Part shown: positions 1 through 64,000 of the stretch, piece after piece
Layout of the letters: each line of letters begins with the position of its first letter
Position numbering within the stretch: the first letter of the stretch is position 1
Source of the DNA: Caecitellus pseudoparvulus
Lineage: Eukaryota > Protista > Bigyra: Bicosoecida
Length of the DNA stretch: 64,000 bases
Direction: 5' to 3'
Assembly: GCA_965644315.1 (NCBI GenBank)
Contig: CBFFRQ010000069.1
Coordinates: forward strand, 1,240,001-1,304,000
Position numbers and translations under genes: made by a program
The notes under the pieces: model-generated
Seen by the model: only the letters and a program-made list of their open reading frames with translations
The model's database searches: none
What the model was told of the DNA's origin: nothing

Positions 1-114
1 GACCCAATCACACCCATGGCATGTGTGAAGCACACGCATCGTCGAGCAAGCACCCCGTTCGCAATGATTGGCACATCCCCCATAAAGCCGGACCCAGAAC
101 TCGAAAGCAAAGAT

Positions 115-2256
115 ATGGCGCCAGCTGTGAAAGTGGCCCCGCAGAGAGCGCAGGCGCTGCTTGAGGCACTGATGTCCCAGGCGGCAGACTTGCGAGGCAG
201 CATGTTCAATCACCCAAAGTGGCTTCCGGGGCAAGAGCAGGCAGTTTCTGCAGCTCTGCTTCACAAGGACATCGTCCTCAGCATAGCACCCGGTGGTGGA
301 GGAATGCTTCCAGTCTTCCTTGCCTCCCTGGTGCAGTCAGGGGTCACTGTTGTGGTTGGAGTAGATGAGCTGCGTATGCAGGTGTATGCCCATGATTTGC
401 GACACCGGGGTGTGCGCGCCAGAGTCCTAGCCTCAGGGGAGAGCCCAGAAGAGGTGAAATCAATCAAGTCAGGGCTGTGTCCGTCTGGCGAGGCAGCAGC
501 CTCATGCCAGCTGGCGTTGCTATTCGTGTCTGCCCACAAAGTTATGCGTGGACGGTGGCTTCAGAGCGCATTGGCAAAGCTGGCACTGGCCGGGCAGCTC
601 CAACGGTTTGTCATTCTAGATGCACAGAGAGGAAGCCCACTATGTCCTTCCTTCCGCCGTGATGTGCGATCACTTTCAGCACTGCGGCAGGTTTTCCCAG
701 GGGTCCCGGTCACCTGCTGCACCACAAACAGCCAGCCAGCCCTTCACCGCGACGTCGTAAGCATCATGGCCATGACTTCGCCTGAGATTGTGTGCGCCCC
801 TTGCACACTGCACAAAGCGACACTGCGCGTGGCTGCGCGCCGTGGCCTGGCCCGAATGGCTGCAGAGGTCGCCAAGCTTCACTGCAGGGCCACTGAGTGC
901 CTTCCCGGACAGGCCATTCGTGGAGTAGTCTTCTGCAAGTCCGGCAAGGAAGCTGAGCGTCTGAAGGCTGAGCTTGTCAAGTGTGCACCTTCGCATGTGC
1001 CTGCCCTGCTTGCGCTGCCTGACGCTGGCATCAAGCAGCTGGGCACTCTTCAGGAATGGGCGAGCGCAGGCAGCTCCATCATTCTGACAGTTTCAGGGAC
1101 AAGCCTTCCACTGAGTCGCGCACAGGTTCAATTCGCTGTGCACACAAGTGTGCCACGGTTTCCGGACACACTTCTTCGTGATGTTGGACGAGTTCATGCT
1201 GGGGGCGGCCATGTGCTGCACGTCCTGCTGCACAACCCAGGGGACTTGCCCGAAGTGGAGAGCGAGAGCGGCGGAACGGTGCCATTGGGCCTTTCTGCTG
1301 ATGAAGCTGCCGCCTATCGGGAGCTCATGATGCAACACCAGAGAAGCCTCCGAGGCGCTCTTCAAACCATGCGCACTTTTGCTGAAGATGACAGCTTGTG
1401 CAGAAAGCAGTACCTGCTACAAGCGTACTGCGATGAATCCCCCGCACTCCCTGGACCCCCGGAGCTCTGCTGTGATACTTGCGCCCACCAGGTGGCCTGT
1501 GAGGGCAGTGAACAGGGCACTGTGGCTCAACGTGCTGGAGTGCGACAGCTTCAGGAACTGAGTGTGGGTCCAGCCTGTATCGCTGCCATGCAGACACTGC
1601 GCGAGTCCCAGTCGCCACCCACGCTCGTGCAGCTAGCAGAGGTCCTGTCTGGGCAGACTGAGGTAGCCCTGACCAAGAGCCAAGCCCGAGCATGCATTGC
1701 ACTCATGGCGCGGTGTGGGCGGCTTCGCTTACTTGCAGCTGGAGGCGTGACAGGGGTAGCGGCCAGCCCCCGCGTATTCTTGGCCGAGGAAGTGAAGCAA
1801 GCGGACAGCGAAGCGAGTGAGCCAAGCACCTTGCCTGCAACCATGGCGTGGCGGAGGCGTGCCCCCTTGAAGCCGTACAGCTGGGGGGTGGAGCAGCCGG
1901 AGGCTAGGCCTGCTGCGCTTGCCGATGCACCTTGTGACGCGGCGGCCACCGTCGCTTCTGCTCCTGTTGCAGCGCCTTGGGCTGTCTCTCTCACCCGCCT
2001 GGTAAATGGCCAGCCCGCCCTCCCAGCTGCAGGCACGAGCAGCGAAAGATGTGAAGCAGCCACTCAGCAGGTGCTGACATCGTCAAAGCAGGCAAACGGG
2101 GCAGCCAGCACCGCCAGCGCTGTTGCAGCGAAGCAAAACACGAGAGCCAGGGTCAAGGCACAAGAAAGAAGGGCGGCTCAAAAGCTGCTGCAGGCGCAAA
2201 AGGCTCGCATGAAGAATGGCAGCAGCATTTTGTCATTCTTCTCCGCGGTGGAGTGA
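115..2256 (+). CDS. RecQ-family (RECQ1-like) helicase homologue with degenerate catalytic motifs (probable pseudo-helicase)
   Basis: RecQ layout is present: Q-motif-like 'WLPGQEQAV', motif I position 'APGGGGML', 'LQRFVILDAQR', 'SFRRDVRSL..LRQVFPGVPV', 'GVVFCKS..EAERL', and RQC Zn cluster 'CRKQYLL...CCDTC' followed by a winged-helix-like segment. ORF 16..2256; ATG 115 is the preferred start. Confidence 0.8.
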   Translation: MAPAVKVAPQRAQALLEALMSQAADLRGSMFNHPKWLPGQEQAVSAALLHKDIVLSIAPGGGGMLPVFLASLVQSGVTVVVGVDELRMQVYAHDLRHRGVRARVLASGESPEEVKSIKSGLCPSGEAAASCQLALLFVSAHKVMRGRWLQSALAKLALAGQLQRFVILDAQRGSPLCPSFRRDVRSLSALRQVFPGVPVTCCTTNSQPALHRDVVSIMAMTSPEIVCAPCTLHKATLRVAARRGLARMAAEVAKLHCRATECLPGQAIRGVVFCKSGKEAERLKAELVKCAPSHVPALLALPDAGIKQLGTLQEWASAGSSIILTVSGTSLPLSRAQVQFAVHTSVPRFPDTLLRDVGRVHAGGGHVLHVLLHNPGDLPEVESESGGTVPLGLSADEAAAYRELMMQHQRSLRGALQTMRTFAEDDSLCRKQYLLQAYCDESPALPGPPELCCDTCAHQVACEGSEQGTVAQRAGVRQLQELSVGPACIAAMQTLRESQSPPTLVQLAEVLSGQTEVALTKSQARACIALMARCGRLRLLAAGGVTGVAASPRVFLAEEVKQADSEASEPSTLPATMAWRRRAPLKPYSWGVEQPEARPAALADAPCDAAATVASAPVAAPWAVSLTRLVNGQPALPAAGTSSERCEAATQQVLTSSKQANGAASTASAVAAKQNTRARVKAQERRAAQKLLQAQKARMKNGSSILSFFSAVE

Positions 2257-3826
2257 CGCTGCAGTTTCCTCATCCACTTTGCGGGTGCGCTTGCGTCTCA
2301 CGTACTTCCCGGAGCCGTCAAACGAAAGCTCCATCAGCCGCTTGACCTGCATGGCCGCCCCTTCTCCATCGCTGGTCTCCTCCATTGACAAGAGGATCGT
2401 GTACTTCAAATCTGTGGCCCCAGATGGGGCATCGGCTGGAGCATTCTTGCGATCCATGACAAACCGTCGCAGCACTGCTGCGTCTGCGCCAGAAATGTGG
2501 GTGGCTTCAGCCATAATGTTTGCCAAGAACTGTTCACGCTTGGCAACGGAGGGATCTTCGGCGCCAGATGGCGCAGGTGCTTGTGCGTGTGGTTCCCGGG
2601 CACGCTTGTGTCCCCCCACTCCCCCCGCCCGGGCAGCGGAAGAGAGCGCTGCCAGCGACTTTCCCTTGCGGAGGCGCGATGCAGCCTGCTTTTCTTTGGG
2701 CTGGGCTCGTTTGCGCTCGGCTTCTTTTTGTTTTTTCTCCTCGATGGCCTTGATCTCTGCCTTCACTGCCTCCTCCCGCTGCTTGAACAGGGCGCTCCAG
2801 TGCGAAATCTCAGTTGGCGCTGATTGATGACCAGGGTCAGGTGCTCCGACACTTGCATCAAGAAGGGAATCTAACTCATCCAAGTGGCTCAAATGGATCG
2901 ACAAGTGAGTTCCACCCTTCCCAGAAAGTCGGTAACCCGGCTGAAAGTGACCAGGAGGGCTGGCCAGTGCTGGGTCCGGCAGAGATGCGAGGAAGCTCCG
3001 CAGGTCTTGCTTGCCGCGCTCCTCAGCAGGGAGCGCCTCGACTCGACTGTCTACGAATTCAGAGCTATGCCCCCCCACTTGCTGCTTGCTGGGGCAGCCC
3101 AGATTTCCAGGGGCCACAAGGTGAGTGTAGCTTGAAGCTCGGTGGCTGGTGTACGGAGCTGGCGACTCGTCGCAGGCCTCGCCATCGACCACAGGAAGCT
3201 CCTTGCCTGTTGCCAGTGCTTCAAGAAGCGCCTTCTGTGCGTCTTCTAGAATGGATGAAAATGCAACCCCATCTGTGCAGGCGCTTAGAAGGAAGCAACG
3301 GTTCAACCGAGCTCGGCGCTTGAGGTGTGGGGTTCCACGTACATGCGGCTGCCATTTCGGCCACGAGCCCATCCAGTCGCGCATCTAAAGGTCCACACAG
3401 ATCCTTGTTTTCATGCTCGTCGATGGCTGGGCACAAGCGCACCACAAGCCCAGCTGTGATGGGCAGCCACTGCAGGTGAGGGAGGCCAGAGCGAGAGCCA
3501 GCCGGCTGCTGAGCGACGACGTGCACATCCCTTGCCAGCTGGAGACAGTCCATGAGCACCTGTTGGTTTTCATCATACCATCTTCGTGGCTTGCAAGCCA
3601 GCATGAACAACGCGTTTGCCTGGGTGTTGGACAGCGGGAGTTGAACAGCGCTGCACATGCCAAGAGGACTGTGTGCCTGCTCACGCACCAGGTTCCAGAC
3701 TTCGAAGTCATGCTGCACATCGGCAGCTGACTGGAGTGCTGCATGGACATGTGAAATATCGACATCAGCGAAGCGATGAGGCGTGAACCCGCCAGACATG
3801 CGCTCAGGAAGGGAGGGCTTGTCCAT
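2233..3826 (-). CDS. NELFA: Negative elongation factor A (NELF-A/WHSC2)-like protein; exons 3826-3689, 3619-3343, 3272-2233
   Basis: A GT-AG intron at 3273-3342 joins ORFs 3221..3826 and 2233..3384 in frame; a probable 3n intron lies at 3620-3688. N-terminal 'KPRRWYDENQQVLMDCLQLA...W' and C-terminal 'ATHISGADAAVLRRFV...YTILLS.E...LMELSFDGSGKYVRRKR' resemble the two conserved NELF-A regions as recalled. Confidence 0.7.
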
Positions 3827-4010
3827 GGTCCCGCGGGTTTCGCCAGCGTTTCACTATGTGCCTGCCGGCAGATAAACAAGTCCTGCAAATGAGTCACACG
3901 GCGCAAAACAAGTGCCTACAAGGCGCATACAAATCTTGTGAAAGGATGCATGTGCCTTTGGATTGTGATCGACTTTCACCGGCTGCTAAATTCAACGGAG
4001 GGTTTGAGCG

Positions 4011-6719
4011 ATGGCAGCTGCTTCGCGGCTGCACGCAGCAGTGCAAGAGGACTGCAAGGCCCACACAGACTCTGCGGCAGCCAGCAGAGCATCCAAGCAT
4101 GCACTGGGCTTGCAGCTGTACAGAGATGGCAGGCGACGCATGCAGCGCCTGCTCCGGGAGGTTATCGCAGAGTGTGAGCGAGCCACAACGGCTTGTGGCT
4201 CGCTGGCAGCAGCGGCTGCGAGGCAAGCTCTCCAAGACGTTGCGGGCAAGCTCAGGAGGGAGCGGGCCTGGAGAGAGGAACTCACAAGAAGCCATGTTCA
4301 TGGCACTCCTTTCCTGCAAACGAAAGTCGTGAGGCCTAGAGGACAGCAGGAGCTGAGGCAGGTGTTGCCTGCCGTCTTACGTGACGACCCAACGGTCAAG
4401 CATGCCGCCTCAACTTCTCTGGCAGGCCGCTCAGCCGGATTTCGTGTGATGGCTGCATGTGTTGCAAAGTGCAGAGCGCCGCTGCCCATGCGGGCAGAGT
4501 GTGCTTCTTCGGCAAGGCAGCTCGTGCGAGGCATGTTGCGTGGGGCTGGTGAAGGTCCGCCGCAAGCCAGGCTCCCAGCAGCGACGCTGCTGCTACACCC
4601 CCAGCCACTCGAGCACATACTTTGTGAAAGTGTTGCTGAGGTTGCCCATGGTGGGCAGGTCGGTCGCGCAGAGCGGTGGCCAGCCGGCCTGCGGCTAGCA
4701 GCGACACGACTGTTCGTTGCTACCTGCCCAGTAGCGGTGCACCCTGCGTTTGCACAAGCAAGCGTGGAGACTCTGATGAAGCTAGACCTGCAAGGCGATC
4801 CTTTGGCTCTCACCTCCTCCGCGTGTTCGGTCGCGCAGTACATCTCTGCATGCTACCCTGGCTTACCTGAAAGTGCCACACGTTCAAGCCAGGTGACTTC
4901 GTGGGAGGTGAGACACTGCCGGCGGATGAGAGCCGATGGCGCTGAAGAACCAGTGGCAGGGGCTGATTTTGCTGGAGAACTGCCTGCTGTGGCGGTTACC
5001 GCAGCAGGTTGCTTTGCCCCAGCCCAGCTGCTGGCCCTCCTCGCCCATGTTGACTCAGTCCGCTTGCTTGCGACGAGCCTTCGAAGTCCGGTGGGAACGC
5101 TGCCCAGAATGTGGGCGACAGGTATACTGCAGTGGTTTGGAACGGAAGGTATCGAATGGGCGACTGTGCAGGCTTTGTTTGTGGCTGTCACCGCGCCTGG
5201 GCATGGAACAGTCTTGGCTCCTTTGTCTTCAGCTGGCGTGCTTGCGCTGCTACAGCACTACTTTCCAGGGGCCTGGCAGGCAGCGAAAGAAACCGGATGC
5301 TCTGCATTCCTCGGACCCAGCCAGCCTTTGGACTTGTCCAGTTCCCTGCACGTCTGGCTCCCCTTTTCCCAGTACCCCCAGCTTGCAGCTGCCTTGCAAG
5401 CAGGAAGTCAAGCTGACACAGCAGGCGCCCCCCCTCCTGACCTGCCTTGCACCCTCACCACAGCCCAACCAGTATCCGCAGCTTCACAGGGAATAGTCCT
5501 CGTTGTGGACAAGTGTGATTCAGTTGACCCAGGTTTGTTTGAGTGGCCTGCCTCTGCGATCGCCATGGCCCGCGACGCTGCGGATCCGCTGCGGGCTTGC
5601 GCTAAGGAAGTGCTGCTGCAAGACACAGATACACCTCCTGGGGAGGCAATGAGCAGTGCAGGGGAAAGCGCGCGTGCTTTGATGGATTCCTCTGCCTGCA
5701 TTCCTTGCAGCGGATGCTGGTGGCGAGGGTGTCCAAACGCAGCTCCCGCCTCGCAGCTCACATCGTCACCAGAAGCAGCACTGGCAGATGTCATGGCTAG
5801 CATGCAGCCTGGTGGCGTGCCTCGCCTTGGCGGGCGCCATAGGAGGGTGCTGCTGGCCCTCACTCGCTGCTGCCATGCTTGCCAGTTAAAAGGGTTTGCC
5901 TTGCTGGCACCGACGCTTGGCAAGGCTTCCAGCACTGGGGATGCCTTCACTGAGGTTGCACGACACTTACCGCGGCATGTGCTGTCCAAGCGCGCCCCCG
6001 CTGAAGCGACCCCTGCTGCTGTACTATCCTGGCATGCGTCAGTCGTCCCCGCACATGCAGGGACAGCTCCTCTGCTTCACATCCCCAAAGATTCGTCATG
6101 GCTTGTTCACGAGTTGTTGAGTGCAGGGTTACATGCCACCGTCAGAGCATTCTTCGAACAGCTTGTTCGCTCTGTAGCAGAGCGCGGCGCGCCTGATCCT
6201 CAAGCTGGCCCTTTTGACGCGACTCTTGCTGCAGTCGTCCCCGCTTTCGCCCTACCGCCCCCATCCCTCACATGGCAACCAGGTGTTCCTCTCACTGGTG
6301 CTCCGCAGCTGCTGGCAGGCGTTTCTCTGACCCGCGAGGCTACCAGGGTGGCTTCAAGGGAGCTCGCAGGTCTGCAGGAGCTGCTCCAGGAAGAGCAGGC
6401 AGTCATAAGCGCTCTACAAGAGCTCCAGCGTACGCGGCATTTCCCGTCAAGCGAGCTTGCGAAGTTGCAAGGGATCCGGAAAGGCATAGAGCAGCGCCGC
6501 CAGCAACTGCTGTCCAGGGTTGAAGCAGTGCGGTCAGCGCCAGTGCAAGGACAAGGCGGTCCCGCTGGGGCGTTTCCTCCTATATCTCTTGCCATTGCCG
6601 ATGCACAGCTGGCACAGGTGTCCCTGGAAATCGAGTACGCTCGTGCGAAGGCTGAGGCGCTGAACCAGCTACTGGACCGGATCCAGCGGGCCGGGCCTGG
6701 CAAGCGGAAGCAAGAGTGA
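4011..6719 (+). CDS. Hypothetical protein (902 aa) with a Cys cluster and C-terminal coiled coil
   Basis: Long ATG-initiated ORF, head-to-head with the NELF-A-like gene. Contains 'CSGCWWRGC...CCHAC' and a heptad-rich C-terminus. No family recognised. Confidence 0.7.
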   Translation: MAAASRLHAAVQEDCKAHTDSAAASRASKHALGLQLYRDGRRRMQRLLREVIAECERATTACGSLAAAAARQALQDVAGKLRRERAWREELTRSHVHGTPFLQTKVVRPRGQQELRQVLPAVLRDDPTVKHAASTSLAGRSAGFRVMAACVAKCRAPLPMRAECASSARQLVRGMLRGAGEGPPQARLPAATLLLHPQPLEHILCESVAEVAHGGQVGRAERWPAGLRLAATRLFVATCPVAVHPAFAQASVETLMKLDLQGDPLALTSSACSVAQYISACYPGLPESATRSSQVTSWEVRHCRRMRADGAEEPVAGADFAGELPAVAVTAAGCFAPAQLLALLAHVDSVRLLATSLRSPVGTLPRMWATGILQWFGTEGIEWATVQALFVAVTAPGHGTVLAPLSSAGVLALLQHYFPGAWQAAKETGCSAFLGPSQPLDLSSSLHVWLPFSQYPQLAAALQAGSQADTAGAPPPDLPCTLTTAQPVSAASQGIVLVVDKCDSVDPGLFEWPASAIAMARDAADPLRACAKEVLLQDTDTPPGEAMSSAGESARALMDSSACIPCSGCWWRGCPNAAPASQLTSSPEAALADVMASMQPGGVPRLGGRHRRVLLALTRCCHACQLKGFALLAPTLGKASSTGDAFTEVARHLPRHVLSKRAPAEATPAAVLSWHASVVPAHAGTAPLLHIPKDSSWLVHELLSAGLHATVRAFFEQLVRSVAERGAPDPQAGPFDATLAAVVPAFALPPPSLTWQPGVPLTGAPQLLAGVSLTREATRVASRELAGLQELLQEEQAVISALQELQRTRHFPSSELAKLQGIRKGIEQRRQQLLSRVEAVRSAPVQGQGGPAGAFPPISLAIADAQLAQVSLEIEYARAKAEALNQLLDRIQRAGPGKRKQE

Positions 6720-6950
6720 AGCCCAATGTCACAAAATCCACCGGGCCACATTTCAGTCTGCAGCTTTGCTGCACACTTGTTCTTGGCCCCGTCGTTCGCT
6801 CCGGTGCGAGGGCGTACCTTCTTCCAGTTGGTGCTCGTCGCAGGAGACCACTTGCCTCTGGCTCCGAGGTGGGCTGATGAAGTGCTTCTGGTGGAGCGAG
6901 AAGCGTGGATTTCATTTTACTCACATATAAGCAACGCAGTCTTGGGAAGA

Positions 6951-9900
6951 ATGTGGTTGCTCTGGCGCCGTGGCCTTCGCGCAGCATTGCTGCTGTTGCT
7001 CGCAGCGTTACACCGCCTGTCCCCACAGCTGGCAGTCGGCGCCCCCTTCACTACACACGAACTAGGGCGCACAGATACTGCAAGCAGGCATGCTGGTTCA
7101 TTGTCTGAAAGCACTGTCCTCCTTGAAGGGTTACCGTTCCCGGCTTGGCGAGCGGGAGGCAGTGCGTGCCGTCTGGCGGCGCGTTTCGTACGGAAACTCC
7201 TCGCTGCACACACGCCACGTCGTCCCCCTCGTCACAGACACTGCCATCGAAGCTCGAATCGGTTTCGGGAAAGACCAAGTAGGCTGGTGTCACCTCATCC
7301 CGCGCGGCCCTGTTCCCTTGCCAGCTTGCTCTTTGGACGTCTCCCACGAGTCTGTCCTCTCAATCCAGTCTGGCGGACAGCGCTGCCAAGCACGCCTTGA
7401 CGGGCATGGCCCGAAAGTGAAGAGGTGGGCTTGTACACCACAGCGGCGCGAACTCACGGCGCCGGCAGCACTCCCACTGGCCACCCCCATGTCCAAGTCA
7501 AGCCTGGGGCCAGTGGAGGAGCTGTCGATGCTAGGTTCCGACGTGGCAACTCCCCACATGGACCATTTTGCAGTTCGAATCCGCCATGCAGACCTTCTTG
7601 CAACTGGGCAGCTACCCAGTCAGTGCATTTCGAGCACTTGCACATTCCATGTCTGGTTGCGGCACTGGCTGCCGCTGGATCTGGCAGGTCTCGTACCCAG
7701 TGGCACCCTTAGCTCTCAGTGTGACACGCTGGCCGCCCTCGCACGACTCCCGGGGCCCAGCCCACCGTCTGTGGCCTGCCGTTCGTCCCCTTCCTACCAA
7801 GTTTCTGGGCTTCCTGGGGACCCTCGTGCGATGGTAGGCTTCGTGACCCAGTATTCTGCAGCTTCCCCTTTGTCAGCCATTGTGGACAACCACGCCCTCA
7901 GCATGTTAAGTAAGAATATTAGCTGGCTTCAAAAACAAGTCAGCACTTCTTCTGGAGCAGTGAATACCTTGGCCCCTCGTCTCATCCGCCTGTCTCCAGG
8001 AGATGATGTGGCGTGGGCCGTTTCAGTCACTCTGCCTGCCAGCGCACACGCTGTGCAAGGCGGCTCCCTTTTCGGGTCGGTGGGCATGGAGGTTGCCTTT
8101 GAAGGTAGTGCACCACTTTTGGCAGGCGAAGTCATGGTCTTCACAGACCATAAGGCAAGGCGGGCTCGAGCATCAAGCCCTTCCATCTTGGTAGCTCCTC
8201 ATTCTTTGCTGGGTGTGGACACAGAATCAACTCCAAGCAGAGTTCAGAGTGTCCTGGGTGGCACACGAGCTGCTTGCGTGGAAGTAAGCTTGTCTCACCA
8301 GCCCTTTCCATCTCCTGTGCGTGTCATGCTCGAGCTACCCGCAACCAGGCACGGCGTGCGCTTCTCGGATCAAGTTCCAGGCTTTACGCTGGGCACGACC
8401 CTTTGTGGAAACGGCACGGCCTTGTCAACTGCAGCTGAACGAGTATTCTCATCCATGATGTGGGACAGGCCTCAGCTTGTATGTGCTTGTACAGACACAG
8501 ATGCCAGCGCGGCGAGGCCGTCGACTGACACGTGGCTGCCCCTCTCTGCATCTGCAGCGTCCACTTTGGCTTCTGACCCAGGGTACATCACAACGCGTGA
8601 TGTGTGGGGTTCCGCTGTATCTGCAATTGTCAATGCTTCTGGTCTGCCTGCGCCTTCTGGTGTGGGCTTTCTTCTCGAGGCAGAACTGCCTTGGCGAGTC
8701 GTGGGGCCCACTACTTTTACTCTTGGTGAGCAGCAGCAAGGCATTCAGCACATCACGTACTCTCTTTCCGGAGAGGCCATCTCTGGCTCTCCTGGGGTTT
8801 CTCCCCTGAGCACGTGCAGCGTCGCCCCGCGCTGCTCGACGCCAAGTGCGACGCTGGCGCTGGGGCGCTCCATTCTTGATCCCTCATGGATTGCAGAAAT
8901 GTCAGATTCAAGCACATGGAGCCACGATATCGCCCTGGCTGCTAATGTCTCCATAGGCTCTTCTCTTTGCTTCCTCCATGTCGCTTGTGCCAACACCTCA
9001 TTCGGTGAAGTGCAGCCGCTTAGGATGCAGCTCTTGAAGGCTCAAGCAGCTGTGACCCGGCCCTCTGCAGTGTCAGCAAGGGTCGTCGAGCACACTCCAG
9101 CCATGATCATTCGCTTTAATGTTGCGACGGATTGCTCTGGCGGAGTCATTGGACCACAGGAAGCAGCGCCATGCAACGAACTTGGCGTATTGGCTGACGA
9201 GACACTTGAGGAGCTATCGGCGCGGGTTGACCCGTCAAACGCACTTTGTTTCTGGAGAACTAGCAAGACACTTGTTGTGGATGTTTCAAGGGATGGCGAA
9301 GGCATCACAGCCTTGCAACTGCTCACACATGTCGGTGTGGTACCAGGTTCTGTTTGCCTCGAGGCAAGCCAGCAGCAACAGAGCCGGCACTGCATGCTGG
9401 GGGAGGGTCCCGTGGTGCAAACTTTGCCTTTGCAGCATGCTGCTCCCGTGCCCACTCCCATTTTGGCAGAAACGCGTGCTGAGATGGAATGGGTTGACAT
9501 TTCATGGGCTGGGGTCTCCCATGGAATGATTCCCGACTCAGTGTTCTGGCCAGGAGGTTCTCATTGGGAGCGCTTAAACTCAAGCAATCTACAAGACCTG
9601 CAGTCTGCAATCGGCTTCAGGGGCTCATTCAGAGGCTCTTGCGACGCCATTTTGATGCCCCACTCAGTGAACAGGCTGGGAATCGGTTCCTGGTGTGAGT
9701 GGAGGGATGCTGCCACGTTGCGTGTCCACCTTGGCACCGCTCACAGCCTCATGCCAGTGGGTTTGACATCCAATGATTCACTTACCACGTCGACAAGTGC
9801 TCGGGGGCTCACATTTATGCCTGCCACCGTGCGCATTGGTCATGAAGGAAGTGGGTCGCTGGCACGGGCCTTGCTGTCTGCCCTTGACCCACATCGGTCT

Positions 9901-12900
9901 GGGGGGCATTTGTGCGGGAGGGCCGGAGTGTTGCGGGCTACCCAATCCTCGTTTGCCGCGCTAGGTGCATGGTGCGTGCCGATCATGCTCCACTCCATTC
10001 CCCAGTCTTCTTGGGCTGGGGCACGTGTGAGGCTTTTTGCGCCTAGCTTCTTGAGCACACACAGCAACACGACGTTCAGCGCTGAGGTCCCTGGGCTTGC
10101 TGGTGCAAGCCACCCGCCGTTTGGGTTCGCATGGCACCTTTCAGATGCAGCCGGGAACTCTGTGGCCTTCCCTAACCAGTTAGTGGTTACCGCCGGGTTT
10201 GGGAGCTCTGCCCTTCAGCTCAGCTCAGAGGACTTGAAAGGTGTATATGCCAACTTGCGGGATGATGGGCCTCATCCCAGGGTGCTGAGCGTGTCCGTCA
10301 TGTATTACTCGGCAGTCCTGAGTGCCGCATGGCGTGGGACCCTCCAGGAGGCTGGCACGACGACTCTCCTATCCAGTAGTGCTTGCGCTTCATCGCTGCA
10401 GATCCAAGGGCCGTCCAGGACATACTTGGCACCCAACACCCCATTCTCTATTGCTCTTCGTGGGAGCACTCCTGCAGCTACCGAGTGTGGTGTTGTCCAA
10501 AGCACAGTCGACTGGAATGTGACTTGCAACGCCACCCAGCCCCTGGATGCACCCGCCGTTGCGACCAGCCTGCTGCCTTCTGGTCAGAGCCTTGACTCAA
10601 TCTGTGTTTTACAAGATAGTCGCTGGAAGCTGCAGTGCCCGCCGCAAGCCATTCCTTCAGGGGTGGCGTGCACTTTCACTGCAACTGCCACCAACTCAAA
10701 CGGCACAGGTGTTTGGCGCTCCTCAGCTTCCACGACTTTGCTTGCATCGCTGCCCCCCCTAAACCTGGATATTAGCATTGTCGGGGGAGCCCAGGTTGTC
10801 TCACGTGGCGAGCACGACATTCTCCTGACAGGGGTGTTGCCTGTCACAGCAGCACGCGGAGGGGAGGGTTCCCCGATCACCGCCGAATGGGAGTGCAAAA
10901 CACTGCCGCTGCCTTTGCTGCAGCAGGTTCTTGGCGTGGACCCTGACAGCTTGCCTCTGCAGCCAGGTACTCAGAATGCCGAAGCATGGGTAAGCCCATC
11001 CTTGGCGGGGATCAACCAAGGGTGTGCGTCGGGTGGCTGGCTTTGCCCTTTGCTGCGCAAACTTGACCTCGACGTCAAACCACCACCGGCTGCAAGGCTT
11101 CTTTCCTATGCGCGGCCTTTTCCTGAACAACTCCTTCTTCCTATGTCTCACGCCACACTGACCTCCTGCCCGGGCTTGCCATCGAACATGTCAGGCTTAT
11201 CGTCAGTGGGAGGTGCCGGTGACCAGAATTTCACCATGCTGGAGTTCCCCAGTGAAAGGCTTCCTGAAGGCTTGTATCAGTTTTCTTTGAAAGCTGTCCA
11301 GCAGTCAGGGCTTTTGCCCACGGGAAGTGACCTTCTACGCCGTGGACATGCGACGACCTGGCTGCTTGTAAGCCAAGGGGGGTTTCAGCAGACTATGCTT
11401 GTCCACGGGGCGCACCGCACCGTGACAGCGCCTTCTGTGGAATCCAAAAGGAGCCATTCTCGGCTACGGCTGCTTCAGTCAATTGTCCCGTTTGCTTCCC
11501 ATCGAGGGGAGGCGCTTGCCGTTTTTGCCGCAGGCTCTCCTCCTTGGCAATTGCCCTCAGCCCCCCGGCGGGCAAGCTCTCAAGGCTGGCGCTTGGTAGG
11601 TGTCACACCTCATCACGAGCTCTCCAGCAGTTCTTTTGACTTTGAGGAACTCCTGTCCTGTGCTGCATCCACTGCAGGCCAGACGGCTCCTGGGCTGCTT
11701 GGGCTGTGGGACGATTCGGGGGCAAGCCTGATGCTTGACTCGGACGGCTTGAGCACCACTGCATCGCTTACTTTCATGTCGGAATCCTTCAGTGTTGGTG
11801 AATCGGGATCCCCAGTTCGGGGACTTGGTGTTGTCCGTGTTCCAGGTCGCCCAGCGGCATCCGGTGGCCTCCTTTCGGTCGAGCCTGGCAGTGTCAGCAT
11901 GGGCAGCGCCATCCACCTGAGAACCCACGGGTGGGTTGCGCGTGAGGCCGGATGGTCCAACCTTGAGTACGCGTTTGGCTTCTATTTGGTGCCGGAGTAC
12001 ACGGCAAGTTTTGCATCTGTCCGGTTCGTGTCCCCCTGCGAAGCCAAGCACCTCACTCCTGGGCCAGGTGAGTTGGTCTTGGACCTCACAACCCTGAGCC
12101 TTGCCACAGAGTTCTCCGCTCTCCCTGAGGCAACTGTGCATCTGCCAAGGTTGCGCTCGACTGGCTTGCCCCAAAGCGGTGTGCTCTTCTTCGTCGCAGT
12201 GCGAGACACAGTATCCCACTCAGAGCTGGCCTTCACTGCGTCAGGGTTGGATGGGCCAGTCTTCCGGTCGCTCCTCGCGCCTTCAATCCCGCTCACAGGC
12301 CCTGATGCCGGTCGTTTCCTCTCTGGGGCGCTGCTCAAGTTAGAGTCTGGCTCGAGTGTGGACCTGCACAGTGTGCTTTCCCACGTCACAGACGCTGACG
12401 CATATGCCTGGTCCATCCTTGGACCTCTCCCTCCTCAAGTGCTTATCGGGGCGTCGGAGGCAACTGCCACTGTTGCAAGTGCTGCAGCCTCGCGTGCGGC
12501 CCTATCCACGCTGGCAACCATTCCTTGTCCTGGAGATGCGTTGATTGGGAGTTCTGCCAGTGGTCCATTTCGAACGCTGCGGCACTGCAGTGGCCATGGA
12601 AGCTGCATGCACGCTCCGCAAGGCTGCCGATTTGGGACTAGGGGTTGCACTGCTTGGTGCTCTTGTGATGCTGGGTACTCTGGTCTTTCTTGCAGAGGCA
12701 CGAGCAGTGCTGCTGCAGAGGCGCGAGGTTTGCTGTCCGGGACAGCCAAAGCACTGAGCTTGGTTGCGCGCCGAGTGGCAAGCGACTTTGAACTGCTCGC
12801 GACTTGGCACGATGTGAACATTTCGTTGTCTGCTGCCAGTGAAGATGCCGTTACCTCTCGCATGTCTGCTTTGCTGCGATCCAGTGCGCTTGCATCACAG

Positions 12901-15900
12901 CATCTCCATGCCGTACCCCCGTCCGACCAGCTTGAGATGCTGCAAAGCTTGGTAGATGCCTTGCGGGTTGGCGCAGACCTGCTTAGTTCTGATCGAGGTG
13001 CGGGCATTCTGTCTGCCCAGGCGCTGCGCTCTGTGGCACTTCCGTCCCCTGCCTCGTCCCTGCCCTCTGCCCTTCCTGAGAAGTTCGTCGGCCCACTCGT
13101 TGCACTGGCCGGTCCTTTTCGAAGTCATGCTGATGAGATTTCTCGGCTGCTTGCGGATGCCACCTGCAGTTCAATGCGAGGTGATGGACTTGGCCGCAGA
13201 GCTCCGCTGAGCTGCATGCGAAGTCCCGGGTTGCGCCAGGGTGCCCAGCGATTCTTGAACTCCCCGGTACCAGCAAGCACTTTTGCCCATTGGCGCGAGT
13301 TAAGAGGTCCACACATCCCTCTGGCGTCATTGAGCCACTTTACCGATGACGACGAAGCCAGAGCTTACATCGCAAGTGTGCGAGCCTCCACTCGCTTGCT
13401 CTACGACATGACTGCAAGGAGCATGCTGGACAACATGTTCGTTTCCGGGCAATCTTCAGCAGTGCAGCTTCCAAATGGCGACGTGTTGGCTGCCCAACGA
13501 GCTGCCGTTGCCAGCTTGGACCTAGGCCACCTCCAGGCTCTGGTGGTACAGCTGCAGCAGTCACCGCCATCCAAGTTGCCGGCTTCGTTCCAGCGCGGAC
13601 CGACAGCATCAACAGCCCAATCGGAGCTGTTTGTGGATGTTGTTGGTTCGGCACTGTCGGAAGAAGTTCAAGCCCAACTGCTGTCCGCAGTTAATGAAGC
13701 TGTAGCCACGTTGGCCGGCTTGGAGGTTGCCTCGGCCGCTGATCGACAGAGTCCTCTCTTACTTCGCGGTGTTGACGTTGTCCTCACCAGCTCTTCAACT
13801 GCAGGTGCCACCAGCTCCCCAACCGATGCAACTGATACTTCTTTGGAGGTGCGGTACTTTTTGTCTGCGACAGGGAACGAAGTTGCTGTGCAGGACCTCG
13901 AGCCTCTCCTTGTCGGAGTCCCAGTGGATTCAGATCTTCTTCCGAAGGATGCTGTGTGTGCAAAGTGGAACGAAACAAGCTCATCGTGGAGTACCTCAGG
14001 CACCGTCTTGCTCCAAGTCGTGCCATGGGCGAATGCCTCCATAGCAAGCGTCGTCACTGCAGCAAACTTTTCCTCTTCAGACGAATATGTTGTCGTGTGT
14101 GCCGCAAATTCGCCAGGGCACTTCACAGTGCTGCACGAGCCCTTCGAGGCTGGCGATGTCTCCCATGCTGGGGGTTCTGCAGGCCGCCCTGCCGTTGTGC
14201 GGCAAGTGACTCTGGGCAACACAATTTTCCCCTTCGTTGTGCTGTCCATCTTGCTGGCGATTCTCTTGTTCTTTTGGGCGCTGTCTCTCTGCCTGGACAG
14301 GAGGTCAGTGACTGACGTAAATGCGTTGCGTGAAGCTCAATTCTTGCGGTACGGCCGCTTAGATGCGCCAGGTGACCTCGACGGACCCCAAACCCCGCAA
14401 GTTTCCGATGGGACGCCGGGGTTCAAAGTATCAAGGCCTGGCAACTCCGGCAACGGCATCGCACCGTGGAAGCAGCAGGTCTCTCTTCGGCAACTGGCGG
14501 GCTCCGCAAAGTCTTTCATTAAAGCGACTGCCGTCGCCCAGAGGGACATGGAGCACCACCTAGCAGAGCTGAGAGCGGCCACCCATCGCAGCATAGCAGC
14601 CCTTGTGCTGAGCCACCTTTGGCACCGGTGGATTGATGAAGTGCGCATGTCACACACATGGTTGTCCGTGTTCATGACTCCGCCAACAGGGCGGGTCACG
14701 CCTACCCGTGGACAGCGAGTGCTCACACTTTGTGTTCTGTCACTGACGGCCATGGCTGTGTGCTCGCTATACTATGGGACACAAGCGTCGTCTCTGACCC
14801 GCGAGGTCATCGTGGGGGTGATCGCTGCTGGGTGCCTGCTGCCCATGGCCATGCTGCTGCCATTCCTGTTCAACCGCCTGAACGGCATCCCCTCCATCAT
14901 GCAGCGCCAGCTTGACCGCGAAGACTTGGCTAGGCGCAAGAGGCAGGTCCAACGAAGAAGGAGGCGAGTAAAGTTTGGCATTGCAGTGCAGAGCAAAGAC
15001 ACAATGATCGGTGTCCCTTTGAAAGGACCCCGGGTGACAGAGGCTTTGCCAGCGAAAGGCAGTCAGCTTAACCCTCGAGGATCGGGCAGCGGTGGCAGCG
15101 TGGCCACACACAAAGAGCAGTCACAGTCAACTGCACCCGTGGGGCGCCGGGTATTGGAGCCTGTTCCAGAAGGCGACGAGGCCTCTCACATTTCTGAGGC
15201 TGCGGAAAGAGATGTATGCCTCTCTTCAGCTGCTGCTGACTCGACGAGGGATCACAGTCCTGCAGTGGTGCAGACACTGCGTCCTGTACTAGAGCTGCCT
15301 GCATCTACATCGCGAAGCGCTACAAGCCTCGGGTCTTCCGCAGTGACCACAGCTCCATGGGCGGTCCAGTCGGAAGGTGCAGAGTCCTTGGCATCGCCCA
15401 TGCGCCCGCTGCACAGTGGGGCTTCTGGCTCTTCAGGCCACGGCAGTGCCGGTGGCATGCTGGATTTCAATGCTACCCTTGCCCCTGGCGACATGGCTGG
15501 AGTTGCTCACATGCTGCATGCACTGCAACATGGAAGGGGGGCACGGAGAACAGGGACGGCTCGCATGCCGTCTGGCCGCGTAAGCGTCGCATCCGTGGAA
15601 GGCTATGCAGACTTCGTTGACGCAGGGGACGACTTTGTGGAAGGAGGTGAAGCATTGAGCTCTCTGGCCGTGCAAGAGATGCTTCGCGCTGTGAATGTCG
15701 CAGCAGGTGATGCTGTAGTTGCTCCCGACTCCTTCCATCTGGAAAAGGTCACCTCACGTGTGCACAAGCGCACTGGTCAGCGCCAGCTTGTGCTAAGCGG
15801 CCGCAGTAGAAAGGGTGACCAGGAATCATCACGCTCCTACGTCATTGACTTGCACGTCGTTCCAAGCGCTGAAAGTGCCACACCTAGCGCCTCGTCAAGG

Positions 15901-17790
15901 TCGCTTGCTGAGGATGCATTTCTGTTCAGCGAAGAGGATCTGGACACGGGTTTTGATGTCCCCGTGGAAGGGGACCTGTCGTGGGGTAGACAAGGAACAG
16001 GCCCTGACGTTGTGGAATCGTCCTCAGCGGACGCATCTGCAGCTGGACGCGACTCAGAAGGCGAGTTGGACTGGCTTGCACCGTACACAGCCGCTGCATC
16101 TGCCTCAGGTGGGGGCAAGGAAGTGAACACGCCCAGCACGGTCCGCGCAGTGGCGGCTGTTGCGAGCGCTCCACACTTTGAGGTTGAGGAGGACTTGGAC
16201 ATTTCATTTTCCGTGTCCCCCTTCACGCAAGGCCCATCCCCAGGCAAGTTCAGGCCCCACACTGTCTCACGTAGTCTTGCTCGGCACCGCAGGGGTGGAC
16301 AACGGCAGCTCGTCGCTAATCCGGCGCAACCTCACTTCGAAGGTGACTTGCCATTGGCATCCAAGAGCCCGAGCCCGAGCCCGAGCCTGAGCATTCCTGC
16401 TGTGCGCAAACAAGCGAAGCCGACAATTATTCTGCCCGGCGACGATGGCAAGCCAGCGTTTTCTGTGAGCCAAGCCGCGTCCGATCAGGACCGCAAGTCT
16501 GCGCGCATCGAGCAGCCTGTCATGCTGGCTCTGACCCCCTCTGGCCCAATGGGGTCAGCCCTTCTCAGTGCACCCCCCCCAAAGCCAATCATTGGCAAGC
16601 GCCTTGGCCCGCTTGATGTGTCCTTAGGTCCGAATACGCGCCCAACTGTCCGCCGTAGCGAAGCGGCGCTACGGCGCCAGGCTGCAGCAAGGGCAGCTCA
16701 ACTTGAACGCCTTGCATCCTGTGTGCGCACCCGATCGTTTCTTTCTGTGGCAAGCCTCATTCAGGTCTGGGCTGGGCTGGCGGGCGTGGCGTTTGCCACA
16801 GTGCTCTTCACTGGTCTGTACGGTGCACAGGAGGCGCCCGCAGACTCTGAGCAGCCCGAAAAGCTTGAAGCAGAGCAGCAGGCCAGCATCTTCACGATCG
16901 CCACTGGCTCTGTCGTGCTTGTCGTCCTGGGCATCATTGCGAACATCGCCTCGCGCCGTCGTGCGCTGTGTGCCAACGGCTGCGACAGGGGATGGGGCCC
17001 AGTTTCCACGTCTGCCTTGCTCTGGCTCCTCGCCGTGGCTATGGAAGTGGGGACGGCGTACTGGGCTCTCGGCCGCCGCATGCCTTTTGCAGTGCAAGGC
17101 AGTCTAGTCATTTTTTCCATGCAGGCCATCCCCCTGCTCGTTGCAGGGTGCGTGTTCGTGGTGCTGCAGTGCCGCCACTCCCCTGTGCGACATACCCCTG
17201 GCTCCCCGACAGAGGAAGATGAACGCGCAACAGAAGCGGAAGTTTCTGCATTGCTCGAAAAGGTTGGCGCGTCAGCAGTCGCACTGCGTGCCGTCCGCCA
17301 GGTGCAGCGCGCTTTCCGTGCACATTTGCGCCGGGTGCGCTCTGAGCGGCAGCGAAACTTGGACCTGTGGGCCAGCATGAGGTGTGAACGCAATAGTCTG
17401 ACAGTGCTGGTTTATTTCACTGTGCTCACCTTGCTTGGCGGCATCGGGTATGTCCTTTTGCTCTTCGGCTCGCGGTTCACAGCCGACCAGGGCTTTGCTT
17501 GGGTGCGGTCGTTCGCCATCGCCGTCTTCTTGGACGTGGCCGTGCAGCAGCCTATTCTTGCATTTTGCCTGGTTTCTGCTCAGTTCATCGTGGTGGCTTC
17601 CAAGACTGGCGCAAAGCGCCTTGTCGTTAACACTCTCGTCGCCCAAGCACGGGCATCACAACTACTGTACGAGGCAGCCATGATCCGTGACAGGGCCGGC
17701 CCTGTCAACATGGACCGCGTGCAAGCTGCTACCACTGGAATGAGCGTGAAGCAGCTGCTCACATTTGATGGCAAAGTCTCCCGCGCGTGA
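6951..17790 (+). CDS. Giant polycystin-1/PKDREJ-like membrane receptor (signal peptide, REJ-like region, EGF, GPS, multi-TM, IQ)
   Basis: Exon 1 from ATG 6951 encodes a signal peptide (MWLLWRRGLRAALLLLLAAL); intron 7162-7237 joins it in frame to ORF 7090..17790. Contains EGF 'CSGHGSC...C.CDAGYSGLSC' (~12580-12700), GPS-like 'CAKWNETSSSWSTSG...VVCAANSPGHF' (~13955-14130), and PKD1-type 'HTWLSVF...TRGQR' and 'LLFGSRF...W..S...QQP' TM motifs. Confidence 0.8.
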
Positions 17791-17854
17791 TGTCGCCTGA
17801 GACTCGATTGCGTGTTCGAAGCAGAGCAATGCAGGTGTGTGTGGCATTGCCCCA

Positions 17855-18542
17855 CTAGAATGCTACATCCTTGATGCGAAAGACAGTGATCTGGCGCCGG
17901 TACCCCTTGGTGCGCTTGAAGGTGCTGCGTTTGCGATTCTTGAAGATGCGGATGCGCTTCGCATGCGTCTGCTGCTCCACATCGGCGACAACCTTTGCAG
18001 TGGCAATGCGAGGCCGACCCACGACAGTCTCCGTTTGGCTGCCCACAAGCAGCACGTTGTCGAAGGTGTACGCCTTGCCAACCTCAGCATCCTTCACCTT
18101 GTCTACAATCAGGACATCACCTGGTGTCACCTTGTACTGTGAAGCCCCGACGGCCACCACGGCAAACTTGCGGTCCACGTGCTCAGCGGGAGCACCAGCG
18201 GCACTGCTGACGACGTGGCTAGCCACAGCAGGCGGGTTGTACAGCTCCTGTGGTCAACAGACACAAAGACGAATGAAAAGCTAGGGTTCTATATCTCACC
18301 ATCGCAATCAGTACGTACAGTTGGCAAGGAGGGAGCTGACGGCTTAGCGAGCGGAGTGGCGGCGGAGGTGCAGAGCGGGGCAAATTCCGCAGCACACCAA
18401 GGAGCGCCTGCGGCCGTCAGAGGGTGAAAGCGCGAGCCATCATGATCCGGGCGGGCTGGAGTCAATGCAGGTCACGCAATCACTCACGAAGTGCTGGGCG
18501 GAGGCCCGCCGCGACCGAGCGGCTGGCAATGCTGAATGCCAT
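17855..18542 (-). CDS. MRPL21: Mitochondrial ribosomal protein bL21; exons 18542-18488, 18407-18319, 18247-17855
   Basis: bL21 motifs 'FAVVAVGASQYKVTPGD', 'VLLVGS...VGRP' and 'KGYRRQIT'. Two GT-AG introns (18408-18487, 18248-18318) reconstruct an Arg/Ser/Ala-rich presequence MAFSIASRSVAAGLRPALR. Confidence 0.9.
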
Positions 18543-18908
18543 GGCGCAAATGTGCTTGTTCGTTGCCGTGTTAGGTGACAAGCTTGTGCACCTCGCAAGA
18601 CAAGGCAAGGGTGAGCTCTCAGGGGCTTACTACCGGGTGCGGGTGGTGATGAAAGTACTCGGGTGCGCTTGAGTGGCATCCTATCCTCACAGCCCCGCCA
18701 CCCCCCTCCAGAAACACCGCCACGGGTACCCGGCGGCACCCCCCCTCCCTCAAGGGAAATGCTGAGATGGCCCAGCCCATTTGCACAACGGACATGGTCG
18801 CAACTCCCCGATGGTGGTTGTTGGTAGAATCTCCTGGTGCCACCTGGCGAAGTACCGTGCAGGCCTCGTTTCTCATCATTCCGACACAGCTGCGGAAATC
18901 ACTTCAGT

Positions 18909-19438
18909 ATGAGTGACCAAGACCAGCCACGAAAGTACGCTTCCTGGTTCACCCAGCAGGAAGACCTTGATGAATTCGAAAGCATGGAGTCTCAAGGTAC
19001 AGAGGGGGCCCCTCCGATCTTCATCTCAGTGGGGGCGACGCTCTCTTGCGTTGGTGGCATGCCGATCGGTACGTGTCCAACGCAAAGCACGGCATGTAGG
19101 TGTCGCCCCAATCACTGCCAGAGTGCATTCGTTCGGCAGCATACGCTTCAGGACATGGCATCATAGGCATGCTGACGGCTGGAGCAGCAACTGCTGGCTT
19201 TGCTTGTAGCACGTACTTCTTCAACAGGCCGCACGCTGGTAAGGATGGGCGGGTGCTTGACGTGACAGCGGGGCACCTTCTCGGTCTCGGAACTGGGGCC
19301 GCGATCTTGCCAGCACAAATATGGCTGTGGCGTAAAGCACCCCGGACTCGGTTCGCCGCGCTGCACATGGGCGGCATCGGCGCTGTGTCGGTCTTGTACC
19401 ACGGCTGGCGCATGCTGGACCCAACCTGGGGGCAGTGA
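18909..19438 (+). CDS. Small multi-pass membrane protein, 2 exons
   Basis: ATG 18909; intron 19069-19139 (GTACGT...GCAG) joins ORFs 18837..19166 and 19100..19438 in frame. Gly-rich hydrophobic segments. Confidence 0.65.
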
Positions 19439-19448
19439 GCTGCCGAGC

Positions 19449-22400
19449 TTACAGGCGACTGACCAGGGGCACAGTAGCTGCACTGGGGGTCATGGCTACG
19501 CTGTCCTGGCTGATCGCTTCACATTGAAGCACTTGGCCCGTGCAGTCCCGCACCACTGCTGCCATGCTCCGCACCTGCACGGATGCTTGGAAAGGGGTGC
19601 ACCGTCCTGTTGTGCTCAGCTCGGCAAGCAAGCCAGGCGCTGCAGTCTCAACAGCCGCCGTGCAGGCAGCTTCGTCAACCATGACTGAGCAGCCTAGACT
19701 TATGTCTGCGCCGGGTGAAAGGTCCAGCGGTTCGGGACTGAGCAGCTTGCTGCCGGGATCCAAACACAGCCCGACTGCTGCGTGGGCATCGTCCCCACCA
19801 GCCGTGACAAGCCGAAGCCCTTTCGCCATGTCTGTGCCGACAGACAGCGTGTCGTGGACAGCATGGATATCAGCACAGAAGCAGCGATGTGGCCACACAA
19901 GCGTTTGGCCAGGCGTGCGGGGGGGGATGCCACCTGGAGTGTGGACCCGTGGCACGACCGCCTTGCCAGGTGCGTGCAGGAGGGCGAACCAGCGTCCCTG
20001 GTCATTCTGCCACGCAGCGAGCGCTCCCCCCTCGCTACCATCCTCGTTGACGGTGAGAGCTGCCTGCTGGTGTGAGCCTTGCACAGCCTTCATGGAAGCA
20101 AGGGCTTGCTTTTGATGAATGGCTGAGGCAGCTGCCGCAACATCTGCGTCCAAGTGGCTGTGCAGGTGACTGCCACTGGCCAAGACGATGGGTCCATGTG
20201 GGCCTTCCATGGACAGCGTCCAAAAGCATGTGATGCCCTTTTCGGGCAAGATGCCTGGGAACGGCAAGCTGGTCCCACTCACGGTGAAGGCTGCTTCCCA
20301 CTCAATGCAAGTGCGAACTTGCAAAGCGACTATACGCGGGATGCGAAAGCCAGGTGAGGGGTGTGGAGGTTGGCCGGGCATGGACACGAGCAAAGGGCAG
20401 TATTCTGGCTCAGAGTGCACATCGGCAATGCTTTGAGCCTCCATGACGCGCGGCAAGCGAATGCTGCACATCCTCGATTTCGAGGGATGCCGAAGGGTCA
20501 GCGCGTGGCTGCAGAATGCTGCGAGCACTTGTGGAAACGCGGGAACCTCCATTTCCAAACCTTTGCGCTCGTGCACCACGTCTGGCCAGCTGTCCCACAG
20601 CTTCTGGCTGAATGCGGCGAGGTTCGTTGGCAGGCGCCACACCTTGCACGGTTGGCGTGACGCGGGCACACACAGCGTCATGGCAGGGCGTGGCCTGGAC
20701 TGTTGAGGGAGTCTTGCGGCCAGAACAGGCCCAGATAAACCCGGTGCAGGCCTTGGCGGGATGCTCGTATCCGCTGCTGGCGCTTGCCGCCCCGTAGGGA
20801 GCTGCGCTGTGAAGGCCTTGTTGTCTGGCAAGACCGGCGAACGGAGGCTGTATGAGGTTGCAGTGGCAATTGGAGAGGCTGTAGTGCTCTTGTTTCCATC
20901 TTCTGCGCCGGCAGCGCCGTCCAGAAGCGCTTGCTGCGTTGCACGCTGGCCAGCCGCGTCGGCCGGGTAGCACCTCCAGCAAGCTGATGCCTCAACGCCA
21001 TCCCCATCGATGCGAACCAAGCTTGGCAGTGTATCCAGGCAGTGGAGTAGGGAGTGAACTGCGCCAGCGCCTAGTGGGTTGCCCCGCACGTCGAGCACTG
21101 CCAGTCCAGGCTGCTCAGTGCCTAAGAGCGCGCGCAGCCCTGACAACACATACGGTGCCAAGTTGTCTACGGAAGCCCCCAAAGCGTGCCCTGCCAACGG
21201 TCTTCCCGCAAGGCAGACGGCGGGGGTCGAAGCGGACCAGCCACTGTGAGCATGCAGACCAGGAAGTGTGGCAGTCTCTTCCGCCGTCGCGAGGTTGTGA
21301 GCAGCTTCAGCCACAGCTTGGGCGGCACTGGCCGCTGCACCCTCAAGGTCACCCCACGCCGCATTCCCTGAGCACAGCTCATCACAAAGAAACTCGATAC
21401 CAGAGCTGCTAATGTCATTGTGCGAAATGTCAAGCCGGTGCAAACGGGGGTGCCTGGCAGCAGCTGCAAACAGGCTCTGGCAGCCGCCATGAGAAGCAGA
21501 GAGCGCGCAGAACCGCAGGGACAGGGACTCAAGAGAAGACAATGCAGGGAGAATATATCCATGGTGCTGAATGAGCACATTCGTCTCCACTGAGGGCTGC
21601 GCTTCTTTGCTTGCAGATGCTGTGTGAGGCTGCTTTCTCCTGCCGCGCTTTCGTCGACTCTTCGTGGCTGCCCCCTCAACGGCTGATTGCACACTCACTG
21701 GAAGCGAGGGCGCTAGCAGCACCAAGCGGGCATGCTCCTTGCTCAGCCACAGTGGTAGAGTGTCAAGGCGTGGCACGGCGGGGAGTTCAGTGTCCTGCCC
21801 CGCTGTGCTGGAGGCGGCGCCTTGCAGCTCGCGCGGCAGCTGCGCATCTGTAGCGAAGGAACGCGCCGTAAAAACTGAATCTAGCGGCCAAAACATGCGC
21901 CGGGCTTGCTCGGCAGTGGGCTTGGGGCCGCAGGCAACCTTGCACACGCCCTGGTGAGGGTCAGGCGCCTGCAGCGCCGCTGCGAGAACGTCAGCCCCCT
22001 GCGGACCAATGTAACAATGGGACAAGTCCAGGTGCACAAGATTCCCAAGAAAAGCAGCATGATGCGTGAGTCGCGCATAGTTTCGCTCGATCTCTCGCTG
22101 GGCCCGGCCCTCTGCTAGGGTCGCTGGCGTTCCCGTGCTGTGCTGGGCGGCGGAGCCCGCGGGTGGCGGTGCGAGCTCTTGCACTGCTTCCGGTACGAAC
22201 AAGCGTCGTATTCCCTGTGGGGAAAGGCGGGATCCGCGCAGGGACAAGGATGCCAGGCAGGGGAACCTGCCAGCCTGTACCAACGCCAAGAGATCCTGGG
22301 TCCCGCCCGAATGATCCTTCCCTCGCAGCGAGCGAGAGGAGGCCGTTGGTTTTGGTTGCACAGTGGTGGGTTGTTTTGCAGTTCGCCGAATGCCCCGACT

Positions 22401-23138
22401 GCGGGGTCTGGGCGGCCGCTTGTCGGCATGTGGCTCCAGGGTGTGCTGAGGGTGGCTGCTGCGTGGTGCGCCTCCCATGGCATCTGTGACGAGATCATCG
22501 TACAGACTCACCCCCAAGTGGCGAAGGTTTGAGCAGTTGGCAAGGGCATGCAGCACTTGACCTCTGGCCTGTGGTGTTTGCCACGGCACCCCACACAAGT
22601 CAATGGACAGCAAGTGCTTGCTGCTCTGCAAGAGTGGGGCAAGTGCCCGTGCCGCAGCATCTGAAAAGCCCAGGTTGTCAGAGAAAGATAGTCGAAGGAG
22701 GTGCTTCGTTGCCAAGGCGTGTGCGAAGATGTCGACATGTGCATCTGACAACTCCGCATTTGACACGCTCGCCCCTACACAGCCCACCGTGCCCGCGGCT
22801 TGCAGGAGCCGCCCAACCAGCTCAGGGGGAGCACGGCCGTTAGAGAGGTCCACAATGTCGGGAGGCAGGGGAAGACTCGATGCCTGGCCTGCGCCAGCGG
22901 CTGCCTTTGCCAGGAGAGCCTCATCGGGCACCTCATCAGCTGGAATGCTTGGCGCTGGCGTTGGAGCCGCTCGGGCAGCGCCAGCCCGCTGTGCCTCGAG
23001 CTGCTCACGCAGCTCATGAAGCTGCCTGTCACGCTGAATCACCTTCAGTTCCAGGAGCTGTTTCTCTTTGTGGACCAAGTCCTGGACCTGCTCCAACAGA
23101 GAAGTGCCAACCAAAGCACCGGAGGCCATGGCAGGCAC
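19449..23138 (-). CDS. Leucine-rich repeat (RNI-like) protein with N-terminal coiled coil
   Basis: 1229-aa ORF with LxxLxLxxN/C repeats ('LVHLDLSHCYIGPQGA', 'LHRLDISHNDISSSG', 'LAVLDVRGNPLG'). Confidence 0.8.
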   Translation of the reverse strand: MPAMASGALVGTSLLEQVQDLVHKEKQLLELKVIQRDRQLHELREQLEAQRAGAARAAPTPAPSIPADEVPDEALLAKAAAGAGQASSLPLPPDIVDLSNGRAPPELVGRLLQAAGTVGCVGASVSNAELSDAHVDIFAHALATKHLLRLSFSDNLGFSDAAARALAPLLQSSKHLLSIDLCGVPWQTPQARGQVLHALANCSNLRHLGVSLYDDLVTDAMGGAPRSSHPQHTLEPHADKRPPRPRSRGIRRTAKQPTTVQPKPTASSRSLRGKDHSGGTQDLLALVQAGRFPCLASLSLRGSRLSPQGIRRLFVPEAVQELAPPPAGSAAQHSTGTPATLAEGRAQREIERNYARLTHHAAFLGNLVHLDLSHCYIGPQGADVLAAALQAPDPHQGVCKVACGPKPTAEQARRMFWPLDSVFTARSFATDAQLPRELQGAASSTAGQDTELPAVPRLDTLPLWLSKEHARLVLLAPSLPVSVQSAVEGAATKSRRKRGRRKQPHTASASKEAQPSVETNVLIQHHGYILPALSSLESLSLRFCALSASHGGCQSLFAAAARHPRLHRLDISHNDISSSGIEFLCDELCSGNAAWGDLEGAAASAAQAVAEAAHNLATAEETATLPGLHAHSGWSASTPAVCLAGRPLAGHALGASVDNLAPYVLSGLRALLGTEQPGLAVLDVRGNPLGAGAVHSLLHCLDTLPSLVRIDGDGVEASACWRCYPADAAGQRATQQALLDGAAGAEDGNKSTTASPIATATSYSLRSPVLPDNKAFTAQLPTGRQAPAADTSIPPRPAPGLSGPVLAARLPQQSRPRPAMTLCVPASRQPCKVWRLPTNLAAFSQKLWDSWPDVVHERKGLEMEVPAFPQVLAAFCSHALTLRHPSKSRMCSIRLPRVMEAQSIADVHSEPEYCPLLVSMPGQPPHPSPGFRIPRIVALQVRTCIEWEAAFTVSGTSLPFPGILPEKGITCFWTLSMEGPHGPIVLASGSHLHSHLDADVAAAASAIHQKQALASMKAVQGSHQQAALTVNEDGSEGGALAAWQNDQGRWFALLHAPGKAVVPRVHTPGGIPPRTPGQTLVWPHRCFCADIHAVHDTLSVGTDMAKGLRLVTAGGDDAHAAVGLCLDPGSKLLSPEPLDLSPGADISLGCSVMVDEAACTAAVETAAPGLLAELSTTGRCTPFQASVQVRSMAAVVRDCTGQVLQCEAISQDSVAMTPSAATVPLVSRL

Positions 23139-23436
23139 AGAGGAGCTGCAACGGCAGCGAAACGCCGCGACGCACCAGCAACCTTCTGGGCGGCCGGATC
23201 CCCCCTTAGATGCAAATCACTGCACGACGTAACATAACACGAAAAGGGCATGGAACTTGCCGAGCAATATTTCGGAGGGCTGCGTTTTGCTCGCAGCAGC
23301 ATCGCGCCGGCGTGCACACACGTGTTGACATCAAAACTAGATGCCCGAATCCTCTCGCCAACAAGCCCTGAATAATGTCTCAATCCCCGCTAAGTAACTT
23401 CTGGCTCTCGACTGCACGCGCTGGCACGCGTTGCTC

Positions 23437-24424
23437 ATGGCAGCCAGCGAAACGCTGGCGAAACGGGACGAGCCTTGGCCAGCCCCTGAGCCGATCACAC
23501 AGAGTGGGGCTTTGGACTGTGGGCTAGCCTGTGTCACGTGCATCCTTCGCTCCCTTGCCCCTGATTGCTTTGGCAGTCATGAGCCCGAGGAACTCCTTGC
23601 AAAGCTGACTGAGGTTCGGACTGGCCTCCTCGCAAGCAGTGCCGGATGCCCACCTTAGGCGCCACTTCACCCCGCAGAAGTACAACCCTGATGACAACGG
23701 GCTATTCAGCATTGAAATGGCGGGCCCTTTGCTCGACTGTGGCTTTCAAGGCCTGCACTTCTTCTCCACACAGCTCAGTACGAGCACCCTTGCCTGGCCA
23801 GCAATCTCAACTTCGCAAGGCAGCGCCGCAATCTCGCTTTGCAGGCGTGGACACGACTTACTCAGACATGTCCTTCTATGCTGGCTTGAATCTCCAAGCT
23901 GAGAAAGAACGCATGGAGGCCTGCACAGACGCGCTGAAGCGAAAAGGCCTCCTCTGCACTGAGCAGGAGCTGACTTCTGACATTCTGGCAGAGCAGTTGG
24001 GGACAGGGCGACTCTGGTGTATTGTTCTGGTCGACCTCAGATACATGCCTTACGCGGGTTTGTTTTTATCCCTACAGCCAAGCTACATGGGCCATTTTGT
24101 CGTGGCAGTGCGTATGCTTGAGCACGCCGCACTGCCTAGGCGAAGCGACGCTCACCCCACTGCCGCAGTACGCATACGACTTCAAGACGGACACCATCAG
24201 CATTATGGACCCTTCCCAGAGTTGCAACGGTGGGTGATTTTCTCTCAACGCTGCCTCGTCCGCAAGGGTGGGTACCAGGCCGAGTTTGGTGACCCTGCGC
24301 AGGCTTGCACCAGGTGACCCCTGCCCAGCTTCAGGCTGCGCGAGACAAGCGCGGCACAGACCATGACGTGCTGTGTATCCCTCTTCCCTCGGCTGGAAGC
24401 ATTTCTACTGGGGGGTTGGCCTGA
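23437..24424 (+). CDS. GUCD1: GUCD1-like (Guanylate_cyc_2, C39/papain-like fold) protein, 5 exons
   Basis: Introns 23614-23677, 23778-23844, 24108-24168 and 24230-24302 splice into one frame. Motifs: 'Q...DCGLAC', 'IVLVD', 'YMGHFVVAYAYD...IMDP' and 'AR...GTDHDVL'. Confidence 0.8.
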
Positions 24425-24499
24425 GGGCGGAAGAGGCTGCATTAGCTTTGCCAAAGCTGCGCTCTGCCACAGGAAAGGCGCAGCGGATGCGCCGAGGAC

Positions 24500-25742
24500 T
24501 CAGTCATCCTTCTTGGAGCTGGCAGCGCCACCCACGTCAAGAGCCCTGGTGCTGCCAGAGAGAGCATTGGCGCGCTCCTCCTGCTCCTGGGCAGCCTTCT
24601 CGTTCTTCAGGCGCAGGCGCTCCTTCTTGGCTGCCTCCTCTGCTGCGGCGCGCTCCCGCTCTTCCTCCTCGGCGGCGGCCTCCGCGCGGATGAGGTACAG
24701 CTCGTACACAGCAGCGATGGCGGCAATGCTGCTCAGGACAGCTGCCACCACAGTCAGGTCAAAGCCTGCTGCGGTGGACATGTCCACCTTGGCATCGGCG
24801 AGGGCTGCCGCAGTGACGAATGACTGGGCAGTGGGGTTCAGGAAAATGGACGACATGGCGACGAAATCAGTGGCGTGAGAGTCCTCCAGGCGCGTCAGGA
24901 CAGAGGAGAAAATGGCCACGGAGGAGATGGTCAGGGAAGCTGTGGGGCGCGGCAGGAAGGCGAGCGGTAAGGACGAGATCGTGCGTGCAGGGCGGAGCTG
25001 CCGGCAGCCTCACCTCCGAGCAGGTCCAGGAAGACGGCGTAGACAGCAGCGAGCTGCAGGTCTGGCTCTGCGTCTTGCATGGACAGCACCAGGACGCTGA
25101 GGGTGCATGCGAAGGCGACTGCTGTAAAGGCCAATGACAGGTACACCAGGCGAGCGACGGTGTCCACCTGGTCAATGTCCCCGCGCGTAGAAGTGCAGCT
25201 GTTGATCGTCACAGACAGGTTGGAGTTGGCCACTGAGGCCAAGCCACCGTCACTGGTGAATGTATCGCTGCACTTGTTGGAGCCTTCATCGTAAAACTTG
25301 AAGATGTCCGGCCCTGCGGAGCAAGCAAGGTCCGCCCTGTTGGCAACCACGGGCGGGGCGCAACCCAGCCGTCCCGAACTCACACTTAATGCTCTGCACA
25401 CCTCCACCTAGTTCATACTTCTCAAGGGTCCAGGTTGACTCGGTGTTTTGCTGAAGGGGGGCGGCACAGGGACGAACGTGAGCCAGGCTTGCTCGTGGCC
25501 TCTGTCGCTCGGCGACGCAGCAAGAACGCACCCCAGCGGAGGACGCAGCGGAAATATCACCCGTAGCCCAGTCGCTTGTCAATGCCACTCCCAGCAGGAT
25601 GACTGCCACGATGTTCAGCAGGAGGGCTGCGCGGGAAGTAGCATGGCGCGGGGTGCAGCCCAGAAGCACTCCCCAACTGAAACGCCGCCATGCGGCACGC
25701 ACAAGTCAAGCGAGGTGCGTTGCGCACGAGGTTGAATGCCAT
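24500..25742 (-). CDS. Claudin/PMP22-like four-TM protein with a charged coiled-coil tail, 5 exons
   Basis: Introns 25627-25702, 25451-25531, 25314-25383 and 24940-25013 give one frame. TM1 ends in 'LTSDW', followed by a Cys-containing loop, three further TMs and an E/K/A-rich tail. Confidence 0.65.
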
Positions 25743-26222
25743 GCCGAAGGGCTAAGTGAACTGTGCCTTCCCGATCCACGCGGGTTTGGACTGGGCTGCA
25801 GCGGAAGCCGGGCGGTGTTGCCTTGGCCGTTTGGCACGCTGACGTAGCTCAACCGGCTGGTGTCGGCAGAGGAGGGTGCACTTGACGCCTGGCAAACTGA
25901 GAGGAGCGGCGAGTGGTGCGAGATGTGTTCAGGAGGGGAGAGTGTGCAGCAGGCTAGCGGTGCTGGGTCGCGTGGGTTGGGGAGTGCCATGCCGGCACTG
26001 CACCCTGCGGCCCCCCCCCACCGCGCCCGTCCAACTTGACGTGAAGGTGGCAGTGGCAGGTCAAATTCCGCAACACACCATTCTATTCCGTCCTTGCATT
26101 GCCTCCCAGTTTAGACGAAAAGGCGATAAAGCCGTCTTTCAAGCACAACAGCGCAAGGAACCTTCTTTCCTCGCTGACCGCTCTTTCACGCCGCAGGGCC
26201 ACGGCACGGCGCCCGCTCCGTC

Positions 26223-27199
26223 ATGGCATCTGCGTCGAGCTCTGGGAAATACCCCTCCACGCCACACCTCCCCTTTAGCCCCGAGGTGAAAGATGACGAC
26301 ATTCAGCTGTCATCTGCTTCAGCCTTTGTCGGCCCAGAAGTCGTCGTGACAGAAAAGGTTAGGCAGGGCCGCCGAGTATGCCACACTCCACATCACTTCC
26401 CACCACGCCAACTTTCAGCTGGACGGGGGCAACTGCTGCGTCGTGGACGGCAAGGTGTACGCACGGACACATGCCCATGAAGCCACACATTCCTCCTTCT
26501 CTGCCAGTGCGTGTCCAGCAGCTGTGCTTCTCGCTGAGGCTCCTCGAGCTCTGCACACCCAACACATGTTGCTGGTGCAGTAAAGGAGCTTGCGCAGGAG
26601 TTTCTGTACTCAGGGGTGGTCCCAGAAGGCACGAAGCTGTATGGCGAGAATATGCTGGGCATTCACAGCATTATGTACGACGGCTTGGATTCCTTCTTTT
26701 ACCTCTTTGCCGTGCAGCAACCGGATGGTGGGTGCATGGCACAATAACGCGGAGCCAGCACGAGTGGCACCCCGATCCCTCCCTTCCTCGACAACGCCCA
26801 GGCACATTCGCAGCATGGGACGATGTCGCCGCCATGGCAGAGGCCCTTGGCATTCCAACCGCTCCTCTGGTGTTCCGCGGCCAGCTCTCTTCCCTTGCTC
26901 AGCTGGAAGCTCTCATGGTACAGCAGGCTGCCTTGCCCTCTCGTGTGTCTTCCCAGCCGCCAGAGGAAGTCGCCAGTCTGGCAAAAGAGTCCACTGCTTC
27001 TGTCCCCTCGGATAGTTCGGTGCCTACTCCTGAAGGGTTTGTTGTCAGGGTTGCGGCGGCCTTTGGCGCTGATGAGTTTGGCTCTTCCATGGCGAAGTTC
27101 GTGCGGGCCGGCCATGTGCAAACTGACGCGAGGTGGCGGGACACTTGGAAAAAGGCTTCGCTACACGCCAATACTAAGCGGGTAAAGGAGTCGAAATGA
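26223..27199 (+). CDS. ATP-dependent RNA ligase (nucleotidyltransferase superfamily), 4 exons
   Basis: Introns 26358-26418, 26507-26580 and 26728-26801. The spliced protein has 'KYPSTPHLPFSP', motif I 'TEK|LDGGN', 'YAR', 'LYGEN', 'FYLFAV', 'EGFVV' and 'KFVRAGHVQTD..W'. Confidence 0.88.
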
Positions 27200-27237
27200 A
27201 TCGCGTTGTGCATTGCCACCTCACGCTGGGGCGCGAA

Positions 27238-30200
27238 TCACTTGTTGAAGGCCACTTCCCCGGCCGCCGCGCCAGAAGCAGGCCTGCTACCGGGGCGAGG
27301 TGTGCCGGCGCTGGAGTCAGGGCGAGACGCAGCTCGCGAGGCTGCATCCCGCGCCACCTCGACGCCTTCCGTAAAGGCGAGGAACCATGCGTGAAAGCGG
27401 TGCACCAGCATGAACGGCGAGGCGCGAACCAGGCGAGGCAGCTCCTCCCCATGCTCCTCCAAGAGTCCCCGCACCACGGACCGGGAGTCTTCATCGATCT
27501 GTTCCCGGGCCAGCTTCACGAAGAACTGCAAGATGTCAGGCTCCTCCAGGACCTTGCGGGTGTACTTCCAAGACGGCTTCACGCCCAGCAAGACGCAAAT
27601 GCCGCCGGCAATGATCACGCTCTCCTGCGTGACAGGGCGCTGTCGGCGGAAGGTGTTGATGTCGTGGCGTGTGAGGTCCAGCAGGCCACGCCGAGAGCGC
27701 CCCAGTGTCGTGGACAGCTTCAAGTCGTCCATGGCCTTGGCTTGCGTCCACTGCCTCAGCCGCATTTTCGCTCGCCAAGCCAAGGACCGGAACACTGCAC
27801 GGGCGGTCATGGCACAGACGCCCTCCTTGGTCGGGTCGAAGTGCTCCACAAAGCGAATAACCTTAGCGGTGCTGTTGGAAGGGTACGTTGGGACTGAGCG
27901 GTCGTGGCCGGAATCAACTGACCGCTCTCCTACGCTGCTCGCATCCCCGGCTGCCATCTTTGCTCGTGAGCGGATGCGGGCGAGTTTCCTCTCTTCAAGC
28001 CCCACGTACGAGAACTGCACGGCAGACATACGCGCAGACCGAGGGAGGGGAACATCTGAGAGGGCCATCTTGGAATCAGACAGCAGCGCGATGAGCCACC
28101 GGAGGAAGGTGCTCAGCACCCGACCGCTGCTGCGTTCGCGGCTCCTGGACAAGCCATGCAGGCGGCGGCTGCCCATGAGGGTGGCTAAAACATGCCGCAT
28201 GCGCTCTGACACGGCTCCTTGCTTGATGTTCACGAGCCCAGAGAGCAGTTCCAGCGGCTGTGCGAACAAGGCCCGGGCAGACTGCCAGGAAGGCTGGCTG
28301 CGAGTGAGGATGCAAATGGCCGACGCCACGACTGCCATGGCAGGCGAGCCAGGGTCCACCTTCTGCAACCCTGCCACCTCCTCCGCGGAGAGGCTAGCCA
28401 AAGCTTGCCTGGCTTCTTTCAGCGTAAGCACCGGCTCGTCTGGGGTGTGTGCACGTGCTGCCTGTGCCTCTTCTTCGCTGTCGTCGTCTTCCGGGTTGGA
28501 CCCTGCCGCGCTGCCAGCCTTCATGCGCAACCCTGCCCGAATGGCCTCGCCAGCGCTCTTCAGCGTCGGAGTGCTGCGCATGTTGCTGGCTGTCGCCTTG
28601 CGCTCCAGCTCCATTCGTTTGAAGTGGCGAGTGTAGTGGTCCAGGTGCTCAGGGCTCACGAACTGCCCCTGCTTCTTGAACACGTCAGAGACGTGGTCGC
28701 CCTCGGACACCTCTGCAGCAGCTGCTATGGCTGCTGCAGCAGCAGCTTCTTCTGGGTTCTCGTAGCCTAACTCCCGGTAATGCTCCACGACCTCTTGGTC
28801 AACCTTCGCGCCCAGGCCCTTTGCCAGGCTGGCCTTCTCCTTGGGGTTCCACCACGACATGAGAAGGCACCAACGGTGCAAAATCTGCAAAGCCCCCACA
28901 TCCACTCCAGCCTTCTCAAGGTCCTCCGCCGTTGCGGCGCGATTTGCCGAGCCCTTGAAGGCCTTCGCAATATCCACAGCACTGCCGCTGCCAGACAAGG
29001 CGCTTCCCCCACTGCCCAGGAATTGCACGCCTGCCTCACCATCCCCAGCTTGCGGGGCATAGGGTCGCGTCAAGTTTCCCTGCGTGCTTGGACGGCCAAG
29101 CTGTGAGGTTGACGCAGAGCCAGACATGGCTGCCTCATCCGGGATCGGAGACAAGCCCCCACGGGCCCTGGCTGCAGCCCTTCTGCTCATGATCGCCATG
29201 CTAGCTGCTGTGCGCAGGCGCCTGGCCTTCACTTCCTTCATGCCACCGTACAAGTCAGCCATGGAGGCGCCATGGGACAAAGTGCGGCCCATGGTGGCCT
29301 GCTTCACCAGCCCCTGCACGTCCACAATTGCCTTTGCGTGGGCTGGGTGCTTGCGCAGCACCCGGCGTGAGACACGGCGGCTCTTCTCCTCCAGCAGCGA
29401 CGGATGCACCATGGACAGCTTCTTCAGGAACCCACGCTTGCGGATGACTTTCTTCGCTGTGCTCCAAGACGGCTTCGGCACGTTCAGCAGCACACACAGG
29501 GAGCCTGCCACGACCACCATGTCTTGGGTCGGCTTCGGAGTCTGCACCAGCTCGGTCATCTGCTCCGCTGTGATGTTCAGAACTTGTCCCGAGATGGCAT
29601 CGATGGCCTCTTGGCTGACCTTCAAGTCGCGGAAAGAGGACACCGAGCCAGTGTCAGAGTCACTCTCGCCCATTTCGCTCACAGCAACTACTTCGATGCC
29701 TGATGGGTTGCGAGACTTGGCTGCCTCACGCCGTGCCGCTCGGGCTCGAGCGGCGGCCTGAATGGCAGCCGCAGCCCGATTCTCCACAGATGTACTTGCG
29801 TCCCACAGCGCCAAGTTCAGCGCCCATGCGCGCAGTGCGTGGGCGGATTCAGCCTGCACTTCAGACTCGTCTTGTGCCGTCTCCAGGCCCACCAACACAG
29901 CAAGGGCATCGTCTTCCCCCACTGAATCCTCCTTGCCTTGGCCGGCATGGAAGCCCTCCGCCCCCCCTTCACTGCGGCCAGGGCTCACCTTGGGAGAGGC
30001 GTACGAGGCCGTGCTGGGAACGTAGCCCTTGTGCATGCGAGGTGCGTGAGAGGTGTCCCTGCTGTCGTGCACATCCTTGGGAGCCAAACGGGCGAAGTGC
30101 GCAAAGTCGTCAGGGAAAGAACCCGTTGCGTGGCAAGCTTTGTCGTGGTCGGGAAGCAGTCGAAGCACGGCCAGGGCTCGCTGACGGCGCTCGTCCGGGA

Positions 30201-33200
30201 TTTGGTAAGGCAGTGTGGTGGTCAGCTTGTGTTGCAAGTCTCCAGACTGCAGCATGGCCTTGACCATGTCCCAGGTTGGGTTTTCCACACCCAGCAAGAC
30301 GGCAGAAGCTGCCAAGGCAACAACTGTGGGTGGCGCCAGTGGGTCCATGGCACCCACAGCAGGCAGATGCCCAGGAGGCAGCATGCCCACAGCATCACTG
30401 CTTACATCGGTGTGGTAGGGTGTGATCTTGACCTTCTCTTCCTTCCTCAGTGAAAGGCCCTCGCCAGACTCTGTGCCTTCCGCGTGCTTGACCAGCACAC
30501 GTTGCACATCCTTCCACGCTGACTCACATGCCACCTCAGCCTGCCGATGCTGGGCAGTCTGGCGCCCTTGCATGCCCCGGAAAGCGCTCTGGATGGCAAC
30601 TGCTGCCTTGCGCTCAACACGACGGCACTCCACCTGCTCTGCCGCCACGTGGCCTCTGAACACTCGTTGAATGTTTGTTGCAGCCCGGTCTTCGCGGATG
30701 TGCTGAGCCTTCCGCCGCGCAAGGTGGCCCTTCGCGACTCTGGTGAGCTGCTCAGCAGCCGCTGCTTCCTTCGCCGCCTGCTCAGCTTGCATCTGGGTGT
30801 ACTGGGTTCGTGCCTGGCGGCCACGCGCCAAGGACTGAATGCGAACGGCGGCATCTCGCTCCCTTCGCACCTGGGCTGCTTCTTTTCGCCCCTGGTGGCC
30901 ACGCCACAGCTTCTGCATAGAGGTTGTTGCGTCGTGCATCTCGGCTTGAGTGGGCATGGCTGCCACCTCCTGGCGTTCAAACCAGTCGTCCATGCTGCGG
31001 ATGTCGTGCTGGACGTTGCGGGGATCGTGCCGCTCCTCCTCGTCCAGATCTTCACGGCGTGGCGACTGCCGTGGGCGACCGCGCTTACCTTCGTGGAAGT
31101 CCACCATGCTGTACCCATCACTGCCCAATGTTCGACCTAGGGGTGCTGTGCTTCGAGGCCGCAGAGGGTCTAGTCGCCCTTGCCTGTGGCTCGCGCGGCC
31201 GTGATCTGCTGCTCGGTCCCGCCGGGAGGACTCCAAGAACTCTTGGAATGTAGCAGGGGGGGGAGCCTGGTCACGGTGCGGTGCATGGGCAAACTTTGAA
31301 GGTTGCGCTAGCTCGCGACGAGAACGGGGGTCCCCCTTTGTCGGCTCGTTGCCCATGCTGCCCTTGCTGCCCTCGCTCCATGAGGGAGCGCCAGACATGC
31401 CCCTCGCTGTGCTGCTCAAAGCATCCATACCCGACGGGTCACCTGGTGACCCAGGTGGAGAATCGTGCCGCCGCCCTGCGCCAGCTCCCTTGCTCTTGGA
31501 TGGCCCTTGTTCTCGTGTGGAGGGAGGTGCTTCGCCCCTGATGGCCGCGTTCATGGCGTCTTCTTCATCCAGCACCTCTGTAAGGTCAGCTACGTCCGGC
31601 TGCCAGGTGAGGCCCATGTTCAAGTTCAGCCCGGCATCCAAGACGTGTGATTCTGGATCAGCCATGTCATACGCTTGGTCAGGGAGGGCGACCAAAACAT
31701 CGCCATCCTCTAGTTGTCTTGGAGGAATGGGTGTCACAGGCCCGGAGTCATCGGTATCCTCCTCTTCCCGTGCCACTGCCAGGGCCCCTGCGGGCTGGTG
31801 AGCCTGTGGAATCCGGCCGGCCAAATGTCGGGTCGCAGCATCTGGCGTTACGGAGGAGGTGTCCGGGGCAATGCTGGCCAGCTGAGTGGTGTAGTGGTTG
31901 GGCGCCACCCCACACGCGCCCAGCGCCGCAGCCGTCCCCCGAGCCACCGTCGGCACCGCCGTACCCAGCTCCGTGCGCGCTGCCACAGCCCCATGCGCAT
32001 CCAGCAAGTCCACCACCACAGGCTCCGCTGCCGTCGTCGTCACCGCCACCTGATCCGTCGAGATGCCCAGGTCGTGCAGCACACCAGCTGTCAACTGGAT
32101 GTCCAACTCCGTCAAACCACCCCGCAAAGGCCGCCCCTCCTCGTCCCACTGCTGAGGCGGCAGCTCCACAGCCACCACCTCCCCTGCGATGCGCACACCC
32201 ACCGCAGTCGCGCTCGGTGCCAGTGCATGCAGGGAGTCCTTGTCCAAGCGCAAGTGCAGTGTGCCCACCACCTCGTCCTCACCAGCCCCTCCCTCGCCGC
32301 TCTGCAGCGCCTTCGCCGTTGCCTCTGTCAAGGCGGTGTACCCCACCTGCGCTCGCAGCAGGGGCTGGCACACACCCGACTCGATGCCCTCGGCCGTCAC
32401 GACAGACTTCTTGCCGTCGCCAGATGGCGTCACGGCCCCCGTGTTTCGGCGGGGTGAAGTGACGCCGGCGCCCACTTGCGTCTCGTGCATGCGGCCCCAC
32501 TGAGGCGTGCCGGATGTGCTGGCAGGGGGCTTGTCCTCAGAATCCTTGGCCTCCACTTTCGCGGCGTCAGCGGCGGGTGAGCTGCCCTCTTCGCTGGCCT
32601 GGCCCAGAAACTCTCGAAGAGCCGATGCCGCGTCGTCCGTCAACGGCAGCGCACCCGCACTCCCACCACCCTCAGGCGACTGGTGCTCCAACAACGCAGC
32701 TGCCAGGCCCTGCAGCGCCACATCGCCCATGTCGTGCAGACCCGTGTGCCCCACCTTCACGCCGTTCTCGTCACGCACCAGCACATCCATCCCCCCACGA
32801 CCCTCCTCACCCAGCACCTCGCTTAGCGGCAAGTGCACCACCACACGCCCTGCGGCATCGCCATCGCCTTGCGCGCCTGCCCAGTGACCGCTGTACTTCC
32901 CGCCGCCCGCGCCACGCACCACCACGCGCCCATCCTCACCACGAGTGCGCACTTCCACAAACGCCGGCGTGCCGCCAGTGCTGCCGGACTTGTCATCACC
33001 CAGGACGCTGAGCACAACACCAGCAGTGCCGGCCTCACCACCTGCTTCGTCGTGCTCATCCATCTCCAGCAGGATTGCAGTCAACGCAGCCTTCACAGCG
33101 GCAGGCCTGCTCCTTGCCGACTGGGCCCCGGCCTTGTCGAGGTCCTTCAGCATCCGCCCCAACAAACGCACCGCAGCCCCATCCAACACCGGCGCGTAGT

Positions 33201-36200
33201 CCAAACGCACACTCATTTGACCCACACGCCCAGCCACACCGCCTCCTTCCCCAGCCTCCGCCTCCTCCGCACTCCGGAACACGCCCTGCACACTGTGCCG
33301 TGTGGCCAGGACTGGCGTCACATCGAATGCCTGTGCGTCGGCAAGGGCGCCTTCCTGCACCTGGTTGATGACGACGCCACGCTTGGCGGTGGTGGACTGC
33401 AGCATTCGGCCACCAACCGTCTCCTTCACCTTGGCCTGCAGACGGGGCTTGCACAGGTCATCCTCGCCATCCTTGCTCGGGGGAGGAGGCCGGTATCCAG
33501 GAGAGCCAGGGCGGTTGTTGACAACGTGGGGCACGGGCACAGCCGTCCTGTCGTACTCCACCTGAGTTGTGTCAGGCACCAGAGCTCCCAGCCGGGAGGT
33601 GTAGTGGTTGGGCGCCACCCCACACGCGCCCAGCGCCGCAGCCGTCCCCCGAGCCACCGTCGGCACCGCCGTACCCAGCTCCGTGCGCGCTGCCACAGCC
33701 CCATGCGCATCCAGCAAGTCCACCACCACAGGCTCCGCTGCCGTCGTCGTCACCGCCACCTGATCCGTCGAGATGCCCAGGTCGTGCAGCACACCAGCTG
33801 TCAACTGGATGTCCAACTCCGTCAAACCACCCCGCAAAGGCCGCCCCTCCTCGTCCCACTGCTGAGGCGGCAGCTCCACAGCCACCACCTCCCCTGCGAT
33901 GCGCACACCCACCGCAGTCGCGCTCGGTGCCAGTGCATGCAGGGAGTCCTTGTCCAAGCGCAAGTGCAGTGTGCCCACCACCTCGTCCTCACCAGCCCCT
34001 CCCTCGCCGCTCTGCAGCGCCTTCGCCGTTGCCTCTGTCAAGGCGGTGTACCCCACCTGCGCTCGCAGCAGGGGCTGGCACACACCCGACTCGATGCCCT
34101 CGGCCGTCACGACAGACTTCTTGCCGTCGCCAGAGGGCGTCACGGCCCCCGTGTTTCGGCGGGGTGAAGTGACGCCGGCGCCCACTTGCGTCTCGTGCAT
34201 GCGGCCCCACTGAGGCGTGCCGGATGTGCTGGCAGGGGGCTTGTCCTCAGAATCCTTGACTCGGACCGTTGCTGGCGCTTCCGTCGGCCCCTGGAGCGAC
34301 TTGCGCTGCCCGAGGAATCGACGCAAGGCCGATGCCGCGTCGTCCGTCAACGGCAGCGCACCCGCACTCCCACCACCCTCAGGCGACTGGTGCTCCAACA
34401 ACGCAGCTGCCAGGCCCTGCAGCGCCACATCGCCCATGTCGTGCAGACCCGTGTGCCCCACCTTCACGCCGTTCTCGTCACGCACCAGCACATCCATCCC
34501 CCCACGACCCTCCTCACCCAGCACCTCGCTTAGCGGCAAGTGCACCACCACACGCCCTGCGGCACCGTCGCCACCACCCGCTGCAGCCAGCTGGGCGTTT
34601 TGCGCGCCTGCCCAGTGACCGCTGTACTTCCCGCCGCCCGCGCCACGCACCACCACACGCCCATCCTCACCACGAGTGCGCACTTCCACAAACGCCGGCG
34701 TGCCGCCAGTGCTGCCGGACTTGTCATCACCCAGGACGCTGAGCACAACACCAGCAGTGCCGGCCTCCCCTCCACCAGCGCTGCCGTGGCTGTCCATTTT
34801 CTGCAGCATGGTAGTCAGCACTGCCTTCAGCTTCTGCTCCTCTTGCTCCGTCATGCTCTTCCTGGACTCGTCAGAAGCGTCAACGGATGCCATGCCCTCA
34901 GCAGCACTGTTGAGGTCCTTCAGCATCCGCCCCAACAAACGCACCGCAGCCCCATCCAACACCGGCGCGTAGTCCAAACGCACACTCATCTGACCCACAC
35001 GCCCAGCCACACCGCCTCCTTCCCCAGCCTCCGCCTCCTCCGCACTCCGGAACACGCCCTGCACACTGTGTCGTGTGGCCAGGACCGGCGTCACATCGAA
35101 TGCCTGTGCGTCGGCAAGGGCGCCTTCCTGCACCTGGTTGATGACGACGCCGCGCTTGGCGGTGGTGGACTGCGACCGCTTGTCGCCCAGCGTCTCTGTA
35201 ACCTGGGCGAACAAGGTTCGAGGGATGGGGGCGGGTGGCGCTTCGGGCTTTGGCTTGCGGCCGCCGCGCCGCTGGGGCGCAGGTGCCGCTGCCCCCTCCG
35301 CAGCACCTTCCTGTGGGTGTGCCGCGCGTTGCGGCGGCTTGCTTGATGCGCCAGGTGTGCTGCCTGCACCTGCGGTTGGCACTCCAGCTGCCTGCTTCGC
35401 CAGCTGCTCAGCCTTCGCAGCCGCGGCAGAGTCCCTCGACGCCTGGGCTTGAGCAGTGGCAGCCGCAGCCTCTGCCTTCGCTTGCTCGCGGCGCGAGACA
35501 GCTTGGTCCCGCCCTTGAAGGATGACATCGGCCAGAGGGATGCGGAGCACGCCCAGTGTCTCCTCCTCAGGCTCGCCGTCGGAGTCCAAGCCAGGCTGCC
35601 CGGTGGGCAGCGCACGCAGCATCACCTCGATTGCGTCGTCTGCCTGGACATCCCCTGCGTTCAGGGGTACGAGGAGCACCGCGTTCATGGAGGTGGGGTC
35701 CACTGCACCATCTGCGTCCTGATCGGGGTCCGCCCCGATCCGAAGCAGCTCGCTGCCCACCCGCTTCCCGCACACGTACACGTCAGCAGCTGCGGTGCTG
35801 TCCCCCATGAGCTCAGCGAGGCCCTGAACATTGTTCAAGCGCACTGTCAGCGTGCCTTTAGCCCGCGGCAGCAGCTTCACTGGCTCCTGGGCGGGTGGGG
35901 GCGGCACCTTGCCGCGTGCCTGGGGTGTGGGGGGTGCAGACGCAGCCTCCTTTGAAGCCCGCGCGACGCTGACGGGTGTGTACCCGAGGGGATACTGTGT
36001 GGGGGGGTAGGCAGTGCCAAAGCCGGCTGCCCCCAGCTCCCCAAAGCCATCAGCACCACCTGCACCTGCTCCGCCTGTGGGCCCACCGCCGCGTGGATGA
36101 AGGTCTGGGTAACCTGTGATGCCACCCACGCCAATGGTGCCTGGAGAGCCGTCGCCGTCAATGCCGTGCTGCTGTGCATACCGGTGCCACAGCTCGTACA

Positions 36201-37326
36201 GTTCAGTGGGGTCCTGCTGACCTTGGTTGTAGCGCGGCCTGCGCCGACTGATGGCGCGGTTTGCCTCTCGCCCCACAGACAGCCGCCGCTTGCGGGTTTG
36301 CGGCGGGTCGTACACTGGCACCTTGGGCATGGGGACAGGCTTGGGCCCGTGTGAGTAAATGTACTGAGCGACGGCAAGCCGAGCAGCAATAGCGTCAGGG
36401 ACGCCTGGGAGGCCCCGGTCCTGCACGATGCCCACCCGGCGCAGCATGCCTGGCGTGAGGTTCACAAGGCCAGCCGGGCCGGTGCTGGACGCGAGAAGGG
36501 AGGTGTCCAGGACGGCACCGCCGCCCCTGGTCGTGCGAGCCGAGCGCGGGGGAGCGTACGCCCTCGGAGACGCCATGGGGTCTCCCTCGTCCCACAGTTC
36601 GTCCGGGACCCTCGCAGACTCGGAGGTCGCACCGCGACGCGCTGATCGGGAGCCGCCCTGCATGGCGCTGCGCAGGCCCTTGAGCGAGAGCGACTTCATG
36701 GGCCGCGACAAATCCCTGCTGCGAGGTTGCATGCGGGCAATTCGAGGGGATGAGGCCTGGGGCTTGCGCCTGCGAGCCTCGCTGAGCTGGCGCCTGAGCT
36801 CAACCGCCTCCTCGTCCACGCGAGTCGGCGAGTGAAAGCCACGGCGACGAGAGCGAGAGGGAGACACCCCGTCCGCAAAGATGGTGCGTCTGCCATAGGT
36901 GCACGCGCGTGCGTACGTGCCCCGCACGTCGTGGTCCTTCTCCTCGGCGCTGTCGTCAGATCGTGCGTCAAACTCGAAGTCGCTTGCGGCCGCCCGCCAC
37001 CTTGCCCGGGGCGTCGTGCCGAGCGCTGTAGCTGCGTACACTGCACTGCCTGCAGGCCCCTGCTGCCTTGCGAGCGGAATGATGGGCTGGTGCTGCGCGG
37101 CGGCCCGGATGGTGGCTTCACGGGCCTTGGCCGAGCGCAGGTCGGCAGCTGCTGTCATGGAAGAGTACAGCTGCGAAATGCGCTCTGGAGACATGCCCCC
37201 CTCCTGCCCAGCGCCATGACGCTGGTCACGAGTGACTGGGAAGGCTGATGCAGGTGGTGCACGGTGGGAATACCCGCCCTGTGTGCCTCGCTGCACGCCT
37301 TGGCTGCGAGTCTGGCGGTGCTGCAT
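27238..37326 (-). CDS. ~3360-aa protein: disordered N-terminus, duplicated beta-rich (C2-like) block, IQ motifs, four dynein-MTBD-like repeats
   Basis: Single ORF 27238..37380, first ATG 37326. IQ motifs 'IQSLARGRQAR', 'IQRVFRGH', 'IQSAFRGMQGR' (~30555-30920). Four repeats resembling the dynein stalk tip lie at ~27370-30390. Confidence 0.8.
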   Translation of the reverse strand: MQHRQTRSQGVQRGTQGGYSHRAPPASAFPVTRDQRHGAGQEGGMSPERISQLYSSMTAAADLRSAKAREATIRAAAQHQPIIPLARQQGPAGSAVYAATALGTTPRARWRAAASDFEFDARSDDSAEEKDHDVRGTYARACTYGRRTIFADGVSPSRSRRRGFHSPTRVDEEAVELRRQLSEARRRKPQASSPRIARMQPRSRDLSRPMKSLSLKGLRSAMQGGSRSARRGATSESARVPDELWDEGDPMASPRAYAPPRSARTTRGGGAVLDTSLLASSTGPAGLVNLTPGMLRRVGIVQDRGLPGVPDAIAARLAVAQYIYSHGPKPVPMPKVPVYDPPQTRKRRLSVGREANRAISRRRPRYNQGQQDPTELYELWHRYAQQHGIDGDGSPGTIGVGGITGYPDLHPRGGGPTGGAGAGGADGFGELGAAGFGTAYPPTQYPLGYTPVSVARASKEAASAPPTPQARGKVPPPPAQEPVKLLPRAKGTLTVRLNNVQGLAELMGDSTAAADVYVCGKRVGSELLRIGADPDQDADGAVDPTSMNAVLLVPLNAGDVQADDAIEVMLRALPTGQPGLDSDGEPEEETLGVLRIPLADVILQGRDQAVSRREQAKAEAAAATAQAQASRDSAAAAKAEQLAKQAAGVPTAGAGSTPGASSKPPQRAAHPQEGAAEGAAAPAPQRRGGRKPKPEAPPAPIPRTLFAQVTETLGDKRSQSTTAKRGVVINQVQEGALADAQAFDVTPVLATRHSVQGVFRSAEEAEAGEGGGVAGRVGQMSVRLDYAPVLDGAAVRLLGRMLKDLNSAAEGMASVDASDESRKSMTEQEEQKLKAVLTTMLQKMDSHGSAGGGEAGTAGVVLSVLGDDKSGSTGGTPAFVEVRTRGEDGRVVVRGAGGGKYSGHWAGAQNAQLAAAGGGDGAAGRVVVHLPLSEVLGEEGRGGMDVLVRDENGVKVGHTGLHDMGDVALQGLAAALLEHQSPEGGGSAGALPLTDDAASALRRFLGQRKSLQGPTEAPATVRVKDSEDKPPASTSGTPQWGRMHETQVGAGVTSPRRNTGAVTPSGDGKKSVVTAEGIESGVCQPLLRAQVGYTALTEATAKALQSGEGGAGEDEVVGTLHLRLDKDSLHALAPSATAVGVRIAGEVVAVELPPQQWDEEGRPLRGGLTELDIQLTAGVLHDLGISTDQVAVTTTAAEPVVVDLLDAHGAVAARTELGTAVPTVARGTAAALGACGVAPNHYTSRLGALVPDTTQVEYDRTAVPVPHVVNNRPGSPGYRPPPPSKDGEDDLCKPRLQAKVKETVGGRMLQSTTAKRGVVINQVQEGALADAQAFDVTPVLATRHSVQGVFRSAEEAEAGEGGGVAGRVGQMSVRLDYAPVLDGAAVRLLGRMLKDLDKAGAQSARSRPAAVKAALTAILLEMDEHDEAGGEAGTAGVVLSVLGDDKSGSTGGTPAFVEVRTRGEDGRVVVRGAGGGKYSGHWAGAQGDGDAAGRVVVHLPLSEVLGEEGRGGMDVLVRDENGVKVGHTGLHDMGDVALQGLAAALLEHQSPEGGGSAGALPLTDDAASALREFLGQASEEGSSPAADAAKVEAKDSEDKPPASTSGTPQWGRMHETQVGAGVTSPRRNTGAVTPSGDGKKSVVTAEGIESGVCQPLLRAQVGYTALTEATAKALQSGEGGAGEDEVVGTLHLRLDKDSLHALAPSATAVGVRIAGEVVAVELPPQQWDEEGRPLRGGLTELDIQLTAGVLHDLGISTDQVAVTTTAAEPVVVDLLDAHGAVAARTELGTAVPTVARGTAAALGACGVAPNHYTTQLASIAPDTSSVTPDAATRHLAGRIPQAHQPAGALAVAREEEDTDDSGPVTPIPPRQLEDGDVLVALPDQAYDMADPESHVLDAGLNLNMGLTWQPDVADLTEVLDEEDAMNAAIRGEAPPSTREQGPSKSKGAGAGRRHDSPPGSPGDPSGMDALSSTARGMSGAPSWSEGSKGSMGNEPTKGDPRSRRELAQPSKFAHAPHRDQAPPPATFQEFLESSRRDRAADHGRASHRQGRLDPLRPRSTAPLGRTLGSDGYSMVDFHEGKRGRPRQSPRREDLDEEERHDPRNVQHDIRSMDDWFERQEVAAMPTQAEMHDATTSMQKLWRGHQGRKEAAQVRRERDAAVRIQSLARGRQARTQYTQMQAEQAAKEAAAAEQLTRVAKGHLARRKAQHIREDRAATNIQRVFRGHVAAEQVECRRVERKAAVAIQSAFRGMQGRQTAQHRQAEVACESAWKDVQRVLVKHAEGTESGEGLSLRKEEKVKITPYHTDVSSDAVGMLPPGHLPAVGAMDPLAPPTVVALAASAVLLGVENPTWDMVKAMLQSGDLQHKLTTTLPYQIPDERRQRALAVLRLLPDHDKACHATGSFPDDFAHFARLAPKDVHDSRDTSHAPRMHKGYVPSTASYASPKVSPGRSEGGAEGFHAGQGKEDSVGEDDALAVLVGLETAQDESEVQAESAHALRAWALNLALWDASTSVENRAAAAIQAAARARAARREAAKSRNPSGIEVVAVSEMGESDSDTGSVSSFRDLKVSQEAIDAISGQVLNITAEQMTELVQTPKPTQDMVVVAGSLCVLLNVPKPSWSTAKKVIRKRGFLKKLSMVHPSLLEEKSRRVSRRVLRKHPAHAKAIVDVQGLVKQATMGRTLSHGASMADLYGGMKEVKARRLRTAASMAIMSRRAAARARGGLSPIPDEAAMSGSASTSQLGRPSTQGNLTRPYAPQAGDGEAGVQFLGSGGSALSGSGSAVDIAKAFKGSANRAATAEDLEKAGVDVGALQILHRWCLLMSWWNPKEKASLAKGLGAKVDQEVVEHYRELGYENPEEAAAAAAIAAAAEVSEGDHVSDVFKKQGQFVSPEHLDHYTRHFKRMELERKATASNMRSTPTLKSAGEAIRAGLRMKAGSAAGSNPEDDDSEEEAQAARAHTPDEPVLTLKEARQALASLSAEEVAGLQKVDPGSPAMAVVASAICILTRSQPSWQSARALFAQPLELLSGLVNIKQGAVSERMRHVLATLMGSRRLHGLSRSRERSSGRVLSTFLRWLIALLSDSKMALSDVPLPRSARMSAVQFSYVGLEERKLARIRSRAKMAAGDASSVGERSVDSGHDRSVPTYPSNSTAKVIRFVEHFDPTKEGVCAMTARAVFRSLAWRAKMRLRQWTQAKAMDDLKLSTTLGRSRRGLLDLTRHDINTFRRQRPVTQESVIIAGGICVLLGVKPSWKYTRKVLEEPDILQFFVKLAREQIDEDSRSVVRGLLEEHGEELPRLVRASPFMLVHRFHAWFLAFTEGVEVARDAASRAASRPDSSAGTPRPGSRPASGAAAGEVAFNK
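31888..33400. repeat. Copy A of a near-identical intragenic tandem duplication
   Basis: 31888-32548 matches 33598-34258 with one substitution seen (32425/34135). Further near-identical blocks extend to 33400/35173. Confidence 0.95.
33598..35173. repeat. Copy B of a near-identical intragenic tandem duplication
   Basis: Direct repeat of 31888-33400. The offset changes from 1710 to 1773 because of in-frame divergent patches. Confidence 0.95.
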
Positions 37327-37524
37327 CGTGGCAGGGGCAGAAAAGTAGCCACAGCAGCCTGCGCTGGGGGAGCAGAGCACGGGGCCAGTGGCCGGACTGA
37401 GGAAGAGTACTGAAGAGCCTGCACTTCCTTAGAGTGCCCAGCTGGTGGCACAGGGTCGCGTTGAATTGTGAGCAGGCAGCAGAAGTGCGGCGGCTTCGGT
37501 GGGCGCACAAGCGATGGCTGGCGC

Positions 37525-39375
37525 TCAGCTGCCGGCCTTGTGGAACGCCGGGGCACGAGAAGGCACGGTCCCGCTGCCACCTCCTGAACCCCCTGCGGCA
37601 GCGGCCATGCTGCCTTGTTTGCCCAGGGCTGCCAGGGATGCCCTGCCACCGCCCCTCTGCTCAGCGCTGGCGCCCATGAGGCTGTCCAGGCCGAAAACGT
37701 CCTGGCCGCCGCCTGGCCCGCTTCCTCCCTCGGCGCGTGTGAAGGCCACTGGCCCCGTGCGTGGCGCCGCCGACCTGTCCACGCCCTCAAAGTCCACATC
37801 TGGCTTGAAGGAGCGGGCGCTCTTGAGAGCCCCGATCTGCTCCTCGGCAGTGCCGACGCCAGCGCCCTCTGCCCGCGTGGGGCGGTAAATGCTGCGGGCC
37901 GTGCTGCTCCGCCACGCCTTGTCGTACGCGTTGTACTCGTCGTCGGCGCCGAAGCCAGAGTCCATGCCGCCACTCTGGTTGAACAGGCGGGAGTCGAACA
38001 TGGCCTCCCCCTTCAGCGTCTGGGCCACAGGCATGCCCAAGGCCACCCGCTCCGACACGTCGCGATCCGCGTCCCGCGTCGTCTTGGCCTTCTTCCCGGC
38101 AGCCTCCATGCGCAGGTCGCGCTCCCGCTCGCGACGGCGCTCCAGGCGCGCCTGCTCGCGCTGCACAGCCATGGGGTCCTGGGCGCCGCCCGAGGGGGGT
38201 GCTGCCGCGCCCAGCGGCGACCTTGCTCGCTTGTGCCCCCCCGTCCGCTCCCGGCGCTGGCCCGCTGCACCAGGCGCCCTGTCCTCGTCGCTGTCGCTCT
38301 CCCCGGCGTACGTCGGCGCAGCCTGGGCCAAATGCCCCCCCTCCACCCCTGCCGGCGGCACGACAACCCCTGCCCGAGCCATGCGCGTCTGGGCCGCCAT
38401 CGCACGCAGCTGCTCCTGCTTGTCCTTCTGCCGCTTGAGCTCCAGCTGGCTGGCGATTTCCGCGCGCTTGCGCACCTGCTCGCTGCACTTCTGCTCTGCC
38501 AGGTACAGCGCCTCCGCGATGCCGGCAAACTTGTCGTTGATGGTGGTTTCCCGCAGGGACCGGCCGTCCGCCGCCAGGCGCTTGTCCAGGGGCACGGTGT
38601 ACCCCTTGTGGTTCTTCCAGTTGCTGACACAGGGCGGGATCTTCCACGCCTGCTGCTCAGCCACAGAGATCTTCTTGGCCTGGCTGTGCATGATGGGCAC
38701 GGGGGGGGAGGGCGGCCCGCCTGGCACCTTCTTGTGCTTCACGTTGGGCGGCTCCATGGGGTCCACGGGCGCCTCCATGACCTTGATCACTCGCTGCGGC
38801 ACGGCAGCGTTGTACCCCGGTGCCGAGGCGGAGGGCGTGTACCTGAAGTACTGACTCTGCCGGTGGCGCTCTTCGGACTGCTCGTTCCACAGCTTCGTCG
38901 GGCGCGCCGCCGAGACGGCTGAGCCCACCAGCCTCTCCAGCGCGGCTTTCGTGCGGTTTGTCGTCTCTGCCTCCTCCTCCGCAGAGGGGCGCGCCAGGGA
39001 GTCCCCTGCCTCAGCCCGGTGCTCCACGAGGTCTGTGAAGCGGGACTGGATGCGCTTGCCGCCCTTGGCGTGCTGCTGCACCACCATGTCATGCCGGGCC
39101 TGGCCACTGCCGTCTGTGCGCATGGTCAGCACCTTGCTGCTCTTGCGGCCAGGCCGCCCCATGCCCAGGGGGAACTGCGCCACGTGGATTTCAGGAAAGG
39201 CGCCGCCATCGCCATAGGCGCTGGCAGACGTTGGGCGCCACCCGCTCTTGGCCCGGTGGGGGTAAGCTGGGATGGCTTCACGTGCCACGCTGAGCTGTTT
39301 TGCGTGCCCTGCACTTTCATCTTTCACGTGGTATGTGTGCACGGGCTTCGGCAGGGCTGCTGCCAACGCCGCCAT
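37525..39375 (-). CDS. SNW1: SNW domain-containing protein 1 / SKIP / Prp45 splicing factor
   Basis: Motifs 'YGDGGAFPEIHVAQFPLGMG', 'DPMEPP', 'PPSPPVPIMHS', 'WKIPPCVSNWKN.KGYTVPLDKRLAADGR' and 'FDSRLFNQ'. ATG 39375. Confidence 0.97.
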   Translation of the reverse strand: MAALAAALPKPVHTYHVKDESAGHAKQLSVAREAIPAYPHRAKSGWRPTSASAYGDGGAFPEIHVAQFPLGMGRPGRKSSKVLTMRTDGSGQARHDMVVQQHAKGGKRIQSRFTDLVEHRAEAGDSLARPSAEEEAETTNRTKAALERLVGSAVSAARPTKLWNEQSEERHRQSQYFRYTPSASAPGYNAAVPQRVIKVMEAPVDPMEPPNVKHKKVPGGPPSPPVPIMHSQAKKISVAEQQAWKIPPCVSNWKNHKGYTVPLDKRLAADGRSLRETTINDKFAGIAEALYLAEQKCSEQVRKRAEIASQLELKRQKDKQEQLRAMAAQTRMARAGVVVPPAGVEGGHLAQAAPTYAGESDSDEDRAPGAAGQRRERTGGHKRARSPLGAAAPPSGGAQDPMAVQREQARLERRRERERDLRMEAAGKKAKTTRDADRDVSERVALGMPVAQTLKGEAMFDSRLFNQSGGMDSGFGADDEYNAYDKAWRSSTARSIYRPTRAEGAGVGTAEEQIGALKSARSFKPDVDFEGVDRSAAPRTGPVAFTRAEGGSGPGGGQDVFGLDSLMGASAEQRGGGRASLAALGKQGSMAAAAGGSGGGSGTVPSRAPAFHKAGS

Positions 39376-39582
39376 GCTGGGGAAAAGCGGAAATTGACGC
39401 GTAAGTGCCCGTGCGGGTTGCTGCCGAGGCAGCGCACAGGATGGCAAAAAAGGCAGACCCAGCTGAGCAACGAGCCAATGTATCTGTAGCACGTTCCAAT
39501 CAGTTGGTGTTTGAATGTGGAGACCTCCCCTGAGTGCGGGGGCAAGGCAGGGCGTGAGCACGGCTGCATTGGCGGGACATGC

Positions 39583-42387
39583 TTAGTCTTCCAGGCCTTC
39601 CTCCTCTTCGTCATCGTCCTCGATGTCAAACTCGGCCTCCTCCTCCTCCCCCGGCAGACCGCTATGGTCGTCCTGGGCCGCCAGTGCCGCGTAGTCCACG
39701 CTGCCATCCGGAAGGCGAGGAATGTCAGGCAACTCAGCGACGTCGTCGCCGCCGCCGCCGCGCCGAGAGCGCCTGGAGCGCTTGGGTGCGCTGCCGGCTG
39801 CCTCTGCCTCCACAGCTGCCGCGGTGGGAGCGGGGGCAGGTGCGCTCTTGGCGGGCTCTGGTGCCGCAGGAGCGCTGCCAGTCACCTTGGCTGCCGCCTC
39901 CGCCTGCCGCATCTCCAGGTCCAGCTTGGCGTAGTCGACGCTCTCCCGGGCACGCTTGCTGCGCCGCCCAGACGTCACAGCGGCGGGGGCTGGGACAGGG
40001 GGTGCAGATACCTGCTCGGCGGCAGCGGCGGCGACAGGCTGTGCAGCAGCTTGCCCCCCCGCACCGGGTGCCTCCACGCCCACGCCTTCGGCGTCCAGGC
40101 GCGCCTGCACCTCTGCTGCAGCTGCAGCAGCGTCGAACTTGGCAGTGTTGGGTCGCTGCAGCTCCTGCACGTGGGCGGCGACAGAGTTGGCGAAGGCGGA
40201 CACGGGCCCACCCTGGATGCGGTACCCCCCCTCCAGAACAGACACGATGCGGCCGCCACAGGTGGCGTTTGCCACCTGTACCAACTGCCGTGTGAGCCAG
40301 GTGTAGTCCTCCTCCTGCAGGCCCACGTAGCCGTGGTTGAGCTCGTCCCTCTTGTGCGCGTCAAAGCCAGCCGAGATGAGGATGAGGTCGGGTGCGAAGT
40401 CCGCCATGGCTGGCAGGACGTCGGTGGCCAGCACCTTCCGCCAGAGGCCGACGGGGCAGCCCCACGGCACGGCCACGTTCACCAGGCGGGGCTTGGTGAC
40501 CTCCCCTTCGAACAGCCCACACACGTCGTCTTCGTCGAAGGCCGCCCCCTCTTCATCCTCTGGCTGGCCGCCCGTCTCGCCCCACTTGTTCGTGAACCCT
40601 AGGCCGGCATGTCCGCAGTTCGCGCCGGAGCCGGCGTAGAACCAGGGGGCCCCGCGGATGCCCGTGGCACGGGGGTCCCGCTTGCCGTAGCCATGGGAAG
40701 ACACGAACATGGTGCTGGCGCCGTCTTGCTGGTCCAGCCACGGCTTGTAGCTGTCCCGGCCAATGAACAGGTTTGCGAAGGGCAGCTCCACATCCTTCAG
40801 CTCCGAGGACGGCACGAGGTTCTTCACACACGCCTCCGTGCCGTTGCCGTGGTGCACGTCAAAGTCCACGATGAGGACTCGCGAGATGGGCGCCCCCGTG
40901 GGCGTGCCCTTTGCGTACGTCGCCCGAGCGTGAGCAGCGGCAATGGCGACGTTGTTCAGCAGGCAGAAGCCGTGGCTTCCGTTGGGGTCATTGGCGTTGG
41001 TGACTTTGCCCCAGGGTCCCGCGTGGTGCCCTGGCGGCCGCACAGCACAGAAGGCGTTCGTCGCCTTGCCTGCCGCCACGGCGTCCACTGCGGCGCAGGC
41101 CGCGCCAGCCGCAGCCAGCGCCGCGGCCCAAGAGCCGTGTGAGACAGCCGTGTCGCCATCCAGGCCTGTGAGCTGCTGCACACCTGGCGTGGGTGTGGGG
41201 GGCACAGCACTGCACGTGCGCAGCAGCTTGCGCACGTACGAGTACTCGTGCACGCGCAAGACCTGGGCGATGGTGGCGGGCGGGGGGGACCGCTGCCACG
41301 CACAGGCTGCGAGGGCTGCGCGGTGCAGCACGCCGAAGCCTGGGTCCACCAACACGCGCAGGCGCCAGACGTTCTCTGGGGGCGGCGGCAGCGCGTGGCG
41401 CTGGATGGGGAAGGGCGCCGTGTGGTGCTGCAGGCAGTCTGGTGACGTGACCAGCAAGGTGTCCTTCCTGCCTGCACCACCGGAGGCGCCAGCCACCTGG
41501 GCAGGCGTCAGTCCAGCCATGTTGCGGACATCTCCCGCGCCCAGGGACTTGGCCAGGTCCCCTGCCCCCGCGGCTGCCGCCAGGTGGGCAGGCGCATTGC
41601 CCCAAGCGTCCAGCGGCGCCGTGTCGACGCCCAAGGACAGCAGCGCCTCCACCACAGCCGACGCGCCTGCCTCAGCGCCCTCGTGCAGGGCTGTGCGGCC
41701 CTGTGCGTCGCGGGAGTTCGCCCAGCGAGTGGTCGCAGCAGCTTGCTCTTCCTCACTGGGCGGAGCAGGCGGCTGGAGCCCCTGCACGCCCGGCGCGCCT
41801 TCAGCTGCTCGGGCGGCATGCAGCGCAGCCAGGTCCTCCGCCTCGGCACACAGGTGTCGCTTGTAGGCGTCCAGGACGGGCTGCAGCCACTCTGCATGGC
41901 CAGTGGCTGCTGCAGCTGCCAGGGCAGTGCGGCCTGCGTGATCGGTGGCCGTGACAGGTGCCCCTGCACCCAGCAGGAGAGGCAGCGCCTCAGACACAAA
42001 TTCCGCAGCGCCATCCTGCAGTCCGACGGTGAAGAGGTACTGCACCACTGGCGTGCCTTCGCAGTACGCCAACAGCTCCACTTCGTGGTCCAGGCAAGCC
42101 TTCAAGCAGGGCATGGAGCGGTACATCATCGACAGGAACAGTGGCGTGAGCTCCATCCAGTCCCGCTCCTCTGCTGAGGCAAGCGCCACCTGCCGGGCTT
42201 CAGGGTCGAAGTCATCGTCCTCGTCATCGCTGCCACCGCCATCGGCCGCACCGGCCAGCGAAGGCTGGGCATCTTTCTTTGCCTTGGCCAGCAGCTGCCG
42301 CAGCTTGTCAGCGTCGCCAGCCTCCACAGCCTCGTGCATGTCAAACTGCAGGTGGATGGCGCCCACGCTGCCATCGTCGCTGTCCAT
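39583..42387 (-). CDS. Class II-type histone deacetylase with N-terminal ankyrin repeats
   Basis: Ankyrins 'DHAGRTALAAAA' and 'DAQGRTALHEGA'. HDAC motifs 'RPPGHHA', 'GFCLLNNVAIAA', 'DFDVHHGNGT', 'SAGFDAH' and 'LEGGY'. ATG 42387 is preferred. Confidence 0.93.
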   Translation of the reverse strand: MDSDDGSVGAIHLQFDMHEAVEAGDADKLRQLLAKAKKDAQPSLAGAADGGGSDDEDDDFDPEARQVALASAEERDWMELTPLFLSMMYRSMPCLKACLDHEVELLAYCEGTPVVQYLFTVGLQDGAAEFVSEALPLLLGAGAPVTATDHAGRTALAAAAATGHAEWLQPVLDAYKRHLCAEAEDLAALHAARAAEGAPGVQGLQPPAPPSEEEQAAATTRWANSRDAQGRTALHEGAEAGASAVVEALLSLGVDTAPLDAWGNAPAHLAAAAGAGDLAKSLGAGDVRNMAGLTPAQVAGASGGAGRKDTLLVTSPDCLQHHTAPFPIQRHALPPPPENVWRLRVLVDPGFGVLHRAALAACAWQRSPPPATIAQVLRVHEYSYVRKLLRTCSAVPPTPTPGVQQLTGLDGDTAVSHGSWAAALAAAGAACAAVDAVAAGKATNAFCAVRPPGHHAGPWGKVTNANDPNGSHGFCLLNNVAIAAAHARATYAKGTPTGAPISRVLIVDFDVHHGNGTEACVKNLVPSSELKDVELPFANLFIGRDSYKPWLDQQDGASTMFVSSHGYGKRDPRATGIRGAPWFYAGSGANCGHAGLGFTNKWGETGGQPEDEEGAAFDEDDVCGLFEGEVTKPRLVNVAVPWGCPVGLWRKVLATDVLPAMADFAPDLILISAGFDAHKRDELNHGYVGLQEEDYTWLTRQLVQVANATCGGRIVSVLEGGYRIQGGPVSAFANSVAAHVQELQRPNTAKFDAAAAAAEVQARLDAEGVGVEAPGAGGQAAAQPVAAAAAEQVSAPPVPAPAAVTSGRRSKRARESVDYAKLDLEMRQAEAAAKVTGSAPAAPEPAKSAPAPAPTAAAVEAEAAGSAPKRSRRSRRGGGGDDVAELPDIPRLPDGSVDYAALAAQDDHSGLPGEEEEAEFDIEDDDEEEEGLED

Positions 42388-42618
42388 GGCGAAGGGGGGG
42401 GGGTGATTGGGCGGCACAGCGCGCAAGCACACTCTGTCGACCCGCGCCAGAATACGCTCTGTGTGCTGTGATGTCCGGCACTCCTGCATTGAAATGTGGG
42501 CGGCAGGCATCCGCTGCTGGAGGCCAGCGTCCGCTGCGGAATTTGCACCACCCCCGCGTCAGCGCACTCGGCCACACAGCCCCACGGTTTTCGAGAAGGC
42601 ACGCTCCCACCAAGCACC

Positions 42619-45192
42619 ATGCCCGTCTCTCACGATGATACTGCTTTTGGCTTCTTCGCCCTGACACTCCTCGTCGTCTTCAGCGTGCCAGCGACGTGGT
42701 ATGTTGTTCGACGCGTGGCAGGGGTGACCTGCTACCGCCCAACCACAGAGCAGCAGGTGCGTGGCGAGTGTGCGCACCATGTGGTGCAAGTAGGCAGGCG
42801 TTACTAGCAGTAGGCCATATGCGTGTGTTTGCCCTCATTGCAGGCGCGCTCGTCCGCGGAGCGAGCCAAGGTTCAGAGTCGGCTGGCTAAGGACACTGGC
42901 CTGCACACGCTGGCCACACCTGGCTTCATCACGCTGGCCGTCATGCTCGTGCTGGCATACATTGGGCTGGCCTTCACCCTGAACAGCGTCATGTCCAACG
43001 CTGGCATCAAGCAGTGGGACCCATACGCCATTTTGGACGTCCCTCGGGGGGCCAACGAGCGAGCCATTCGCTCAGCCTACCGCAAGCTGTCGGTGATCCA
43101 CCACCCCGACAAGGGCGGCGACGAGGAAACCTTCATGAACATCGCCAAGGCATACAAGGCCTTGACCGATGAGGTGGCCCGCGAGAACTACGAGAAGTAC
43201 AACAACCCCGATGGCCGGCAGGCCATGGAGGTGGGCCTGGGCCTGCCTTCCTTCATGACAGAGGGCGAGAACTACAACTACATCATGCTGGTGTACCTGC
43301 TGGTCCTGGTGGTGGTGGTGCCCATTGTCATGTGGTTCATCTACTCAGCCAACCGTGGCGAGGACGAAAAGCCCCACCCACTCACAGCTCAGTGGGCACG
43401 CTTTTTCCTCGGCGGGAAGGGCACCTCCCTGCCAGACCTGTTGACAGTGTACGCCCTGTCTGTTGAGGTTGCCTCGCTGCAGTACGTGCCGTCCATTGAT
43501 GATGGGCTGGTGGAGGCCCTGCGCAAGGCCGTGAACAAGGCCCTGCCCAGCGGCGCACGCTTGCGCCCTCTGCCCGACTTTGCCAAGCTGCCGAGGCTCC
43601 CTCCAGTACCAGCGCCAGCCGTGGAACGCAACCGCCTCCTGCTCCTGGCCTTCGTCCTGCGGGTTGATCTGGACGACTGCCTGGAGCCCGCACAGGCAGC
43701 CCGTGCACACGACATCACTCAGAAGCTGCTCGCTCAGTCTGCTCGAGTCATCCGGGGCTTGCTGGCAGGGTGCGCCGGAAACAACTTCCCCACCCTCAAG
43801 ATGGGCAAGGTGTCAGACAAGCAAATCAAGCGCCTCCAGAAGCAAGTCAAGGACGCCTTCCGAGACAAGCCCGTGTACAACTCAGAAGGCCTGCTGGCTG
43901 TTCTGTCTCTGTCGCAAGCGCTTGTGCAGCGGTTGTGGGTGCGAGACCCCAGTTCGAAGGACGCCAACTTGACCTTGAAGCAGCTGCCAGAATTCGATGA
44001 CGAGCGCTGTGCTGCCGCCTTGCCCGCCAGCAAGCGCGGCCCTGCGTACAACCAAGGCCTGCTGGAGTACCTGAACACGCCAGCAGGTCTGCGTGGCGGC
44101 ATGGACGCCTCTGCGCCAGAGCAGCGCACGGAGCTGCTGAGCGTCATGAAGGCCATGCCCAACCTGAAGGTGCAGGTCACAGTCAGTGATCCTCGGGTCG
44201 TGGAGGGCAGCGACGTCACCGTCGGTGGCACCTGCCTCCTGCGTTTGAAGCTGTCCCACCTGAACATGCAGGCAGACGTGCTGTCAGGGCCCCTGTACAC
44301 TGATGCCATGGCAGCCTCGGGCGCCCAGGCTGGCCTCGTTGTGTCCGGTGGTGCAGGCGGCAGCGAAGCTCTTGCAGCACCCAAAGGGGTCATGCACCGG
44401 CACACTGCCGGGCCTGCTGAGGGTGTCAACGCCGCGGCAGTGTTGGTGGACGAAGCTGACTCTGCCGACGTTGCCGATGGCCGCTTGCTCATGCCAGCCA
44501 TGGGCACCGCGGAGATGATGGAGGAGTTTGAGGAAGAAGCCACCCCCGAGGTGCACGCACCATACTTTCCTCGGGCCGTCAATGAGAAGTGGTGGGTGGT
44601 GTTGCTGGACGAGAACAAGCAGGTGGTGGCCCTGGACGCCCTGGGCAGCAGCACGGCTGTGATGAAGAAGACGATGCCATTCCGTGCGCCCATTCACCCA
44701 GGCACCTTTGAGTACACGCTGCACCTCATCTGCAACGCGTACGTGGGGCTGGACCACACCGTAAAGTTCACTCTGGCGGCCGTGCCGGCGGAGGAGGCTG
44801 CGCTGCAGGAGGAGCACACCGCCCAAGAAGACAAGGAGGTCATGTCCGAGAGGGTCGTCACCCTGGAGGAGATGATGCAGGGCGGCACAGAGCTCGTGGA
44901 CGATGACAGTGATGAGGAGGAAGACGAGGGAGAGGCTGCGGGGGTCGGCCTTGGTGCCCCCCGGGACCATGCCGAGCCCGAGGACGACGGCGATGGTGGT
45001 GATGGAGCGCCCGAGGAAGCCATGCCTCAGGTGGAGACGCCAGAGCAGATGTACGAGCGCATTGCACGTGAGTCAGGCGAGAGTGTCGTGGCTGTGCGGC
45101 GCCGCATGAAGCGCAAGGCTGCGAAGGCGGCCAAGGCTGCAAAGACCAGTGCTGATGCGCCGGTGGTGCAGGGTGGCGACGCCCAGGAGTGA
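42619..45192 (+). CDS. SEC63: Translocation protein Sec63 (3 TM, J-domain, Sec63/Brl domain); exons 42619-42756, 42844-45192
   Basis: Intron 42757-42843. Motifs 'WDPYAIL...AYRKLS..HHPDKGGD', 'YNNPDG', 'VHAPYFP...EKWW' and 'CNAYVGLD', plus an acidic tail. Confidence 0.95.
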
Positions 45193-45221
45193 GGAGAGTT
45201 GACCCGGGGGCGCTGGGAATG

Positions 45222-45229
45222 AATGCATT
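45222..45229. terminator. Palindromic AATGCATT: candidate bidirectional polyadenylation signal
   Basis: Lies between the convergent Sec63 and BTB genes and reads AATGCA on both strands. Confidence 0.5.
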
Positions 45230-45332
45230 GCACCCGTTCTTGCACATGGAGAGGAGTGGCGGCCGGATTCGTGTTGTTGTACCAAGGCGGAGGTGGCTGC
45301 GTGCTGGAGGACGCACCTGCTCACCTCACATC

Positions 45333-46794
45333 TCAGTGGACCGCACTCCATGCAGCCAGACTCGCACCCACCACAGCACGCATGCGCCACACCGTGTCAT
45401 CCCCGCCGTCACCCTGCACTGCCACGAACGCACCGCGACTCCCCACCACATCCCCCACTGCCTCCCCGCCGCTGCGCCCGAGACCCACCGCCCACCCCTG
45501 GGCCAAGTCGTGCTCTCCGTCCTCCTCTCCCTCGCCAGACCGCCAAGCAGCCCCACCCCCCTGTCGCCGTGTCATCCACCACGGCACGTCAGCCGTGCTT
45601 CTCCCGCCGCCACCGCGCCGCCGCACAGTTGCGCCACCGCCGCCGCCGCCGCCGCCTCCACCACCGCGGCGCGGTCTCTGCCGCCGCGCTGTGTCACACA
45701 CAACCACTGGTGCGACCACCCTGTCCGCAGCCAGCGCGTCGATGGCGCGAAACGGAAGCAGAGGCAAGGCAGCACCGCGCAAGGCGTCGCTCCGCCCACC
45801 CCCTGCCGAGGCACCGCGAGCTACAGGGCTGGTCTGCCGGGGCTGTGGTGGTGAGGCGAGCGCAGTCAGATGCAAGCGAGGCACATCTCCCCTGCCTGCG
45901 GCATCCTCCCTCACTGCGCTGGCCGCCTGCACTGGCATGGGGTCCGGCCCCTGGGCACTGCCAGGTGCCGGAGAGCGGGGGGAGCTGGCTGCTGAGGTGG
46001 GGCGCAAGGGAGCGCAGGCAGCCGCTGCTCCGCCGCGTGACCCCTTTGTCTCACTGCCCCCCCCTCCCGGCAGACCTGCTCCTGCACGCTCCCGCGCCAG
46101 CCTTTCTCCCCCTGCCACAGCGCCAGGCTGCTTGCTGGGCAGGGGGGCACTCCGACCCGGGCGTGACGCCAGCGCACCCCGCAGCGCCTTGGACAGTGCC
46201 CGGACCAGATCAGTCCCAGCATGGGCCTTGGTCAGTTGTGCCACGGCTACTGGGGTGTGCTCCTTCAGCAGTTGGCGCGCAAGTGCTTGCCGTACATGCC
46301 CCCTCAGCGGCGCCAAGTTCGCAGGGTGCCCCGCAACGTCTCCAAAGTGGGTCGCGGTGAAGGACACAGCAGCGTCCAGACACTGCTGGAACCCGAGGAA
46401 GTCCGATGCCACCATGACTGCTGCCGCGTTGCTGGCACCTGGGGTGGAGCGGGGTCACATGTCACGCCGCGGCACGGCTTGGACAGAAGCCCGGTGCGAA
46501 GCGGTACGCACTCAGGGGCGGTGCTTCAGCCAGTTCAGGATGCAGGCCGGCCACGCCAGGATGCTCCTCTGCTACCAAGGCGTGTGCGCACCGCAGCAAG
46601 CTCTTGAACACAGGCACCTCGCACTCCATCGCGATGGTGCGCTTGGACTGCGGGGCTGCCTCGCCACGTTCCCGAGCAACGCAAACAGCTCCATGCCCAG
46701 CCAAAGTCTGCATCAGCGAAATGACCTGCCATGGCGCAGCAATGGTCTCTGTGGCACCAGTTATGGGGTCTTGCAGGCGAACCAGCACAGACAT
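45333..46794 (-). CDS. SANBR/KIAA1841 (DUF3342)-type BTB domain protein with a low-complexity C-terminus
   Basis: ATG 46794; intron 46439-46511 joins 'IAMECEVPVFKSLL...PPL' to 'SASNAAAVMVASDFLGFQQCL...HF..V...PANL', which resembles the DUF3342 BTB pattern. The 3' end is uncertain. Confidence 0.6.
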
Positions 46795-47096
46795 GGCGCT
46801 GAGCGCAGTGCAACGGTCGCCGTGTGTGCCAATTTCCGCAACCCAGGTGCCGGCGCTTGCCAGTGCCACTGCTGAGGACGAGTGGCGTGCCGAGATCAAG
46901 CTTCACGGGGGGACTGGGAGGCAGCAAGGTTAGGTGTAGGTGTTGAAATTGTGCGCTTGGCTTGCGGAGGTACTGAGGACTGGCGCCGAATGAGACGCGA
47001 AGCTCGCTTTGGCTTGGAGGCCTTGCCCCCAGCATCCGTGAGTAAGAAAAAGCGGGATGAACGCATCCTAAACGAAGGAATGCCGATGGCGAGCGC

Positions 47097-49610
47097 ATGG
47101 TGCTCAGGTCGCCTGATGGGAAGGGACACTTCGAGTTCGCGCGGTCCGGATTCGGAGGAGCGCGTCTTACTTTCTCAAGGCAGACACTTCGCGAGCTGAA
47201 GGGGGGAGGGGCACACCTCAGATATTTGGCAGCGCAGAGAGCTGTTCACTGCACACACTTTCAAAGGTACCGTCCCTGCTCTCTCTTCACTCTTGAGCTG
47301 CGCCATGCACTCGTCTGTGCGGAACTTGCAGCAAACCTGTCAGGTCTGCAACTCGGCACTGCTACGACGAAGACAAACACCCACACCGCTGGCTGCGTAT
47401 CCCTGCCTTACGTGGTCGAAGTGTTGATCACAGACATGGTGCGTGGGGGGCAGAGCGCAGCAGGCAGCTCACGCAGCTTGCAGTGTACAGAGGGAGCTTC
47501 AAGCGCAAGTGCTCGCGTCGACCGCACTCAGCCCCGCCAATCACCCCACCCCTCCTGTACGCAGGCTGGTGCTGCGGTACAAGCAGGCTCAGGGGGTGGG
47601 TCCTTTCCTACGGAGGCGCCAAGCGACGCAGTGCTGGCGTGTCTGAGCAAGGTGCACTGCCTACCAGACAGCGCCGGTCTGGCGGGCTGTGCGCTGAGAG
47701 GACTGGCAGCCATTGGCCGGGGCGAGGCCCCCGAGGTGAACGCTGCCTCCAATGCGACGAGTCTCGTAGATTTGGGGCGCCTGTTGTGTGATGCAGGGGG
47801 TGCGCTGATGGAGCGGGCTGGGCTGCTGAAGGCGCAAATGGAGCGACAGGAAGTGTGTGCTGCGATGCAGTACTTGTCATTCCGGTGCTTCTGCGCGGTG
47901 GAAGTGCTGCAGCAAGCTGCTGCAGGAGTAAGAATAGATGCAGTGCCAGAGGGAAGTGCCGTGTGGGGCAGCATATTGGAGGCATGGCTTTGCGTGCGCG
48001 GTGGGGGCGGCTTGGAAGGTGCTCTGGCTGACCTGACGCGGTGGTGGATCAGCCACAAGGCGCAGGGAGAAGACAGAGGTGGTGTAGAGACCCCGCCATC
48101 CACTGATGTGGGAGATGCAGGCACGGCGAGTGACATGGCAGTTGATCTGGCTTCGATGCGGCAGCAGGCTGAGTGGCTGCGTGGCGAGGCAGCGGACGAG
48201 CTGAGGAGCGACACAGCTGCAGGGCACTTGGAGTCAGCCGCGGCTGCTGTGGAGCAACTCAGGGACATGGCAGCAAGTAGCAGGGTTGTGGGCGTTCGGC
48301 GGCTGCGGCCTGTGCCGGGCATGGACGTTCCGGACGGAGTGCACTGCTTTGAGAACGGGACGGTGCACGTGCTGCAGGTACAAGAAAAGCTAACGCCAGA
48401 CTTTGACACGGGGCGAGGGGAGGTGGAACACTGGTGCAGCAGTGTAGCGGTGGGTGCTGCAGCATTGGCTTGCAGTGTCGCGGCCCTGAAGCGGAGTGAG
48501 GGTGCTCGCTTGGCGCAAGGGCTGCCTCGCTACGCTCAGTCCGTGAGGGGGGCAGCGCTGCAACATTTGTGCACGGGGGCGTCTGTGACAGACCCGGTGG
48601 GCCCCCATAGCAGTGTAGCACTGCAGGTGCACTGTGAAGGTGGCTGGCCGCTTGGTCAGGTGGTAAACGACGAGGCTTGGGTGGACGTGGGGATGAGCGT
48701 GCGCCAGAGGCTGTGCAGGGCAGTGCTTGGGACATGTGCTGCTGCCGAGGCATGTGGCGTTGAGATAGTTGGCGTGGGGTTATCGAGCTTTGTGGTCGCT
48801 GGCGTGCCCTCGTGCAGCGTTGCCGATGTGGCGGAGGCCGTGGAGGCTGGGTCGTGTCAGGTGCTGCTGGGTGCGTGTTCGGGTGTGTGGGCTGGCGGCG
48901 GTCATGGGGCAGAAAGCGGAGTGGGTGGTGTGCTGCGTGGAGTGCTGGGGTTGGCGGCTCAGGGATCGGCTGGCGGCGTGTCTGTCTTGACAGGTGAGGG
49001 AGATGCTGGAGACTTGAGTGAAGTGTTGGAGTGTGTGAGCGCAGGAGGCAGGACTTCCTGCATGGAGGCATACGCGACCCTGTGTCGTGCTGAGGGTGGT
49101 ATGGATAGCAGCGGACTTGCTGGTGCAGATGCAGCGGTGCGTGGGGCCAGCAGTGAGAAACTGTCAGCAGCAGCAGAGGGTGGAGGTCATGTATCGCCCT
49201 TCATTGCTGCATGCAAGAAGGGAAACGTGCCGAGAGTGCGGGAGCTACTGGCCTTGCGTGGGGACACAGCAGTGAATGTCCATGCAGGGGACGGGGATGG
49301 ACCTGAAGCTGGATTCCGACTTGCTTGTGTGCATGGGCACGTAGATGTGGCGAGCGAGCTGATGGGTCTTGACGGCAACCGCGCGGTGGACGTGAGGCCG
49401 TCCAGTTCGTGGGGCGAAGTGCAGGGTGCGGAGGTGCTTTTCACAGGCGGCAACTTTGACATGGTGCGTGCACTGCTGAGAGCTCGGCATGGTGTGCAAG
49501 GGGCTGCAGGTGTCGAGGTGGAGCCAGTGGTGGTGAACGGTAGAGCTGTGCAAACAGCGCTGCTGGGTGCGCAGCGTGCAGTGCAGCGCCACAAAGGAGG
49601 CGGGGGTTAG
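47097..49610 (+). CDS. Putative pseudokinase-like region plus C-terminal ankyrin repeats; strongly G/T-skewed gene
   Basis: Ankyrin-like 'SPFIAACKKGNVPRVRELL' and 'FRLACVHGHVDVASELM'. A degenerate kinase-like segment reads 'RQRLCRAVL...ACGVEIVGVGLSSFVV...QVLLG'. The true start may be ATG ~47435. Confidence 0.6.
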   Translation: MVLRSPDGKGHFEFARSGFGGARLTFSRQTLRELKGGGAHLRYLAAQRAVHCTHFQRYRPCSLFTLELRHALVCAELAANLSGLQLGTATTKTNTHTAGCVSLPYVVEVLITDMVRGGQSAAGSSRSLQCTEGASSASARVDRTQPRQSPHPSCTQAGAAVQAGSGGGSFPTEAPSDAVLACLSKVHCLPDSAGLAGCALRGLAAIGRGEAPEVNAASNATSLVDLGRLLCDAGGALMERAGLLKAQMERQEVCAAMQYLSFRCFCAVEVLQQAAAGVRIDAVPEGSAVWGSILEAWLCVRGGGGLEGALADLTRWWISHKAQGEDRGGVETPPSTDVGDAGTASDMAVDLASMRQQAEWLRGEAADELRSDTAAGHLESAAAAVEQLRDMAASSRVVGVRRLRPVPGMDVPDGVHCFENGTVHVLQVQEKLTPDFDTGRGEVEHWCSSVAVGAAALACSVAALKRSEGARLAQGLPRYAQSVRGAALQHLCTGASVTDPVGPHSSVALQVHCEGGWPLGQVVNDEAWVDVGMSVRQRLCRAVLGTCAAAEACGVEIVGVGLSSFVVAGVPSCSVADVAEAVEAGSCQVLLGACSGVWAGGGHGAESGVGGVLRGVLGLAAQGSAGGVSVLTGEGDAGDLSEVLECVSAGGRTSCMEAYATLCRAEGGMDSSGLAGADAAVRGASSEKLSAAAEGGGHVSPFIAACKKGNVPRVRELLALRGDTAVNVHAGDGDGPEAGFRLACVHGHVDVASELMGLDGNRAVDVRPSSSWGEVQGAEVLFTGGNFDMVRALLRARHGVQGAAGVEVEPVVVNGRAVQTALLGAQRAVQRHKGGGG

Positions 49611-49693
49611 GATTGCGGAGGCCAGTCGTGAGGCGCCAGTGGTGATAGTCGGCACCGCACACAAGTGAGGAGGGCTGTCCAGGGTGGACAGCG

Positions 49694-49705
49694 AATGCAT
49701 GCATT
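49694..49705. terminator. Palindromic AATGCATGCATT: candidate bidirectional polyadenylation signal
   Basis: Lies between the convergent ankyrin gene and SDR39U1. Confidence 0.5.
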
Positions 49706-49721
49706 GCCCCCGCCCTGGAGT

Positions 49722-50832
49722 CTACAGGGCATCTTGCCACCCACCATCCGCAGACAGTCCAGACTTGACTGCCGCGGCGATGTCCGGGTGGCGGAAGCGA
49801 AAGCCACTGTCCAGCAGCTTGGTGGGCACTCCGCGCTGTGACACGAGCAGGGTCTCTTCGCCCATCTGCCCGAAGATGGACTTGACCACCCCCTCAGGCA
49901 TGGGGAAGAGCGTCGGTCGGGTCAAGGCCGAGCCCATGGCCCGCACAAAGTCGGCGTTAGTGGCGGCAGTGGGTGCGCAGGCGTTCACAGGACCCTGCAC
50001 GTCCCGCACCATGCAGTGCTCCACCACTCGCACTGCGTCGGCGAGGGAGAGGTACGACATGAACTGAGTGCCGGGCCCGATGGGACCACCCACACCTAGG
50101 GACACAGGCAGCATCAACTTCTGCATGGCGCCGCCTCGGCGGGACAGGATGACGCCGAAGCGGGGGTTCACCACACGGATGCCGGCGGCGGAGGCAGGCG
50201 CACACTCTCGCTCCCACACCGCTGCCACCTCGGCCAGGAAGCCGCTGCCCTGCTGGCCCCCATCCTGCAGTTCAGCCTGCCCACCATCTCCGTAGTACCC
50301 GATGCCTGACGCTGACACCATCACGGCGGGGGGCGCAGTGACGCTGGCAAGCGCCCGCGCCAGCAGCTGCGTGCCCCGCCGACGACTCTCCATGATCATG
50401 TGCATCTTACGCTCTGTCCAGCGCCCGGTTGCCGCCAGGATGCCTTCGCCAGATCCGATGTTTTCGCCTGTGGTGCACGTGCGGGGGTGGCGGCGGTGCT
50501 CCTGGCGTGGCAGCTCGTGACGTCAGGCGGCGAGTGTGGAGCCACGCACCAGCCAAGTGCACCACTGCATCGAAGCCCTCCAGCTGGCCTGCACTGATGC
50601 TGCCCTCGTATGGGTCCCAGTAAATCTCTTTGTCGCTCCGAGGGGCGTGCCGCACCAGCGTGTAAATCTCGGGGTTGAAGCGATTGAATGGCTTGGCGTG
50701 GGACAGGGAGTGCTGCAGTGCAGAGCCCAACATGCCAGACGCTCCAGAAATCAGCACCCGATAAGGATCGGTGGCGGACTTTCCGGATGTGATGGCCGCT
50801 TTGGCTGCTTTGGCCGCCCTGGAACTCGCCAT
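49722..50832 (-). CDS. SDR39U1: Epimerase family protein SDR39U1 / TIGR01777; exons 50832-50550, 50467-49722
   Basis: Motifs 'VLISGASGMLG', 'DAVVHLAG|ENI' across intron 50468-50549, 'SASGIGYYG', 'GFLAEV...WE', 'GPVNACAP' and 'GFRFRHP'. Confidence 0.93.
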
Positions 50833-51052
50833 GCTGCAAGCCCTGCGAGTCGCCTGAACACCTGACCTTGTGTGTGAAGCTGAAACTCCGCTGAAACGGC
50901 AGTCGGAGGAAACCCCAGACCAAGACAGTCCAGTGGTTTCAGATGCATTGAAGAGAAATATCACAACAGGGATGGTGTTTTGGCTCGAGGAGAAATGGCT
51001 GGCTTTGGCCTGCCCCCCGTACAGGTCGCTTCCCACACGGCTGGACTCGAAG

Positions 51053-52164
51053 TCAGAAGTCATCAGACAACCCCACTGGAGTGCGCGCGGCCAAGACGGG
51101 GGACATGGTGCTGGCAGACGTCAGGTGCGAACTGGAAGCTGTGAATGCTGAGGGCCTGCTGTGCCCTGTTGACGAGCTGGACGTCGCCTTGTTGCCTGCC
51201 AGTGCGCTCAAGTGCGCCGGCGTTCCAGACGTCGTGGAAGCTGTGCTGCCCGACTTCAAGTGCAGTGTGCCTGGCCGCAGCCCGGGTGCTGGTAGTGAGG
51301 CGCTGCTGGGGATGTGATCAGACGCAGACTGGGCGTCGCTGGCGTCGCGGAGGGAGGCAGCGTGGCCGGAGCCGCCTCGCAGGGAGGCGAGGTGCACGCC
51401 CGACACGGCGGCAGTGGAGCCCGAATTTGTCATGGCCAACTGCCGCGTCGCCCCCAGCACGTACATGTCATCACCATCGGCTCCCCGCATGACGATCTGT
51501 GTCGTGCCAGGTACGTCATGGTCGGCCAGAGGCAGGGAGGCGGTGCGCGAGTGAGGGGGCGGAAGGGACGTCCCCCGACTGTCCAACTGAACGGGGGCCG
51601 CAACAGTGCCTGTGGACGGCGTTGTGCCAATGGTGTGCAGTGAAGGCACCGTGCCTTTTCCGACCGTGGTGCTTGAGGAGGGCGCGTGGCGCATGGTCCT
51701 GCCTGCAGGTGCACTAGCACTGCCTGTCGCTGTGCCCTGCTCAGGCACTCCCTGGTTGGCCCGCACGTCGTCAAGGATGCCGCGGCTGTCTGCGCCCCTG
51801 CCTGCCCTTCGGTGCACACAGAACAGTAGCATGGTGCACGCGATTGCCGCTGCCACGAGGCACACGCTCAGCGCGCCGGGCCACGGTGTGTCGGATGGCG
51901 TGGTGTGAGGACGCCTGCGACCGCCAGAAGGGAGGGTGGGACAGGGCAACAGCACCGATGCAGGGGGCAAGAGGCCAACGCACAGGCCAGTTCGAGACGA
52001 ACGTCCCAAAACAGGGAGGGCGGTGAGTGCTGCAGCCTGTGGCAGCCGGCAAGGAGGCGCGGGGTGTGCAGCGTAGGGAAACCTCCCACTCGGACAGCTA
52101 CACGCACGAAAAACCGTGAGCCCCCCGCTCCTCGCGCCACGCTGCCCCGCGCATGGCTGTCCAT
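51053..52164 (-). CDS. Hypothetical single-pass membrane protein with a Ser/Thr-rich tail
   Basis: ORF 51053..52279 with TM 'ALSVCLVAAAIACTMLLFCV'. Two probable 5' GTGCGT...CAG introns; the start is uncertain. Confidence 0.5.
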
Positions 52165-52555
52165 GGAGACCACAGTGGGGATCCTGGTGTGCAGGATTCC
52201 GGCTTTCGAACTCGGCCCGGCGGTGAGAGCAGACACCACCACGGGCTGGATCGGCCCGGTGCCAACTGCAGTTGCTCAAAAGCCGGTAGGCTGAGAGTTG
52301 GGATCGGGAGATGGGCTGGCCTGCAGCACCCTGGCAGGCGTGCTGCCGTGCATTGTCGTAGACGAGGATTTTGTGCAGCAGGTTTTGTCTTGTGTGGCTC
52401 GCTCATGCTCTGACGCTAGTCCGCGACCAGACGTGCCACGACAGCTAGGTGGATGGCGGGGCAGCCCCTGCTCTCTCACGCACACGGCACCAAGTGCATT
52501 CATACGGTACGTTCCAGGAGAATGCCATCCCTCACAGTGTCTGCCCAAGGGTTCC

Positions 52556-53653
52556 TCAAGACTGCCACTTCCCGGTGGCGTTGAACATGCTAGCTCGACG
52601 CAGAGCAGGGTTGCGCACCATGTCGGCGGGGGTCTCACCCACACCCGCAATGGGCGCTTGCACCAGCTTCGCCAGGCCGGTGCTGGCCTGTCCAGACCGA
52701 ACCACACCATGCTGCACTCCAAGGTGTGACGGCACACCAGGCCTTCGAGCAGCCGCACCCACCTGCGTGGTAGGGGTAGCTGGCGACGAGGCAGCACCGC
52801 CAGCACCCCCCGCGCCACGGCTCTGCCCGTAAACGTTGACTGCCTCGTGGGGCGCAGCCGCCAGAATCATGCCACGCAGGTGCTGTCCGCGCCCTGCGCT
52901 GTCGCGAGGCAGGGGCATGCTGGACACGGCAGGGGGTCGCCTGGCTGGAGAAGGGGGGGGCTGGCTGCGACGGCCAGCACCTCTGGAGATGGGCGAGAAC
53001 ACCTGAGGTGATGTGATCATGGCGTGTGTGGCAGGGTGGGGTGGGTGCTGCCCGCTGCCCCACCGAGCGAAGCGGGCTGAGGCAGCAGCGGGGGAGGGAC
53101 GAAAGCGTCCTTCAGCCGTCAAGTGGAAAGGGCTGGTGGCAGGAGAGCCACGAGCCGGAGGGCCCAGAACTTCGCTGCGGCCCTCCTCCTCGGTCATGCC
53201 CGCGACGCTGCCGGCGTAGGAGCTGGCAGTGGCGGCCGCTTCCTGCACGCGCTCTGCGTGCTCCTGCACAAAGCCAGCCAGGAGCGAGCGGCGATCATCC
53301 CCCTGCTGCTCGCGCAGCTCGTACGCACGCCGCGTGATGCGGCTGACCAGGGCCTCGCGCTGATCGGGAGACAGTGATGACAGGAATGTGCGCTGTGCGC
53401 TGCTCAGCACGCTGCCCTTGCCAGTGGTGGAGAAGTGCTGTGTCAAGGCTGCCTGCTTCATGGACAGCGCAGCCGGGCTGATGCGGTGGGAAATGCCCTC
53501 CGTGATGCTGGCATGGGTCATGATGGCAGTGCTGGTGTGGTGCATAAAAGATGCTGCATCCTGGTCGATGCCGCCTTGTGGCGTCTGCATCGTGTCCTGC
53601 GCCAGGGACTGACGGCAGGAAAGCGAGTGTCGCGGCGACGGCTGCACTGGCAC
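52556..53653 (-). CDS. Hypothetical, largely disordered protein
   Basis: 365-aa ORF (first ATG ~53590), followed by the AATGCA 3' motif at 52495-52500. Confidence 0.55.
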   Translation of the reverse strand: MPVQPSPRHSLSCRQSLAQDTMQTPQGGIDQDAASFMHHTSTAIMTHASITEGISHRISPAALSMKQAALTQHFSTTGKGSVLSSAQRTFLSSLSPDQREALVSRITRRAYELREQQGDDRRSLLAGFVQEHAERVQEAAATASSYAGSVAGMTEEEGRSEVLGPPARGSPATSPFHLTAEGRFRPSPAAASARFARWGSGQHPPHPATHAMITSPQVFSPISRGAGRRSQPPPSPARRPPAVSSMPLPRDSAGRGQHLRGMILAAAPHEAVNVYGQSRGAGGAGGAASSPATPTTQVGAAARRPGVPSHLGVQHGVVRSGQASTGLAKLVQAPIAGVGETPADMVRNPALRRASMFNATGKWQS

Positions 53654-53792
53654 GCCTTGTGCGTGCGCCAGGCAGTGTGGGCGGGCGCACAGTGTCGCGC
53701 GCCATAAATGAACACTTCCCAGTGGATGCTTGTTGGATTGTAACTCCCAAATGTGTCAGATTACCTTGTGGCCTACCTGGGGGGGGGGGCAT

Positions 53793-54328
53793 GTTGCAGC
53801 CAAGTGCAGCCAACAGTGTGGCTTCGCTGCGAGGCCCCATGATAGCAGCCTTCCAGAGCTCCACAGCTGCTGACCACCCCCTACATGCACCATGGCGCCG
53901 CAGCACCGGGCCCCTTTGCACACCACAGGACGATTCCAAGTGAAGCATCACAAACAACCCATACCGCGCACCCTGACGCGCGGACCACGCCCACCTTCAC
54001 CGAGGACCCACATGTCACTGCACTGCATTGCAGCCAGCAATCGCTCGCTGACTGCGTCAGACACGACCTCGTGGCCGCCTGCGACGCCTTCGGCCACTCC
54101 GATTTCGTACTGTGCAGCGCCGTGGGCGGCTTCGCTGGGCAGGTGTACGAGAAGTACCTTGCTGCCATTCGAGGCGCCCCCGGCTTCGCTGGTCCGCAAC
54201 AACACCCTGCGTGGGGAGAGACGTTCGGCGCCGCTCTCAGCAGCAGCGCCATGCAGGCGAAGCTGTAGGGGCGGGGGGGCGGGCTCGTTGCGTGAGGCAT
54301 AGCCCCTGGGCTACACGGAGAATGCACG
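53793..54328 (+). repeat. Degenerate dispersed repeat, copy 1 (coding-like remnant)
   Basis: Aligns to 57674-58017; encodes 'HCSQQSLADCVRHDLVAACDAFGHSDFVLCSAVGGFAG'. Confidence 0.9.
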
Positions 54329-54645
54329 GTGGATGTCCTCTCTGCTGGCGCCGCCGACCGTGCTCACCAGCAGGAGAAGCCTGCGAGCAGGGACCCCACC
54401 CTGTGCTTGGTCGGGCGCGTTCAGGTGCGTCCTTCGCGTCACCATGCCAGCCACCTGGTGGTACCCGGTCTTGACTGCCGCGCACAACAGTCACTACCGC
54501 TCACAAAACAAAACCAATCCTCACTACAACTACGCACTTGGACGCTCTACAGACTCACCAGCGCCACGTCTCCAGCGCATGCACAGTGCAAGCCTCGCGT
54601 TTCGGCCGCCGCTGCGGAAATTGACCCAGCAACGCAGCCTTTGCA

Positions 54646-56022
54646 ATGGCCGCCAAGCCCGCAGATGAGGAGGAATCGCACCACCTCCTCCAGCAGTACG
54701 TGGAATCGTCGACATCGTCCGACGACGTTGCTCTGGAAGACGCCCAGGCACCCGTGCACGTCCCCACAAGCTGGCGGAAGCACATGGAGGGTGTGGAGTG
54801 TGCCTCGATGACCAAGAAGCTGCCGAAAGATGTGCTTCGCGACCTTCTGTGCGCGCTTCCTGAAACAGTGTGTGTGCTGAACGCACCACGTCACCCCTCG
54901 AGCACGGGGAGTGCGTCCGTCATTCTCCCGGAGCACGGCCCAGCGGCGGCCCTTCAAGCCAGGCTTCTTGGCCTCGCTGCAGACGCCACTGGAAATCGAC
55001 TCGTCCCACACTGCCACCCCGCTGTGACGCATGTCCAGCTTGCCTCAGCCTGCTGTCAAGTTCTTGTGCAGTTGGCGGAGGGCATCAAGAGCTTTGCCAC
55101 TCCATACGGGCCAGGATGCCCTTTTGCTCGTGCACCGCTCGAGGATAGGCAGAGGGCAGTGCTTGGCCTGCTGAACCAGGCCATGACACGAGCCAGCGAG
55201 AGCCTGTCCTACGAGTGCCCTGAGAACGTGTGGGATGGGGTGTTGCTGGCAGAGGACCACGCAGAAGTGCTTTTGCGTTGGGTGTCTGGCCTAGACATCG
55301 TCCGCGCAGTGCCGTTGCGCGAGCCAGTTTGGAGGCAAGGGGCGCTGGAGTGCTTCGCAGATGATGTCGTGCAACACTCTGAGGAGCATGAGGTGCTGTG
55401 CTTCCGGCACCTGATGGAGGCTGCGTGTGGGAAGATGAAGCCCGCACATCTGCCAGAGCTGCTTGCCCTTCGGGCCGCGACGAATCTGCCGCGTCTGCCG
55501 TTGGCCTGGGTCCTGCACCAGCCGAGCAAGTACGAGCTTCGGCCGTCACGAGTGCTGCTACACGTACTGTGGGAACAGTCTGACAACCTCAACGTGGCCT
55601 CTGCATCCCGTGAAGTCCACCTGGGGAGAGACTTTCCGCAGAGTGCTGCTAGGCACTGTAGTAGACTTCTCAGGCATGTGCTGAACCAGCACGGAGTGGA
55701 GAAGTGGCTGCAATGGACGCCATTCTCCGAGCAAACAGCTATGCTGGGCACGGCACTGCTGGACCTCGAGTCCTTTGGGAGAGAATTCAGCGCGGGCTGG
55801 GGCAAGGAAGCGGGTGAGGGGGCAGACGACGAACGTGATCAGAGTGCCTCGTATCCACGTAGATTGAAGGCCCGACTCATGGTCACCCGCTCGCGCGATG
55901 CGCTGCTCTTTATGGACGTGCACTGGGAGACTCTGCCTTTGTTTGAAGAGCAAACAAGTGATCCTGCTTGCGTGTGGAGCACCACGAGCGTGCTGTGCGA
56001 CGGCGGTTGCGAAATTCAGTGA
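54646..56022 (+). CDS. Hypothetical protein (458 aa)
   Basis: ATG ORF with globular, helical composition; AATGCA lies 18 nt after the stop. No family recognised. Confidence 0.7.
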   Translation: MAAKPADEEESHHLLQQYVESSTSSDDVALEDAQAPVHVPTSWRKHMEGVECASMTKKLPKDVLRDLLCALPETVCVLNAPRHPSSTGSASVILPEHGPAAALQARLLGLAADATGNRLVPHCHPAVTHVQLASACCQVLVQLAEGIKSFATPYGPGCPFARAPLEDRQRAVLGLLNQAMTRASESLSYECPENVWDGVLLAEDHAEVLLRWVSGLDIVRAVPLREPVWRQGALECFADDVVQHSEEHEVLCFRHLMEAACGKMKPAHLPELLALRAATNLPRLPLAWVLHQPSKYELRPSRVLLHVLWEQSDNLNVASASREVHLGRDFPQSAARHCSRLLRHVLNQHGVEKWLQWTPFSEQTAMLGTALLDLESFGREFSAGWGKEAGEGADDERDQSASYPRRLKARLMVTRSRDALLFMDVHWETLPLFEEQTSDPACVWSTTSVLCDGGCEIQ

Positions 56023-56034
56023 TGGCGGCGAGGG

Positions 56035-56046
56035 TGCATTAATGCA
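56035..56046. terminator. Palindromic TGCATTAATGCA: candidate bidirectional polyadenylation signal
   Basis: Lies in the 67-nt gap between the convergent genes ending at 56022 and 56090. Confidence 0.5.
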
Positions 56047-56089
56047 ATGTGCTCGGTTGGAAGGCGAGGCCGCTGTCGGTGGGGGGTCG

Positions 56090-57382
56090 TCATCTGCTGG
56101 CAGACGCTTCAGAGGTGCCAACGCCTCCCTTCCTCTCGCTACTGCCACTGGCAGAACGCGCGGCGGCGCTGTGGAGAGGGTTTTCATAGGCGAATTCAAC
56201 TCTGCTCGCGTCCTCCTGCGCTTGGTCTAACGCTTCTCCACCTGGCGCGGGGTGATCGGCTTGGTCAGCAGCTTCGGCAGTGGCGGAGCTCACGCGCCGT
56301 TGCCCACGGCGGGACACACAGCATTCGGATCCGAAAGTGGTCCGGCAATGACGGCAGCAGTGCGTATCGCAAAAGTCTCCAGGGCGCAGGAGGTCTGGTA
56401 GCCAAGCAGCAAGGAGTCTAATCGCAGTGACAGCAAGCTGACACGCTTGAACCGTGGAGGCCGTAGAGGAGGATTCAGCTGCTGAGATCGTGGCAGTGAG
56501 ACCATACACGCCCAGGACAAAGGTCAACACGGAATTAAGGAGTGACAGCCGCACCAGCGCCGAGGATAAGCACAGGCGGTGACGAAGGCGCTCATGAGTA
56601 GCCACCGCCGCACGGAGGAACTGGCGCTTGACGGTCTCCGCTGCGGTCAAGCGGCGATCGTTGGCATTTTCGGGCACAGAAGCGGGCACAACATTGGGCA
56701 TGCAGCAAAGGAATTGAAGCATCCAGCCTAGCGGACAGCACGAGTCGAACGATGCAAGTGCAGCGCTTGCTTCCACCTCCGCTGCCGAGGAAGTGTGGGG
56801 GAGCTGTGCCGACGACGGATCTTGCCCAGTCGTACCATCGTCTTGGGCATGGTCGCGGCGTCGGTCATAGCACCAGCCCATGTCGAGGGCTGCTGGTAGT
56901 TCTGTGAGCAGCCCAGCTTTTGCAGGCACCAACCTTCCGCCTGCATATACCATTTGTCCCGACAGGCCTGCCGCTCCTCGAGGTGGAAGCGCGTCCCGTC
57001 TGCACGGGCGGGCAGAATACACGACTTTGAGCCATGCGAGCACATCCAAGATTATCTGGATCAACTGCGCGGTAGTGTCTTTTTGAGTCATTGCCAAGCG
57101 TGCAACGTGCCCGAGCCAACCTGCTCCCGACAGTACGAAGGTGAGAATCAAGCAGCAGCCATTCAGCTGCTGCCAGCAAGCCGCACGTGCGTCTGCATTT
57201 TTCCTCTGCAAGATGTAGCATTGCGTGCAGGCTTTGCTCAGCGTTTGGCTCGTGCTTTGAAACGCGAAACGCGTGTTTCTCACCTGCCCGGCGTCGGTCT
57301 CACCCAAGCAACCGCAACAATCGTGACAGACTTGCGCACAGAACTGTAAGAGGTTCTTCCAGCAGCAGCAAGAGCCCCTCAT
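56090..57382 (-). CDS. Hypothetical Cys-rich membrane protein with two 2-TM units
   Basis: ORF 56090..57499, first ATG ~57382 (MRGSCCCWK). Contains two hydrophobic hairpins and several CC clusters. Confidence 0.6.
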   Translation of the reverse strand: MRGSCCCWKNLLQFCAQVCHDCCGCLGETDAGQVRNTRFAFQSTSQTLSKACTQCYILQRKNADARAACWQQLNGCCLILTFVLSGAGWLGHVARLAMTQKDTTAQLIQIILDVLAWLKVVYSARPCRRDALPPRGAAGLSGQMVYAGGRLVPAKAGLLTELPAALDMGWCYDRRRDHAQDDGTTGQDPSSAQLPHTSSAAEVEASAALASFDSCCPLGWMLQFLCCMPNVVPASVPENANDRRLTAAETVKRQFLRAAVATHERLRHRLCLSSALVRLSLLNSVLTFVLGVYGLTATISAAESSSTASTVQACQLAVTAIRLLAAWLPDLLRPGDFCDTHCCRHCRTTFGSECCVSRRGQRRVSSATAEAADQADHPAPGGEALDQAQEDASRVEFAYENPLHSAAARSASGSSERKGGVGTSEASASR

Positions 57383-57673
57383 GTCTGGCGTGGCGCTGGC
57401 TTGGGACGGTGAACAGGTGGGTTCAGTCAAAGTGGCAACGCAGCAGCTAATGCAGCTGGAGGACAGCTCGCGCCAGCCGGTAGGTCTCGAGCAAGGCACT
57501 AAGCCAGTGCAAAACGGCTATGAGGCTATGAAAACCATGCATGGCAGCTGGAAACGGAATATATTTCTGGCAGAATGATTGTTTGCGCGCACCAGCGCTT
57601 GGCTGGCCAGCCTGGCGTATTCCGCAGCAGCGCTGGGTGCCGCCAGGAGGAGATCTCCTGCAAGAACCAAGAC

Positions 57674-58017
57674 GTTGCAGCCACACTGCAGCTTTCCTCT
57701 GTCCAGACTGGTGCAGCCAACAGTGTGGCTTCGCTCCGAGGCCCACAACCAACTGCACTGCACTGCAGCCAGCAATCGCTCGCCGACTGCGTCAGACACG
57801 ACCTCGTGGCCGACTGTGACGCCTTCGGCCACTCCGATTTCGTACTGTGCAGCGCCGTGGGCGGCTTCGCCGGTCCGCAGCAACACCCTGCATGGGGAGA
57901 GACGTTCGGCGCCGTTGTCAGCAGCAGCGCCACATGGCGAAGCCGGAGAGGGGGTGGCGGGCTTGTTGCGTGGGGTCAGGGTGAGGCATGGCCACTGGAC
58001 TACATGGAGAATGCACG
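57674..58017 (+). repeat. Degenerate dispersed repeat, copy 2
   Basis: Direct repeat of 53793-54328 with reciprocal deletions. Confidence 0.9.
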
Positions 58018-58500
58018 CTGCCCTGACAGGGTGCGGCGCCTCGCAAACACCTCGGAGCGTGACGGCAAGAAGGCATCATACCTTGCTTGGGCGGCAGCAT
58101 TCAATGAAGGTGCAGCTGTGCGAAAGAAGCTGGCTGGGACACACGTGTCGCACCAGAAGCCAGCCCGAAGCACCAGCTTCCGGGTAATACAGACGGCCCC
58201 CTGGGAGGGGCACACTTCAAATGCGCCCTGGGTCGCATTGGCAAGCGTGCCAACCGGGCACTCCGTGCACTGCGGCATGGCAGCTTCCGGCCCGAAGCGC
58301 ACGGTGCCTGCATCACACAACTGGCACACCAGGGACTGCCCTTGCACAGAAGCAGGGGGGCGTGCATGCCCTTGGGCACATTCGCAGTCCAAGCCATCGA
58401 TAGTCGCGATCGGGTCCGCGCCACTAGCCGCGGGAAGGACTTGCACTCGAAGCATGCTGGTTCCTGAAGCACTGCGGACGCGCCGACCCCCCACGCTGAC
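58000..58500 (-). pseudogene. Fragment of a Cys-rich (Ephrin_rec_like/GCC2-GCC3-type) surface protein
   Basis: 'CQLCDAGT...CTECPVGT...CPSQGAVC...LRAGFW' is present without a signal peptide or TM region, and the segment abuts repeat copy 2. Confidence 0.5.
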
Positions 58501-58631
58501 CTGAGCATGGACACACTCCAGCCCCTGTACAAATTCAGCAGCAGGCGGAAAGAGCGTCGCGGTGCTCTCACCGCGTGCCCTAGTTTGGGTCTCCCTTCGC
58601 TGCATCCTGCAGCTAGGCATGCTGCGGTGCC

Positions 58632-61600
58632 ATGCTCCGCCAAGCCTCGGCTTCGGGGTACTCGGTGTCGTTTTCCCCACTTGCCCCGCCTGAAGAGCAG
58701 CCACGTCCAGCCACAGAGGAGAGCTGGCACCGGGAAGGAGGGGTGGGGCCGGACCCGTCCATGGAGTCGCCTGCACCACTGCACCCTGACCTGGGCCGAG
58801 GTGCCTCAGCAAGCAGCATGACGCAGCAAATGCCGGTCATTGCCACTCAGGAAACCCAGGTCAGGAGCAGCAGCGACCTCTTCCGCCAGCCCAGCACAGG
58901 CATGCCACACGACATGCACCAGCCTCCTGACCTCTCGAAGATACCGGCGCCCACTTCACGGGGTGCTGGAGTGAGTTATGGGACGCTTGCTGCCGCGAGC
59001 ACGCATCACAGATCCGCGTCTCGAGGCCGGGTCGGCTCAGGCCAGGCACGCGAGACGTTCTACTTCCAGCGCTGGCTGGATGTGCTGACAGACCCCAGCC
59101 TGACAGAAGCTGAAGTCGCGAGCCAGCTTCTCAGCTTGGGGGATGACTTCGAACAGGCAGCAAGCCACTTTATGCGGGTACTGTGCGTTTCGAGGCGAAA
59201 CGCCGATCCTCCACGCAAGCACTTGGTTTGCGCTGCCACGCTCCGCAGGGTGTTAGAGCGCTTCCTTCCTGACAGCATGCAAACTTTGAGTGACTTTGAG
59301 ATCAAGGAGGGCCTTGCGGGCGGACGCAAGTATGCCATTCAGAGCATCCTCTTCAAGTTCGCCGTGGCCGACGTGCACAGCCGGAGCAAGCTGTACGGGA
59401 CGGACCAGTACGCAGGGAACATCCGCGTGAGCAAAGTGGCCGCCCACGAACTGAAAGCTGCCAACGCCATCAGCAGGTGTGGTGTGCCTCACATTCACGT
59501 ACCCATGATGGCGCTGCTGGACTACCTTGGCTTCCGAGTCTTCGCAGTTGTGCAACTTCCCATTCACAACGACACGACTCACATCGGTGGCAGCAGTGAC
59601 TCGGGGGTGACTGTGAGGCAGCCCCACAGTGATCCAAAAGCGACAGCCCTACTGCAAGAAGTGGCCTGGGCCCTTAACGTGCAGGAGCACACCGTGTACC
59701 CGCGTGGCGGGGGGGAGCCGGTGTCGGTCATCGGCCCCTTTGACTTGGAAGTGCACGCCATTCCAAGAGACCCACCCCCCATCGACGGCACCCCTGACAA
59801 GACGTACATGCTGCTGGATTTGGCCCGCATGATGCCACCGGACTGCATCCCGGCGCACGCACCCCAACCGTGCGATGAGACCGCCTCCGACCTGGTGCCA
59901 CCCACACCGCACGATCTGCCGGTGACGAGGCCGAGCCTCACATCCATGCTGAGTTCATACACACAGCGAAGTGCCCCACATTCCCCCTGGAGTCCCCCCG
60001 GCCAGCCTGCGCCGGCAGACTCCACCCAGACTCCCACTAGCTCAGCGGCAGCACAGTCACCCCGGGCCAGGCGGCAAGCCGGTGAGGCTCGGCCAGAGCA
60101 AGGCCAGCAGCTGTCCAACCTGCTGAGACCAGAACTCGTGCACATTGCGCCGTGCGCGGTGTGCTCCGACGCTATGTTCAAGATCACTACCCCCCTGCGC
60201 AGCGCAGTGCCGTATGACCCCACATCCACGCAGGGCCTGCCACAGCTGCAGCATGCCCTGCACAACGTGCTCATTCCTGCTGTCGCTGCGCACATGGACC
60301 GAATGGCTGGGGTCTTGCAGCCCATGAACCTTCCCTTCGGGCCCTACGTGCAGTTCCGACAGTCCGGCGGCGTGGGGCGGGGTCACGGCTTGCTGTTTAC
60401 GTCCGCGCTCGTGCACTCGTACGGCGTGAACATCCGGCACATGGGCAGGGTGTACGCTGCTGCCAAGAGCACGTCAGCGCGACGCCTGCTCCTCAGTGAA
60501 ATGGTGGCGCGCACGCTGAAAGCCAACTTGATCACCAAGCTGCAGTGCACGCAGCGGAAGACGACGGTGAGCCAGATGGGCGGCGTCACCCACGAGCTGA
60601 AGCGCATTGCCCTCATGCACTTCTTCTCAGTGCTGTCAGACACACCCCAGGCAGGGAACGCGCGGGGAGAGCGCTTTGCTGCCGCCCTGCATGCCAAGTT
60701 TCCCGGCCTTCCCCCTGTCTCCAAGTGCCTGGAGGACTACCGCGCATTCAAGCAGATGGTGGACGTGCGGGGGGCGCTGGAACGGTGCTGCCTCCTGTCA
60801 GGGGTGCAGTTGGCTGAGCACTTGCAAGAAGCGCTGGTGAGCGGAAAGGACACGGCACTCGTTGGCGACACGGCCTCTGCCGCCGTGAGGCAATCGGGGG
60901 CTGGCGCTGTGCGTTTCGTCGTGAGGGTGCGCCGGCTGCAGCTACCCTTCGTGAACGCATTTACTGGTCGTGTCATGCAGCAGGTGTGGCGAGTCCTGCG
61001 CAGCATTGAGGATGGCTCTGCGGAGGCAGAGGACACGTGGGCAGGCGCCATCAACGTCTCAGAAATCGAGGCAGAGGCTTTGGAGTACTTGCGCGCACAC
61101 GCGGGGTACCCCCTGACCTGGATCCTTGTGGCACAGGTGTACGTCATGAAGGCTTGGATCGTGCAGCGGCAGGCACAAGCGGCGGCAGGTGCTGACCGCA
61201 CGGCGGCAGCTCGGCGGGAAATGGCGGCTGGGTCAGCGCGGGATGCCACCAGCGATATGGCGCTGGGGAACTTGGCCACTGACCCCCAGGACACCATGAC
61301 CTTTCACCAGCCAACGCTGCACCATGCATTCGTCTTGCTCTGGATTGCTGCGACGCACCAGCTCAAGGACGGCGCTCAGTTCATCTCGCCACTCACCTGC
61401 CCGGACCCAGCCACGACTCCAGCACGGCCACGTGCCTCCGCCGCGTCAGGCAGTTTGGCGTGGCAGCCTGAGTGGGAAGACATGCTCAAAGCCACCCTCG
61501 CAGACTGGGGCGTGCCCTGGCCAGCCCTCATTGCGCAGGGGGCTGCCTTGGCAGCAGACTGGGCTGGCGCTCACGCCGCACCTCAACCCACCCAACGCGC

Positions 61601-62783
61601 CGCCCAGCAGCCAAGCGCGGCCCAGGAGCTGCCACCCTGTGCCAGCATGCACTCTCCTGCGACAGTGCTCGCTGCCCGGCGCGAGGTCGCCCTGCGCCTC
61701 GTGCGCACCTTGGCCTTGGTGCTGCGGGGACTTCTCGCGGCGCCCGCGGAGGTGCCCCGCATGGGCCCATGGGTCCCCTGCCAACGGGTCATCCGCACAA
61801 GCACTCACCAAGCCTCTCTCTTTGCATGGCCATGGCTGCTTCATAGAACATACTTTCTGTTGGCAGACACGCTGCACCAGTTCCCTTCCGCGGTGACGGA
61901 AGGTGGGCGCCGCCTGCCCCATGACGTGCGACAAGCCAGCAAGCTCGTGCGAGCCAACGAGCGACGGCGAAGGTGGATGGAACTCACCACTCGGTACCTG
62001 ATGCACGTAACAAACCCCTTGCAAGTGGCCATGCTGCTCATGCTGGCAGTCTGGGGTGTCACCATGTCCATTGTCATGGAGTCCCTCGCAGAAGATGTAC
62101 CGTGGTTCAGCTTGGGCACGGACCACAACCAGGACGAGTACACACTGCTGCAGATCCCCCTAACACTGCAACATGTCTTGAGCCTCCTGAGCCTGGTGGG
62201 CCTGCTCTTTCTCTTCTCCAGCACGCTGCGTCGGGATCCGAGACAAGAGTACCTCCTGTACTACGGGTCGTGGACCAGCCCCGCCAACACCATGCCCGCC
62301 TCCGTCGCAGCGGAGACGTACATCGACGCTCTGGTGCAGTTCCACACTCGGCGTTCGGTGGATGGAGGCGGCCCATCCAACATGTCCTTCACCGACGCGC
62401 ACACTGGGCAAGCAGCCGCTGACACACATGGCGGCAGCGCTGCTAGCCCCCACCACCAGGGCGAGGACCACGTGCCTGCTGTCACAACACCCCAGCGTGC
62501 ACATGCCGCCCTGCACAACCCTGCCGCGTACTCGTGGGGGCTAGGCAGCTGGGGTTCCTCTGCACCCTCACAGGATGTGGCGGATGGTGCAGTGGACGGC
62601 GAGCTGCATGCTTGGAAACAGCTGCCGTTCACCGCTTGCTACCCGGCAGAGGCGTACGACTGGGCCAGCATAGTCCCAGGCAGCGAAGCCAGTGCTTCCT
62701 TGCAGGACGGCGATGCGCCAGAGTCCCCTGAAGCGGACACGTGCGCCTCGTCTAGCACCAGCTCAGCGAGCCCCCAGTCGTGA
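58632..62783 (+). CDS. Clu (clustered mitochondria)-domain protein with two C-terminal TM helices
   Basis: Clu motifs 'HELKA', 'PMMALLDYLGFRV', 'GPFDLEVH', 'LLDLARMMPP', 'LLRPELV', 'HSYGVNIRHMG' and 'EMVARTLK'. Confidence 0.85.
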   Translation: MLRQASASGYSVSFSPLAPPEEQPRPATEESWHREGGVGPDPSMESPAPLHPDLGRGASASSMTQQMPVIATQETQVRSSSDLFRQPSTGMPHDMHQPPDLSKIPAPTSRGAGVSYGTLAAASTHHRSASRGRVGSGQARETFYFQRWLDVLTDPSLTEAEVASQLLSLGDDFEQAASHFMRVLCVSRRNADPPRKHLVCAATLRRVLERFLPDSMQTLSDFEIKEGLAGGRKYAIQSILFKFAVADVHSRSKLYGTDQYAGNIRVSKVAAHELKAANAISRCGVPHIHVPMMALLDYLGFRVFAVVQLPIHNDTTHIGGSSDSGVTVRQPHSDPKATALLQEVAWALNVQEHTVYPRGGGEPVSVIGPFDLEVHAIPRDPPPIDGTPDKTYMLLDLARMMPPDCIPAHAPQPCDETASDLVPPTPHDLPVTRPSLTSMLSSYTQRSAPHSPWSPPGQPAPADSTQTPTSSAAAQSPRARRQAGEARPEQGQQLSNLLRPELVHIAPCAVCSDAMFKITTPLRSAVPYDPTSTQGLPQLQHALHNVLIPAVAAHMDRMAGVLQPMNLPFGPYVQFRQSGGVGRGHGLLFTSALVHSYGVNIRHMGRVYAAAKSTSARRLLLSEMVARTLKANLITKLQCTQRKTTVSQMGGVTHELKRIALMHFFSVLSDTPQAGNARGERFAAALHAKFPGLPPVSKCLEDYRAFKQMVDVRGALERCCLLSGVQLAEHLQEALVSGKDTALVGDTASAAVRQSGAGAVRFVVRVRRLQLPFVNAFTGRVMQQVWRVLRSIEDGSAEAEDTWAGAINVSEIEAEALEYLRAHAGYPLTWILVAQVYVMKAWIVQRQAQAAAGADRTAAARREMAAGSARDATSDMALGNLATDPQDTMTFHQPTLHHAFVLLWIAATHQLKDGAQFISPLTCPDPATTPARPRASAASGSLAWQPEWEDMLKATLADWGVPWPALIAQGAALAADWAGAHAAPQPTQRAAQQPSAAQELPPCASMHSPATVLAARREVALRLVRTLALVLRGLLAAPAEVPRMGPWVPCQRVIRTSTHQASLFAWPWLLHRTYFLLADTLHQFPSAVTEGGRRLPHDVRQASKLVRANERRRRWMELTTRYLMHVTNPLQVAMLLMLAVWGVTMSIVMESLAEDVPWFSLGTDHNQDEYTLLQIPLTLQHVLSLLSLVGLLFLFSSTLRRDPRQEYLLYYGSWTSPANTMPASVAAETYIDALVQFHTRRSVDGGGPSNMSFTDAHTGQAAADTHGGSAASPHHQGEDHVPAVTTPQRAHAALHNPAAYSWGLGSWGSSAPSQDVADGAVDGELHAWKQLPFTACYPAEAYDWASIVPGSEASASLQDGDAPESPEADTCASSSTSSASPQS

Positions 62784-62812
62784 CGCACCAGCGCAGGGTT
62801 TTCAGTGCACCT

Positions 62813-64000
62813 TTACGAAGACGCGGCAGCGTTCCCCAGCATGGCTTTGTTCCCGGCCCCACGCGCGCTGGCAAAATGCTGCAGCTCATCCATGCTCGCC
62901 TGCATGGCGTTCCTGCCGTCTGCGAGTTGGGACCGACAGATGGGTCGTACTCGTCGCAGTGCGGCTTCGAAGTGGGCCTGGGAAACCTGCAGGCGCGGGG
63001 CTGGGCTGGAGGACACCCGTGCCAAGTGCTCCCGCACTGCCCCCATGCCGGCCTCCCTGCACACGCCCTCCAGCTCCGCGCCGGTGTACCACTCCGTACG
63101 AGCTGCAATGCTTGGCAAGTCAACGTCCTCCCCCAACACCATGCCCTTGCCGCGTGTGTACAAGTGCAGCACAGCCACCCTTGCCTCCGCGTCTGGGGGG
63201 CCCACCAACACCCTGCGCTCCAGGCGCCCCGGGCGCAACAGAGCAGCGTCCAGCAGGTGTGGCATGTTCGTGCAGGCAACGACTAGCACGCCAGGACACG
63301 CTTCAACTCCGTCCATTTCGGTGAGCAGTGTGGTCAGGATGCCGCTCGTCGCGCTGTTGCCGCCGCTCGACCCACGAGCACCCACGAGCGCGTCGGCCTC
63401 GTCCAGGAAGACTATGGCTGGGGCAGCCTGCCTGGCCAGGCGGAACACCTCCCGGACTGTCCGCTCTGACTCTCCAACATACGCGCTCACGATGTCTGCC
63501 CCAGACAGCGAGAAGAAGGCTGCTTTGCTGCTGTGTGCGGCTGCGTGTACGAGGGTGGTCTTGGCACAGCCGGGGGGGCCAAACAACAGCACCCCCCGAG
63601 GCGGACTGATGCCCAGCCGCTCAAACGCCTCCGGGTGTGCAAAAGGCCACACGATGCTGTGCTGCAGCGTCGCCTTCACGTCCGCGTACCCAGCGATGTC
63701 CGACCACTCGACGCGACGCGGCGCAGATGTGAAGGCGGCAATGTGAGAAGGCGGCACGATGGACCGGGCCCGCTGCAGGTTCGCCACACTCACTGAAACT
63801 GCCAACGACTGCAAGCTGTCGTGACCATCCTCCACGCTGCACTGGCAGGCCGCTGCCAGCGCAAGGCGGCAAAGCAACCGCAGGTCTCTGCGCTGGTACC
63901 CGACGAGGTCTGCCGCCAGCGCCTGTACGCTGGCGGCAGGGGGGCACGCGCTGCCCAGGATGGCTTGGATGAATCCAGCTCGACACGCTTGGTCCATGGG
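62813..64000 (-). CDS. AFG2/SPATA5(L1)-type CDC48-family AAA+ ATPase, D2 domain (probably 5'-truncated by the window edge)
   Basis: Motifs 'WSDIAG', Walker A 'GPPGCAKTT', 'YVGESE', Walker B 'FLDEAD', 'LLTEMDG' and 'LDAALLRPGRL'. Confidence 0.9.
   Translation of the reverse strand, partial: PMDQACRAGFIQAILGSACPPAASVQALAADLVGYQRRDLRLLCRLALAAACQCSVEDGHDSLQSLAVSVSVANLQRARSIVPPSHIAAFTSAPRRVEWSDIAGYADVKATLQHSIVWPFAHPEAFERLGISPPRGVLLFGPPGCAKTTLVHAAAHSSKAAFFSLSGADIVSAYVGESERTVREVFRLARQAAPAIVFLDEADALVGARGSSGGNSATSGILTTLLTEMDGVEACPGVLVVACTNMPHLLDAALLRPGRLERRVLVGPPDAEARVAVLHLYTRGKGMVLGEDVDLPSIAARTEWYTGAELEGVCREAGMGAVREHLARVSSSPAPRLQVSQAHFEAALRRVRPICRSQLADGRNAMQASMDELQHFASARGAGNKAMLGNAAASS

Follow-up and report, generated by a model that had tools for sequence, protein, structure and literature searches.

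Four tandem units within the last ~1,060 residues of a 3,362-residue protein are, with strong support, diverged homologues of dynein's microtubule-binding domain (MTBD), carried at the tip of the stalk. The units, here called U1 to U4, lie downstream of a neck of IQ motifs in a protein with no detectable motor, which is probably a microtubule-associated tether or cross-linker. Positions are those of the window, that is, the whole stretch of 64,000 nucleotides that was analysed, and all features described below lie on the minus strand.

The gene and its motor-less product

The open frame extends over 27238-37380 (3,380 codons), with no intron detected in the part examined. Based on the ORF list and the translation, the coding sequence spans 27238-37326, from the first ATG at 37326 to a stop at 27238-27240, and the frame continues without interruption for 10.1 kb. 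Across 26900-32500, RNA-library and DNA-library contigs alike follow the gene collinearly, without joints, and those from RNA tile 27100-31600. Additionally, the gene stretch is present in runs from 12 studies, RNA libraries among them. The gene is under purifying selection; 31 of the 37 natural variants in its frame are synonymous (84% versus 25% expected; p 1e-13), and none of the six replacement variants falls inside any unit core.

A Pfam scan of the whole ~3,362-aa protein returned no AAA or dynein domain, and a motif search of the ORF found neither GxxxxGK[ST] nor [AG]xxxxGK[ST], in agreement with the first-pass annotation, which had seen no AAA Walker motifs. A dynein heavy chain is defined by an AAA+ ring with Walker A/B motifs, a linker and a C-terminal domain, and by a long antiparallel coiled-coil stalk bearing a single MTBD; this protein has none of these parts and carries four units instead.

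The IQ neck (30532-30918) contains four canonical motifs, located by regular expression at aa 2155, 2181, 2237 and 2263 (window 30562-30918), together with a degenerate one at ~aa 2205-2225. The Pfam IQ family (PF00612; consensus [IL]Q...RG...R) matches in four stretches at 36.1-44.7 bits against a cut-off of 20.3, with E-values of 3.5e-9 for the whole protein and 6e-12 for the C-terminal piece alone. The proposal that IQ motifs adjoin the MTBD-like units is therefore sound, four Pfam-significant motifs preceding them. A loose regular expression picked out an extra IQ-like motif (AAAIQAAARARAARR) between U1 and U2 (29710-29772), which is absent from the Pfam-significant IQ stretches.

In the N-terminal part, a C2-like domain is possible at aa 500-660 (35401-35883) as a language-model lead only: 25 or more of the 30 nearest protein-atlas clusters belong to C2 families (score 0.92; 149-161 shared features), and no C2 family of Pfam matched. 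Two largely identical blocks of ~570 residues and unknown fold (aa 737-1310 and 1328-1880; 31741-35172) share exact runs of 58-220 residues and are rich in beta-type modules, and no Pfam family matched them.

Four units resembling the dynein MTBD

The first-pass annotation had quoted four peptides as related units in the C-terminal third of the protein, each followed by an 'L/F-x-x-W' helix. All four peptides do lie in one minus-strand frame, at aa 2353-2377 (30250-30324) in U1, aa 2610-2655 (29416-29553) in U2, aa 3015-3039 (28264-28338) in U3 and aa 3255-3278 (27547-27618) in U4. The helices LRAWAL (29818-29835), LHRWCL (28864-28881), FLRWLI (28090-28107) and FHAWFL (27379-27396) are likewise in frame, but those of U1 and U2 are not adjacent to the core; they lie ~140-180 residues downstream of it, after an insert. 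U1 and U2 are thus split domains, with ~80-135 residues inserted between H5 and the distal W helix (H6), and U3 and U4 are compact.

The U1 core, delimited by the unit alignment, runs from the MTBD-like CC1 stub to H5 (30106-30417; aa 2322-2425), and its distal helix with LRAWAL, the putative H6/CC2 part, follows an insert of ~80 residues (29791-29868; aa 2505-2530). By alignment, the tryptophan of this helix corresponds to the near-invariant second Trp of the family. Of the four units, U1 has diverged furthest and is acidic, with a net charge of -3 (family HMM 36.5 bits). The MTBD-like core of U2 (29296-29628; aa 2585-2695) has a net charge of +10 and scores 60 bits, and distal helices with LHRWCL (28804-28896; aa 2829-2859) complete the bundle after an insert of ~135 residues. 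The compact MTBD-like U3 (28063-28446; aa 2979-3106) carries a net charge of +8 and reaches 99 bits with full profile coverage, and U4 (27352-27729; aa 3218-3343), also compact and MTBD-like, is the most dynein-like of the four. Judged by sequence, the units are related to one another beyond chance, with phmmer E-values (Z=1e6) of 1e-7 for U2-U4, 1e-4 for U3-U4 and 4e-3 for U1-U2.

When the four-unit profile was compared with the PDB, the first 36 matches were all dynein MTBDs (best E 1.2e-7), and profile positions 2-112 aligned in register to residues 3291-3398 of human DYNC1H1, which is the whole MTBD. The eight-unit profile (two paralogs) gave a best E of 2.3e-8, its leading 35-36 matches again being all dynein MTBDs, and 28 of the 30 atlas neighbours of the units, based on language-model features, are PF12777. 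The Pfam check proposed earlier was negative, as PF12777 matched neither the whole protein nor any unit, even at E 10; this model has 344 positions, mostly stalk, and its cut-off was passed only by the more dynein-like tandem relatives described below. The claimed match to the dynein MTBD pattern is upheld by the profile E-values (1e-7 to 2e-8), the predicted structures and the language-model features. The units and dynein share the pattern P..V..A.C.LL, an H3 Trp that is invariant and is followed four positions on by a basic residue and, in CC2, a second Trp; the units have no H2-H3 'flap', like cytoplasmic and some inner-arm dyneins.

Each unit is predicted to form a six-helix bundle with short CC1/CC2 stubs and no long stalk, the same bundle with stubs as in the dynein MTBD (central part of PF12777; PDB 3ERR, 6RZB, 8I3J). 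The top ~30 Foldseek matches of the AF2 model of U4 (pLDDT 94.4) were all dynein MTBDs (TM 0.74-0.79; best E 8e-3). In an exhaustive search of 48,161 chains with VIA, the same model aligned to dynein MTBDs over 114-117 residues at Z 15.2-10.7 and rmsd 2.0-3.0 Å, the best match having Z 15.2 and rmsd 2.0 Å over 116 residues. The exceptions were the non-standard, microtubule-associated chains 9fqr_Xl (Z 9.4) and 9ya2_L (Z 9.1) and three weaker matches (Z 5.6-6.9), unrelated folds otherwise reaching ~Z 4 or less. The U2 model has a core pLDDT above 92, with 80-96 for helix 245-258, and a mostly disordered insert (residues 163-232, pLDDT below 50); modelled with this insert, U2 matched dynein MTBDs at VIA Z 13.8, with 122 residues aligned across model residues 3-265. 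Both models superpose on solved MTBDs at rmsd 2.0-2.5 Å. Their flanking helices are ~10-14 residues long, and each unit matches just the ~120-residue core. The suggested structural check, made with AlphaFold on U4 and U2 and with Foldseek on U4, thus gave the MTBD helical bundle, from input alignments that included real dynein MTBD fragments, which leaves the models partly dependent on the dynein hypothesis.

There are also differences from dynein. There are four MTBD copies per protein instead of one, the units have no long antiparallel stalk and the protein has no AAA+ ring, and hence there is nothing to switch affinity via helix registry. In two of the four copies, an insert of 80-135 residues separates H5 from H6, the units are too diverged for the Pfam model, and several charges that we take to contact tubulin are missing.

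Relatives of the tandem units

The genome of this marine flagellate contains five multi-unit motorless ORFs, namely this protein and four paralogs, three of the five with IQ motifs, and a full complement of real dyneins, at least 20, is encoded at other loci. A paralog 33-46% identical to this protein keeps the four-unit order. A quick, weakly supported tree clusters the units by position, together with those of paralogs and of Cafeteria, which would make the 'liberated motor module' of the first-pass annotation an old event and not a recent one. The nearest named relatives are the Cafeteria roenbergensis hypothetical proteins KAA0166116.1, KAA0178163.1 and KAA0161316.1, which are shorter (954-1,861 aa), differ in unit number, and are all unannotated, none having been studied. 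KAA0166116.1 has IQ motifs at 128 bits followed by three diverged MTBD-like units, which group with the U3-type and U4-type units of this protein.

Motor-less tandem 'MT' proteins with 2-6 MTBD units also occur in Cyanophora paradoxa (EP00741_P000183), in Picozoa (COSAG02_P067298) and in marine metagenomes (P0020, P0021 and P0031); P0020 is a complete 746-aa gene amid unrelated genes on a 51-kb contig. Their units are near real dynein MTBDs (PF12777 90-207 bits), are flanked on both sides by ~45 residues of coiled coil and branch with dyneins in the tree, and the IQ family was found in none of the five scanned at E <= 0.01. These proteins may have an origin separate from that of the clade formed by this protein and the Cafeteria proteins. 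The non-motile dynein heavy chains DNAHX and DNHD1 are likewise dynein-derived and no longer motors, and the DNAHX MTBD also has disordered inserts (PMC11785096). However, they retain the complete heavy chain, in which the AAA1 site is dead, and are in a sense the opposite case, the ring being retained and the MTBD impaired. We could not find a published description of the protein family.

A further likeness comes from Toxoplasma gondii. Judging from the chain length and the text of the paper, the globular domain of PDB 9YA2 chain L is probably ICMAP2 (TGME49_224700), a non-motor protein whose resolved domain would thus share the MTBD-like fold. Its structural matches (Z 9.1 with the U4 model over 116 residues, and 8.6) are well above those of unrelated chains, a Z of 9 being moderate for a helical bundle; the likeness is structural only, and no unit profile gave a sequence-level match to ICMAP2. 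Chain L also spans a long insert, with 162 residues modelled within the range 1211-1453. It differs in having a single resolved domain and not a tandem array, and, as described, in sitting as a dimer between protofilaments 3 and 4, which may not be the site used by dynein. ICMAP2 is found every 8 nm on an intraconoidal microtubule, and without it the two microtubules of the pair come apart (PMC12819142). No recognisable domain is reported for ICMAP2 in the papers on it, which also leave the dynein MTBD unmentioned (PMC10774369, PMC12819142). A non-dynein copy of the fold on a microtubule would offer a precedent for binding by the units.

Microtubule binding and proposed function

Mapped manually through the alignments, a basic residue at W+4, after the invariant H3 Trp, is present in all four units. 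Seven basic positions in H1, H3 and H6 are presumed here to be the tubulin contacts of dynein, K3299 being the only one confirmed in a paper; of these, ~4-5 are retained in U4, three in U2, two in U3 and one in U1.

Could the resemblance to dynein be convergent or due to chance, the units being small helical repeats of unrelated origin? They share only 13-20% pairwise identity with dynein MTBDs, the Foldseek E-values are modest (8e-3 at best) and middling Z scores are common for small helical bundles. However, a profile made from the units alone places 36 dynein MTBDs at the top, aligned in register from end to end, the same profile recovers tandem proteins that are closer to dynein and exceed the Pfam cut-off, and the exhaustive structure search found nothing unrelated to microtubules above Z 7, all of which makes convergence very improbable. 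It is just as hard to credit that there is no functional protein here and that the region is what is left of a decaying dynein gene or arose as an artefact of assembly or annotation. The failure of Pfam to recognise the units and the low complexity and large internal duplication of the N-terminal two thirds would fit such an origin, but the variant pattern contradicts it, the 10.1-kb frame stays open and the stretch recurs across 12 studies, in runs that include RNA libraries. Moreover, a dynein has one MTBD and not four, the unit order is preserved in a paralog of only 33-46% identity, and the units cluster by position with those of Cafeteria.

A stronger competitor, which we nevertheless consider unlikely, is that the units, although true MTBD homologues, have lost tubulin binding and are re-used as protein-protein modules of a scaffold, holding, for example, other cytoskeletal or membrane proteins. 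Most of the presumed contact charges are gone from U1 and U3, U1 is acidic, and a Chlamydomonas radial-spoke chain has a fold that is similar in part (7jtk_C, Z 9.4; 7jrj_I, Z 5.6). Against this, U4 and U2 retain several basic contact positions and W+4 is basic throughout, U2 and U3 are strongly basic, which suits the acidic microtubule surface, and, among solved chains with the full fold, the one that is clearly not dynein, 9ya2_L, sits on a microtubule (PMC12819142).

On balance, the protein is probably a giant motor-less microtubule-associated protein that acts as a static multivalent tether or cross-linker, and not as a motor. The microtubule binding or cross-linking, the regulation by calmodulin or centrin and the possible flagellar-root role proposed in the first-pass annotation are suggested by the domains and by one structural analogue, the Toxoplasma chain. 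Like the dynein MTBD, each unit would bind the microtubule lattice on its outer face, and binding would be constitutive because there is no stalk to shift helix registry. Four units on flexible linkers of ~110-250 residues would provide avidity and could span several tubulin dimers, adjacent protofilaments or adjacent microtubules. Calmodulin-like light chains would sit on the 4-5 IQ motifs of the neck, and the ~2,100-residue N-terminal part, with its possible C2-like domain and repeated beta-rich blocks, may attach the microtubule elsewhere, perhaps to membrane.

To our knowledge, descriptions of the dynein MTBD are confined to its place at the tip of a motor's stalk, where sliding of the stalk helices sets its affinity. 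We tentatively suggest that this tip is also a free-standing, repeatable module that founded an old, undescribed family of protist microtubule-associated proteins, of which ICMAP2 could be an unrecognised solved member, and this protein and its four paralogs IQ-bearing tandem tethers or cross-linkers at the 8-nm tubulin repeat. If so, a new class of microtubule-binding module would join the few that non-motor microtubule-associated proteins employ, and a natural 'registry-free' MTBD would be available for studying what determines affinity. A domain identity would also be suggested for Toxoplasma ICMAP2, which is required for rhoptry discharge. Finally, the family could point to the organisers of microtubular roots in bicosoecid-like flagellates, abundant marine grazers of which Cafeteria is an example.

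Gene structure and domain architecture

The protein under study is encoded by a minus-strand open reading frame at window positions 27238-37380 which, based on the ORF list and its translation, comprises 3,380 codons, with its first ATG at 37326 and a stop codon at 27238-27240. The four peptides and the four 'L/F-x-x-W' helices reported in the first-pass annotation all fall, correctly positioned, within this single frame. The IQ motifs that had been noted beside these units are also there, as four motifs directly upstream (residues 2155, 2181, 2237 and 2263) that score 36-45 bits against a Pfam cut-off of 20.3. When the whole protein, its four units and seven pieces of the N-terminal part were scanned with Pfam, nothing except IQ was returned. 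Additionally, the description of the protein as motor-less was upheld by motif and Pfam scans, which detected neither a Walker A motif nor an AAA or dynein domain across its whole length. The protein is not a dynein, since the AAA+ ring and the long stalk, the two defining features of dyneins, were checked and are absent.

Many open reading frames of 80-408 residues overlap the gene on the opposite (plus) strand within 27196-31253, for example at 27410-28636, and were taken as artefacts because of the GC-rich DNA and the synonymous-variant pattern of the minus frame. The gene stretch was found in runs of 12 public studies, comprising marine metagenomes, cultures under five organism labels and metatranscriptomes. 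The span 27100-31600 is tiled by contigs of an RT-PCR RNA library (at least 99% identity), 27787-28294 and 29017-29172 are covered by polyA-library contigs, and no splice joints were seen within 26900-32500 in the contigs compared. These data fit an expressed gene whose C-terminal half has no introns, and carry-over of library DNA could also contribute to such contigs. The natural variants provide stronger evidence that the gene is real: 31 of the 37 listed between runs are synonymous, where 25% would be expected (binomial p 1e-13); the eight that fall in unit cores are all synonymous, and the six replacement variants sit in linkers, in the insert of the second unit and at a variable IQ position. 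These variants show purifying selection on the gene. Alpha- and beta-tubulin genes of the same genome (loci L019 and L022-L024; C78:265473-269090, C80:81151-88410 and C13:320975-324352) carry introns near their 5' ends, whereas the 10-kb gene studied here is open throughout, with no splice joint in the C-terminal half examined. Contig C80 holds two beta-tubulin copies arranged head to head.

The N-terminal region contains two blocks of about 570 residues (residues 737-1880; window 31741-35172, minus strand) that have exact runs of 58-220 residues in common. At 32548-32621, inside the second of these blocks, 72 bases are replaced by 69 different ones in the contigs of two runs, and the repeat region therefore varies between strains. 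Residues 500-660 (35401-35883, minus strand) have a C2-like reading, 'G.L.V.L ... DVYV'. This segment looks like a C2 domain by its language-model features, which place it with the C2 and RPGRIP1-C families (0.92); Pfam returned nothing for it. The matching region of the paralog on contig C68 consists of about ten tandem modules of 173 residues ending in a similar way ('G.v..Rv.YAP'). When the N-terminal 2,100 residues were compared with this paralog by BLASTP, no significant similarity emerged, the two having only short common motifs in their repeated modules.

Homology of the four units to the dynein microtubule-binding domain

The four C-terminal units (U1-U4) align on a common pattern of L..L, a proline, V.VA..C.LL, PSW, a basic residue at W+4 (the fourth position past this Trp) and, further on, an arginine; U3 and U4 have another Trp helix about 55 residues past the first Trp. 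Comparison of the units with one another by phmmer gave E-values of 1e-7 (U2-U4), 1e-4 (U3-U4) and 4e-3 (U1-U2), scaled to a notional database of one million sequences, and the repeat is therefore not due to chance. The first-pass annotation had each unit followed by a Trp helix; the helices are present, but those of U1 and U2 lie about 140-180 residues downstream and do not adjoin the core.

The proposed resemblance to the dynein microtubule-binding domain (MTBD) was confirmed at the profile level and failed at the level of the Pfam model. The PF12777 model, which has 344 positions, mostly of stalk, gave no match to the protein even at E 10. When a profile built from the four units only was compared with all PDB sequences, the first 36 matches were dynein heavy chains; the best had an E-value of 1.2e-7, and the whole unit aligned exactly onto the MTBD of human DYNC1H1 (residues 3291-3398). 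Adding the four units of a paralog gave a best E-value of 2.3e-8. Unit-only profiles of this kind are independent of the dynein hypothesis. Profile A4 was not used as independent evidence of homology because it includes real dynein fragments, the dyneins of the host genome scoring up to 131 bits with it. In protein-language-model features, PF12777 accounted for 28 of the 30 nearest clusters.

AlphaFold models of the units are not independent of the MTBD hypothesis, because their input alignments included real dynein MTBD fragments. The U4 model has a pLDDT of 94.4. Its top Foldseek matches, about 30, are all dynein MTBDs (TM 0.74-0.79, rmsd 1.6-2.5 Å), and VIA-align placed eleven dynein MTBD structures at Z 15.2-10.7. 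In an exhaustive comparison of U4 with 48,161 chains, no chain unrelated to microtubules scored above Z 7. The U2 model, with its insert included, has a core pLDDT above 92, a disordered insert at model residues 163-232 (pLDDT below 50) and a confident distal helix carrying LHRWCL. It aligned with dynein MTBDs over model residues 3-265 (Z 13.8, 122 residues), and U2 is therefore a split domain whose bundle is completed by the distant helix. Based on the alignment of its Trp helix, U1 also appears to be split. The inserts of both units are located between bundle helices H5 and H6. We conclude that these units are genuine, if diverged, homologues of the dynein MTBD, with flanking coiled-coil stubs (CC1 and CC2) of only about 10-14 residues each and no stalk, and by profile and fold they are members of the MTBD domain superfamily, although they fall under the Pfam threshold.

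Paralogs and relatives

The host genome (30.6 Mb in 215 contigs) holds five multi-unit open frames, the studied gene included. The C68 paralog is a 3,184-residue frame with four units and IQ motifs; its public protein, P0002, is collinear with the studied protein: its four units follow the same order with 33-46% identity, and the inserts and distal Trp helices of U1 and U2 are likewise present. The remaining frames are those on contigs C57 (1,745 residues, three units) and C65 (1,863 residues, between three and five units according to the profile used), and a second gene on the contig of the studied one, about 349 kb upstream, with 1,843 residues, three units and a borderline IQ motif of 19.4 bits, under the 20.3 cut-off. 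The genome also encodes real dynein heavy chains, at least 20 of them, whose PF12777 stalks are of full length, which makes the organism a flagellate that has a complete dynein set. The dynein stalks at C54:381354-382424 and C45:6892-7962 (L043 and L044) have identical translations, which points either to very recent duplication or to a single gene that was assembled twice. Two other stalks, at C30:506917-507957 and C18:1288537-1289523, lie inside very long frames of 9,404 and 7,016 residues, which suggests that other domains have been fused to these dynein heavy chains or extend them.

A profile search of 1.84 billion proteins returned 688 at E ≤1e-3, many of them short, with 2-6 units. Named relatives include the Cafeteria roenbergensis hypothetical proteins KAA0161316.1, KAA0178163.1 and KAA0166116.1, together with a Picozoa protein, a Cyanophora paradoxa protein and an MMETSP transcript. 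In KAA0166116.1 a strong IQ cluster (128 bits) precedes the units, and thus the order of IQ motifs followed by MTBD units is common across genera. A word-index search among proteins of 1,850-5,885 residues gave no match to the whole protein with its C-terminal region, and one with a C-terminal piece found the identical record and one paralog, nothing else.

In a quick tree with few columns, many open forks and weak support, used solely for the positional grouping of units, all 16 units of the host genome grouped with those of Cafeteria and with two units of a single metagenomic protein (SH-aLRT 90). Within this group, subgroups follow unit position (U3-type, U4-type and U1/U2-type), and the array therefore predates the paralogs. 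The remaining tandem proteins, Cyanophora and Picozoa among them, pass PF12777 at 90-207 bits in 2-5 stretches, and their units were placed among real dyneins in the same tree; one of them, a complete gene of 746 residues, sits on a 51-kb contig with unrelated genes to either side. Tandem MTBD proteins that lack a motor are thus real, occur widely and may have more than one origin. Literature searches for a motor-less or MTBD-like protein family found nothing relevant described; the nearest described idea, that of DNAHX and DNHD1, concerns dynein heavy chains which are non-motile yet complete (PMC11785096). Some tandem forms are already labelled PF12777 in databases, and the family is thus visible there yet unstudied.

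The public protein identical to the studied one (P0001) is labelled 'Symbiodinium sp. KB8'. A GC content of 57-70% in the window, densely packed genes with few introns, including intron-free ones of 10 kb, and Cafeteria as the source of the nearest named relatives all point against this label. From these features, and from the occurrence of the stretch in many unrelated cultures under five organism labels and in seawater, we infer that the record derives from a contaminating marine heterotrophic flagellate, possibly a relative of the bicosoecids.

Proposed microtubule binding and structural likeness to a probable ICMAP2 chain

By analogy with the dynein MTBD, each unit would grip the outer surface of the microtubule. 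Dynein itself binds at the tubulin intradimer interface via H1, H3 and H6 (PMC6629372). With no stalk, helix registry cannot switch affinity, and binding would therefore be constitutive. Joined by flexible linkers, each about 110-250 residues long, the four units would bind by avidity and could span along a protofilament, or to neighbouring protofilaments or microtubules. The IQ neck may carry calmodulin-like light chains, and the N-terminal 2,100 residues may provide a link to another structure, perhaps a membrane.

Contact positions were mapped on mouse dynein by alignment, using a list of residues that we take to be those of the mutagenesis literature, of which only K3299 was confirmed in a paper. 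The basic residue at W+4, counted from the Trp of H3, is retained in all four units. Of seven basic contact positions, U4 retains about 4-5, U2 three together with an extra basic cluster, U3 two and U1 one, and the net charges are +1 (U4), +10 (U2), +8 (U3) and -3 (U1). Judged by these contact residues and charges, binding is most likely for U4 and U2, and U1 may serve a different role. Complex prediction of U4 with tubulins scored 0.00, which speaks neither for nor against binding. Its inputs were a single exon of the host alpha-tubulin, about seven N-terminal residues short, and a metagenomic beta-tubulin of 95% identity; the host tubulin genes are spliced at 5' introns, and with their exons unjoined the inputs were not full-length native tubulins.

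Beyond dyneins, the fold search returned chain L of PDB 9YA2, from the Toxoplasma intraconoidal microtubule; the U4 model aligned with it over 116 residues (chain range 1211-1453) at Z 9.1, and the U2 model gave Z 8.6. Apart from the microtubule-associated 9FQR chain Xl and three weaker matches at Z 5.6-6.9, unrelated chains scored about Z 4 or below. Several axonemal chains have full or partial MTBD likeness: 9FQR chain Xl from the bovine sperm doublet (residues 1346-1487, Z 9.4), which could be a dynein fragment with shifted numbering, 9E5C chain 2e from Trypanosoma brucei (Z 6.9), and a Chlamydomonas radial-spoke chain in 7JTK (chain C, Z 9.4) and 7JRJ (chain I, Z 5.6).

From its residue numbers and length and the text of the paper, we infer that the 9YA2 chain is the microtubule protein ICMAP2. 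ICMAP2 has 1,678 residues, of which about 10% are resolved, and sits on ICMT-1; its globular domain is reported to bind with an 8-nm periodicity and to form a dimer between protofilaments 3 and 4, each of its copies touching a pair of unassigned helices (PMC12819142). Its deletion causes the two microtubules to come apart (PMC12819142). Two papers on ICMAP2 (PMC10774369, PMC12819142) make no mention of a likeness to the dynein MTBD, one of them stating that no domain could be recognised in the protein. When profiles A2, A4 and A5 and a Cafeteria protein served as queries, the chain was absent among the matches listed, and the link to ICMAP2 is therefore structural only. If this link is true, a motor-less copy of the MTBD fold can bind and cross-link microtubules.
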